This document shows, in pieces, positions 1 to 64,000 of a DNA stretch of 64,000 nt. The DNA is from Anolis carolinensis (Eukaryota). The notes under the pieces were generated by a model. The model was not told the origin of the DNA and did no database searches. It was given only the letters and a program-made list of their open reading frames with translations. A program made the position numbers and the translations under genes. Each line of letters opens with the position of its first letter. Position 1 is the stretch's first letter. The DNA lies in NCBI RefSeq assembly GCF_035594765.1, contig NC_085843.1:263601971-263665970 (forward strand), read 5' to 3'.

Positions 1-1007
1 TGGGGTTGGATTTCCCCCAATCCTTCGTCCATTCCATGTTGCTGAGGTTGAAGATGGCTTTCTTTTTGTGAGAAGACCGAGGCAAAGAAGGCATTGAGCA
101 GTTCTGCCTTTTCCCTGTCCCCTGTCGCCATCACCCCATCTTCTCCTTGCAGAGGCCCTATCGCCTCCTTTTTCTTCCTTTTTCTACCAACGTAAGCAAA
201 AAAGCCTTTTTTGTTGTTTTTTATGTCCCTGGCAAGCCTGAGCTCATTTTGCACTTTAGCCTTGCGAACCTTTTCCCTACAGGTGTTGGCTATACGTTTG
301 AATTCTTCTTTGGTGATTTCTCCCCTTTTCCACTTCTTGTGCATGTCACTTTTGAGCTTTAGCTCAGTTAGAAGTTCTTTGGACATCCATTCTGGCTTCT
401 TTGCACTTGTCTTATTTTTCTTCTTTGTTGGCACTGTTTGCATTTGCGCCTTGAGTATTTCACTTTTGAAAAACTCCCATCCATCCTTAACTCCCTTGTT
501 TTTTAATATTGGCGTCCATGGAATGCCGCTCAGTAATTCCTTCATTTTTTGGAAGTCAGCTCTCTTAAAGTCGAGAATGCGTGTTTGACTTGTCTTAGTT
601 TCAGCATTCCTTTGTATTGCAAACTGCAGGAGCACATGGTCACTTGCCCCTAAGGATCCAACCACTTCAACTGTGTTGATCAGGTCTTCCACATTTGTTA
701 AGATTAGATCAAGAGTTGCTGATCCTCTTGTTGCCACTTCTACCTTCTGGACCATAAAATTGTCTGCAAGGCAAGTGAGGAATTTGTTGGACTTTGTACT
801 CTTGGCTGAGTTTGTTTTCCAGCAGATATCAGAATAATTGAAATCGCCCATGACAACTATAGCTCTTCTTTGTGCCTGTTTGGTCGGCTGTTGACAGAAG
901 GCTGTTGACAGAAGGCTTCATCAAGTCCTTCATCCTGACTCGGAGGTCTGTAATAGACACCCACGACAAGATCTTTTTGAGTCCCGGTTCCCTTGATTCT
1001 TATCCAG
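1..1007 (-). mobile_element. CR1 LINE fragment (ORF2 endonuclease C-terminal half and tether); 5'-truncated at ~1007 and continuing off the left edge
   Basis: The minus strand encodes CR1-type peptides: VGVYYRPPSQDEG, VMGDFNY, LDLILTN, LGASDH and DREKAELLNAFFASVF. A 14-bp tandem duplication at 887-914 breaks the frame. Confidence 0.9.
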
Positions 1008-1933
1008 AATAAAACCTAGGAAGTTAGGAAGTTTTTGATATTGTCTGATAATGGCAGGGTCTTTTGAAGTGACTGGATAACATTTCCACTATTATGAAGT
1101 ACAGTAATACTAGGATGTCAGGCTTGGGAGTCTCAGATGCAAGCAGTTGTCTTTCCTTTTTTGCTCTCATTGGAAAGTCTACCGCTGCAGATCTGTAATG
1201 CATCCTTTGATCTAATTCATTTGTAATTTAATTGCCGAGTGCCCAACGAGATTACGGGTTTCTGCACTGAGACATTTTGGAGAAAAGGATTTGTGGTGTG
1301 TGAAATGGGACAACATCATAATGACCATACCAATTATTCCCAAATGATTCAAGAACCCTGTGATAGTTAACCGGTTTGCCATTTTAACAAACTGAGAGCT
1401 TGCCTCTTAATTTATGGTAACTGCAGCAGGGGGCAGCAAATGCCTTTTTCGAAGTGATGATGCTTACAGTTTCCACTTGCTCTAGGAATTTTAAACTGTG
1501 AAACACTTGTGGGAAGAAAAGGTGTTTTTCAAAAGTGCTCATGATCTTTGAACGGGTAGAAAAATATCTCTGAAATTGTCTAAAATGAAAGCAAATTCAC
1601 TCAGCAAACTTGCCCTATGGCTTCCTCTGTGTTATCTGTGACATTTCATTTAAGTCATTTATCAGTTAAAATGTTTATATTCCAAATATTAGGGTGGTGA
1701 ATAAGTAAAACATTTCCAGATTTAAAAGAATAAAATAATTGAAGCAGGGTAGAAACGTGTTAGCAACAAATTGGCAAGTGGAAACAGCTAAAAAGATTAT
1801 AACTGTTCAAACCATGCACCTACATGTAATTTTAATGAGAAGAGGAACAATATTATATATTTCTGTATAATATGTATCTAAAGAAGCAATTCCAAGGAAC
1901 ACACCTATGTTGTTAAGTGAGATATAGCTATGT

Positions 1934-2160
1934 AGTATGTTGTTGAAGGCTTTCATGGCTGAAATTACTGGGTTGCTGGGCTGTATGGCTATGTTCCAAA
2001 AGCAAACTTTTGTCTGTTTGAGTTCTTTCTCCCACCCTGGACATTCCACAGATAGCTAAACCCAACTTGTTTCCAACAGACCTTACAATCTCTGTGAAAT
2101 GTCAGAAGAGAATGCTTCTGGAACATGGCCATACAGGCCGAAAAACTCACAGTAACCCTG
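1934..2160. mobile_element. Penelope-like element terminal (pLTR) relic with inverted arrangement
   Basis: GCTGTATGGCTATGTTCCAAAAGCA (~1980-2004) is inverted relative to GCTTCTGGAACATGGCCATACAG (~2114-2136). The same motif family occurs at 43424-43640. Confidence 0.6.
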
Positions 2161-2321
2161 TCTATGTAATCTTCACTTTGCCAGCATGCTTTGTGATACA
2201 TATATATTACTTTCTGCATTCGTCATTATGTCTGTCTCTCTGTTATGAAATAATAACATCTCCCTCTAGTGGTCAATCTCAACAAAACTTTGTTTTCACA
2301 CTTAACCACAAGTTTTCTGGT

Positions 2322-2568
2322 GTAGGCAAAAGGTTTCCCCTGACGTTAAGTCCAGTCATGTCTGACTCTGGGGGTTGGTGCTCATCTCCATTTCTAAGCC
2401 GAAGAGACCTCCAAGGTCATGTGGCCAGCATGACTGCGTGGAGTGCCGTTACCTTCCCACCGTAGCAGTACCTATTGATCTACTCACATTGGCATGTTTT
2501 CAAACTGCTAGGTTGGCAGAAGCTGGAGTAACAGCGGGTGCTCACTCCACTCCCGGGATTTGAACCTG
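2322..2568 (-). mobile_element. Sauria SINE (partial)
   Basis: Homologous to the copies at 9162-9490 and 54500-54821; AAAGGT is the reverse complement of the ACCTTT tail. Confidence 0.85.
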
Positions 2569-3009
2569 GTGTAGGATTTGCACAATAGTAGTCATCCCCT
2601 TAATAAAGAAATATAATTCATGAGAATCTATATATTAGACACAAACCACACAACATTCACATTAGATCTTTATTTTGCTGCCTGTAAAATTGAGATTTAT
2701 TTTGGTGCGAAAATGTCTAGGGATAGAAAAATCACTTAGAAGCATACATTTCAAAATGAGAAAGAGGAAAGAATAATGCTTCATTTTTTAATGTCTAAAA
2801 GGCTGAAATCTGATATATATCATGATATGCATATATCTACACTCCGAAGTCGGGGGGGGGGGGGAGGGTATGTCTTCCCTAGATCTGTTGGGAAACAATG
2901 GAAAGAATATTATTGTCTGGCTTCCAGTAGCTTTGAGGAATGATTGTCTCATTTCCTCAAGAAGGAAGGAAGGAAGAAGATGTTTATGTCTCCCCATTCC
3001 TGTTCACCT

Positions 3010-3270
3010 TCGGTATCCACTGAGGTTTGGTTCCAGGATCCCCCATGGATACCCAAAATGGTGGATGCTCAAGTCCCATTATATACAATTATGTAGTAAG
3101 ATGACACCACTTATTTAAAATAGTGAACATCTCAAATGAGGTGATGGAGAGAGGCTGAGGATCTGTTAAGTGACAAGAGGTTACAGCAGGATATGCCTAC
3201 ACACCAGTTTGGAATGTTTCCCCACAATATTTTCAAACCATGGCTGGTTGAATCCATAGATACAGAGACC
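3010..3270. mobile_element. Old Tigger/mariner-like non-autonomous DNA transposon fragment
   Basis: The motif GGTTTGGTTCCAGGATCCCCCATGGATACC...GATGCTCAAGTCCCATTATA recurs at ~43830-43980 and, inverted, at ~53265-53345. Confidence 0.5.
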
Positions 3271-3805
3271 CAACTGCTCTATGTAATGGTTGCATGGTGA
3301 ATATACTCTCAGCAGCATCAACTCTAAAGCACCGGATCTTATGCATTGAGACTATATACATGTTGCAGTGTATGGGAAGACCATGTCATACACTGTAAAG
3401 CCAACCCTGCAAGATAGGAACTGCTACCATCTTTGCAACGCCTACTTCGTCTGGGTCAGGGAAACACAGAATTGAACAGGACACCCTGACCTGAGCTTCA
3501 AGATCCAAGGACTCAAAGCAATACTTTCTATACCTTTAAGTAGGAAAAATCTTAAATGTTGACAGTAGCTAAAAGGCAAGGGCTAGATTCAGTACTAGGG
3601 GTTATCTCCACAAAATGCCAAACTGAGGAGATGAGTTTATTAACAACGTTTGGAGAAAAGGAGTTACAAATGGAATAATTCCATGGTAAATATAGTACAG
3701 CACGGCAAAATAACAAAAGTACTGTTATACTTTAGTTAACAAAGTAGACACGTTTCTGGGATTTACTTTTTGGTACCAGAGGTAAAAATCTTATGAAAAG
3801 ATTTG

Positions 3806-4013
3806 AAGGCACCCGATTTTGTCTGATCTTGGAAGGTAAGCAAGAGCCAGCTCTGGTTAGTACGTTGATGAGAGACCGCTAATGAATACCTGGTGCTGTA
3901 GGCTACATTTCAGAGATAAAACTACGTTTTGGGTATTATTTGCCTAAGAAAATTCTGTGATATTCCTAGGATAGCCATAAAGTGACAGCTGACTTGATGG
4001 CACATATACACAC
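3806..4013 (+). mobile_element. 5S rRNA-derived SINE (degenerate)
   Basis: GCACCCGATTTTGTCTGATCTTGGAAGGTAAGCAAG...TGGTTAGTACGTTGATGAGAGACCGCT...GAATACCTGGTGCTGTAGGCT aligns by eye to 5S rRNA. It is followed by a non-5S body shared with the 44800 copy. Confidence 0.8.
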
Positions 4014-4189
4014 AGGTTATTGCACAACAAAAAAAACACAGTTCTACATATTTCAGTAAGCTGAAAATATTTTTGAGTGCAACTCCTATTAGCTCTGGCA
4101 GGATTAGCTAATGCTAAGAGATGATGGTAACTAGAGTCAACAAGGCATTCTCTATCCTTGTGTTGAGACTGTATTACTGCCATACTAAT

Positions 4190-4216
4190 TCTTTCCAATT
4201 TCTTTTTCTTTTTCAG
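4190..4216 (+). promoter_or_regulatory. B3GALNT1: Splice acceptor of the B3GALNT1 coding exon
   Basis: A long polypyrimidine tract ends in TTTCAG (AG at 4215-4216), 81 nt upstream of the ATG. Confidence 0.75.
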
Positions 4217-4297
4217 CAAATGATTTTGCCCAACCCAGTTGTCCCTATTCCACTTAGACCTCCAGATCCTTTTGTGTCACTTCGTGGTTGAAGTTGA

Positions 4298-5260
4298 ATG
4301 GCTGTAAAATACCTGCAAAGACTGTTCTGTGGTTTGTCTCTTGTCCTTGTTATTTTATTGACATGGTATATGGCATTTCCTTCCCACACTGTGATGAAAC
4401 ACAATGACTGGATGTATTTCTATGACAGTGAGCCTGTCTACAAGCAGAATTTTTCCTTCATATTACGTGAGCGAGTAACATGTGAAGCCCGCAGTCCGTT
4501 TCTGGTAATCTTGGTGATTTCAAGACCTACAGATGTGAAAGCGAGGCAAGCTATAAGGATAACATGGGGCTCCCAAAAATCCTGGTGGGGGAAAGAAGTT
4601 ATGGTGCTCTTTTTACTGGGCAAAGAGACAGAGAAGGAGGATATCGAAGCTTTGTCCACACGAGACGAAAGCATTCTTTACGGAGACATCATCCAGCAAG
4701 ATTTCCTTGACACCTATGACAACCTTACCTTGAAAACTATCATGATGTTCAGATGGGTCACTGAATTTTGTCCAAGTGCTCAGTATATGATGAAGACAGA
4801 TTCTGATGTTTTCGTCAACACAGGCAATTTAGTCAAGTTTCTTCTAAATTCAAATGCCTCAGAAAACTTCATGACTGGCTACCCTCTGGTGGGATCCTAT
4901 CCTCACCGAGGACTTTATTTGAAAGCTTATATTTCTTATTCTGACTATCCATTTAGTGTTTATCCCCCATATTGCAGTGGATTTGGTTATATACTTGACA
5001 CCAAACTAGTTCACAAGGTTTATGAAATAATGAGCCATATTAAACCTATTAGGTTCGAAGATGTCTATGTTGGAATTTGTTTAAATATACTCGGGGTGGG
5101 TATCTCTATTCCAAATGACTCCAAACTCTTCTTTTTGTCCACAATTGAGTTTGATATTTGTAAGTACAAGCACTTGGTCGCTGTACACGGGATTTCTCCA
5201 CAGGACATGGTTGCATTCTGGGAGGAAATAACGAAGAAAGCCACAGTTCCTTGCCAGTAA
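4298..5260 (+). CDS. B3GALNT1: UDP-GalNAc:beta-1,3-N-acetylgalactosaminyltransferase 1 (globoside synthase), GT31 family, single coding exon
   Basis: 320-aa intact ORF with an N-terminal TM segment and GT31 motifs RQAIRITWG, YGDIIQQDFLDTYDNLTLKT, MKTDSDVF (DxD), YPPYCSG and EDVYVGIC. The WMYFY..EP.Y stem matches B3GALNT1 as recalled, and tail-to-tail synteny with PPM1L is as in human. Confidence 0.95.
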   Translation: MAVKYLQRLFCGLSLVLVILLTWYMAFPSHTVMKHNDWMYFYDSEPVYKQNFSFILRERVTCEARSPFLVILVISRPTDVKARQAIRITWGSQKSWWGKEVMVLFLLGKETEKEDIEALSTRDESILYGDIIQQDFLDTYDNLTLKTIMMFRWVTEFCPSAQYMMKTDSDVFVNTGNLVKFLLNSNASENFMTGYPLVGSYPHRGLYLKAYISYSDYPFSVYPPYCSGFGYILDTKLVHKVYEIMSHIKPIRFEDVYVGICLNILGVGISIPNDSKLFFLSTIEFDICKYKHLVAVHGISPQDMVAFWEEITKKATVPCQ

Positions 5261-6239
5261 CTCAATTTTGTTTTCAACATTTTAACATTTGAAGTCTGGG
5301 TCTTTTTCTTTAGACCAGGGTGAGGTGGAACTGTTGGGCTGCTAGGTGGTCTTCCAGACTCTCTATGTTATACTATAGAGATATGTGAGTTTAGGAGAAC
5401 AATTGCAAGAAAGGCTACTGTGACCCTCTCCTTAGATATCCAACCAGAATGGACATTCACATTAGAGTTAGCCATTCTGGATGCCATGTTGGGCTTCCAA
5501 TATGGCCAACTCTAACTTTGAAACTCAGTCCTTCTATAAATCCTTTTGCACTTTGATTATATGTATATTGCTACCCAGTTTTTGTCAACCACCCATCTAT
5601 GCCGTCTTCCAGGATTTTCCATTCTGGTTGTCCCCTTTCTCTTCTCTGCTCAGTTATCATGGAATTCTACTAATGGAAGCCTCCACCATATATATGACTT
5701 GCCTACTGCAAGTCCAGTGTGGACGGAGAAGGGCCCTCAAATATAGATCCACAGGTCTGGACAGGTTTTCATGAAAAGAGAGAGAAGCCACAGGCTGATC
5801 AAATTTGATAAAAGCCAGGGTCTTGAACTAAGTCCATAGCTGCTAATGAATTGGATAATGGCTTGAATCCAGTTTCTACTCCCAGCTAGAACAAACCCAT
5901 TACACCAGTGCTTGCTTATCAATTTGTCATTGGTTTATGGGTCACAATAGGATTTTTTAGTTCAACATGAGCCAATCTGTTCATCTCGGGGAAAAAATTG
6001 AAGGACCCTATTCTGGCCCACTTGATATTTCCATCTTGTATTTAACATCAGCACCACATAAAGTAAACCAGTCTGGAAATGCCCCCCTAATATGCAATAA
6101 TCAGGGCAAGTTGGACTTCTCTGAAGAAGGGCATAGCTTTCATATTAATCAGAGTTTATAAAAAATAGGCATGGTCACCCCTATAGCACTTGCAGAATTC
6201 CTAAGCTACTGGTCAGAGGAATACAGCAATAGGTCATTA

Positions 6240-7300
6240 CTTGTTTCTTTTTAAAAAAATAATTTTATTAGGGTATATCAAATGGTTTACAGATAGGTTA
6301 AAAAGTAAGGGGTTGGGAAAGTCCAAGGGAAAGAGGGGAAGGGGGAAAGGAGGGGAAGGGACAGTAGGAATAGAACGAGTGTGGTAAGAAGATTAATTGC
6401 GAACTAGGGGATGGGAATAATTGTAGGGAAGGAAAAGGGGGGCTTTCTATGGTCTTCTATTCTTCTTCCTTGCAGTTGAAATTCTTCCTTAAAAAATTGT
6501 TCGTCACGCTCCTGGTCTTCTCCTATACCACGGCGGGGTTCCTCCTTTGTTTTTCTTATCTTTGCCCTGTATTTTCCTGTATTTCCTTATTTTCCTGTAT
6601 ATTTCATATTGTTTCCAGTCAGTCATTCTTATCGCTTTTCCTCTATTTTTCTTCAATAAGAAGGTTAATTTGTCCATGTCATATATTTCGTCCATTTTTT
6701 CTAGCCATTGTTCTTTTGTGGGTGTTTCATCTGATTTCCTAAGTTTTGCAAAAACAATTCTTGCTGCTGTACTTATGTATGTGAATAAAATATAATTGTT
6801 TGAAGTAAATTCTGCCTCAGTGTCTATTATTCCTAATAAGTAATATTCCGATTATAATGTAAATTTCTTGTGTAGTATTTTCTGAGCCTCTTCATGTATC
6901 ATTTTCCAATAGTTCCTTGTCTTTTTACAAGTCCACCATGTATGATAATATGTACCTTCCTGAAGTTTACATTTCCAGCATTTATTTGAGGAGTTTTTGT
7001 ACATTATACCTAATTTTTTTGTATTATATACCAGCGATGAAATATTTTTAGCCAATTTTCTTTTAGGTCTGACGCATAAATATATTTTATTTTTTTATTC
7101 CAAATTTGCTCCCATTCTTCTAATTTGATTGTTCTGCCAATTTTTTAGCCCATTTTATCATACAATTTTTAATCTCTTCTGTTTCTGTAGACCATTCAAG
7201 AATTTTGTTATATATTTTTGTTATTCCCTTCTCAGTCTGTATCAGTTTGTCCCAAATACCATCTTTGTTGACCAATCTTTAACCCAAATTAAGGCACATA
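6240..7300 (-). mobile_element. L1-clade LINE 3' fragment
   Basis: The minus strand encodes the C-terminal CCHC motif [24 protein letters not shown] and an A-rich tail lie at the left end, and the fragment is flanked by 70-bp direct repeats. Confidence 0.8.
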
Positions 7301-7499
7301 CATGGTCACTCCTATAGCACTTGCAGAATTCCTAAGCAACTGGTCAGAGGAATGCAGCAATAGGTCATTATTAGTTAATGGATCAGAGAAGAATACAGCA
7401 GTAGGTCATTACTAGTTTTTGTTTCCCACAAAGTCTAACTATTTTCCTTTTAACAACACTGGTTTTTAGTTACTTAGTTTTTATATTGTTATATTTATA

Positions 7500-8652
7500 C
7501 TAGCTGTACCTGGCCATGCCACACATTGCTGTGGCCTAGTCTGGTTAAGTGGGAAAGAAAGGATTGAGAAAGAGCAGGTTTATGATATATATGATTTCAC
7601 ATTGCTTGTGTGTAGGCAATATTTGTGGTTGTTCCGTTGGCTGTGGAAATATAGAGATTGTGTGGTTTGGCAACTGTGTAACATGCAAGATATTATTGTC
7701 CATGTGAGAAGCAATCCGTGTCTAGTTGTAAACTTCAAAATTCTAAAGATTGCCCCTGAGTGTAAATAAATATAGATTGATGGATGGATAGATGGATGGA
7801 TACAGATCTCTTTCTTTCCCTACCCTTCCCTTGGGGAGAATGTTGGGAAGCCACGGCCCATGTTATTTTCCTGTTGAGAAAGGCCATAGGCCCCTCCCAG
7901 GGAGTGAGCCCAGTGCCCCCTCCCCCCATTATTGTTGTTGTAGTTCTTGTTAGTGGTTGGGTGGAGCCCTAAAGAAATCACCCCTCTCTAAGCGTAAGGA
8001 GGGTCACATAATTCTAAGGATTGCTTTTGAGTGTAAATATAGATAGAAAGATGGAAGGATAAATTTAGATCTCTTTTATTCTCTGTCCTCCCCTTGGGGA
8101 GAATGACAAGGGGCAAGGTTTCCTCATGGGCCATGCCCCATGTTATTTTCCAGTGCCCCCTCCTTCCTATTATTGCTGTTGGTATGTAGGGCCCCAAAGA
8201 TACCCCACTCCCTAAGCGTAAGGAGGGTCTTCCTAAATGTCTCCTTTCCCTTCCCTGTCAGTTAGTCATCCTCAGGTCTCAGGCCTCCCTGCAGGGAACG
8301 ATTACTGTTGTGGCCTGTCTCCGAAGCGCCCTTTCTCCCTTCCCTTTCTCCCGCCACTTCCGGTTTTGCCTCAGCCCCTGCCGTCTCTGCTCGCACCTCA
8401 CCTCCATCCTGAAACAGTCGTTTATAGTACAGCAGCTGTTGCTTGTTTGTCCAGTAGATGGCACTGTTTGTGAACCTAAGCATGGTTTTACCTGTCTTAG
8501 GTGTGACAGGTGTGTAATAGTAGGTATGTGGAGACCTTAAAATGCTCACCAGTTCAATTGCTACATTGTGTCCAAATTTCAAAGCAATCAGTGAAGTAGT
8601 TTGGGAGATATGTGGTCCCTCAAAAACGGACATGACATTTTTATTTATATAT
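7500..8652 (-). mobile_element. Non-autonomous Helitron
   Basis: The minus-strand 3' end has the hairpin GCCAC...GTGGC (7518-7535) followed by CTAG|T (7503-7499). The 5' end is TATATATAAATAAAAATG-like at ~8652. There is an internal ~270-bp imperfect duplication. Confidence 0.75.
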
Positions 8653-9161
8653 ACTATCAGTTTTTTAGTTGTAAATAATATACAGGTATGGCATGCTATT
8701 AAGGGAAACGTGTTACTTTAAAATGTTTTTGAAATGCTTGGTATTGTATTTATACTGTGTTTGTTGCTTTTTAGCCTGATACTCATCTTCAAGACTTTAA
8801 ACGGCCTTATATATGCTGTACAGTTATTTTAATATATGTTTTTTATTTGTTCATTAGGGGATAGATAGGAAAGTTCACAGATTGCTGGAGCGCTGCTGTA
8901 ACTACAAAGGATAGCTTTGCTGCTGTTTACTGCTGTGAAAATATTAACAAGCTATTTGTTGCAGTAAACAAAACATTCAGTGGCACCTCAAAGACTTATG
9001 GGTTTAGTTTGGAAGAAAAAATGGACTGCCATCTGTGCAAGTTGTTTGCAGTTAAAATACCACCTCTGTTGTTTTTGTGTAAATAAAAGCATTGCACAAG
9101 GTCAGAGCTTGATCGAAGAAGCTCTTTGTGTGTTTGCTAGTATTCAGTGCCTATTTGGCAT

Positions 9162-9490
9162 AGGTAAAGGTAAAGGTTTTCTCCTGACGTGAAGTCTAGT
9201 GTCTGACTCTGTGGGTTGGTGCTCATCTCCATTTCTAAAGTGAAGAGCCCGCGTTGTCCGTAGACACCTCCAAGGTCATGTGGCCAGCATGACTGCATGG
9301 AGCGCCGTTACCTTTCTGCCTGATCTACTCTTGATCTACTCACATTTGCATGTTTTTGAACTGCTAGGTTGGCAGAAGCTGGGGCTAACCGCTGGAGCTC
9401 ACCCCATTCCCTGGATTCGAACTGCCAATCTTTCGGACAGCAAATTCAGCAGCTCAACTGTTTAACCCATTGCGCCACCGGGGGCTCCCT
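9162..9490 (-). mobile_element. Sauria SINE (full length)
   Basis: tRNA-like head with a GGTTCGAATCC-type B box on the minus strand and an (ACCTTT)n tail. Confidence 0.9.
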
Positions 9491-10134
9491 CTATGCTATG
9501 TGGCATAGCATAGTGTAATAAATCTGCAGGTGGAGCCATGTTACTGCTGGACATATTGTCCGCATTCTTCCTGCTCATCGAAGTGGTCAACTGTACTGCG
9601 GTTAAGCTTTCCTTTCCTCCCATCATTTCCTTCATGGATTCAACCACTCTTTCCCATGATCTTTCCCTAGTCCCCCGTTTCACCCATTTATTACACTGGC
9701 CAATATACATTTTGGTGCTGCAAATGTTAGCCCTATTTCTGGGTACATTTTCTCTGCTGAGTCTAAAAACGGCACCAATTTCTCCCTTATTGACTCTAGT
9801 TTTTAAGATACAGAACATATAACCATTTGTCAATCCACATCTGCTCACACATAGAAAATGATGATAAGCATATCTAAGAAACTAGAGCTGATGCATTCTA
9901 TCCAGTGCAATTTTCTGAATCAGTGCCCCAAATAACTCCAGGAATAGGCCTAAAAAACAAGAAATCAATGTGTTTTTTTGTTGAGCTGTGTTATGTTTTA
10001 TGTTTTTCTGTAGTCATAGTACCTAAAATAGTACCTACAACTGTAAATGAAAGGGAGTGGGGAGATAAAAAGATGAAATGTTTTAGTCAGTGTCTTAAGT
10101 TGCCTTACAGACATCTAAGTCACTTCTGTAAGTC

Positions 10135-11262
10135 ATTTCAGTAAGGCCTTCGACAAAGTCCCCCACGATCTTTTGGCAAACAAACTAGTAAAATGTGGGC
10201 TAGGCAAAACTATGGTTAGGTGGATCTGTAATTGGCTAAGCGAACGAACCCAAAAGGTGCTCACCAATGCATCTTCTTCATCTTGGAAAGAAGTCACGAG
10301 TGGAGTGACGCAGGGTTCCGTCCTGGGCCCGGTTCTGTTCAACATCTTTAGACGAAGGGTTAGAAGGCACGATCATCAAGTTTGCAGATTACATCAAACT
10401 GGGAGGGATAGTCAACACTCCCAAAGACAGGAGCAGAATTCAAAATGATCTTGACAGACTAGAAAGATGGGCCAAAACTAACAAAATTAAGTTCAACAGG
10501 GACAAATAAGATACATCACTTAGGCAGAAAAAATGAAATGCAAAGATACAGAATGGGGGACACCTGGCTAGACAGCAGTACATGTGAAAAAGATCTTGGA
10601 GTCCTCGTGGACAACAAGTTAAACATGAGCCAACAATGTGATGCGGCTGCTTAAAAAGCCAACGGGATTCTGGCCTGCATAAATAGGAGTATAGCATCTA
10701 GATTCAGGGAAGTCATGTTACCCCTCTATTCTACCTTGGTCAGACCACACCTGGAATACCGTGTCCAATTCTGGACACCACAATTGAAAGGAGATGTTGA
10801 CAAGCTGGAAAACGTCCAGAGGAGGGGAACTAAAATGATCAAGGGTCTGGAGAACAAGCCCTATGAGGAGCGGCTTAAAGAGCTGGGTATGTTTAGCCTG
10901 CAGAAGAGAAGGCTGAGAGGAGACATGATAACCATGTACAAATATGTGAGGGGAAGTCATAGGGAGGAGGGAGGGAGCTTGTTTTCTGTTGCCCTGCAGA
11001 CTAGGACACGGAACAATGGCTTCAAACTACAGGAAAGGAGATTCCACCTGAACATCAGGAAGAACTTCCTCACTGTGAGAGCTGTTCGACAGTGGAACTC
11101 TCTGCCCCAGACTGTGGTGGAGGCTCCTTCTTTGGAGGCTTTTAAACAGAGGCTGGATGGCCATATGTCGGGGGTGCTTTGAATGCGATATCCTGCTTCT
11201 TGGCAGGGGGTTGGACTGGATGGCCCATGAGGTCTCTTCCAACTCTACTATTCTATGATTCT
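10135..11262 (+). mobile_element. CR1 LINE, 5'-truncated (RT C-terminal part and 3' UTR), frameshifted
   Basis: Peptides FSKAFDKVPH, SGVTQGSVLGPVLFNIF and [11 protein letters not shown]; ends in the ATTCTATGATTCT CR1 tail. Confidence 0.95.
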
Positions 11263-12399
11263 GTCATAGTGTGTGCAAAGACCTGTTCACTTGCTCTTCA
11301 TCCAGAAACCTTCCAGCCTAGTTGTTGATAGTCCTTCTCACCAGAGGAAGGAGAGGTGATTTGAACCATGAAGATCCAGCTGCTCTGAGCTCCTTCGGGG
11401 AAGGAAAAGACAGGTGTACTCCATTTGAGAGCTCACCCTCATTTCTCTAAGCCTCTCCAAGCTGAGGCCAGCTGCTTCTTTGTGGTATGAATTGCCTCCC
11501 CGTTCGTTCTCTCACGTTCCCACCTGGGAAGCAATGGCAGCAGAGACCGTTCCCGGGGTCTGACAGCTCCCTGACAGTGTCAGGATCTCAGGTATTAGGT
11601 TTGAAATTATACATCTTTCCTGGAGGATGGCACTTTGATCGCAGCTGAGGCTAGGAGATAACTTTTAATAGATTATTCTTTTCTGCAGCTGGGACTCCAT
11701 GGAAATTAGTGAAAATCTTCTCTACTCATATTCTGCTCCACTGGATCACAGATCTTTCTAGCAGTGGAAGGGATACAGTCTGGACAATAGAACAGAAAAA
11801 CAGACCAAACTACAATGTCCTCTCAATTGCATAGGGAGGACTTCTATTTAATACCTTGGAATGCACCAGCATGTGGTAGTGACTTAAACATGAGATTAGG
11901 GGTCTGGGAGACCAGGTCACCATATGTCAGCAATTATGTGAAGGTATGTAACAACATATTAAATAATATTTGGTGAACTCTGACCTGAGCAGCTTAAATA
12001 TGAAAAGTGTAAATATGAAAAGGTGTTATATTGAATGAAACAGAATCTATACAAACTTGAATTGTTTGAAAATGTCTTGACTGAAGAGGATTTCAGTTTT
12101 TACGGTATCCTAGCCAGACTGTGGCCTTTGCTATTGAACATTCCACGTTTTATTAGGAAACTAGAAAAAGTAATGTTAGTTGGACCACTGATCAGTGAAT
12201 TGACACAGTTGTGGAGAAGTACAATAGTAAGGGAGCTCATTCCAGTTTGTTGCCACTATCAATGATTGTGTGACTGCCATGGAATAACAATGTTGAGCAA
12301 TAAAGTCCTCTGAAGGGATATTATTCAATAGTAAAAACTTGGCTCGGGGATCGTTTTCGATGATTAGTACAGTGCAATAATAGACTTGGAATCACAGAT

Positions 12400-12608
12400 A
12401 ATTGACAACGGAATGGCCTTGGACTATGATTTTCGGATGATGCGATTTTAATATAGAATGTAATGTTTTAAATGTTTAATATGTATTAATTTTAAATTTA
12501 ATTGATTTTAAATCTCTGTTTGTATGTATTTTAAGGCATCTAATGGTTGCCATACGGAAGCCGCCTTGAGTCTCCTTTGGGGTAGAGAAATAAATAAATA
12601 AATAAATT
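12400..12608 (+). mobile_element. LINE/SINE 3' tail fragment ending in (TAAA)n
   Basis: GCCGCCTTGAGTCTCCTTTGGGGT...(AAAT)n matches the tail of the SINE at 42967-43423. Confidence 0.55.
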
Positions 12609-15600
12609 CAAACAGAGAAATATAACTTTGACTTAGTTTTACTAACTATTTCCCTAATCAGCTCATGGCCATGGAATGGTGTGTGTTGTGACACAGCTTT
12701 TTTGTCTACATAGACTCTTCCTCAAATGACATCTGAAAAAAACGGTAACGATTCCAGCACTGCTACTTTCCCCCCTTGCACAACATTTTACCATGATGTA
12801 TCGTGTGCCTTTTGATTGGCCTAAGAAAGATTCCTGTGTAGGATAAGGCAGGTATTTATCAGAAAACTACATACTATTTTACAAGGAATCTTAGCATTCA
12901 TACACAAAAAAGGCTCGAACACAACCTAAGTATTTAAATACGCTTCTTTCAAAGCATTTATTTTTATTTTAACATACAACCAAGGCCTTTTTTTGCTCAG
13001 TAGTTTACACTTCCTGTAGACATTAACACAGAATCTGTTGTTGCGTGAAACATACATTTATCACACATCTAAAAAAAGTAATATCTAATGCACATAATGA
13101 AGACACCATTGATACCTACATCTAGGAGTGACTGTGCACTGTCACCTTTAGTTTATACTACACCAAATGTTAACTGTATTTACATTTCATTTGACCACAT
13201 TTCAAATTGTCTCTTAGAGACAGATGTAAAATAAGTACAAAAGAAACCCTCTGCTAATGCCAAGAACAAGGTTTCACCAGTTCCTTTTATTCTGCATTAT
13301 GGCCAAATTGCAGGATTTTGGTAGGTTTCAATTATGACTTTCAGATTTCAGCATGCAGTTGTAGATGTCACGCAACTGGATTTAATTCACTGAAAAAATG
13401 GACGATACAATTTACTCTGGAATCTTGGACCACATGTCTGTATTTTAGGGTCCATCCCAAAGATTACATTAGCTTCTGGGTGATGTCTGGAAAACTCAAG
13501 GCACATTACATGCCTTTGTTTTAAAATATTAATTCTGGGTGTTAAATAGGAAACAACTCTAGTGGCTCTTTTGAACTTGTCTTATCTCATCACCTGCATT
13601 AAAAGGGTGTGAGATGCCTAGTGATTGGCTTCATCTACAATAGAACAAAACAACCTTGCTTTTGTTGCTTCATCCCCAGAGGAAATCTCTTCTGATCTAG
13701 GAGGGGTAGGGAACACGAGGTCTTTTAGATGTCTCTGGACTGCAACTCTCATCAGCCCTAGCTATCATAGCTAGTAAGGGATAGTGGGAATTACAGTACA
13801 ACAGAGAGGCCAATAGTCTCCATTTCTACATTGTGTTAACAGCAACTAAGCCTTGCAGAAGAAAGAAGCACTGGCCGGTTGTAGCTAAATTTCTGATCTT
13901 GCAGCAAAGGCTGGGGAGCTCTCCTGTCAAAATGATAATTGAAATCTATCTCTTCTGATTTGCACAACGACTTGAGTAACTACCTGCACAAGGGCCAACA
14001 CTGTTTGAATCCTGGGTAGACTGCACTTTCTGTTCCAGTAAAGTGAATAGGGATTGTTGCTGTAATCTTCCAAGTAATAATTAATTTAAAATTGCAACCC
14101 TGCTAGGTTTTATGAAGGGTTAGCGCAAAAGGTGAACCTTAGCTAGCCGAGAACTATTAACTGTGCTAACTGTGAATAAAAGTAGGAAATCTCACTGGAA
14201 ACCTTAATTTATTCAGAACTTCTGTTGTTCCTATGAAATACTACAGGGATGTTGGTGGAAGCTCTCACCGCTTTTAAACAATACTCTGCAATTAGAGGCA
14301 GCAGCCATTTTAAGAAATTATTTAAGACTGACACATTTGTGGCTGAGAAAATTACCATGTGGCCACAACATTAAAGAGGAGAAAAAGCTCCAAGAAATGC
14401 TGCTCTTCCCAGCCAGGATACACTTTTAATGAAGTGTTTGGTTCTGGAAGAGAGAACAGATTGGACTCATGCCCACAAATTTAATCTGCATCGTCAAAGT
14501 GCAATTAAAGTGATAGCATTGTTTCACTGAAGATTAAAAAACAGTTATGCATTTGGGCAAAGACCCTACATCAATGTCTCCTAGCCCACTCCTCACCCCC
14601 AAAAACCCTATTTTAACAGCCAGTAAACACACTGAGCAACAGAGGTCTGTTTTCTTGCTGGTTTGGGTGCAGTAGAATGATGCTTCCAGCTCTCTCCCTC
14701 CAACTAAATGTGATGCAAAAAGAAATTATGATTGGGATCCTAACTCTGATTGGCACAGGATGGACCGAAAATTCATTCTACTAAAGCCGAATCACCAGTG
14801 GAATAGACCTCCATTGCTCAGACCAGCTCCTTGAAGCACAAGTGGGATATGAAGGAGACATTTACATAATGGCAATAGTGTCTCTTAGGTTATGAACCCA
14901 CAATAATAGCCATGAAGAGTAGTTAGTTTGTAAAGAGATTGGTCAATTAAATGGTAAGTGGTTTTGTTTGTATCGCATGTAAGGTCTGACAATATTTCGT
15001 TTGTTTTTCAATTATGCCCATGCATATCCTAGTAGATGTTATATTTGTGAATTAATTATGATCTGTGCAACACCTTTGGAACGGCTTTTAAAATAGCCCC
15101 GCATCTGCTCAATCAATCAAGGTCATTTTCACTCAACTAAAAGATTTAATTCAATTAAATAAGTAGATTCTGCAAACCTAAATATTTCCTCTTATTTCAT
15201 TCCTTGATTTTTTAAGATACTGCATTTGTCCTCTGTGGTAGAACAAGAACAGCAGGAAATTCATGTCAATTTATATGGCTTTTTTGTTTTTCCTTCCACA
15301 GCTTCAAATGAGACAAAAAATAATTATTCGACCCAGTAACATTCAAACTAATTGTATATTGGTTTGAATGTTGCAATAGAACTGTGATAGAAAATTGTTT
15401 AAAACCCCACTTAGCTATGGTAACCTTTGACAAGTCGCCCTCTTTCAGACTCAGGCAATGGTAAGCCCCCTTTGAACAAATCCTTGTGTTTTCCTTAAGA
15501 CCCCCATAAATCCAAAAACACTTAGATGCAGCAGGTCCAGAACTTCCTCTCAACTATCTCAGTTTTGAGCCTTGACTGACACTGCTTTGAGCCTTGATTG

Positions 15601-16082
15601 ACATTGGACTTCCAACAGTGATAGTAGCAGAGTGTTCTGGCACAGAGGAAGACCAGATATTCATTACAATCCTGTATCCATGGGGATACATTTCTAAATA
15701 TAGTGTAGAAACAGGAAACCACAAATAATAGCAAATCTTAATAAAATGAATGGCTTCTGCTAGAAATTAACATAGAGTTGCATTAGAGTACCTAGAAAAT
15801 TCCTGTACGTGATCAAAAAGAGAATTTTAATTCTAGCTTTTCAGGAATAATTCTTGCAGATCCATTAATGTTGCGAATGCAAACTAGTAACAGTTAAAAT
15901 ACAAATCCAGCAAGAAACATCCTTGAAGTATTTAAGAAAATGGCTATGCCATGCTTACAGACAGGGATCAACGTGACTGGAGAACATTGGTGTTTCTACA
16001 TGCTTTTCAGAGTGTCCCACAAATGTATAACCTGCACCTTCTATTAAAGAATGTTAGTAATGTCACCCTAATGGCTTTAGAG

Positions 16083-16187
16083 TAGGCATGGGCAAACTTG
16101 GCCTTCCAGGTGTTTTGGACTTCAATTTCCACAATTGAAGGAGTTAAAGTCCAAACCATCTGGAGGGCCAAGGTTTGCCCATGCCTA
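16083..16187. mobile_element. hAT MITE
   Basis: TIR TAGGCATGGGCAAAC with a perfect 8-bp TSD, CTTTAGAG (16075-16082 and 16188-16195). Confidence 0.9.
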
Positions 16188-18965
16188 CTTTAGAGGTTTC
16201 TATTGAATACAAATACAGGTTGGCAAGTCATTCCTATAATCCAGAGGGCATGTTGTGCACAATGTGTTTTGCACAATGTTCCAACCAATGAAAGGTGGAG
16301 TGAGGCAACTGCTTCAGGTGGAAAATGGCCCACTTCCACTCTTGAGCCTTCCTGCCCATTACCGCTCCCACTGAGCCTGAGATCTACCCCATGAACTAGT
16401 CTGTTTCTTTTGGACATGCAAGGGGCAACATTAGCCAATGTTAGCACTGAAGTAAAATTCAGCTGCCAATCCAGTAGGCTTATGTACATGGAATAGTGAA
16501 CTGGATAAGTCACAATTCTGTCCTTTGCCTCAGGCAGCAAGGTGTCTTCAGACATCCTTGGCATAAAGACATGCACATTCAAAAGGACTGAACCAGACAG
16601 CTGCATATCCAGTCAGCTTGACTGCAGAAAGACGTTGCACAATCCCTATGAGCTATCATTACAACAACCCCTGTGAGAATCAAAGGTATAAATTCATACC
16701 AATCACCAAGAATCATTATTCTCCTTAGGTTGAATGTAGAAAAATAGATTTCCCACCACAATGCAGAAAAGTTACACAAAGTATAGCAGCGTATATAGAT
16801 TTCCTATGAATCTTCACATAGTTGCTTTTACTTTTTTAATAATAGAAATTGATTTTAGAGGCATTTATAAAGCAGTCTACCATATCATGATAACATTTTC
16901 TCAGGTTGCATGCAGCCACAGACCTAAAACATGCCATCTTCCCCTTTAGCATATGTTCGGATTGTTAACGCATAGGTAAAGATTGGCCACAGATCGGCAT
17001 TTGATGCTGTTAAGTTGTAGTGGATATACAAACAGTAGTTTGTGTTAAATGCAGATTGAATATTATGTCTGAACTGTTAACAATTGTCAAGGACTGGGTA
17101 CAAATCGGGACCTAAAACCATACATTGATCTTACAAACCATGGTTTGCATTATAATTGCTGTGATGTGTCTTCACTGGGTCAGTTACATTATTACCGTGT
17201 TTAAGGCAATCACCTTGCTTTCCCAGTTTTAATGCTAGCAAGGTAATGAATGGGTTTTTACTAGGACCTATCCTCCTGCAAACTACTGTATTACTATACA
17301 TTTGCGAAGAAATCATATATACTCATGTATTCATTGACCTCATGTATAAGTCAAGGGAAGGACCAAAATTGTGAGAAGGAAATGTGTCAGAGGTGCTCAG
17401 AGCCAACCACTTCTGACCACCACTGCCATTTTCCTTCCCAGATATGCAGAAATGGCACTGTGGCAGAGAGAATTGAGGCATGCGGTGCTGCTTTTAAGTT
17501 CTCCCAGAAGAGACACAATACTCGCCTTTGGCCCCTTTACTCAGAGATGCTTCCTATGTTGATAATAGTAAAGGTACAATGCTTACATTGACCTGTGGAT
17601 AAGCCCACCCAGTTTTTTGGTTTTTTTGGGGGGGGGGGATCAATCTTTTAACTAATATTTCTAGACTTATACTTAAGTGTGCATAGTAATCTATAGGAAA
17701 ACAACTAACAGTCATTTAACATTTAGTTCTAAAGGGCTAAAAAAGAACTAGAAACAGACTGGAAATAGATACCAGCTAGTCACAACAGTGAACTCATTAA
17801 ATGTGTATTAGATATGTGTTGCATAGACTATATCAGTAAAGCTAGCATTGGCAAACTTTAGACTGAAAGCACCACTTAATTGTTTGGCAGTATTCCCTTT
17901 GAGCTCAATGGGTTGAATTCAGCACTAATAATACAGAGCTGTGCTCTAATAATAGGGTTTTCTTGGCTCCTGTCTTCCTCGCCCGTTTCCAACCTTTTCT
18001 TCCCCATAAAACTTCTCTTATGTGTTAGCATGTCAGCTGAAATGGGGCACAGGAAGAGTCATGATCAAGGACAGGCCTGGGATGATGGGGAAATTCAGAG
18101 AAGCTAACTTCTACAAGTTTTTTTTTTTTTTGCTTCTCAATGTAAGCCAGCATCATTAAAGTAAATCTGTTTCTTTATTTTTGACTAGTACCATCTTTCT
18201 GATAGAAGTCCTAAATTTAAGTGCATGACAAATTATGGATTTCAAACGTTTATCTGTATATGATAGGTTAGAATGAATATCTAATGCCCCAAAATAGTCA
18301 TGCAAGTCAAATTTCTACAGGAATATTACATAGTTCTTTAAGTCAATAAACTTCTTTCACAAAGCCATGCTGTGTTTTTTGTTTCTTTTTAATTTCTGAT
18401 GTAAGAGTCTTTTCTACAAGATTAAAATTGTAAATGTCTATAAATATGCATATTAAGCTATTAATTCAGAATGAGGTCTTGTACTGAGTGCAACACTTTT
18501 TCTTTAGCTGGCTGGGCAAACATGGCCTCTTTGAACACTTGACTGATTTTAACCTGTATTTGGTAATTGCTTGCATCCTATTTCCTCTTAACAATGAATT
18601 TCCCCCATCTTACATATTGAAATTTGCTTACAACAAAATGTAGATTAAGAAATACACCTACGGATCCCTTTTGCTTACAAGGCCTTATATTTTTTGCAGA
18701 AAATATTTTCCTTCTTCTCCTATGCTGTAATATATTATCTTTTAAGATATTTTAAAAAGAAAAAAGCATGATAGCTATTATTTGGGGAAGGTCTCATAAA
18801 TCTTAAAGTTTTGTACAGGGTCAAAACAGGGATGGGAAATATTCCTTTTTCTAAGAGTCTTTATGCTCATAAAGTTTATATCAGAGAGCTAACAGTGCAA
18901 TTCGTAATCCTTCTAATATCCACAGGGCTTACACTCAAGGAAGAGAGTAGACTGACTATCTAATC

Positions 18966-19188
18966 CAGTAGTTCCCAACCTTTTTTTTTTTAACTAGGGC
19001 CCACTTGACCAGGGACCACTTTTCAACATTAGTACCAAAAGGGTTACGAATCAGTTTTTGGTGAACTTCAGTTTTGGTTTGGTTATTTGGGGTGCTGATT
19101 CAGAAAACTGCATTGGATAGACCACATCAGCTCTAGTTTCTGGTACAGAACATTTTCGTTCTTGCGGCACACAGGTTGAGAACCACTG
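18966..19188. mobile_element. hAT MITE
   Basis: TIRs CAGTAGTTCCCAACC / GGTTGAGAACCACTG; 8-bp TSD ATCTAATC/CTCTAATC. Confidence 0.85.
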
Positions 19189-20797
19189 CTCTAATCTTTA
19201 CTACAACATTTCTTTAGTCATTGTTCTTTTGAAAATTCATTGTCTCAATCTTTTCGCTCTCAGAATCCAGCAAAATGCATAATCTACAACAAAGACAAGT
19301 TAGAGTTATCTTGTGCATGATGTTTACTTCTGTTATGTTCACTTTATGTTATTTTCTCTTTCACCATTGCCAGTTTTTTTTTAAATTATACTTTTACTAT
19401 GCTTCTGCTGCATGGGACATTTGGGGGTGCACCCATCGACTACTGTACTAATTTTCACAGCAATACTATGCTGGAAATGAAGACAGTTGCAACAATCTTT
19501 GCATAAGTAACTTTGAGCCACTAGGGAACAATAGAAGCAGGGAGAGTTAATTAGGGCTTCCTATAATAGCATATCTTTCTATTCTTTTGCATTTTTGTCT
19601 TGCAAACTGATTTTCTTAAGCCTGACCCTTTCCTTCTATCTCTTCTTATCTTTAATCATGTAACCAGAGGTAGCAGAATTTACCCCTTTCTCTCTCTATT
19701 TAACTTTGTATTTCATCTAAATACAAACTTGGGACCTAAAACAATCAACAAATCCAAAACAAAGGGAGACTTTCCAAAACTCTTATGACTATGTTTAGCT
19801 CGAGAATAAAGGTTTGGCCATACCACCTATTAACTTTACAGCTAGCTACCTACTCTTAGGAAAATGCTTAAATAGAGATGGTGCAGATGTAAGCCAATGT
19901 TAAAGAGATGATTGTTTAAGATTTTGCAATCTGAGTTAGGAACTATTGATAAAATCTCTCATGCACAAGGGAAGGGTACATCAAAGGCATTGCAATGGTA
20001 GAGCTAGTAATTATTGAAAAAAGGGGAGGAAAAGGGGAAGATTTTAAAAGCTCTCAAGCATGTATAACATGATGGTTCTTCATCATTTGCCTACCGTCCT
20101 TTTGGCAAAAGCACCTTAATTTTACTACTGTATAGAATGAGATTCAGCTCAAAAGTAAAGCAGGGATATGAAACTAATTGAACAGGGATTCAAGTGTCGA
20201 TCTCACTCCTATAGAAATTTGAGTCTGACTTTTCAATGACCTTTTCTAAAACTGATTATTATGATGATTTGTGCACGGTTACAAAAACTATTTTCTCTTC
20301 TTTGACAATGTAATGGCTATGGACAGCGATTTCTTTCTAAATGATATACTAAATAATGGCAGTTAAATCTTATATGGAGATGTAAATCAGTGAGTTTTCC
20401 AGTTATGTTGCTGTGAATCAAACCGAACTTTATCTTTCTTGCTCTACTACAGTACATTATTATTCCAAATAATTATACTTTTATTTTTAAAGCTGCCACA
20501 AATACAGAATTACTGGATTGTATACTTGCCTGCTCTCAAACCGAAATAAGGACCTGCATTCTAAATGTGGAAGTTAAATGTGATCAATGGTCTGATCTGA
20601 AGCACCAGTCACCAATGATGAACTAAAAAGAAAACCTTCTATTGAGGCACATTTCCGCAGGTGTAATCTGGGGGTTCACACCTGCATATCTTCTCTCTTT
20701 CTCTGCTACCCTTTCTCTTTCCTTCCATCCTTTCCTCCTTTCTTTTCCTTTCTGCCTAATAGGCTGCCAAGGAAAGGAGAGATCTGACCTTACAGAG

Positions 20798-20930
20798 CAG
20801 TTTCTCAAAGTGTGCTCCTCCAGATGTTTTGGACTTCAGCTCCCATAATTCCTAACAGCTGGTAAACTGGCTGGGATTTCTGGGAGATGAAGTCTAAAAC
20901 ACCTGGAGGAGCACACTTTGAGAAACACTG
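20798..20930. mobile_element. hAT MITE (palindromic)
   Basis: Long TIRs TTTCTCAAAGTGTGCTCCTCCAG; TSD TTACAGAG/TTATAGAG. Confidence 0.85.
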
Positions 20931-22776
20931 TTATAGAGGAACTGTGAATTCCACTTGAGTTCAACCCAAAGGTGATAACATAGTACATTTGGTCCACAGA
21001 TTGCCCTCCATAGTAGAAATTATCTATCCAGTATACATGGAAGTAACCTGGTCTTGGAAGCATCAAACTGGCAAACTTCAAAATCCATAGCCAGCTACTG
21101 TTAGATCTCCACAGAACACGTCTCACTTCCTCTTGATGTTTTCCCTTGCTCCCTTGGAGCATCCAAGCAATGACAACAGCACTTTTTCTGTGTTTTTTGG
21201 CAGTGGGAACACAGAGGAAATAGGCAGAGATCATAGTGGCAAGGAGCTGGGCTCAGTCATAGAGAGCATCTTCTGGGGATGTCTTGTCCTCCACCCCCAA
21301 ATCTGCAGTTGGCACTAATTCTGGACTGGCTGCTCCTGGTATCCTATCCTATAAATATCTAAAGTGTGTGATATCTTGCTACCTGGAGGGTGAATGCCTG
21401 AGGTAATATATTTCCTGTAAAGGAAATAGCAAAATCAGCACAACGCTGACCACTCAGCATTGACCAAGCAACAACTGGGAATGTGTCTCCTACTAGCAAT
21501 GTAAGACAAGGCTGTACATTTAAGAACGCTTATATTGGTGCCCAATTCTGAAGCACCAAAGTTTCTGAACCTACAGAAATTCAAAACGGCAGCAATTTTT
21601 CCTTTTTTTGTTGTAATGTAACATTTTAATTCTGTAATGTAACTCCTTAGTTATAATTAGAAACTTGTTGCATTAGATTATATTTTCCATTGCTAAAAGT
21701 GTTGGATCTTTTAATTAAATCTTTCAATTAAAAGCAGCTATTCTATATTAATATATGAAAGCAGCAAAATAAGGAAAAGCAGGTGGGGGCATAATGTTTG
21801 TATTTACTCACCCAATGACCTGGAACTTCAAGGTTAATTTGTTTTGAGAGCGTACAAAATTTAATTCAGCAGCAGAGATGGAAAAAGGCAAATAGTAAGA
21901 GCTTAGAAAGCTGCAATGGTAACTAACACAACCTTTGGCTATCTTAATCCATCTCTGTGCTACTTTCAAACACGCCGTGTGTTTAGACAAAGATCAGGAC
22001 ATCTTCTTTGGCTGCCTTGAGGGATGTGAATTATCTATTCAGGAGATCCTGTATATATCAAGAGAATGCAAACAGCAGATGGCATTTCCCAAAGCTTTAA
22101 AGCCTAGTGCTATCCCATCCAAACTGAGTGGCTATGTCCCAATACCTGGTGGGTTGATTATTTCATTTTCTTCTAATAGAAGGGAAACAGCTCCTTCTGG
22201 AGTGTTTTGCCCTGTTCTACCTCTACAGAGAAGATAATTAAAAGATATTAAAAGAAAAAAGTTTTGGATTATAGCTCACATGCATGAACTGTGTTTCCAT
22301 ATTGAGGACTATGCTGCATATTCTGTATGCATATTCAGCTGTGTAGCAAAGGGAGTGTGGAAATTTCCTATTAAATTGTGAGATGCGTATTGGGTTCTCC
22401 TGATGCATATTGGCAATCCCTACATGGTGTCACAATGCTCATGGGGCACTACCAATCTCAATTGGCAATCCATAGTCTTTATCTTGATGGGCATCAGGAG
22501 CATCAGATGGCCTGTGATGACCATTGTGCATCAGTCCCAATGCACAATGGTCATTTCACTGGGTCAATTATGTCATGGTAGACGCTTGCTGAATTCAGAT
22601 TTTATGAAAACACCCTGTTCTGTTTTCCTGTAGACACAAGTTCCAAACTGAATTCCAACCTATGAGCCAGCATCCTACATGCCTATGGGCTTATTTATCT
22701 CTCCATCTCTCTCATTCTTTAGGAAGGCTATATTCCATAGGTGAACAGCAAGAGCATCTATCCACTACTATTTTAC

Positions 22777-23035
22777 TTTTTTTTTCGTGTCAGGAGCAAC
22801 CGGAGTTGCTTCTGGAGTGAGAGAATTGGCCGTCTGCAAGGACGTTGCCCAGGGGATGTTTTGATGTTTTACCATCCTTGTGGGAGGCTTCTCTCATGTC
22901 CCTGCATGGAGCTGGAGCTGATAGAGGGAGCTCATCCGCGCTCTCCTCGGGTGGGATTCGAACCTGGCAGCCTTCAGGTCAGCAACCCAACCTTCAAGTC
23001 ACGAGGCTTTTATCCCCTAGGCCACTAGAGGCTCC
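22777..23035 (-). mobile_element. tRNA-head SINE with a Vingi-derived body (Anolis SINE2-like)
   Basis: B box GGTTCGAATCC and poly-A tail on the minus strand; 10-bp TSD ACTATTTTAC (22767-22776 and 23036-23045); homologous to the 42234 and 44996 copies. Confidence 0.85.
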
Positions 23036-23291
23036 ACTATTTTACTCATAGAAATATACAACTAGCTCCGTACATGCACATGATAGGTCATGTCCAATAG
23101 TCCTGACTTCAGACGAGTTCATCAGCTTCCAAGCAATTTAAGATAGTATCTCAGGATCACATCGTTTTTGAGTGGTGATCCTGGTAAAAGGAAACTGAAT
23201 TTTTTCTTGTGCTATGGCAAAAATGTACATATTCGGACAGTCATAATTATTCCAGGCTATCATGGCACATTACTGGAACATTTGCCTATTA

Positions 23292-23609
23292 CAGTAGAGT
23301 CTCACTTATCCAACACTCGCTTATCCAACATTCTGGATTATCCAACGCATTTTTGTAGTCAATGTTTTCAATACATCGTGATATTTTGGTGCCAAATTCG
23401 TAAATACAGTAATTATTACATAGCATTACTGCGTATTACTTTTTCTGTTCAATTTGTTGTATAACATGATGTTTTGATGCTTAATTTGTAAAATCATAAC
23501 CTAATTTGATGTTTAATAGGCTTTTCCTTAATCCCTCCTTATTATCCAACATATTCACTTATCCAACATTCTGCCGGCCCATTTATGTTGGATAAGTGAG
23601 ACTCTACTG
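23292..23609. mobile_element. Tc1/mariner-type MITE
   Basis: Perfect TIR CAGTAGAGTCTCACTTATCCAAC with TA TSDs; near-identical copy at 46527-46849. Confidence 0.92.
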
Positions 23610-24917
23610 TACTTTAATTGTGAATGCGAACTTGGAAACGTTCCCTTTTCCCAGTATAACTCCAATAATTCCCACTGACCATGCTAGCAGTAGGATTTTG
23701 GCATCCTGATAACCCAAAAGCAACTTTTCCTAACTTTGCTAAGAAATTGCCAGATGATGAGCACTATAGAGGATTAAGCAACCCGGTCACACCTAAATTA
23801 TCAATCAATACTGGAATTGGAAAAGTCAATTTTCTACACCAAAGCATACAATATTCATAGGTTTGAAAGTACAACTATATGCTATCAACCTCTTTCATCC
23901 CCAGAACTAGCCTTTGATTTTTTACATCATTAAATACCTAGGCTATCAGAATAATTTTCCCTTGCCGGTCTTTTGGTTGTTGATGATGGACTCAGCTGCA
24001 ATTCTACTGAAAAGCTACTGCTGTATCTTTTTGTAAACTAAATGGCAATTTCTCATTTTAGCCCACTAGCTTCATCAAGATCCTTGTATCCTATTTGAAC
24101 ACACTGGTAACAGAAAACGCTAAACTCAGTGTAAAAATCTCACCCAACATCCCCAAGAACTTTACATTTTGCCTTTGGCAACAGTCTCTGATCTATGCAA
24201 GCTGCACAGTTGTGTCTAATCCCAGCACCCACCATATGTAGAAGCAAGAGTTAATGAATGTGCCATTTTCCAATGAGCAAAGATCCCCAAAACTGACTTC
24301 TGGTGGGGCAAAAAAGGCAGAGTATCATTAAGGGCATGCACACCGAAGGTATAATCACGCAGCTATGGAAAAGCTCAAAAAGCTTGTCCCTTATTGTGCA
24401 GCAAAAAGGACATTTTGCCTATGGAAAAAAGATAGAGGGATATTTTTGTTGTGTCCAACCAACCCCTCTTCTTCATTCTTCTATGACAACACAGGTCAGC
24501 AATCTGCTTGCTACCTGCCTTCCTATTTCTGCAGAGCAGTATCAGAATGGAGAGCATAAAATCGGTGAAAAGCCCATCTTGTTTCCATTGAATGCAGACA
24601 AGTCACAAGTTGTTTCTGTCTTGCCTTTTTAAGCTTGTAGATGATGACTACGAAATTGCAGCTATTTGAAAGAGCCGAAGCAGGCGTCATTAGCTTCTAA
24701 ACCGAATCCCCCCCAAAAGAGCCAGAGAAATAAAAAGGAAGCAGTATTGAGTGTATTTGCTGCGTAGCACTCTCTTTTTATCAAAAAGAATGATTTTCCG
24801 TGTTTTCTTTTTGGATGTACAGTCTTAAATACTAATATACTTGTTAGAGCTGTCTACTGTGTTGAAGTGTAAAGGTCTGATGAAGAGATTCACCAGAGAG
24901 AGGCAGATTTCTTTTTT

Positions 24918-25264
24918 TTACTGGTCTTCTGATTTACTGCCACCCTTGAACTTCACCACCATGACTGTTATGTTGTCAGGGCATCCTCTGTAAAAAGACT
25001 GTAGGACTATACTTTTGGCTCCAAAGTGTGGTTCATCCAAGCGTTCCTTGATGAACCGTACAGCCTCCTCATTGCTAAAGGCATCCCATAGCCCATCGGA
25101 AGCTAAGATCATGAATTCTGGCTGGAGTTTGTCCAGGTCGAAGGTCAGGATGTCTGGGTCAGGAATGACGACGTTCAGGTTCTTCAGGGGATAATCTCCA
25201 AGAGAGCGGGACATGGCTAGGATCCCCTGAACACGCCAGGAGCCATTAAAGCTGATGAAGCCAC
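24918..25264 (-). CDS. PPM1L: Protein phosphatase 1L (PP2C-epsilon), final coding exon
   Basis: Encodes GGFISFNGSWRVQGILAMSRSLGD...MILASDGLWD...GCPDNITVMVV, ending in a stop. Acceptor TCTCTCCTCTCCAG at 25265-25266 (minus); the phase-1 junction joins the previous exon in frame (RA G|GT GGC). Confidence 0.97.
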
Positions 25265-28191
25265 CTGGAGAGGAGAGAAACAAACAAGCAAGCACGCCTT
25301 CTGTTAAAATTACTTCTGTATGACACTCGTTTTCAGAAGCTTCCAAGCATCTGTAAAACAATAACTGGAGAAGTATTATATTTTGCGTTCCTTTCTGAAG
25401 TCCTTTTTCAACCAGATAACACTAATCTTCACATTTTTGCATCTTATTTCCAGGAGGGAATAAACAAAACAAAACACATTCCCATAATGAATTTGTGTGC
25501 CTGTTGCTAAGACACAAGCAAGGAAAATGCACAGGGATGTTGATCACTACCTTCGTGTTTGGAGAGCTATGCTATTGTTAGCATACCACATTTGCACTAG
25601 TTTGATGAAACCTTTCAGCAAAGATCAGAGTTCTGAGGTAGCCTACTTTAAAGTCAGAATTAGACCTTATTCATGGTGTGAGGATGTGACCAAAAAGCAA
25701 ATTACCAAATAAAGGTCTCTCTCCCTCCAATATGTAGGGATGGACAACCTCTCATAATGCTATCCTATTTAAGTCTGTTCTCTGTTATTCAAATGAATTA
25801 CCACAATCCTGTTTGGGTCTATATAGTATGACTCCTGTATCCATGGGGGATACGTTTCCAAACTTCATGTGGATATGCAAAACCACAGATAAGAGCTAAC
25901 GCTATTAAAATGAAGGATTGCTGGCTCAAGAATACCATAGATGACTTCATCACACTCACTTAAATCAGCATCCTACTATGCTTTCACCCTGTCTTGGGGA
26001 TGGAGCCCCATGCCGACCATCACATAACGTTGTGTGACTTCCGGCAGAGGCCCTGCCCCCAACAGGCGTGGAAGCCATGTTGGACACTTCCCCTACAACA
26101 CATGCCAGACATGATCCATGTTGTGCACAAATCTTCTGTAGAATGGTGACATTTCCCATGTGTGATGGGGAGAGCATCGCCAAGAGGGAGTTGTACATGG
26201 GTGACAGATTTGCCCTGCTGCTCCTCTCTTTTCACTGCGAAGCCAGGCGAAGTGGGACGCTTTGCCTGCCCTTTGTGATGAGGCCCAGAGTCATGCTGGA
26301 GGACCTAAAACTGCAGAAAGAGGGAATATGTTGTCAAACATTGATAAAGAAAACCACTGATATTTGTTCCATGGATATGAAGGTCATACCATAATAGGTC
26401 CACATGTGAACCAATGTTAGGCTAGCTTACTGAACTGCCTCTGAAACCTCTCCACTGCATGGCCATTCTGTGCTTCACGTAGAGCAAGTGGGATAGCAGA
26501 AACATCTGTCAAAATCACTAGAACCAGATGCAAAATTATTACAAGCAGTGGTAAGTCTTCTGGAGAACTATGATGATTCTCAGAGCTGATATCATCATTT
26601 TGCATCTAGCTACAAAGATGTAGCCATATGCTTATTCTGTCCTGTTTCCCACAAAATACAGAATGGCTATGCTGGGGCTTCAGAGGTTGGTCAGTAAATG
26701 TAGGTGGGAGATTTGAGCAGAGACAGGGAATACCAACCCTGCAGCATACAACAAAGGATAGATGTATATGTAATCCCAGCCAGAGGCTGATATTGCCAGA
26801 TAACACACATACAGACCCAATGGCATGTGTATAGATTCCTATATGTTACTGAAGGGAAGTGAGGGAGGATAACTTGGCATGGGAGAAACCAAGGCATTAC
26901 GTTCTACCCCAAACTCACAATCCTATACACGTTTCCTCTGCAGTTAAATGTGCATAGCTTTAGACTGTAAAAAGAAGAAGATGCATTCAAAAACATTTTG
27001 AATCGCATGAGGGATTAAGAGAAAATGGATTGTGAAGATGATCCCCCTTGGAGTTATTTCCGTCCCAGATCTGCTGGTAAATCCATTTTACATTATGCAT
27101 CCTGAAATCCTATGGGTACACGAAACACAGGAAACATCTAAACACTGCTATAAGGAATTGGGTTGTGTTCGTATCCATGCCAATACCATTAAAAGGGCTG
27201 ACAGACAGATTCCTGGAGGCAAGTACCCACTTGTATTTTTTTTCTTCAGCTCTCCAATTGGATATGACAAATTGCTAAAAGCACAAGAAAACTCAGCCTT
27301 CATTGCTGCAATTTGCCGTGCAGGGAATGTTCTTGTCTGTGCTCAGGCAATTTGCCCTCGAACTCTCATCAAGCCCTCTTTCTCCCTTTGGGGCAATTCA
27401 GGAAGAGGTTCACGCTCATTTACAAAGATTTATGAAGGAGACGGGACATCAGGCACACTAAAGACCCAAGCCTCATTCCAGGGCAGGAAGAAAAGAAATA
27501 TACACGCAAACAAAAGTTTATCCTTCCTCCCATGAAAGAGGTCTCAGTTGAGCTGTAACAGTAATGATCCAGAAAAGTCTTGTGAAAATAATCATCCCAA
27601 GCTTTTGAGTTTAGAGAAGAAAATAGAAGAAACAGGGAAAAGTTCTGGGTCCAAATAACAACACGGCCATTAAAGCAAAGGACACGGCACCGCAGATGGC
27701 AGTAGTGGTGTGTGGGGCAGAGAATATAGGAAAAGTTATTTTTTTAAAAAAACCTACAAACTGACATCTCCCCAAGCTCCATTCAGCAGGATTTCATCAT
27801 TGTTTAAAGCAGTAGCCTAGGAACAAGAAGCAGAATCTATCCCCAGTGCCTCTCTTATGATGGCCTTTAGCCCTGGTACCCACAACCACATCAGCATCCC
27901 AACCTCTGCCTGTCTCTTCCCTGCATGGAAGGAGAGGAGGAAAAGAGGAACATTAAAACAGCACCTACAAGCCAAGAAATGGAGGTTGGGGCAATAAGAA
28001 ATTTAGTTGTCATTCTGAACACCCGTTAGAATGAAAGGTGTGATAGGGAAAATGGCCTGTGCTGTGCTGTGCAGTGGCTTGAGCATTGGACTACGACTCT
28101 GGAGAGTGCAGTTAGCTTCCAATTCAGCCATGGAAATCCAGAGGGAGGCTCTCTCACTCTCAGAGGAAGGCAAAAGCAAAGTCCCTCTAAC

Positions 28192-28326
28192 CATTTGTTC
28201 TCAACTTGTGGGTCGCCAGATGTTTTGGCCTTCAACTCCCAGAAATCCTAAAAGCTGGTAAACTGGCTGGGATTTCTGGGAGTTGTAGGCCAAAACACCT
28301 GGGGACCCACAGGTTGAGAACCACTG
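28192..28326. mobile_element. hAT MITE (palindromic)
   Basis: Degenerate CAGTGGTTCTCAACC TIRs; same family as 36110-36244. Confidence 0.8.
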
Positions 28327-30073
28327 CTCTAAGCAAACCTTTCAAAGAAAACCTCATTATAAGTTGGCCTTAGGGTTACCATAAATCAGAAATGACTCAA
28401 AGGCAAAAGAACAACCACCACCCCTCCTGGAGTATTTTGTGGAAACAAAACAACACACTGACTCCTCATCATTCATACCTCCCTCTCTCATGGCATCACA
28501 GCATCGTGTTCTTCATTTTTCCTTCCTTCTCACTGCAGGGACTCAACAGAGAAGGGAAGACTAGGGAGAGCAACTTTTGAAAGCATTAATGGGCTGGTGG
28601 CTAAAGGGTCCTTGGTTTCCCAGAATGCCCTAACTCTACATATAAAGGTGTGGACTATCAACTGCTCCATTGGTGCAACTGCTCTGGACCCTTTCACACC
28701 ACAAATTCATAGTACTATGATTCTACTCCCCTCGACATGGCTTCATCCTATTGAGACCTGGGATTAGCTGTTGGGTGAGGCACTAGACTGTGCTCCAATT
28801 GAGAATTCGAAACACCCTCCCTAAACTACAAATCTCGGGGCAGAAGTATCAGCTCTTTTCTGATATTGGAAAACAGAAAACCCTGGTCTGAAATCATATT
28901 AGGTAATTTTATCGCATATTAATAACTTCTTATATGTTATTCTATATGACCTTCTAAGAATTTTTGACTTTATTTTGATTGTTGTAAGACATTTTGAGTT
29001 CCAACATTTGGGGGAAAGGCACAAAACAAGAGAATAAACAACAACACAAACACAGAGGTTCTCTTATTCTAAGAGTATGCCCCCTTTGTTCCCCACTATT
29101 TTTCATATCCTTTAAATTGTTGGAAATTGGGATACTAGAGAAAAAAGAAAGTAGGTCTTGGAAACTTGAAATCTCCCTGTGGCTTCAGAATCTACCTCCA
29201 CAAGCTGCAGGAACTTTCTAGCCAAATTGTTTATTGCTATAAATTGTCTAATATGTGTTAAAGCTGCTTAAGATTGTAGAATTTTATTTCAGTCTCTCTT
29301 CTTTCACATCATAATTTGAGCACTGCATGCATATGGTCTAAGCTGGAAGATTTGCAAGGAAAACAACATACACAGCACTTGCCTCTTTGTGTAATTCTTC
29401 CCCAGAAATTTCATGCAGTTCTTCAGCACATACACAGAGCCTAACTGTACGGGGGCGGTTGTGGTGGTTTTGCTTGGATGATAGCAACTCTGAAATATTT
29501 GTTAACATACTTGAACCCTGTTGTTCTCTCAAAATGACAGGTGGATAACAGTTCAAAGTACAAACTAAACAGAAGAAAAAAAGCCTGAAGAATTTGCAAA
29601 TCAAATAAACAATAGAAAGCAGAATGGTAAAACAGTAAGCGATATATCCGCCAACAATATCCTCAGCAGAAGAAACTCCAATAACTAAGCCATGGATGGG
29701 CAATCTATGGCGCTAACAATATTACTAAATATTTTAGGAGCCCTCATCATGGGCTATACTGGCTAAGGCTGATGGAAACTGCAGTCCAACCACATCTCAC
29801 AAATTGCACACCAGTTTTAAACATTTTCTGGATCTAAAGGATTATATAATCTTTTTTTTAATCAGGAGCCACATACTGAGGGCCAGAAGTTTAAGTCCAT
29901 CCACACCTTTATTACCTAGGATACCACCATTTTTATGTAGATACACACTTCACTTCACTCAGTCACTTAATCTCCTTAGCTTTCATGCAGATCACAACAT
30001 CTTTTCTATTTATCCCGAACCATATCTATTTCAAGTACGAGTTGACCAGTGTACCAAAATGGTGTTTGAGTTG

Positions 30074-31860
30074 GGCAACATGGCGTAGAGCAAGGGTCCT
30101 CAAACTTTTTAAGCAGAGGGCCGGTCCATGGTCCCTTAGAGTGTTGGGGGGCCAGACTATAGTTTGAAAAAAATACCAACAAATTCCTATGCACACTGTG
30201 CATGTCTTATTTGTAGTGCAAAACAAATATGAAAGAATACAATATTTAAAAATAAGAACAATTTTAACAAACATAAACCTACCAGGATTTCAATGGGAAG
30301 CATAAGCCTGCTTCTTGCTGATGAGATGGTCAAGTTACTTAGGATTGTTGTTGTTGTTGTTCTGTGCCTTCAAGTCATTTCAGACTTAGGGCAAGCCTAA
30401 GTCTAAAACTGAGGGCGGGGGCCAGATAAATGACCTTGGAGGGCCGCATTCGGCCCGTGGGCCTTAGTTTGGGGACCCCTGGCGTAGAGGATCTTTCACT
30501 TTTGATATTTTTTAAACATTTCATTGTGTAGTCCATGCTCTCTCTGCATTTGGAGAGACATCCCAATGAGCCATCTTTCGAGGGAGACATGGCATGGTCA
30601 AGTCAAACAATTGAGCTCGTAGAGACTGCGCTACCCACCCAATGCTATGGTGCAGAGACATGGACAACGACAAAGGCTCTCTCGGAACAACTACGGGTTG
30701 CACATGTCTCCCTTGAAAGATGGCTCATTGGGATGTCTCTCCAAACGCAGAGAGAACACAGACTGCACAACGGGGATGTTAAAAAAATATCAAAAGTGAA
30801 AGATCCTCTACGCCATGTTGCCTCACTTGTCTTCACTTTTGTCGACTACAAGAAGGCATTTGATAGCACGGAACTATTAAAGCCATTGCAGACTCTTGTA
30901 GTTGTCAAAAGTGAGAACAAGTGGCATCTGGTATTCATGGGTGATTTCTAATATTCGATTAACAGTCAGGATGTGATCAATGGTGGAGAATAAGTGATGG
31001 AATCCAGCTTGTTCAACCGTCTGTGCCTCCTCTAATATTCTCCTGATGTGGGCTAGAATACACCTGGTGAAGACTTTGTAGTTAACCGGTAGGAGAGTAA
31101 TTGGGCGGTAGTTCCTCATATCTTCTATGCCTCCTTTCTTGAATAACAAGATCATTTTTGAGGTGTTCCAGGTCTTCAGTACACAGCTGTCCGCTAGATA
31201 ATGAAAGAAGTGGCAGGTGAGTTCTTTGTAAAGAGGAGGTCCGCATGTTTTTAAAAGTTCTCCGATGATGCTGTCTTGATGTGGAGCCTTTTCAGCTGGC
31301 ATGCTTTTTGATGGTCGAACGAACTTCAGATGAGAGAAAGAAAGGGTGGTGTTGGATGGAGAAGGAAGGCCAAGCCCTTGTGGTAGAGCACTGTGAAATA
31401 GGTCAGTGTAAAGAAATCGCATCTCTGGCTCAATTGAGAAATTTGGAAGTGACTTGGTTGCCTTTTCTGGTCTTTAAACACGGGATTATCAATCTATACT
31501 CTGCCATTTCACGGTAAGTTTTTTTCAGACTCCTTTTGGCTTCAGCTGTGGACAGCAATTGTGACTTCTCATAAGCCTTGTGATCATGAGCTATGATGAG
31601 CTCTGCATGTTTTGGATAGTTTGTGAAATTTAGGAGAGGATCAATTAGTGTTTCTTTTCTCTAACAGACATCTCGTTTCTTCTGACAACCTTCTTGTGTC
31701 ATGGCAGGAGGCATGAGTTGTGGCTGTTTGGTTGATTCCAGCAAGCGTTGTTCGTAGTCCTTGTCAATGTCAGGCAAAAAGAAATAAACTGTTGAGGCTG
31801 CTACTGTTGAGGCTGCATCAGCTTCTAGTCGTTGTGGGGGTTTTCTGTTCAACAGTTGGT
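30074..31860. mobile_element. Rearranged RTE-clade (RTE-1-type) LINE relic with segments in both orientations
   Basis: Minus strand: KAP.QDSI..ELLK, FKKG..EDMRNYRPITLLPVNYKVFT, EQAGF, STIDHI, EYQMPLVLTF. Plus strand: FVDYKKAFDS and CYGAETW. Confidence 0.9.
30091..30481. mobile_element. hAT non-autonomous element nested in the RTE relic
   Basis: TIRs CAAGGGTCCTCAAACT / AGTTTGGGGACCCCTG with a perfect 8-bp TSD, GCGTAGAG (30083-30090 and 30482-30489). Confidence 0.92.
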
Positions 31861-32659
31861 CGAACTTACCGCTATTCTAGCTGAGATGAAATTCCGAACA
31901 TACACACACCCTATGTGAAGAACAAAGAGTCTTGGCAGAATCTTTTCTATACCAAACTGAGCTGGCTAGGCGTGTTATCTTGGCTCATAAAAAGTACAGA
32001 ATGGCTTTGTTTTCATTTGTGTGTAAATCACAGGAGAAAGACAAGATATAAGTAAAATAAAACAAATAAAGAGGAAAACGCCTAGCTCTTAAAATCTGGT
32101 TATGAACCTCTGTGTACTCAACTACATAAATCAATACAAGAGTTCTCGCTACTGCACATATAAGGAATATTCTCGAGAATGGGAACATTCTCACAGAAAC
32201 CCAATGGGAAGATTCATTGCTTTTACACATCAATGCTAACTGACCACTGTAAAATATGAAAGAGCTGAACCCCTTCACCAAGTCATTTGTATCTTTGGAG
32301 ATTCTTTTACATTCTGTCTTACGCCCATAACTGTATAAATATGCTTTATACGAGCAGCTTTAATACCACCTGGTACTGTATCCAAAGCAATTGATTTATG
32401 ACCACAAAAGCACATAATAAAATGAAAACCCTGGGCGCCTGTGCCATTTCGTTTCTTTTTTCCTTTCTCTCTGTTTGGAGATTTTGTTCAGTTTGATTTT
32501 TTTTTAAATTATCACTTTCCTTCCTGGGTTTCTCCATCAATAATGAAGAATGAACTTGTAGTGGCAAAAACTCAAAGAGTGGGGGAAAGTAGAAGAGATT
32601 TGCCCAACCCTATTATGGAATGCAAGGGAAGAACTCAGATGGAACTTTCACCTCTGAGT

Positions 32660-32907
32660 ATCATAGAATCATAGAATCATAGAATAGTAGAGTTGGAAGA
32701 GACCACATGGGCCATCTAGTCCAACCCCCTGCTAAGAAGCAGGAAATCGCATTCAAAGCACCCCCGACAGATGGCCATCCAGCCTCTGCTTAAAAGCCTC
32801 CAAGGAAGGAGCCTCCACCACAGCCCCGGGGAGAGAGTTCCACTGTCGAACAGCCCTCACAGTGAGGAAGTTCTTCCTGATGTTCAGGTGGAATCTCCTT
32901 TCCTGTA
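32660..32907 (-). mobile_element. CR1 3' end fragment
   Basis: (CATAGAAT)n is the reverse complement of the CR1 tail; reverse-complement similarity to 11030-11262. Confidence 0.92.
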
Positions 32908-34658
32908 AAAGGAATGCAGTTCCTTGCTGAGGTCTTTATTGTATTATGAATACAATGAAGGACAGAAACTAATACATCAACCCACAATATAGATTAACAT
33001 ATGAGACTAACCACGAGCAACATAATCAGTGGCTAGCTGGCTTGGGAGAAAAGTGAGGCAAAAATTAATTAATGGAATAAAATCTATATTATCCCTGACC
33101 TAATTATTATTTGTATTCCAACATCAATTGTTTAATGGTGATGAGATGCTTAAGAGTAAGAGAGCCAGTGTGATGGAGTGGTTTGAGCACTGAACTATGA
33201 CTCTGGAGGCTCTAGGTTTGGCCACGGAAACCCACTGGTTGACTTTAAGCAAATTACACACTCTCAACCCCAGAAAATCCTGTGATAGGTTCACCATTCA
33301 TCTGAAACAATGTGAAGGCACATGAAGAAGCTTAAGTCTACATTAGCTGGGCCTACCACAGTATCTCTACTCTTCCTTCTTTTGATGTCATTCTTATTTC
33401 CTCAGTTGTCTTCAAGGTCATAGAATATGGTTTCTTAAGCCTACACAAACAGTATCACCATACTGTTTAGTGTCACTTCTTCTTAACAATGTGTTGATTA
33501 AATATCATGATACCTCAAATGTCAGGAACAGATGGTTAAGAAAGCTATCATCTCTGGATGGACTACAAGCCAACAGACTGTAACACACAATAATAAACAT
33601 TTTAAGCAGAGCATCCACCTCTAGCTCATGGCCCCCTCCTTCCCCATTTCTGACTCACTCTTCTTTTCCTCGCCTCCATGCCCTTATGCAAGGAAAAGTG
33701 GCTTATAGCTGCTTATGTAAAACATAATGCATAAATCTTAACAGCACATAAAGCCTTTAGTTGGATGTGAAGAGTTTCCTTTAAACATTCCTCATGTTAT
33801 TTGCCTTTTAGAAGAATCCTTAAACATCCTCATTATGAAATGAAAAATTGTGCATTTCAAGCTCCTGCTGAAGCAGGAGGATTTTTCAAGCTTTTCCATA
33901 TTTGGGAGGGCATGGCTGCATGTTGTTAGAAAAGCTGAAGTCAAAGGAATGGAAAGGTTTACATGAATAAACTTTCGTTCTATCAGGAGCCTGCAGTTTG
34001 CTGCTCTGCAACTCAGCAGGCCTTTATACTCCACAGGGAGTTTGTACAGGGCAGCCCTCTACACGGATCTCCAACTAGAGATATATTTATATAGACATCT
34101 ATTCCTCCGCAATGGAATGTCCCCAGAAGGCATCTGTAGCACTTTGCAAGTAAAGAAAAACAAGGTGGAGGAAAAGACAAGCAAATGTTATTGGAGCAAC
34201 ATTTCCCTGAAGGATCCTTGGAGGTGTTTGTTGTTTAATTTTAAAAACAAAAATGTGGATATAACTTAAACAAATATGAGAAAGGGGTGGATGGAGTGAT
34301 TCTTTCTTAATACTAGACCTTTGAGTGACTAAAATGAACATGCTTTCATTGGATTTCAGAACTGGTTTTGGACAAATTTTAGTAAACCCACAGAATTTAT
34401 TTCTACAGGATGTGATAGGGGAAAGCAATCAGTCTATAGGGCTTACAAAAGACAAAAAGGATCTGCAACAAACATGCCTTGTGTGGCATGTGTCTGTTCT
34501 GGGATCTAGCTTGTCCTTAGCAGAACTTTATATTTAATGCCAGTTTTTTCTATTATCTTCTCAACCAGCAGTCGGTTAGTATTCCAAGGCCAACGGACCT
34601 GCTTAGTCCTGTTGGGTGGTAATTAATGCTCATTTTATAAGGGCATTGTAAAGCGGTA

Positions 34659-35040
34659 CACTAGAGTCTCGCTTATCCAACATAAAACGGTCCAGCAAAA
34701 CGTTGGATAAGTGGAAATGTTGGAAAATAAGGAGGGATTAAGGAAAAACCTATTAAACGTCAAATTACGTTATGATTTTACAAATTAAGCACCAAAACAT
34801 AATATTTTACAACAAATCGACAGAAAAAGCAATCAATACATGGTAATGTTATGTAGCACTTACTGTATTTACAAATTTAACACCAAAACATCCCAACATA
34901 TTGAAAACATTGACTACAAAAATACTGGCTACTAAAAATTGACTACAAATAAAGATAGAATTGCTGCCTAGAGAAACAACTGTGGATCTGGACAGGAGGC
35001 AGACTGCGTTGGATAATACAGAACATTGGATAAGCAAGAA
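34659..35040. mobile_element. Mariner-type MITE, diverged and inverted relative of 23292-23609
   Basis: TA-CACTAGAGTCTCGCTTATCCAAC end, plus internal reverse-complement homology. Confidence 0.75.
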
Positions 35041-36109
35041 AGATGCAAGATGTCCAGTAGCTGAATTGGAGCAGCACATCTGTAGTAAACAGTGCAATTA
35101 AACTTGAGTTGGGACAGAATGAATGGTGAAAAAGCTCCCTCTATGTGGTGCAAGAACCTAAAAAATCCAAAAACCAAAGTTTAATTTCACTATTTTATAG
35201 AAGGGACAGCAATTGTTTATGTTGTTGTATATAATGGGAATTAGGCATCCACAGATTTAGGAGTTACTGGAACCAAACCCCAGTAGATACCAGGGAATCA
35301 CTATAGTGCAATACAACAAATCTGGGGACCAAAGTAAAATTAAATCAGTAGCAGAGGAGAGTCCTATTTGTATGAGGGCAACGCTCCAGTTTTGTTTCTC
35401 CCTCCTCCCATGTTAGGAAAGTAAAAAGAATCCAAAAGAAAAAAGGAGAAGCAATTTGAAGCAGATGCAGAGAGGTATGAAACTTAGCATGCATCTCCTG
35501 ATGCCAGCTCCCAAATCTTTAAATGCAATTTTAAAAACAAAAACAATCCCTTACAATAAAGTACATGAAACATATTGGCAAGGGAGAGAGAAAAAACACC
35601 TAAAGCTACATTTTCAGCCAGCAGGAGTGCTTGCTGCTGATTATTTAGTGGGGAATTCAGAATATTTATCTCTTTAATGAGGTCTCGTTTTCGGGATTAC
35701 AATTATCAGGTTCGAATGTTAATTGCTAATAGGTGCTCTGCTGTTAAAGACTACTTATTCTTTTAAGGGTAGTGGCTCTGCATCTACCCCCTCTCCCATA
35801 GAGAATTACTGACTGCTTTGAGTGAATTGCATGATTACAGGCCACAAAACACCATTAGAAAGTAGTGCAAGTCATTTATACTTTCTGAATCTATCTTCCA
35901 GTTGCTGTTGTTTTCTATAAAGTTTCCGTCTTGTATGGACCGTTTGCAAAAATATAAACTTGGAAGTCAATCAAGGGGATCTTTCATGTTACAGTAGGCG
36001 GTCCATTTTTATGGGGGAAAGGGATGCAGGGGTGCCATGAAAGGGGAGAAAACCACAAATTTTGAAAAATGCTTAAATTTTTTTCCCTGTTCTCTAGGAA
36101 TCTCTCGTT

Positions 36110-36244
36110 CGGTGGTCCTCAACCTGTGGGTCCCCAGGTGTTTTGGCCTACAACTCCCAGAAATCTCGGCCAGTTTACCAGCTGTAAGGATTTCTAGGAG
36201 CTGAGGGCCAAAACATCTGGGGACCCACAGGTTGAGAACCACTG
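36110..36244. mobile_element. hAT MITE (palindromic)
   Basis: TIRs CGGTGGTCCTCAACCTGTGGGTCCCCAG / CTGGGGACCCACAGGTTGAGAACCACTG. Confidence 0.85.
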
Positions 36245-37016
36245 CTCTATTTCCTTTAGCACAGGAGTGTAAAACACATTATCATGAAGGGCCACATGAG
36301 CTTTATGGTTGCCTTCAAAGGGCCATTGATCTATGGATACAGGATGCAAGATACAGCAATGACAGTTACTGTGGAGCGCTGTGATTTTGCAGTGTGAAGG
36401 TGCCTCAGGACCCGAAGCAGGCCATAAGATTGCAAGCCACTTTCCAGTTTTGCCAAATTCAAGCTTGCCAAGTATTTTAATTATTTAAAATGCATAAAAA
36501 TTTGCAATGTACCAGAAAACAGATTGTCATTTTTTTCCTGAAATTAATTATAAATGAATTTTTCATTAAATATTATTAAACTCATTAAAAATTTTCCCCA
36601 GTCATCACTAACAAATAAAATCCCACATGATACATGATTAATTAATGTTAAATTTATATTTATATATAACTGAACTGCAAATGTACTTAAATTTACTTTA
36701 ATTAATGTATTAACTATTCATGTTGAACTAAAGTGACTGTGATACTGATTATCCCACTGAATATACAAGTTGAGTATCCCTTATCTGGAATTCTGAAATC
36801 CGAAATACTCCAAAACCCAAAACTGTCTACATAGGTTGCTGAGAAAGGGACACCTTTGCTTTCTGATGGTTCGATGTACACAAACTTTGTTTCATGCATA
36901 CCATTATTAAAGATATTGTGTATAAAGTTACCTTCAGGCTATGTGTATATGATACGTATGTTTCATAAATGATTTTTGTGTTTAGATTTGGATCCCATGT
37001 CCAGAAAACATCTCTA

Positions 37017-38107
37017 TGTCAAAGACAGAACGCCACCAAATAGAGTAAAACTCAGTTTATTGAGGTTACAAAACTGAAAATGCCCGTAGGAAACAAAGGA
37101 TTAGGCAAACACTTGACTTCAGTGTGAAAAGTAACAAAAACAGCTCCATTTGAACTAAAACGGTTCAAAAGGATAAACCGGATTAAACAGGAGTTTAATC
37201 CGGATTAAATCAAAAGTGCTTACTTCAGCCTGCAAATTTAGCAAACAAAAGAGGATTAACAAAGGTCAGAATGAACACAATAAACTAGCAGCAGATTCCT
37301 CTCTGCTACTCAAAAGCTACAGATGAGTAAATCAGGCTGTTTACTCCTCCGTGCAACGAGCGAAATCCGGGTCCAGGCACATCAATCAGGGTAACGGCAG
37401 TCAGCAGGGTCTCAATCCGGTCCAAGGTCGAAAGCCAAGTGCAGACGTCTAGAATTCCACAAGTCCCACCGATAGCCACAGAAGGGATAATCCGGGGTCG
37501 AAGTCAGTCAGTCCAGCGTCAATCCAGAGTAGGTAATTAATGTCCGTCAAAAAGACGACGGAGGTCCAAGGTATCCAGCAACGAATCACACCCGTCTTCA
37601 GGAAGTTCCCCAACAAGAGCCCAAGCGTTCGTCCAGATTACCTTGCCCAACGCAATTAGACATTGATCCTAAACCCCATTTTATCCCAGTTCAAACTCAT
37701 CATCACTGTCAGCTGCCATCCTAATCCCAGGTGCCTCATCATCATCATCCTCATCAGAGCTAAAACACCTTTGACTACGCCCCACAGCATCCCCAGCTGT
37801 GGATCGCGCTCCATCCCTCCAGCCCGTCCATGGGTCTGATCCTGCAACCCGCCAATCGCCTCCCATGCTTTCATTGCCGGTGACACCCAAATCCTCCCTC
37901 ACACGAGTCCACTCCATGTCATCCTCCTCCGAGCTGACCATTTCTTCCTCCATTCCCTCGGTAAAACCCTCAAAAGAGTCCTCATCTGTTGGTTCTGCAA
38001 ATAAGTCCCGGAGCCGTTTCCTTTCACGCTCCTCAAAAGAGTCTGACTCTCGAGGAGTCTTACGACCCCGTCTCCTAGTATCGGAGCCAGAAGGCTCAAC
38101 CATAACA
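37017..38107 (-). mobile_element. Solo LTR (1091 bp), probably Gypsy-type
   Basis: TGT...ACA termini and a perfect 5-bp TSD, CTCTA (37012-37016 and 38108-38112). Minus-strand AATAAA at 37056-37061, ~40 nt from the 3' end; TATA-like GATAAAA near 37680; CpG-rich relative to the flanks. Confidence 0.88.
37681..38103 (-). CDS. LTR(U3)-encoded 140-aa acidic ORF with basic NLS-like patches and an FxGF motif (putative)
   Basis: Intact ORF whose ATG is at nt 5 of the LTR; 41/140 residues are D/E; contains RRRGRK, RERKRLR and LRDLFAEPTDEDSFEGF. Expression is unproven. Confidence 0.5.
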   Translation of the reverse strand: MVEPSGSDTRRRGRKTPRESDSFEERERKRLRDLFAEPTDEDSFEGFTEGMEEEMVSSEEDDMEWTRVREDLGVTGNESMGGDWRVAGSDPWTGWRDGARSTAGDAVGRSQRCFSSDEDDDDEAPGIRMAADSDDEFELG

Positions 38108-39609
38108 CTCTATATATCTGTAGATAGATAGATGATAGATATATAGATGCAAATGTTACAAAATTAGAAAGAAAATCCAAAATATGGAACACTTCTGGCC
38201 CAAGCCAATTTTGGACAAGGAATAATCAACTTGTACTGTATTTAGTAGTGGTTCGGTGCATTTAGCAATGGTTTACTGATGGAAATCAGCAGCAAACCAT
38301 AATGTTGATGTATTTACAATAACAAATTCCAGTTGGCAGTTTGAGAGGGTGCAAAAAGAGTCTTGGGCAACTGTATGTGAACCTGCTCTTTGCCTCTCTC
38401 CTGTACTGGCCTTTAGGGATCTCCATGGTACTGGCTTCGCTAATGGTAGTGAAAGTGTTGGTGATGGGAGGACAGCCATGATGGAGCTGGACATTCAACA
38501 TTCCCCTCTCCTTCCACTGACCATAATGAGTAGAAATTAATTGCTTGAGATTTGGGACTGGCTTATATTCAGGGTCTGTTTGGTCATGTATTGGGAGAAA
38601 GTCCTGCAGATTCACAACCTTCCTGGCACACAGTCGAAACAACTTGTTTGGATTGTAGATCTGGGAGGCCAGAAACAGCATCCTTCTACAGCTACACTAT
38701 TGGAAGACAACGATATGCTGTTCTATCAGTTGGCTCTTTGCTGGCCGAACAAGCTGGCACCTGAATCTTATTGTGCTTAAGCCACATTCTTGGAAATTGC
38801 AGGTTGGTTCCTTAATTTAACTTATATAGATTGTTTTATTGTCTTGGATTTACCTTTTCAAGTAGGTGCAGCTATTAATATCAAGAGGCTATATATTAAT
38901 ATATTGCAAGATGGCTGACACCATTGAAATATTTAGTTGGCAGATTGCAAGTTAGGGGCAGCAGAATTTGGGTAAGATTTTTTAAACTGCAACTTCCAGA
39001 ATCCCCAGCTAGCATAATTAGTAACATTTCCAAAGGTCTAGGTTATCTCTGTGGTGATTCTGTGGAAGTGAGATTATTATTTTGGGTAGACAATCCCCTT
39101 GAAGAAATTGGCTCCCTTTGGCAAGCTAATATAGAAACCTGGCCAGAATAAAATTAACAGCCAAGAAGACTAAATGGAAGCATCCACAGTTCATCTGATA
39201 GAAAAGTACAATCAAAATTAATTTTGGAAAGATGAACGCATTTTTCCCCAAAATTAATTCTAATTGTACTTTTCATATTGCGCTTTGGGCAGTCTAGGAT
39301 TTTCTAGGCTGTTCCCACTCATCTTTAAGACATTGAAAAACTATCAGTAATCTTCTGTTTCTCATATTCCATCACTCCCTATGGCTCTCCTTCCCTCTCC
39401 ATGAACCCTCCTACACTATTGAATCAGTACCGTTTGACACCACTTTAGCTGCTATGGCTGAATGCTATGGAGTCAAGGGAGTTGTTGTTTTACAAGGTCT
39501 TTGCCAAAGAGTATTGGTGCCTCACCAAACTACACATCCCAGGAGTCCATAGAATTGAGCCATGGCAGTTAAAGTCGGGTCAAACTATATTAAATTTTAC
39601 GGTATAGAC

Positions 39610-39688
39610 CAGGCATGGACAAATTTCGGCCTTCCAGGTCAACTCCCACAATTCAAACACCTGGAGGGCAGAAGTTTGCCCATGCCTG
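39610..39688. mobile_element. hAT MITE (same family as 16083-16187)
   Basis: CAGGCATGGACAAAT / AGTTTGCCCATGCCTG; TSD-like GTATAGAC/GTTTAGAT, with the right copy displaced by the Vingi insertion. Confidence 0.75.
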
Positions 39689-40076
39689 ACATATTTATTT
39701 ATTTAATATCAAAAGCATTACATAAATTAGTATAAAACTGATAAAAATAGAAGGAGCACAAAAAGGGGGACACAGAAAGAGCCTCCTCGAAGACTCTGTA
39801 AATATAGTCGGGCGTCCCCAGGGCAATGTTTCTTGCAAATGGCTAATCTTTTCAAACCCAAAAGCATTGCTTTTAAACATTTTAAATTGGAGGTGTGTTT
39901 TTTTTCCCCACCCACAAATAGATGAACACCAAAGGTCTTTATCAAGACCATTGCTAACAATTATGTCTATTAATATAGAAGGTTTGTCACTTGCTAAGGA
40001 AGAGCTACTGGCCAAAATGTCTGAGGACATTTCGTGTGGCATCTTATGTCTACAAGAAACACACAGAGACATCACA
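39689..40076. mobile_element. Vingi/Ingi-like LINE relic: inverted 3' tail joined to the 5' end (5' UTR and endonuclease N-terminus)
   Basis: The plus strand encodes TIMSINIEGLS..KEELL...ILCLQETH (APE motifs). A (TAAA)n tail lies on the minus strand at the left end, and the relic is flanked by ATGCCTG repeats. Confidence 0.7.
39765..39853 (+). ncRNA. HDV-like self-cleaving ribozyme fold at the LINE 5' end (possibly degenerate)
   Basis: P1 GGGGGAC/GTCCCCA, P2 GAAAGA/TCTTTT, P3 GCC/GGC, L3 TCCTCG, P1.1 CC/GG, GGGCAA junction, and J4/2 GGCTAA with the candidate catalytic C at 39843. Confidence 0.7.
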
Positions 40077-40216
40077 ATGCCTGGTTTAGATGCACCCTGA
40101 GAAATTACTTTAACTCCCATGGCTGCATTCTATAGAACACTGGGATTTCTAGTTTGGGGAGTGGTATTGAGAATTCCCATATGGAGAGCTGTAGTATCTT
40201 ACCAAACTATAATCCC

Positions 40217-40843
40217 GAGCCCAATTCAAGGTGCAGGTGCTTACCTACAAAGCCCTGAACGGTTTGGGACCATCCTACCTCCGTGACCACATCTCTGTCT
40301 ACGAACCCACGCGCTCACTTCGGTCATCTGGAGAAGCCCTGCTCGTGATCCCGCCTGCGTCGCAAGCGTGGTTGGTGGGGACACGAGACAGGGCCTTCTC
40401 TGTGGTGGCCCCCCGACTCTGGAACACCCTCCCCAAGGATCTCAGACAGGCCCCTACATTGGCAGTCTTCAGAAAGAACTTGAAGACCTGGCTGTTCCAA
40501 TGTGCCTTCCCAGATTAATAGGAAACCTCCAATACCAAGTCCTATAAGCACTTTATTAGAACTTAGATTGCATATCGCACCCTGCACTTGCCCTATAAGC
40601 CTTATATTTCACCTGTCACATCAGCACTTTTAATCTTGTACCCATTACTCTGGCCCGGCCCAGTTTTATTGTGTTTTAGCGTATTGTTTACTGCTGGTTG
40701 TTTATACTGTTTTAATTGTTTTAATTTGCCTTTTGTTTTGTATTGTTATATTGTGTGTTGAGGCCTTGGCCTTTGTAAGCCGCATCGAGTCCTTCGGGAG
40801 ATGCTAGGGGGGTACAAATAAAGTTTAATAATAATAATAATAA
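40217..40843 (+). mobile_element. L2 LINE 3' fragment
   Basis: ORF2 C-terminus QFKVQVLTYKALNGLGPSYL...RAFSVVAPRLWN.LP...FRKNLKTWLF; (TAA)n tail; probable TSD TAATCCC. Confidence 0.88.
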
Positions 40844-41058
40844 TCCCTATGATTCCACAGGGTATTGCCAGGACAGCTAAAGTGGCATCAAAGAGCTAAA
40901 ATGTGTCAGTATGAAAGTGGTCCGAGATTCTCAAAGATCTGAAGTCGTCTTTGCCTAAAGAGAAATTGCTTTGTCACAAATAAAAAAATACCAAAGATAT
41001 CGCTACCGTTTTTTGTCAGACCACCTACAGAAGAGCGCATCCAACTTTATAAGCTTAC

Positions 41059-41220
41059 CGGCTCTTTTAATCCGCTTCCTCTCCTTCAGCTGATAGGGCT
41101 TGTGATCGTGTGACAAAGGGATTGCGTTCCCATCCTTATCGCACAAGACGCCCCTCGAATCCCCAACGTTGGCCACCGTGAGCTCCTTATCTGACAGCAA
41201 GGCAATCAGACATGTCGTAC
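41059..41220 (-). CDS. PPM1L: PPM1L penultimate coding exon (162 bp)
   Basis: Encodes GTTCLIALLSDKELTVANVGDSRGVLCDKDGNAIPLSHDHKPYQLKERKRIKRAG, including the PP2C motifs ANVGDSR and DHKP. Acceptor CCCCTTCAG, donor G|GTAAGC; phase 1 on both sides. Confidence 0.97.
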
Positions 41221-42233
41221 CTGAAGGGGAACAGAAGTGGACGGGGAGGAGGGGAAAAGAAGAGACCATCAAGACAATGGAGCGGAAGTCACTGCCTCTC
41301 GCCGCATCCTCCTCTCCCCACCTGCGTTATCAGCATTCAGCAGCCACTGGGAGCGTCGATATCTGACCGAAACATCTAGTACGCCGATGACAGCCTATTT
41401 AATGGTGCTGATCAAAACTGACAGTCAATTTCTTCCCTTTGCAATAGTTTTTTAAAAGTAGATTTGATTTTTGGGTTGGCATTACAAGGGTCAGTCCTTC
41501 AGCACAACACTTCTCACCTGGCTTGTCATTGAGGTATAATTTGAAATGGCTGCAATGCAGAAAGTCTGTCAGGAGCAAGATTCAGAACAGAGCCCTACAT
41601 TAAGATAACTCTGATGGGAGACGGATGCTCTTATGTATAGAATATATACATTATTTGATCTTTCCTCCTCTCTCTCTCGCTCTGTCTCGCACACAAATAC
41701 TACACCTTGCAGTATGTTGTAAATGACAGAAGGAATGGGCTCTAAATTACAGAGAGCAGAAAGGGAAATATATTCCCAGTGATAATCTGACAGCTGTCTT
41801 CTCCCACTGGGCAAGGAGAGTAATAAGACAGAAAATTCCTATTGGCATATCAGTCTCCACAGAGCCTTCCCTGACTGACAGCAACTTGCATTTACAAAAT
41901 GTAGGAACAAACTATATCTGAGTTGGAGGTGACCTACTTGACCCCTGTCAAAGGGAGTACCATCAGGAAAGGCAGCTTCCATGCATCTGACCATGTTAAG
42001 ACTCATTATTATCCAGGAAAGGTAGACGGCATATCCTCTAAACACAAGAAACTGCCTTACTACATATTGATTTACTAACTATATTTATAGCTCACCTCTC
42101 CTTCGATTTAATCAGGATGGTATCCATGGTTCTCTTCCTTCCTACTTCAACCTTCCAACAGTCCTGAGAGGTAGCTTGGACTAAGTCTGGCTCAACACTA
42201 AAGAATTAATGCCATTTGACACCACTTTAACCA

Positions 42234-42637
42234 GGAGCCCCCGGTGATGCAATGGGTTAAACCCTTGTGCTGGCAGGACTGATGACTTGAAGGTTGGGTT
42301 GCTGACCTGAAGGTTGCCGGTTCGAATCCAACCCGGGGAGAGTGTGGATGAACTCCCTCTGTCAGCTCCAGCTCCATGTGGGGACATGAGAGAAGCCTCC
42401 CACAAGGATGGTAAAACATCAAAAATATCCAGGCATCCACTGGACAACGTCCTTATAGATGGCCAATTCTCTCAGACCAGAAGTGACTTGCAGTTTCTCA
42501 AGTCGCTCCTGACTGTCGCTCAGGACTGTTGGAAGGTTGAAGTAGGAAGGAATAGAACCATGGGTACCATCCTGATTAAATTGAAGGAGAGATGAGCTAT
42601 AAATATACAAAGTCGCTCCTGACATGGAAAACAACAA
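42234..42637 (+). mobile_element. tRNA/Vingi-type SINE carrying an internal inverted genomic insert
   Basis: GGAGCCCCCGGTG head, B box, and 11-bp TSD CACTTTAACCA (42223-42233 and 42638-42648). Confidence 0.9.
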
Positions 42638-42966
42638 CACTTTAACCACCATGGCACAATGCTATAGAAATCTGACATTTGCAATTTGGTGAGACTGGAC
42701 TCTTTGGTACAGAAAGTTAATGTCTTGTAAAACTACCACTCCCTTGATTCCATAGCATTGAGCCATATCATTAATTTTACAATATAGATGCTTCCTGAGA
42801 GACTACACACGACCCAAGGTCATCTTGTGAGTCCCAATGTAACTTATTACTATTATTATTACTAATTTATTTTATTTATATTCCACTTTATCTCTCTTAA
42901 AGAGATACAAAGCAGCAAACAATAAAAGCAAAACAACAATAAAAAATACACTATTATGTAGTGTAA

Positions 42967-43423
42967 GGCTGTGGCGCAGCTGGCTAGTAACCAGCTGCAA
43001 TAAATCACTACTGACCAAGAGGTCATGAGTTCGAAGCCCGGGTCGGGTTAAGCCCCCGACCATTAAATAGCCTGGCTTGCTGTTGACCTATGCAGCCCCG
43101 AAAGACAGTTGCATCTGTCAAGTAGGGAAATTTAGGTACGCTTTATGCGGGAGGCTAATTTAACTAATTTACAACATCATAAAACTGCCAGCAAAACACA
43201 AGGAAAGGAATGAGGAAGTACAGCCACTAGTGGACGGTGAAGCAACAGCTCCCCTTGTGGCCGGAATTGTGAAGCTGGAAAAAATGTTAAATGCCTCTGT
43301 GTCTGTCTATACTGCATGTTGTTTGTCTGTTGGCATTGAATGTTTGCCATATATGTGTTCATTGTAATCCGCCCTGAGTCCCCTTTGGGGTGAGAAGGGA
43401 GGAATATAAATACCATAAATAAA
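42967..43423 (+). mobile_element. tRNA-derived SINE with a LINE-type 3' tail
   Basis: A box GTGGCGCAGCTGG, B box GAGTTCGAAGCC, and tail CCGCCCTGAGTCCCC...TAAATAAA. Confidence 0.8.
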
Positions 43424-43660
43424 TGTTGTTGTGAGTTTTACAGGCTGTATGGCCATGATTCAGAAGCATTTCCTCCTGACATTTCACCCATATCTATTGC
43501 AGGCATCCTTGTGAGTTTCCCGGGCTGTATGGCCATGTTCCAGAAGCATTCTCTCCTGATGTTTCACCCACATCTATGGCAGGCTTCTGGAACATGGCCA
43601 CACAGTCCGGAAAACTCACAACCACCCAGTGATTTTGGCCATGAAAGCCTTCAACAGCAC
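43424..43660. mobile_element. Penelope-like pLTR relic: two tandem partial units plus an inverted unit
   Basis: Direct repeats GTGAGTTT..GGCTGTATGGCCATG..CAGAAGCATT at ~43431 and ~43511; inverted copy at 43583-43619. Confidence 0.7.
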
Positions 43661-44799
43661 AATACACTATTAATACATACTGATTCTGAGTTTTTATACA
43701 GTACATACTTAAGCAATCTAATTCAATTCTTTACAAATTCAGATAAAATATAAATTCTGAGTATTTGATTGCCCTTCCAAATATGGCACCAAAATGTATC
43801 ATGGAAATATGATATGTGCAATACAGTATCATAGGCCCTTGGCATCTGCTGGCATTTGGTTCAAGACCCTCTGTGGATCCCAGAATTATGGTTGCTAAAA
43901 TTCCATGATATACAATGGTGTCGTAAAATAGCATCACCTATTAAAAAGGGCAAAATCAAGATAGCTGAATCCATGGATGTTGGGGGAGCAAATGTACTCT
44001 TTTCAGCCCTACATTATAGTATAAAATATCTCAAAGCCTTCCTCTATGACAGGCTCTTATAAGACTTTGTTTCTAATAATCAAAACGTGAGCAATACATC
44101 ACACATTTTGCTATGCACAAAAACGTAACTTCATTCTTAATCCATCTCAGTTTGAATTGCAGAAATATCAATGGAATGGAGTCAGACTCACAAATCTTCT
44201 ACACTTGACCTATAAAGTGACTAATTATGACTTTCAGTGGCATCAGTAATACTGATCGTAGCAGTTAGGCAAAGCATTTCCTTTAGTTCTCTCGCTGTAG
44301 ACTTTTAAGACTGGAAATGCCATGCAGTGAATCTTCTGTATGCAAAGCATGCCATCTGAACACAGAAAGCCTGCCCCTCCATTCTGAGGATGCAAAGGCA
44401 CCAAGGAATTAAGGAAGCGACCTTGAAGAAAAGGAGGGCTTGAGGACGCAGCATTAAGTGATTCAGAGATCTCACAAGAAACATTTGCCCATCTGTTCTA
44501 AATCCTCATCTCTTTTATATTTCCAGGAAGGCTGGGGTGGGTGTCTCTTATTGCCTTTCGGCTGGCAGGTGAAAACCTTTCTGTTCAACTAAGCTTTGAA
44601 TTCCCGATATGCTTGTTTGTTTTGACATTTCGACCAGGCCTACACTGATAGAAATCTTGAAGAATTATACTGTTTATTATTAGAATTAGGCGTATTTCCA
44701 CAAAAGCGTCAAATCGGAAATAACGGCTAAAGAGTACCTTAATGTCAAGACTTAGCAGCTCCCTGTCCCTATTTTGCTTTAGAGTAAATATAAGTGCAA

Positions 44800-45320
44800 T
44801 GCCCTAAAAGCACCAGATCCCGTCTATCTGGTCTTAGAGGTTAAGCAAGGTCAACCCCGGTTAGTACCCAGGTGGGAGATGGAGAACAAATACTAAGTGA
44901 TATAGGTTGTATTTCAGAGGAAGGAACAGGCAAAAACGCCTCTAAGGATTCCTTACCTTAAAAAAATTCTATAAAATTCATGGAGCCAGTCTAAGTTTTT
45001 TTTCGTGTCAGAAGCGATTTGAGAAACCGCAAGTCACTTCTGGTATGAGAGAATTGGCCGTCTGCAAGGACATTGCCCAGGGGACGCCCGGATGTTTTGA
45101 TGTTTTACCATCCTTGTGGAAGGCTTCTCTCATGTCCCTGCATGGAGCTGGAGCTGACAGAGGGAGCTCATCCGTGCTTTCCCCGGATTGGATTCGAACT
45201 GGCAACCTTCAGGTCAGCAACCCAACCTTCAAGTCAGCAGTACTGTCGGCACAAGGGTTTAACCCTTGCACCACCGGGGGCTCTGCCGTCACTGGAAGCA
45301 GACAGGTTACTTGAATATAA
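44800..45320 (+). mobile_element. 5S rRNA-derived SINE (degenerate), interrupted by a younger SINE
   Basis: GCACCAGATCCCGTCT...TTAAGCAAGGTCAACCCCGGTTAGTAC...GGTGGGAGA resembles 5S rRNA, and the TATTTCAGAG body junction is shared with the 3806 copy. Confidence 0.65.
44996..45284 (-). mobile_element. tRNA/Vingi-type SINE
   Basis: Homologous to 22777-23035 and 42234-42513. Confidence 0.9.
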
Positions 45321-46526
45321 GTGGCATAATCTAAATTGGAAACCTAGCCTAGGTTTTAACTCTTTCTCCCTGTTATCACTGCATTGAAAATGAAACCGTG
45401 TGTATTGCATATTCACTCTGATCTGGCAGCACAATGTGTGTGAGGAAGGTTAAATCCTTGTGTTTAGAGCTAACATCTGGATTCGATGTCTGCACCTTCT
45501 CTGGACTAAAGTAAAAGAGAAAAGAAAATAAGAGATGCAAAGTTGCTTGCTGCAACTTTAATGCCAATTCTGGCCCTAAGCAGCGATTAAACATTTCCAA
45601 GGAACACACCTGACATTTAACTTGACTTATTCGAGGACTGCTGAAATTAATTTATTTCCACACCATCACAATTCATGTTCCAGTTTATCATTTAACGGTA
45701 AATAAAATTAATTTCATGCTTGCTTTCTTTTCCTTTTATGTGGGCCAGAGGAGTGCAAGGTGAATTTTCACCTCCGTTAGTTAATTTACATCTGATTATT
45801 CATAAGACTGAGACATCTGTCTTTGCATATAATGGAGACTTGGAAGGAGAAAAAAAATATTAGCCATGCTGGAAAAGGTTATGAAAAACCCTTGTTAATA
45901 TATGCATGGAAAGGAAAGAAATATAAAGGAGTAACTGGAACACACAGTGAATTGCATATCCTGATCTTAAAAACGGAGGTGCTACTCCAAGCCCGTAACA
46001 TGAAAGCAGTGGTATCACATTGGGAAAAACAAAAGAATTTGTGTAGTGCTATTAGAATAGGAGTAACGCCTATTCTAAATCTTCATTTGCTGGTGCATTA
46101 AATCCACAGTCTGAGATATAAAGCTGAGAGGCGCTTTCAAACGACTGAGTGAAATCTTCTGGATTCAGTAGCTTTATACAGGGTTTCATGCCTTCCAATT
46201 ATGTGTTAAGGGGGCAATACTTTGTTCATATCCCTGTCCTTTCCAGCTCTACTTTTGCAGAGAAACAGCAAGGTGTATTGGTTTGAGTGTTGGATTGGGA
46301 TTCTGGGAGACCAGAGTTCAAATTTTCACTCAGTTATAGAAACCCATGAACATGGGTAAGTCATGCTCTCTCACAATGTGTCTGCACTGTAGAATTAATG
46401 CAAATTGACTCCACGTTAACTGCCATGACTGAATGCTATGGAATCCTGGGATTTGTAGTTTGGTGAGGAACAAACACTCTTTGGCAGGGAAGGCTCAAGA
46501 TCTCATAGTGGGGTCAGATCGCATTA

Positions 46527-46849
46527 CAGTAGAGTCTCACTTATCCAACACTCGCTTATCCAACATTCTGGATTATCCAACGCATTTTTGTAGTCAATGT
46601 TTTCAATATATCGTGATATTTTGGTGCTAAATTCATAAATACAGTAATTACTACATAGCACTACTGCGCATTGAACTACTTTTTCTACCAAATTTGTTGT
46701 CTAACATGATGTTTTGGTGCTTCATTTGTAAAATCATAACCTAATTTGATGTTTAATAGGCTTTTCCTTAATGCCTCCTTATTATCCAACATATTCGCTT
46801 ATCCAACATTCTGCCGGCCCATTTATGTTGGATAAGTGAGACTCTACTG
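46527..46849. mobile_element. Tc1/mariner-type MITE
   Basis: Perfect TIRs and TA TSD; paralog of 23292-23609. Confidence 0.92.
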
Positions 46850-48914
46850 TATCATGGGCCAGCCCATGAATGGCCCTGCTTCTCCTTCCATACATAGCTA
46901 CTTTTGTCTGTTTGCATATAAAGGATTCTGGTAGCACATTTGAAAGTAACTTGGAAAAAAGGAATCTGTACCACAAACTTGACTTTATCAAGTAAGCTCC
47001 ACTTATGCTGTGTCTTATTTTCAAAGAAAACTTGGGTAAGGGATCGATGTTGATGATATACCAGCAAATTTAGCAACAGCAATGCTCTATGGACAGTAAA
47101 AATGGCTGGAGGAGACATGCACCTCATGGGAAGGACACATACACTGCTCACTCCTGTATATATTATGTCTATCACTTAGTAATCCCCATTGAACTCATTG
47201 GAACTAAGAGAGAGATACACATACCTACACGTACCTTATTCTCAGGTAAGTGCATATAGGGATGTAATCATAGTTTTAACACTTTTAAATGGCAAAATTA
47301 TCAGCGTATTTCTCCTATCGATTTTAGTTCTACATTTTCTTATCTATAGCAAAAACTACTTATTAGATAATAATGAGAAGCTAATTATAAATAACTAAGA
47401 TACTGGAGTGTTTTTAGAAAAAAAAACTTTCATTTTGCCTTTGGCCTCACCTCAAAAACAGAATTTTATGAGGAATCTAGACTCCATCATCTCCCATTTG
47501 TAAATTCTCCTGGTTTTCTGCCAGTTCTACCAAGAACTATGTATATACCTGAAATTAGACCAAGTAACTTGACACATATTTTTTTGTTCACATTTACTTC
47601 TGATGCAGAATGTGTTTTGTATTTTTCCCAACCACCGTGTTCCGAAAACTGGGAAAACACACCAGCAGGATGGTAATTTTCATTTTGATTCATGAAGCCT
47701 TGTGGTCGATAATTTGCTGCAGAGTTGACTAACAAAACTGCAGAGTTTGCATTATGCCCCTGACCTCACGTGGCAACCTTCCACCACAGGAGGAAGAAAA
47801 ACTATTTCACTTCGTTTTCTTCTCTGCTTTCACTCGCTTAACCTTGTATAATGCAAGAAAGAAAAAAAAAAAAAACAGTGGTCTTCTCAGTTGTCTCCAA
47901 ATCTTATTTAACGGCATGGTGGAAAATTCTGAACATAAAGGGTCGAAAATTGTGAACAGGTTTTGTTGTATTAGACCCCAGATAGTTTACCGAACAGCAA
48001 CCTGTGGTGTTGTTTGAAAAGGAAAGAAACCACTGGGAAATTTCAAACCTACATTATGCTAACTTGAAATGAAATAATGTAGGCTAGGAGCTGAAAATAG
48101 CAAATGAAAGACATATTCAAGACCATGTCAGTGGTCTCTTGAATTTGGGCAGATTTACAATAGATTGCTTCCTGTGCCCAAACGTTCCTATGTTGCCTCC
48201 CTTTCTTATTTTCTTTCTGGCACAGCTTGGAGAAAGAAACATGGTTCATGTTGGCTCGCTATTTGGCAAATACTAGATAAAATGACAACCCAATGACTTG
48301 CAGGATCAGTATTTGGAAAAAATATGATCTCAGCATGTGATATGGAGCACTGCATTCATGTTTGATAAGTCAGAGAAAAGCATGTGAGTGTTTGAAGATG
48401 CCACATAAGTCATGTTGCTTGATGAGACTTGTGAGGCAACAGAGACAGGGCCCAATGGTCACCAGAGGTAAAGCCAAAGACACATGCTTTTCTTTCCACT
48501 GTCAGGTAAATCAGCATTTAAATAACTGTGCACTGGAATAGTCTCCACAGGGGGAGGGAAGAAAATCATGTGTTTTTCGCAAGTGCAGGAATATACAGTG
48601 ATGTGAATATGCTCGTTTTCTGATCGGAATCGGGATATAAGTGAACCTTTTAGTCTGTGTTTTTTGTCCATTGCAGTGAAAAGTGTGGATTCACCAGTAG
48701 CGTTATATAGCCACCCCCCTTTTTACCTGGTAAATGCCATGCTTTAGGCGCTGTGTAGAAGGACCCTTAGATACACCACTCTATTAATTTGACCACAGAG
48801 CTTTCATCCTTGAAAAGAGGAAAAGAAAAAAAAAGGGGGGGGCAGAGCTAACCCCTCATCAAATCCACTCTACTACAAGCTGTGTACAGAAGTCCATATA
48901 ACTGAATAGAATGG

Positions 48915-49255
48915 ACTACTTCAGAGCATTTGGATAACGACAAACGGAGAAACAAATAAAAAGAATACTGTGCTAGGAGTTTACATCAGGCCACCAAACC
49001 AAGATGAATTAGTGGATGATGCTTTCCAGAGACAAATCTCAGAAATCAATGCATGAACTGTTAGTTATGGGGGGACCTCAATTATCCAGGAAGAGTAACT
49101 CTGCTAGCAACAGCCTCTCCAATAAATTCTATATAATTTCCCCTTTCAAAAGGGAAACAGGTCTAATAGTGTTATGTTACAGGAGGGTAGATTTCAATTG
49201 AACATGAGAAGAAACTCATGGACCACGAGGCCACTTCCAACTCAATTATTCTACA
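48915..49255 (+). mobile_element. Old, internally deleted CR1 remnant
   Basis: An endonuclease peptide, VLGVYIRPPNQDELVDDAF, lies close to CR1 3'-end-like sequence (CAGGAGGGTAGATTTCAATTGAACATGAGAAGAAAC...CTTCCAACTC). Confidence 0.6.
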
Positions 49256-49969
49256 CTTTCTCACTGCTTCTTATCACTCCCATCTGGAACCTCTGTTCAC
49301 TTAAGATTGTCTGAACATATGCAAACGACATGTGTGTGTTCAGTACTATGTTGTTTTAAGAAATCCTATAAATTCTGAGAAGCTCTACGATCAAAGTGAA
49401 AGAGGCCAAAGCTGAATTAATCAATAAAAAAGTAGCACTGATAGCTTTCTATTCCATCACAAAACTCTGACAGAATTACTGTGATTAAATGGAATCCTTC
49501 AATCTGTAGAGAACTACACTGCTGGACCTCTCCAAGAAATAATAAATTTGCTTTATAAAGAAAAAAACTGACATCCTAAAAGCTATATTCTGTTGTTATA
49601 GCAACTAATGCTCCCTAAATTACTATGATCAAGAAAATGCCACTGGCCTCAAATTACAAGGAGGTTTCTTCAAGTTTGGGGTCTATTTTCTATGCTGTCG
49701 GTCTGAACTGTCTTTTAATTAGCAAGAGCATACAGAGGAGGAAGAAGGGCAAAGGAGGAGGAGGAGGTGGCAAAGAAGGATATTATATTGTCAGTCAAAA
49801 CAAAATGCAAAAGCAAGGGGTGATAACCCAGCTGAACTCTATAAAAAGCTGGCATCAAATAATAGCATGCATTTTGCAATATCAGCCCAACCTATTTGGT
49901 ATTTGAGTTTTCATAAATAAAAAGCAAGTCAGTCCTGAATCTGGGATGGTTGTCAATGTGTATGCAGAG

Positions 49970-50470
49970 CAGTCATGGGCCCGAAATTTGTCTCATTTGT
50001 TTAATTCGTGTTTTGTTTCATGCCGTTCATTTGGAACGCTCGGAACGATACACACCCCTCTGGAATAGAAATATCAGTGAAATGGAGAAAAGTGGAAACG
50101 GTGGCCATTTGGTCGGCTGATTTCGGCGTGCTGGCAGGGCCTACAGCCGAACGCTCAATGCTTGTAGGCCCGGCTGGCAGGCCCTGGCTTGCAGGGCCTA
50201 CAGCTGAGCCCCGAGCGTTCGATGTTCATAGGCCCGGCTGGCAGGCCTTGGCTTGCAAGGCCTACAGCTAAGTGTCGGGTGTGCAGTGCGCTCAGATGTA
50301 GGCCCTGGCGCTTTGCCACCAATGAGCTGAAAATCTTCAGTTTTTTCGGACCTTGGACGGAAAAGTTCATTTGGATAGGCACCTGTTTCTGGAAGCAGCG
50401 GACGGAAACGGGACCATACGAATGGAACAAACAGAAGCGGATAGCGATTCCATACAAATGCACGAGACTA
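49970..50470. mobile_element. CpG-rich hAT-like non-autonomous element with internal palindromic tandem repeats
   Basis: Perfect 8-bp TSD ATGCAGAG (49962-49969 and 50471-50478); imperfect TIRs CAGTCATGGGC/TAGTCTCGTGC. Confidence 0.75.
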
Positions 50471-51519
50471 ATGCAGAGTCAAACATGCTTTTATATTATA
50501 GGAGCTAATTTTGTGATCTGTGAACTTTAAATTTTAACTTTAAGTTCCACCTTCTAAGCTTAGTATAAACCACTTCAGCTTTTTTTTGTTTAATTAATAA
50601 TACATTCCATGAAACCGTGGTGATGTATAGTATTACCCTTGAGAGTATTAACAATATGGTTCACTAACACAAAACTCTGGTTTAATAACACTAAACTCTG
50701 GTTTCGTGTTAGGTACAAGCCTTGCTTAAATATTTTCCTTCTCAGCTGGGAGAAGGAGACTGCAGGCCAAAACATCTTTGTTTGGTCCAAACCTGGAGAA
50801 CTTTTGGTTAGGTTTTTAAAATATCAATATATCATTCTGTATATTACCATATACCATTAAATATGTGGCACATATATAAATGGAGAATAATACTTAATAA
50901 TCACTGATAGCTCAAGTAGGGATGAAACCAAATAATTTTGGAACAAGTAATAGCCACCCCCTCTTTCTTCACAAGCAGCTACTGCACCCAAATATTAGAA
51001 GAGAAACATATATAAACTCCAGTTAATTTCATCCAGGAAAGGGTACCTCTTGCAAATGTTTTGGACTGTAGCTCCCAGAATCCACAGGCAAAATGGTCAA
51101 TAGTAAAGGATTCTCATGATTCTATACCACTGAACCATAAGCAGTTAAAAGTGGTGTCAAACTGCATTAATTTACAGTGTGGATGCACCCTTAGTCCACC
51201 ACACAACCCATGACACTAGATTAATTCTCATGAACAATTAACAGAAAAAGCAACAAAGCATACAAAGAAAACGAAAAACATGCCAGTGCTCTTTCTCATT
51301 CAAAGAAAACTAAACCTGAGTAGTGCTGAGTAAATTTTAATTGCTTTGAAAACTGGGGGTGCCGCTTACCCTCTAGGATTCTTGCACTTTGTCATTACTG
51401 TAACTGCCAAGGCTCAATGCTATGGGATCATGGGAGTTGTAATTTGGTGAGGAACCACTCTTTGGTACAGAAGACTGAAGACGGGTTCAAAATACAACTC
51501 TCATGATTCCATACACTGC

Positions 51520-51645
51520 ATCTGAAAACAGGGGAATTCCAGACAGGAAACAATCAGGGCCAGTTAATATCTCCCAACAAAGGATTCCCCCAGACAGGAA
51601 GCAGACAGGCTTCGAAGCTACAAGGCCATTCAATGCTAATCACCA
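51520..51645 (+). mobile_element. Penelope-like 3' region fragment inside an older DNA transposon
   Basis: GGAATTCCAGACAGGAAACAATCAGGGCCAG...AAAGGATTCCCCCAG recognised from memory as squamate Penelope 3' sequence; not verified. Confidence 0.45.
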
Positions 51646-54499
51646 TTTAAGGTGACACCAGTTAAAGTGTCAAACTGCATTAATTTTACAGTGTAGATGC
51701 ACCCTGAGAGTATTGACAATATAAAAGCCATTGGATTGGGGTGGTTAAAATTACTCCTCTATGAATAAGTCACAGTGCAACTGTCACTACTCCAGAAATC
51801 TCATGATGCTATTGTGTACAATCCCATCATCCACGTTGGTAGGAGCATATGGGAGTTGTAATGCAAAACATTTGAAAAAAACATGCCAAGACAAGACAGG
51901 CTATTTAGGAGAAGAAGGAACAAAATCAAATTCTTGTGTTTCTAGAACTCATATCCTGAGAAGGAAGATGCACAAAGAGTGTCAAAATCCAAATATGTTT
52001 GGAAGGGAAAGCTCTCTGTTCTCCAGGCCATTTTAAAAACAACAACCTGGGCTCATTCGTTTTGAGATATGCTTTAAAAATCAACTAACCAACTCCCAGC
52101 TTTCTGCTCACATGCCCTTTATTGCCTTTTTTCATTTCTAGGATGCCTGCAGGCTGTGAAAGATAGCATGATAATTACTTTTATTCCACCAGTTGTGAAA
52201 TCTGAATATTAATTACAACTGTTAACATCGATAGCATTATTTCCAGCTACACCGCTGCTTCATATGCTTTCACTATCACTACTATATCCAAACACCCATG
52301 GTGATATTGCATAATTCATTTCTCCTCCTCCTCATCTGACTACCCAACAACATTGCAAATTGGAAGGGAAAAATAGTAATAAATCAATAAATCTTTGCAG
52401 CCACTGCAGGAAGAGAGAACTGCTTAGCTTTGTAATTCTGCTTCTTTGAAGGTATTATTGTAGATATTTAATATTTGCAGTGGAAATCATCCAACGACAC
52501 TAATCAGGCTTGACATTTTTGGCTCAGAGGTGATCAAAACGACCAGATTGGAAGCTTTGGCACAGCTTCCAGGGCCTACCCCAATGGATTTGCCATAGGT
52601 CACACATAGGAACTCCATAAGGCAAAGAAAGAGACAAGTCAATTATATGGCAGCCAAGACTGAAAGGAATCCGCCTGCAATGTTAAATTAAAGATTAGGA
52701 AAAGGCCATTAAAGATCAAAGGATGGAGGAGGACTGCTGTGTGGGCGCATGGTGCCTGTTGGCAGTGCAAAAGTCATTCTAACAGAAGATCTAACAAAGA
52801 CTCATTTGCAGGAAGAGTGCCCGCGGCAAGCTCTAGGAAACAATAGTAACTCCGTGGCCTTGTAAGCCATAGTCAAATACTTTGCATTACAGGACTGCTG
52901 TGGCCAGTCAGTTGCTCCTGGATGTCCACAAGCATTTGGAAGTGATTAACTGCTCCCAAACTAATATGTGTGTTGGAATGCTGTTGTGCTACCGATTCTA
53001 TGTGTGTCCAAATGTTGTGATTTGAGTTTTTGGATTCAAAAACAACCTATGTGCATGTAAAATGCCCATTTTACAATCACAGAATACAGCTATGAACAGG
53101 AAATGCATATAAAGTGTGTGTAATACTTTTGCCCCATCAAAACTGCAATTACAGCTAGCCCTGAATTTTGTATGCACAGATTCAACTATCCAATATTTGG
53201 AACATTAAAAAAATCCCAAAAGCAAACATTGTTATTGCCATGTTACATATGTGTACACCACTTGATATAATGGGACTTGAGTGTCCATGGATTTTAGTAT
53301 CTCTGGGTGGTCTTTAGAATCAAACCCAGTAGATATCAAAGGCCTGCTTTAATTGTTATAACAGGATGGGACTGACTTATGAATGAAAACGCGTGAAACA
53401 TATGAAGAATGAAAACATCTTCATCTATCCATTCCTAGCCTGTACATTCCAGAAACATGTCTAATGGCAAACTACTGAATTAGAAGGAAGTTCATAAATA
53501 ACTCAATGAACAAAAGGCACACCAACTTCAGCCCACATCAAGGGTAGGCAATCTGGTGATCTCCAATACTTTGGATGAAAACTCCCACTATCTTTGATCT
53601 TTGGTGATGTTGAATGAGGCCAATGTTAATTGTACCTTCAAACATATTGGAAGCATGCATCTTTTGCTGGGCACCTGTTCCTTTCTTGTTTCACACTGCA
53701 GTACTTACTGTTTAATATTTTACACAAAACTCCTCTGCATCTTCTTCCCTTTTGCCAAATTTTTGGTCCCCTGAGTTGCTTCAGGCCAAATGACTTTTTT
53801 ATACATATAAATAAAGTTGGAAGTAATTTGGGGTTAATTAATTGAAGAGGTAAAACAGATGCTAACCTGAACAATAGTGAGTGTATTGAAGCAAGGAGAA
53901 AGTAGGTTTGTCCTCACTGTAAGCAGCAAATGAACCAGGGAAAATTGCTAGGGAATTACGATACTGACAATCTTCTCTAACACTTTAAGTGACAGCATGA
54001 AGAGTTCTTGCCTATGATAGAAGAAGAAAATTTCCAGGAGTCAGGAGCTGATGGGAGATTCAGGGGACAGGAAAGAGAGGGTATGAATCTCCTGTTGGCA
54101 ATAGATCTGGCCCAAAACTGGAAAGTTTTTGGCATCAGTGCCAGTCACCAAATGGCTTAATGAGGAGTGGTGTGTGTGTGTATTTATCATTTCTTTATGC
54201 AGCACCCTGAATCTCACAAGTTCTACTGCTGGATAAATATAGAAGAAGTACAGTATTTTCTCTTCAAATAAGCTGTCATTTTGTTATCATATAATTACTG
54301 TGTATCTTACCTGGACTTTAACAGACTTTGCTGGCAGATTATCTGAAGGGTAGTACCAGGATAAAAACAATACAAATTACTAAAGCTGAGCTGTTGACAG
54401 TTTTTAATTTTTTTGTTGCTTTTTCCAGAAAAAAACAGCACATGTGCCTAGCATAAAAATCCTTGTTTGGATGGGCTAATATTGCTTTTAGGGCACCCT

Positions 54500-54821
54500 A
54501 AGGCCAGTGACGCAGCGGGTTAAACCGCTGACTGCTGTACTCGCTGACCAAAAGGTCAGCAGTTCGAATCCAGGGTGAGTTTCCAATGTTAGCTCCAGCT
54601 TCTGCCAACCTAGCAGTTCGAAAACATGCAAACGTGAGTAGATCAATAGGTACCGCTCCGGTGGGGAGGTAACGACGCTCCATGCAGTCATGCCGACCAC
54701 ATGACCTTGGAGACGTCTACAGACAACGCCAGCTCTTCGGCTTAGAAATTGAGATGAGCACCAACCTCCAGAATTGGACATGACTAGACTTAATGTCAGG
54801 GCAAAACGTTTACTTTTACCT
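54500..54821 (+). mobile_element. Sauria SINE
   Basis: Reverse complement of the 9162-9490 family; B box CAGTTCGAATCC and a degenerate ACCTTT tail. Confidence 0.88.
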
Positions 54822-57502
54822 AAGCTACAAGTGTTATGTGGATGTGTGGTTTTATGAAAAGGTTAGAGCCAATTTTGGATTTCCATTACAAGTGAACAAG
54901 GAACACTGGCAATCTAGATCCCCCAATCTTGATTTGTATTTGGACTGGATTTAAATTGGTCCAGCCTGAATGGTGTCTAGATCTGGATCTTCAAAGCAGG
55001 CTCTGAACTCATTCAGGGACCTCATGTTGGTAATTATTAAGGACTGGAGAAGAAGAGATTTGCTGGCCAGCACACACAGAAGATGTTTGTGCAATCATGA
55101 AAGCAAAAGCAATCCAGGTAAAAAAGCTGCTCAAAATAAATTAGGGAGGGGGATACAGAAATAGAACGCATGGCTACATCAACTCAAATAATGCAATCTC
55201 GGGGTGAGGAACACATACACAGCAGCTTACACTTCACTATGTACACACGTAATGACTGTTTAATGATTAACATCTAACAGGGAAATAGCATAGCTGCAGA
55301 AAAAATTGTTTTGGATTTTGGCATACTTGTCTAGACAGATACACACATGAGGAAGTATTTTGGAGATGAAATCCAAGTCTAAACATAAAAAGGTAATTCC
55401 CCCCCAAACCCCCATAGAGCAAATTTTGTGAGTGGATGAAGGCAAAGGTGTCTTTATCCCAGTCACCCATGTGGACAATTGGGATATTTCAGGTTCCATC
55501 ACTTGAGAAGCTTCCATAACTTCATGATTTTATTCTGTCACAGATGTGGACATGGTAGGGAAAGTACAACCTGAAAATGCATATCCCCCCAAGCCTTTTT
55601 GTGGATTTAACCAGAGAGGGTGAGAATGAAGAAAACGGAGAAGACCTCAAATCTGTAGGTAGGTAAGTAAATATTGAAAAGCTGTGAGACTTGTTTCTGA
55701 TGGTTAAACTGATCCATAAAGTTGCTAGTTGAACAGGGTTAGATTACACTGATATTAATTTCCTGGTGTAATGGCTGGATATAAATATGATACACAACTA
55801 AGAGAGGGACAAAGATAATGGCTGGTATTTGCAACAGTCCTGAGAACATACTTCTGTTTATAACATAATAGGAAATCTATGGTAAATTATCCAGGTTGAT
55901 TTTGATAATCTAGCTTTATTTGTAAAATACAAAAAAAAAATGACTAGAAGGCATGCTATTCTTAAAAGTTGTTTTACTCCAAGTTCTATACAAAATGTAC
56001 CAATGCTAGTAATCACCTGGAAATGCCCTAAATGTATTGATCCATCTTAAACTTGCACAAAATATTTGGGCATCCATCTAATCCTAAACATCAAGCTTGT
56101 TAAAACCTGATTCACATATATGCATAGAACAACAAATATTACAATCATCCAATGTGTTTGTTTGCTTTCAAAACCCTTTTAGACTTTTGTTTTGGTACTA
56201 TTGGATAATAAAGCAAGTTTAGTGACTGTGATCACAAATGTGGATCTGTATAACATAAAGGCAAACACCTTAAATTATGAATGTATAATAAATCACAACA
56301 ACTGACTGAAATTACTCCAGGATAAATGAAAACGTGTGGTTCACATTTAGAAGAAGTGATATTACCAGTACTAAAAATAATAAATACTAATAAATCTGTC
56401 TCCCAACCCTCTCTATTCTCTTACACTGTTGTGAATAATTGCATGATCTTTAGATCAGCGAAGCTTGCAAATATTAGGTCTTGTTTAATTATGGTGTGAA
56501 CTGAAGCTTGAACACCAGTGGATGTGTAAGAGAGAGCATGCACATAAAGGGGAAAAAACAGAAAAAAGAGTTTATGTTAAGTCTACTTCAATAAGTAAAC
56601 ACTATCTCATATTTCCCACTGTATGTTGAATTTATTTCCAGGGGTTTTAATGGATTTGCATTCTTTAAAGCCAGGTTTGTACAAAAGAGACACCTCCACT
56701 TGATCCAGAAAGGAAACCAGATGGCTGCTTCGTAGTAAAGAAAATGTTATAAATCTTGGGATGAAACCCTACAAGAAGCAGAGACTATCTGACTGAGAAG
56801 AAAGTGACAATGTTTCCCACCACCGATAGGAGGACATGGTGAAAATAGACCATGCCAATATGTTAAAACAGGCCATCTAGTCAAAGAAAAATGAAGAATA
56901 GTGAAAAATGCATAAACCAGAGAATTTGTAGAGAGATGCAGTATACAAGTGTCTTCTGTGCTAATGTTAAAAATTTACAATAAAAACTGGAGAATTGAAA
57001 TGCTTGGCTTTGAGGAAGAACAGCGATATCATGGACATAGTTAAAAGCTAGGAGAATGGACAAGGACAGTGATATATCTTCATTTCTGGGTACAATCTCT
57101 GTAGTAATGACCAGGAAGGGCTGAAGGTTGTGTTGCTCTGTTCTGCCAAAGAACGCGTAACGTTAAACAAGCTATCAATCTTATAAGACTCCATAGGATC
57201 ATTATGCATGACAATGCCAGGCATTGAAAGCAATTGGACATGCAATCATCTTTTCTCTCAGTATGGTCAAGGTGATTTTGAGATGGAAAATGAAATCAAG
57301 AGGGCATCTGAAGCAGTAATGTAGTAATGGGTGATTTCAATTATATCCCGCTTGGATTAGAGATCTGTGTCTGAACTGATATACTTTAGAAATGGCATCT
57401 TAGAGACTGAGGCAAACAGGTGTAAGAAGAGAGGACATTACTAGGGCTTACTGACATACAAACAAATCACTGAACCCAGATGATACCCATATGAGAGTTC
57501 TT

Positions 57503-57684
57503 GTTTTGTTGTTTATTCGTTCAGTCGCTTCTGACTCTTTGTGACCTCATGGACCAGCCCACACCAGAGCTCCCTATCTGCCATCGCTATCCCCAGCTCC
57601 TTCAAGGTCAAACCAGTCATTTCTAAGACACTATCCATTCATCTTGCCCTTGGTGGGCCCCTCTTCCTTTTTCCTTCCATTTTC
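57503..57684 (-). mobile_element. BovB-type RTE 3' end
   Basis: Minus strand KMEGKRKRGPPRAR...ELWCGLVHEVTKSQKRLNE with a (CAA)n-like tail; 13-bp TSD TATGAGAGTTCTT (57490-57502 and 57685-57697). Confidence 0.85.
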
Positions 57685-58195
57685 TATGAGAGTTCTTAAT
57701 GAAGTCAAATATGAAACAGCTGATCTTCCAAAAATACTATTACATATTCTTAGATTGGCCTCTGTCCCACAGGAATGGATTAATTCACATTACTGGGGGA
57801 GACCAGAACATGGTTTCCATAACTCCTGTCTCACCAGTCTGTTACAGTCCTTTGTGTGCGTCAATGAGAAGTGGATGGGGAGATCTGGCAGACCTTGTTT
57901 ACATGGACTTTGATTGAATCTTTCAGGAAATATTACAAAGCAAATTGAGAAATGGAAGAAAAAGTCTTCTCAAGGACTATAACTAATCAAAGAACAAAAC
58001 ATGAAAAGAAGGAATAAATATTTATTATAATTATACAGATAGTGGACTACCCCAAGAATCTGTACTGCTTTTTAACTTGTTCATAAATCTGGACTTAAGG
58101 GTGAGTCATGACATGGCTAGGTTTGTTCATAACACCAAATCGTTTAAGGTAGTTAAAACAAAGGAGATTGTGAAGAGCATCAAAAGTATACCACC

Positions 58196-58911
58196 TGTTC
58201 CGTCCCCCAGGACGATGGTTTGCCTTACCTATTGGTCGTTTGTTTGTTTTCCCTCCTTTGCATTTTGTTTGAGCCTCTGGCTGCAAAAGCCTAGGAAAAG
58301 TGGCTTGGAATCTGCAATAGCTGGCTGCAGTTTTCTTTGCAGTGATTGGTCAAAGAGTGCAACATCTTAGGGCCGCCCTTTTTACCAGGGTCTAGTCTCC
58401 ATTTTAGAGTTTCATTCTGGCTATAGTCTTCCAACGTGCTGGAGCTGTGCAAGGCTAACTGGGACAAATCATCCTCAAAACCAGGCCAATCTAAGCCTAT
58501 CCAAATTAGATAAGTATTGAATTATATTGATCTGGAATAGGAAATCTAGTTAGAGGAGCAGAGTTATTCCATCGCTTCTAGAACTAATCTTTGCTGTAAA
58601 GATAGGGAAGGAAAGAGTTTCTCCTTCTAATATAGGCAGCGTGATTAGGGTATAGTGGTTTTATAATCACTTTTGCCTTCTGGAACCAGGGATAATTCTG
58701 TGACTAAAACCTATAGAAATTTGTTTCATTTTCTGCAACTTTAAGATCTGTGCCAGGTTTACAACCTTGTATGAATAAACATCCTTTTTTGAAGTTATCC
58801 AGACTCAGTCGTTCAATATCTATAGGACAGCTTATAGGGATTTGCAGTTCGCCCGGATAAAGGACAGCACGTTTCAGTTTTATAGTTTTTTATTGTCCGG
58901 CGGACGGCACA
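58196..58911 (+). repeat. 5' LTR of the BEL element (716 bp)
   Basis: TG...CA ends, AATAAA at ~58774, and a start sequence repeated at 63874. Confidence 0.85.
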
Positions 58912-59383
58912 GTTTTGAGGTAGATCAGCGGTTTTTCCGCTTGAGCTAGCTTGCACAGCCTATAGTTTTTTATAGTTTAGGAAGTTTAGTATAGGCCGCG
59001 GCTTTTCCGCCTGAGCTCAGTCTGCATACCTAAAGACTCTACCAGCGTCTGAGGCAGTGGAGCCCGCTCTCAGACCTGAAGGAGTCAAATAGTGGGGCTC
59101 TATTTCCTTGCTATTTGGCTCGCGTGTGCGCACGTGGCCCAGTGGCTTTCTGGGTTTGCACAGGCTGTGCAGTTCCCAGCAACGTCCAGGGCTCCCTCGG
59201 CGGTAGACCTCGAGCCGCGGAGCACCAGCGACAGTTCTTTGGCTGGCTCTGAGGCGTGGAGCCCACCAGAACCAGGCTAGAACCTGGACAGGCCTGGCAA
59301 CGCTGCTGCGAGTTCGGCCGGAGCACTCAACCGGCTTTGACAGCCTCTTCATCAGGAGTTCGGCCGGAGCACTCGGCCGGCTT

Positions 59384-59519
59384 TGACCTGCCTCATGGTC
59401 CGGCGGTGGTGACCTGCCTCATCGTCCTGCGGTGGTGACCTGCCTCATCGTCCTGCGGTGGTGACCTGCCTCATCGTCCTGCGGTGGTGACCTGCTTCAT
59501 CGACCTGCGGTGGTGACCT
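59384..59519 (+). repeat. 26-bp tandem repeat (5 units plus a partial) in the BEL 5' UTR
   Basis: Unit TGACCTGCCTCATCGTCCTGCGGTGG at 59384, 59410, 59436, 59462 and 59488. Confidence 0.95.
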
Positions 59520-59899
59520 CCCTTCACAGCGGGGAGGAGGCGTCTCTTCTCTCCTCCTTTCCAAAGCCAGCCTCGGTGCTCCTTCGGTGGCAGGCCTCGA
59601 GCCGCAGAGCACGAGGTGCTTGAAAATTTGGCGAAGTCGCCATTTTGGCAGTTTACGTCACTCGGGCAAGGGAGGTATCAAGTGGCAAGTTGCTGTCAGT
59701 TGACATTTTGCAGCTTGCCCACCAAAGTCTGGCGCCAAAGGTCACAATCTTTGTAAAGTATAGTTACTTAGTGATATATATTGCTATGGTTAAGTGCTGT
59801 GGATTGTATTATATATTGAATTTGCTTTTATTGTAAATTTACTTGCAGGTATATTGCATTTGCCTTTGTTGTAAATTTACTTGCTATTAAGAATACATA

Positions 59900-62800
59900 A
59901 TGTCTATGCAATTTCAAGATGATACAGATGGCGTACCTCCTTCTGAGGCTGAAAGTAGGAATGAAAGGCCCCAAAGGATAAAGCACCCTTCAGCCAAAAT
60001 GCTAGCCCATCTAATAGATGAAAAGGAGCTCCTCCATGTGAGGTTAGGTTCGGCATGGGAGCGAATTGTAACATTGATGGACAGAATTGAGAGCTTGGGT
60101 ATTACAAGGGTGCCATCCATATTACAGACAGACCTTGAAGAGACCTTCGGTCTCTGGAGGGGTTTAGTGTCTAAGATAGTCCAGGTCCTCGAGCGCATTA
60201 ACGCCAAGGATTCAGAGTTAGAAATAGTGAGTGTTTTAGCTGACACTAATGAGAAAGAAAATAGGGTGAGGGCAATCCTAGCTTCCTTATGCAGCCATGA
60301 GACCAATCTTTTAAAATCACCTGCTGTGGCACTTAGTCTTAAGTCCAACCGGTCTAGCCAGGTATCTAAACTAAGGGAGCGTGCATCGTCTAAACACAGC
60401 CACTCTAGCAAGTCTTCTGCTGCTGGGAGTGCCATCTCTTCCCTAGCTGCCTTGCACATTAAGGAGGCTGCACGTCTGGAGCTACAGAGCAAGGTTGCGG
60501 AGGCGGAAGCTGATGCAAAAGCAGCTGACCACACTTTCCACCTTAAAGAGGAAGAGCAACGACTGCAAATAGAACAGGCCCGTAGACAAAGCGAAATGCA
60601 AATAGAACAGGCTCGTATAGAGATGCTTAGAATAAAAATGGATGCCGCAGCCAAAAGGGTAAGGGCTGAGACTTTGGCCAAGGCCCTAATTGAGCCACTC
60701 ACAGAAGAAAATGTAAGCCAGTTACCAATACAGGACCCTTCTGCCAAAGTGTTTGCGCACCTTGGCAGCATGTACAGCCAGTTTTCGGATGAGGAACAGG
60801 GAGACTTCTCTCCTTACCCAGAGCAGGGCCCCAAAGTCACTTTTGAGTTTCCTGCAGAGCAGAGCGTCATAGCGGGGAGCTCACCCTTGCTCGAGCTACC
60901 TGTGCCTCCTGCTAAAACCCTAGGTCAGTCAATCAGGGCCTCAAGGCCGAGCGCTAGTTGGCCCCTACAGACAGCTGCACAGGGAACCATCGATTCGTCA
61001 GTGGTCGATGTCATCCCTCCAAGAGGCCAAAGGTTGACGCAAGGTGCACGGTGGGAGTCCACTCCACAACAGCAAACTCCTCAATTGTTCCCTTCGACGC
61101 CAGAGTCCCAGCTTGTCTCCATCATCAGAAGCCCCAGAAGAGATCTTAAGGACAAGGGTGTCGAAAAGTTTTCGGACAAGCCTGAGGAATTTCTTCTCTG
61201 GAAGGCCACCTTCCAGAGAGCAATCAGAGACTTAAAGTTATTGCCTGAGGAAGAACTGACTCTTCTGGCTGCATGGTTGGGCCCAGCCTCATCCTCACAA
61301 GTTAAGAAGATCTACGCAGCCCACGTAGCCGATCCCGACAAAGCCCTGGAAAAGGCCTGGGCCAGGTTGCAGCAGAGGTATGGGGCCAGCACAGAGATTG
61401 AAGCATCTCTTATGGACAAGCTCCAAAGGTTCCCAGCTTTAAAACTCAAAGACTTCAAACTCTTGTGGGACCTCAGCGATCTCCTTGCGGAATTAGAGTC
61501 GGCCAAGGAGAATCCAGAACTGCCCGGTTTGAAGTGCCTCGATCAGCACCTGTCCCAGAGGCAGATCTTGACCAAGCTGCCCTTCACTTTGCAAGAACGC
61601 TGGGGACAGGAGGTCTTCAACTACAAGGAGGCCCACTCCCAGGCATACCCTCCATTTTCTCATTTGGTCCAGTTCATCACCAGGGCAGCCAGAGAAAGGA
61701 ATGATCCACAGACGGGCCTCCCCACCTTATACCAAGGGACCCAGCCAGAGAAGGCACCTGAAGTGGACAAGAAACCACCTAGAGAGGCCAATAGACCTGT
61801 CAGCGTAAAGGCAGTCGAAACTCAACTCAAGACTGACGAACCCAGGTCGGAGGTAAAAGAGTTGCTTTGCCCTATTCACCAAAAGCCTCACAGCTTGGCC
61901 AACTGCAGGGAGTTTAGTAGAAAGACATACAAAGAAAGGCAACAGCTAGTTCAAAAGCAGGGAATCTGCTTTAGATGCTGTGGAGCAACTCCACACTTTG
62001 CATCCAACTGCAAAGAAAACATCAAGTGTGAGAAATGCAACAGCCTCAAGCATTGCACCGCAATGCACAACTCCAATATCATCTCCCACCCCAAAGAGAA
62101 CGCTTCACCAAAAGAAAAGTCAGCAGTCGAAGACACCGACAAGCCAGCCGCACCAGAGATGCAGGTGGAAGTTTCAGCAGTCGCCTGTACAGAGCTGTGT
62201 TCTGACTCGCACCAGTACAGAGTTTGTCATCCTATCTGCCTAGCGGATGTATATCCAGCCAAGAGCCCTTGGCTTAGAAAGAGACTCTATGTGGCCCTGG
62301 ATTCACAGAGCGACGCCTCCCTGGCTACTCCAGAGTTCTTCCGCATGTTTGACCTTAAAACCAAGATGGTCGACTACACTATGACTACGTGTGCAGGAAA
62401 AAAGAAGTTGCAGGGTCGCATAGCATCTGGCTTCGTTGTCTCCTCTTGCGACCAGAAGAGACAGTTCAAGTTGCCAGACCTGATTGAGTGTTCCTCCATC
62501 CCTCGGAACAAAAAACAAATTGTAACTAGAGAAGTTGTGGAGGCTCATCCACATTTGCGACGGTTAAAGAATGCCATACCAGCCTTTCAGCCAGATGTGG
62601 ACATTGCCCTTCTGCTTGGTGCGGACTGTCCGAACTTGTTCTATGTGAACGACCAAGTTAAGGGACCTCCAGGGGCGCCCATTGCTCAGCTGCTACCACT
62701 AGGCTGGACAGTTACAGGCCCAGTGTGCATAAACAAGATGCACCCACCATCGTCGTTGGACTCCAATCAAGCACAGGTGCTTAAAGGTGGACGTCCTACA

Positions 62801-63688
62801 CTTGTGCGCAGTTGCCTAAGTCACATCTCAGTCTACTGCCAAGCAATAACTCCAGAGTATTCCTCCATCTTCAAAGTCTCTGAGAGAGACGAAGCCACAG
62901 CGCTCTTGAAAGATGAGCAAAGGTTCTTGGACAGTATGAATGCTCAAGTCTCACGAAGTACAGAGGGAAATTGGGTAGCTCCTTTGCCCTTTAAGTCAGA
63001 TAAGCCCACTTCGCCAAACAATAGACACATGGCAGGGAAAAGACTCTGGTCCCTAAAGAAAAGAATCCATCATCAGGGTAGAACTCTAACTGAGGCAGCC
63101 CTTAGAAACGAAGGTCTGTGGGTAGTTAATGCCAAAAGGTTGGTCAACAGTTGTATTTTCAAATGTGTTAAATGCAGGTGCCTTAGGCGAAACTGTCAAA
63201 ATCGGTTAATAGCAGAACTACCTCAGGATAGGACTTTGACAGACCCACCCTTTTCCCACGTGGGAATTAATGTGTTTGGTCCTTGGGAAATTGTTACCAG
63301 AAAAACCAGGGGTGGTGTTGTAAATAATAAAAGATGGGCGGTTTTGTTTACTTGTTTGTCAAAACGAACTGTCTATATTGAGGATGTAGAGGGAATGGAC
63401 ACTTCATCATTTTTAAATGCATTGAAAAGGTTCATAGCCCTCAGAGGGCCAATTAAGTCAATTCGATCGGACTGTGGCACCAATTTTGCATGTGCAGACC
63501 TTAGCCAACCACTTCTGGAAGAGGTGGAAGGCCGAATACTTAAGCCAGCTTCCAACCAGAAGACTCTGGCAAACCCCAGAGGACAATTTCAAGGTGGGAA
63601 ACCTTGTGTTGCTAAAGGACAAAGACTTGCCCCGCTATGCCTGGCCTATGGGCATTACACTAAAGACCTTTTCTTGCCCGGACGGTAA
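59900..63688 (+). CDS. BEL/Pao Gag-protease fused in frame to a partial integrase (RT/RNase H absent)
   Basis: 1262-aa ORF with a coiled coil, a capsid-like region, three Cys/His knuckles (CPIHQKPHSLANC, CFRCC...HFASNC, CEKCNSLKHCTAMH), the protease motif ALDSQS, then HHQG...CVKC, GINVFGP and IRSDCGTNF. Confidence 0.9.
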   Translation: MSMQFQDDTDGVPPSEAESRNERPQRIKHPSAKMLAHLIDEKELLHVRLGSAWERIVTLMDRIESLGITRVPSILQTDLEETFGLWRGLVSKIVQVLERINAKDSELEIVSVLADTNEKENRVRAILASLCSHETNLLKSPAVALSLKSNRSSQVSKLRERASSKHSHSSKSSAAGSAISSLAALHIKEAARLELQSKVAEAEADAKAADHTFHLKEEEQRLQIEQARRQSEMQIEQARIEMLRIKMDAAAKRVRAETLAKALIEPLTEENVSQLPIQDPSAKVFAHLGSMYSQFSDEEQGDFSPYPEQGPKVTFEFPAEQSVIAGSSPLLELPVPPAKTLGQSIRASRPSASWPLQTAAQGTIDSSVVDVIPPRGQRLTQGARWESTPQQQTPQLFPSTPESQLVSIIRSPRRDLKDKGVEKFSDKPEEFLLWKATFQRAIRDLKLLPEEELTLLAAWLGPASSSQVKKIYAAHVADPDKALEKAWARLQQRYGASTEIEASLMDKLQRFPALKLKDFKLLWDLSDLLAELESAKENPELPGLKCLDQHLSQRQILTKLPFTLQERWGQEVFNYKEAHSQAYPPFSHLVQFITRAARERNDPQTGLPTLYQGTQPEKAPEVDKKPPREANRPVSVKAVETQLKTDEPRSEVKELLCPIHQKPHSLANCREFSRKTYKERQQLVQKQGICFRCCGATPHFASNCKENIKCEKCNSLKHCTAMHNSNIISHPKENASPKEKSAVEDTDKPAAPEMQVEVSAVACTELCSDSHQYRVCHPICLADVYPAKSPWLRKRLYVALDSQSDASLATPEFFRMFDLKTKMVDYTMTTCAGKKKLQGRIASGFVVSSCDQKRQFKLPDLIECSSIPRNKKQIVTREVVEAHPHLRRLKNAIPAFQPDVDIALLLGADCPNLFYVNDQVKGPPGAPIAQLLPLGWTVTGPVCINKMHPPSSLDSNQAQVLKGGRPTLVRSCLSHISVYCQAITPEYSSIFKVSERDEATALLKDEQRFLDSMNAQVSRSTEGNWVAPLPFKSDKPTSPNNRHMAGKRLWSLKKRIHHQGRTLTEAALRNEGLWVVNAKRLVNSCIFKCVKCRCLRRNCQNRLIAELPQDRTLTDPPFSHVGINVFGPWEIVTRKTRGGVVNNKRWAVLFTCLSKRTVYIEDVEGMDTSSFLNALKRFIALRGPIKSIRSDCGTNFACADLSQPLLEEVEGRILKPASNQKTLANPRGQFQGGKPCVAKGQRLAPLCLAYGHYTKDLFLPGR

Positions 63689-63785
63689 GGTCAGGAAAGC
63701 TCAATTAAAGACTTGCAACAGAGGCAAAGTGTCCATTTTGGGCAGACCAATTAGTGACCTCGTGTTGCTTATTGGAGATGTTTAA
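63490..63785 (+). pseudogene. Out-of-frame BEL integrase C-terminal domain
   Basis: VQTLANHFWKRWKAEYLSQL...W...FKVGNLVLLKD...PRYAWPMG...DGKVR...RPISDL. Confidence 0.85.
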
Positions 63786-64000
63786 AGTTCTAGTGTTTGT
63801 ATTGTTGTGTATACAAAGGTGTTTGTATGTTTTTGATTGGTAAATTCCCACATCCTGGGAATTTAGCGGGGAGTGTTCCGTCCCCCAGGACGATGGTTTG
63901 CCTTACCTATTGGTCGTTTGTTTGTTTTCCCTCCTTTGCATTTTGTTTGAGCCTCTGGCTGCAAAAGCCTAGGAAAAGTGGCTTGGAATCTGCAATAGCT

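Follow-up and report, generated by a model that had tools for sequence, protein, structure and literature searches.

The window, meaning the whole stretch of 64,000 nucleotides of Anolis carolinensis DNA analysed here, contains a solo long terminal repeat (LTR) in the last intron of a PP2C-family gene. An earlier note on this DNA had described a 1091-bp solo LTR with TGT..ACA ends and a 5-bp target-site duplication, lying in an intron in the host sense orientation, and both points were borne out: CTCTA is found on either side of the LTR, and the PP2C exons that flank it are both on the minus strand, as is the LTR. We take the PP2C gene to be PPM1L, from its synteny with a galactosyltransferase gene at 4298-5260; the latter, a single-exon gene on the plus strand (PF01762), lies tail-to-tail with the PP2C gene. 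Also present in the window are a BEL/Pao-type element at 59891-63688 (plus strand), with a 1265-aa open frame that matches DUF1759 and a partial integrase core, gives no RT match and has apparently kept its frame through an internal deletion, and LINE-type ORF fragments at 10655-11182 (plus strand) and 30877-31473 (minus strand), the second with an RT match. The features of the LTR and of the intron ends are as follows.

24969..25268, minus strand: host PP2C-family exon, downstream of the LTR
37012..37016: target-site duplication, left copy, CTCTA
37017..38107, minus strand: solo LTR of a chromodomain-less Ty3/gypsy (Tf1/sushi-type) family, TGT..ACA ends, 1091 bp
37056..37061, minus strand: AATAAA polyadenylation signal
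37643..37653, minus strand: 11-nt self-primer complementary to the element's PBS; putative RNA 5' end (U3/R border)
37679..37685, minus strand: TATA-like box GATAAAA; ATAAAA is also present in the youngest subfamily
37681..38103, minus strand: 140-codon U3 ORF (LTR nt 5-427), the integrase C-terminal tail in full elements
37888..37953, minus strand: second constrained block, residues 51-72, acidic and then W65
37963..38013, minus strand: TIM/IBM-like motif, residues 31-47, with the F35 helix, acidic linker and F44-E-G46-F47; LRDLFAEPTDEDSFEGF
38008..38028, minus strand: basic helical segment RERKRLR, which runs into the TIM-like motif
38059..38076, minus strand: basic patch RRRGRK, residues 10-15, variable
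38108..38112: target-site duplication, right copy, CTCTA
41048..41233, minus strand: host PP2C-family exon, upstream of the LTR

The minus-strand frame is open from 38109 to 37681, with an ATG at LTR nt 5 and a product of 140 aa, in which D and E make up a fraction of 0.293. The uninterrupted U3-filling ORF, its 29% D/E content and the motif at 37963-38013 were thus all as claimed. The overlap of the stop codon with the TATA-like GATAAAA, also claimed, exists in the window copy, but in the family it is a minority variant (11 of 101 distinct tails), and 89 of the 101 stop three codons earlier. A supposed weaker echo of the motif at the C-terminus, DSDDEFELG, did not hold up, as ...EFELG is an unconserved end variant found in only 5 of the 101 distinct tails.

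Directly after the 5' LTR lies an 11-nt PBS that is complementary to LTR nt 455-465, located 32 nt downstream of the TATA-like box. This complementarity was found in all four two-LTR elements checked, one of which represents the youngest subfamily, where compensatory change has affected both the PBS and the self-primer side. Self-priming is the arrangement of the Tf1/sushi group, according to the accessible part of PMC6317226. Because of this complementarity, the RNA start can be placed at about 37653 and the ORF wholly in U3; consequently, in a 5' or a solo LTR the element's own promoter cannot drive transcription of the ORF. Since it lies upstream of the RNA start and inside a host intron, the ORF in the solo LTR is most likely not expressed and present only as a consequence of LTR duplication. 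Within the family, the ORF is open (135-140 aa) in 37 of 40 LTR copies picked by DNA similarity. Separately, L062, L070 and L072 share a stop at tail codon 50, just past FxGF and with the motif intact, probably at a CpG hot spot.

The LTR belongs to a Ty3/gypsy family that is large and young, of Tf1/sushi chromovirus type and without a chromodomain. From 3060 first-look candidates, 40 LTR copies were scored at 92-100% identity, and 39 of these, at 92-99%, are copies other than that in the window. In each protein search of the genome, all 150 of the 150 scored matches were family copies, spread along all large contigs, and 76 identical matches mark a very young subfamily. Paired LTRs enclose gag, with a Ty3 capsid and a zinc knuckle, and a frameshifted pol in the order PR-RT-RH-IN, with no env. 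Head-to-tail family arrays with ~5.2-kb spacing, consistent with shared LTRs, were seen at G000:C1:26753570-26764417 and G000:C4:80505446-80521490.

Pfam recognised PR, RT, RH, IN and a Tf2-type SH3/GPY-F module in pol and gave no chromodomain match there. A forced alignment had hinted that the tail might be a decayed chromodomain; we rejected this, as its chromodomain HMM score was below 0, compared with 105.6 in a chromodomain-bearing family. PF00385 (chromodomain) is present in 105 of 116 listed non-family relatives, and the family shows the lineage features of Tf1/sushi, namely the self-priming PBS, the GPY/F module and an integrase that groups with those of chromodomain-bearing elements. 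We read the absence of the chromodomain as a secondary loss; Tf1/sushi membership is by lineage only. The database relatives that have the same tail carry the label Anolis carolinensis.

Does pol pass through the polypurine tract into the LTR frame? Past GPY/F, pol continues with a 31-residue linker and the polypurine tract, and the LTR ORF then follows in frame. The junction of the polypurine tract with TGTTAT was present at 50 of 50 loci, and at 44 of the 50 the frame stayed open all the way from the GPY/F module through the tail, in a sample chosen by protein similarity and hence biased to intact copies. Of the two alternatives entertained in the earlier note, a C-terminal extension of integrase or an accessory ORF of the sag/nef type, the in-frame read-through supports the former and not the latter. 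These results show that the U3 ORF is the last ~137-140 residues of integrase, a C-terminal tail and not a separate gene; reverse transcription thus places a copy of it in every LTR.

Selection on the tail was evaluated with 59 unique open-frame copies and 9 subfamily pairs by the Nei-Gojobori method. For the whole tail, dN/dS was 0.14-0.28 across the 9 pairs. Residues 21-50, which comprise the helix, the acidic linker and FxGF, gave 0.03-0.15 in the 6 of 9 pairs with unsaturated dS, near the value of the SH3 module (0.02-0.09), and residues 51-72 and 73-95 gave 0.00-0.32 and 0.06-1.31, respectively. Among shared variants, residues 21-50 had 29 synonymous and 12 non-synonymous changes (p=1e-11), and residues 51-72, with a shared-variant ratio of 0.11 (p=1e-5), were as constrained as the TIM-like block. 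Residues 21-72 were more constrained than the remaining tail (p=0.008), and the constraint on residues 1-20 was not significant (p=0.18).

Furthermore, variants present in at least 3 loci were more often synonymous than singletons (84/74 vs 30/66, p=0.0007), an excess that is as expected if active elements are under selection and their copies drift later. F35, F44, G46 and F47 are invariant in 59 of 59 unique copies. Synonymous codon changes occur at S43, F44, E45 and G46, which argues against constraint at the DNA level; F35 and F47 each use a single codon. Taken together, the data show protein-level purifying selection concentrated on the motif. The proposal thus survived tests named in the earlier note as able to refute it: the ORF is open in the family, its dN/dS is well below 1, all 59 copies keep FxGF, and a distant lizard family has similar motifs.

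How closely does the motif resemble known TIMs? L31, L/I34 and F35 are conserved in 59 of 59 copies and would form the helix, and the linker from F35 to F44 has 8 residues, is acidic and contains S/T. According to the available part of a review (PMC9987994), a TIM consists of a helix, an acidic linker of 8-16 residues, so that the Anolis linker is as short as this range allows, and an optional FxGF, the last being found in all known LEDGF/HRP2 TND partners; its viral mimicry section lists only lentiviral integrases, and the string 'transpos' is absent from the review text in that part. The FxGF-type consensus is given as D/ExExFxGF in the accessible part of PMC8022399. It is matched exactly in 19 of the 59 unique copies; in the others, among them the copy in the window and the majority of older ones, D stands in place of E. 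A hydrophobic helix with F, 6-10 aa and FxGF arose in 3 of 20000 peptide shuffles, a count for a pattern that was written after the motif had been seen, and FxGF alone arose in 482 of 20000. CK2-type S/T-acidic sites are present at the sequence level. PDB sequence searches with the tail retrieved none of the known TIMs, and the tail had no usable match in Pfam, PDB or the protein atlas.

We also modelled the complex of the lizard LEDGF IBD (P0132 401-490) with tail residues 21-55. The score was 0.40, compared with 0.01 for the best of 3 controls. In the calibration of the tool, which covered no peptides, 51 of the 78 solved pairs reached the mark, as did 2 of the 108 mismatched ones; passes at or below 0.60 included 5 of the 78 solved complexes vs all 4 passing mismatches, so that such a pass is more often wrong unless the complex was likely beforehand. 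The partner pLDDT was at least 60, the runs agreed in at least 87% of contacts, and the verdict of the tool was weak support; the score may reflect memory because similar LEDGF-peptide complexes have already been solved. Elsewhere in the genome, L154:1501-2049 (G000:C2:143718346) holds a processed pseudogene of PSIP1/LEDGF, an intronless copy whose IBD is interrupted by a stop.

In a profile search of 1.84 billion representatives, the full tail was found, among the matches listed, only in the family's own LTR translations (P0251, P0252). The GPY/F module could be located in 130 of the 148 other listed matches, and these contained one further motif-bearing element; a second pattern match, P0374, looked like a chimeric gene model. 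In a scan of 130 listed proteins, limited to rows in which the GPY/F module was located, P0023, with the UniRef label Podarcis muralis and an integrase identity of 46%, was the only non-family protein with an FxGF in acidic context after GPY/F. In P0023, the stretch from an intact chromodomain to the polypurine tract contains two helix-F/acidic/[FL]xGF units, and the frame also continues into an apparent LTR. P0291, which is identical to P0023 in 312 of 491 columns, likewise has two motifs after an intact chromodomain. One of the Podarcis-type motifs matches D/ExExFxGF exactly, and the units are kept in P0291 and in 10 of 12 cluster members that reach the region, while the surrounding sequence diverges. 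Local alignment of the tail with the Podarcis region was not significant (119 of 2000 shuffles).

A quick tree, in which the row famA_L089 is ignored because it contains a neighbouring element of the chromodomain family, united the tailed Anolis family with the P0023 family, another one from Podarcis, gecko elements and a chromodomain-bearing Anolis family in one clade (SH-aLRT 96), without resolving its internal order. In the chromodomain-bearing Anolis family (L159-L187), pol likewise enters the 3' LTR, for about 90 codons, and encodes a different tail there; read-through into the 3' LTR is therefore shared across the clade, unlike the motif. That different tail has an acidic xLGF segment and an RRSxRI end, which resembles nucleosome acidic-patch binding motifs, and P0015 (Podarcis) ends similarly.

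The genome also contains a young gypsy family (L094-L123, e.g. L111:1670-2070) with a fused 1596-aa gag-pol and a ~310-bp LTR, whose integrase ends just past GPY/F without a chromodomain or a tail. It has a strong polypyrimidine/CAG splice-acceptor-like site directly before the polypurine tract. According to the quick tree, this tail-less family is not a close sister of the tailed one. A search for tail remnants in its LTR was negative (100 and 81 of 1000 shuffles, with no blastn or tblastx support). Because other active gypsy families in this genome are without the motif, it is not needed for transposition generally.

Could the insertion sites carry a trace of targeting? As a proxy, we measured strand skew in flanks of 8 kb around 50 young copies of the family, 50 tail-less gypsy copies and 40 random sites, of which 135 of 140 were usable and 5 were dropped for having fewer than 2000 unmasked bases. 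In 7 control stretches from 3 genes, TA skew followed the sense strand in 6; GC skew failed this validation, since the sense strand had a negative value in 6 of 7. For three group pairs we compared seven measures, and the p values are uncorrected throughout. The magnitude of TA skew did not differ among the tailed family, the tail-less family and random sites (p 0.29-0.52), nor did GC content, CpG or repeat fraction differ between the flank groups. Signed TA skew was antisense at 31 of 48 sites in the tailed family (sign test p=0.06) vs 22 of 48 in the tail-less family (between families, p=0.048), and this trend was not replicated in 30 older solo LTRs with short flanks (18 of 30, p=0.34). A combined skew, including the GC component that had failed validation, was antisense at 35 of 48 sites (p=0.004), and its magnitude gave p=0.014 vs random sites and 0.10 vs the tail-less family; because of the GC component, these combined values are not reliable. 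The antisense TA trend is compatible with intronic enrichment but falls short of demonstrating it.

Several known systems share parts of this arrangement. In plant CRM (group A) chromoviruses, as described in the accessible parts of PMC3059260 and PMC6317226, pol likewise runs into the 3' LTR (CR motif/CHDCR), and the LTR encodes a putative targeting module that is not a chromodomain and whose gain is linked to chromodomain loss. However, those elements are of plants, tRNA-primed and centromere-directed, whereas the Anolis family is a self-priming vertebrate family with a TIM-like motif and a predicted preference for transcribed chromatin. General Pfam, PDB, profile and protein-atlas searches revealed no CR-motif similarity of the tail, and the family lies outside the CRM clade, as it groups with lizard elements and its copies run along all large contigs and are not centromeric. 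With Tf1/sushi elements (V-clade) it shares the CCHC Gag, the frameshifted pol (PR-RT-RH-IN-GPY/F), the 11-nt self-priming PBS and the 5-bp target-site duplication, but it has the acidic LTR-encoded tail instead of the chromodomain of most listed relatives.

On the host side, the TIMs of JPO2/CDCA7L, PogZ, MLL1 and IWS1 have the same Phe helix, 8-residue acidic S/T linker and FxGF; the Anolis motif differs in being on a mobile-element integrase, in its binding being a prediction, and in having D at the consensus E in most copies. Ty5 (Sir4), Ty1 (AC40) and MLV (BET) also bind a host chromatin factor through a short motif in a disordered integrase tail, although these are other element families with other host partners. 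The integrase motifs of Ty5 and MLV are host mimicry, and the targeting motifs of Ty5, Ty1 and MLV are not known to be LTR-encoded. A parallel in tether and outcome would be lentiviral integrase and LEDGF, with the same predicted gene-body integration (available part of PMC9987994). LEDGF is bound by HIV integrase through a structurally prearranged site and by the cellular partners through an unstructured motif (accessible part of PMC10854676), whereas the Anolis integrase would use a copy of the cellular linear motif. Full-text literature searches, which covered a minority of subscription papers, turned up neither a gypsy integrase bearing a LEDGF-type TIM nor an LTR-encoded tail of this kind.

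The integrase frame is thus continued by pol read-through of the polypurine tract into the 3' LTR, and the tail would remain on the mature enzyme. The helix-acidic-FxGF motif, as a host-motif mimic, probably binds the TFIIS-N-type domain of LEDGF/HRP2, and CK2 phosphorylation of the acidic linker, where candidate sites lie, may tune the affinity. Such binding would tether integration to transcribed chromatin. For the reading as a whole, an integrase tail whose motif binds LEDGF/HRP2 and tethers integration to transcribed chromatin, we lean slightly in favour; that the binding biases insertion to H3K36me2/3 gene bodies seems to us evenly balanced. More tentatively, and a little short of even, squamate gypsy elements may have copied the host LEDGF/HRP2-binding linear motif onto integrase in at least two layouts, LTR-encoded and replacing the chromodomain in Anolis and in tandem behind the chromodomain in Podarcis, giving HIV-like gene-body targeting by mimicry, with the 3' LTR as an exchangeable cassette for targeting peptides.

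The motif might instead bind a TND protein for a purpose other than site selection: it could hold the intasome in the nucleus or on chromatin in general, stimulate strand transfer, or recruit elongation or anti-silencing factors. We consider this unlikely but deserving of real weight: the same selection and complex-model evidence serves it, the insertion proxy shows no difference in TA-skew magnitude, and the chromodomain beside the motifs in the Podarcis family means that the motif need not replace a targeting module. Position speaks for targeting, since chromovirus targeting modules sit behind GPY/F (accessible part of PMC3059260), where the chromodomain is absent here, as does the weak antisense trend in the young copies. 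It is also conceivable, but distinctly improbable, that the conserved segment acts in cis or through another partner, for example an importin that recognises the basic patch, a contact with a histone chaperone or the nucleosome, or one with integrase or RT, its TIM likeness being incidental. Residues 51-72 are equally constrained and yet are not a TIM, acidic Phe-containing motifs are common, and the tail does not align significantly with the Podarcis region (the 119 of 2000 shuffles noted above). However, a separate family has the full three-part layout twice, elsewhere in the element, the three Phe and the Gly are invariant, and the complex controls scored at or below 0.01.

In MMTV sag and HIV nef, the coding sequence overlaps the U3 of the 3' LTR, and a separately expressed accessory protein of this kind, started at the ATG at LTR nt 5, could be imagined here, with a spliced RNA as its possible source and the ATG retained in the copies read; four sequencing runs, which consisted of contigs and so carry no information on splicing, showed no GT..AG joint. 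Yet sag and nef are separate genes, whereas the Anolis U3 ORF is in frame with pol, stop-free at 44 of 50 loci; its ATG lies inside the integrase attachment end, and the ORF is upstream of the putative RNA start, which together make this very improbable. Hardly credible at all is that the constraint acts on DNA, as U3 enhancer elements, or that the ORF is there by chance. U3 has a regulatory role, and F35 and F47 are single-codon, but synonymous sites in residues 21-50 change fastest in the tail, reaching saturation in 3 of 9 pairs, and yet the amino acids there are conserved.

If the favoured reading is right and the motif binds LEDGF/HRP2, the Anolis family would be a retrotransposon that uses the host TIM code to choose chromatin. 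This would represent a convergence with lentiviruses, which bind the same domain differently, and a route by which a chromovirus could pass from the direct reading of chromatin marks to a borrowed host reader. Since large young families that have the motif share the genome with others that do not, an insertion bias can be tested directly from annotation and population data. Furthermore, vertebrate gypsy LTRs that are annotated as non-coding can contain integrase sequence under selection.
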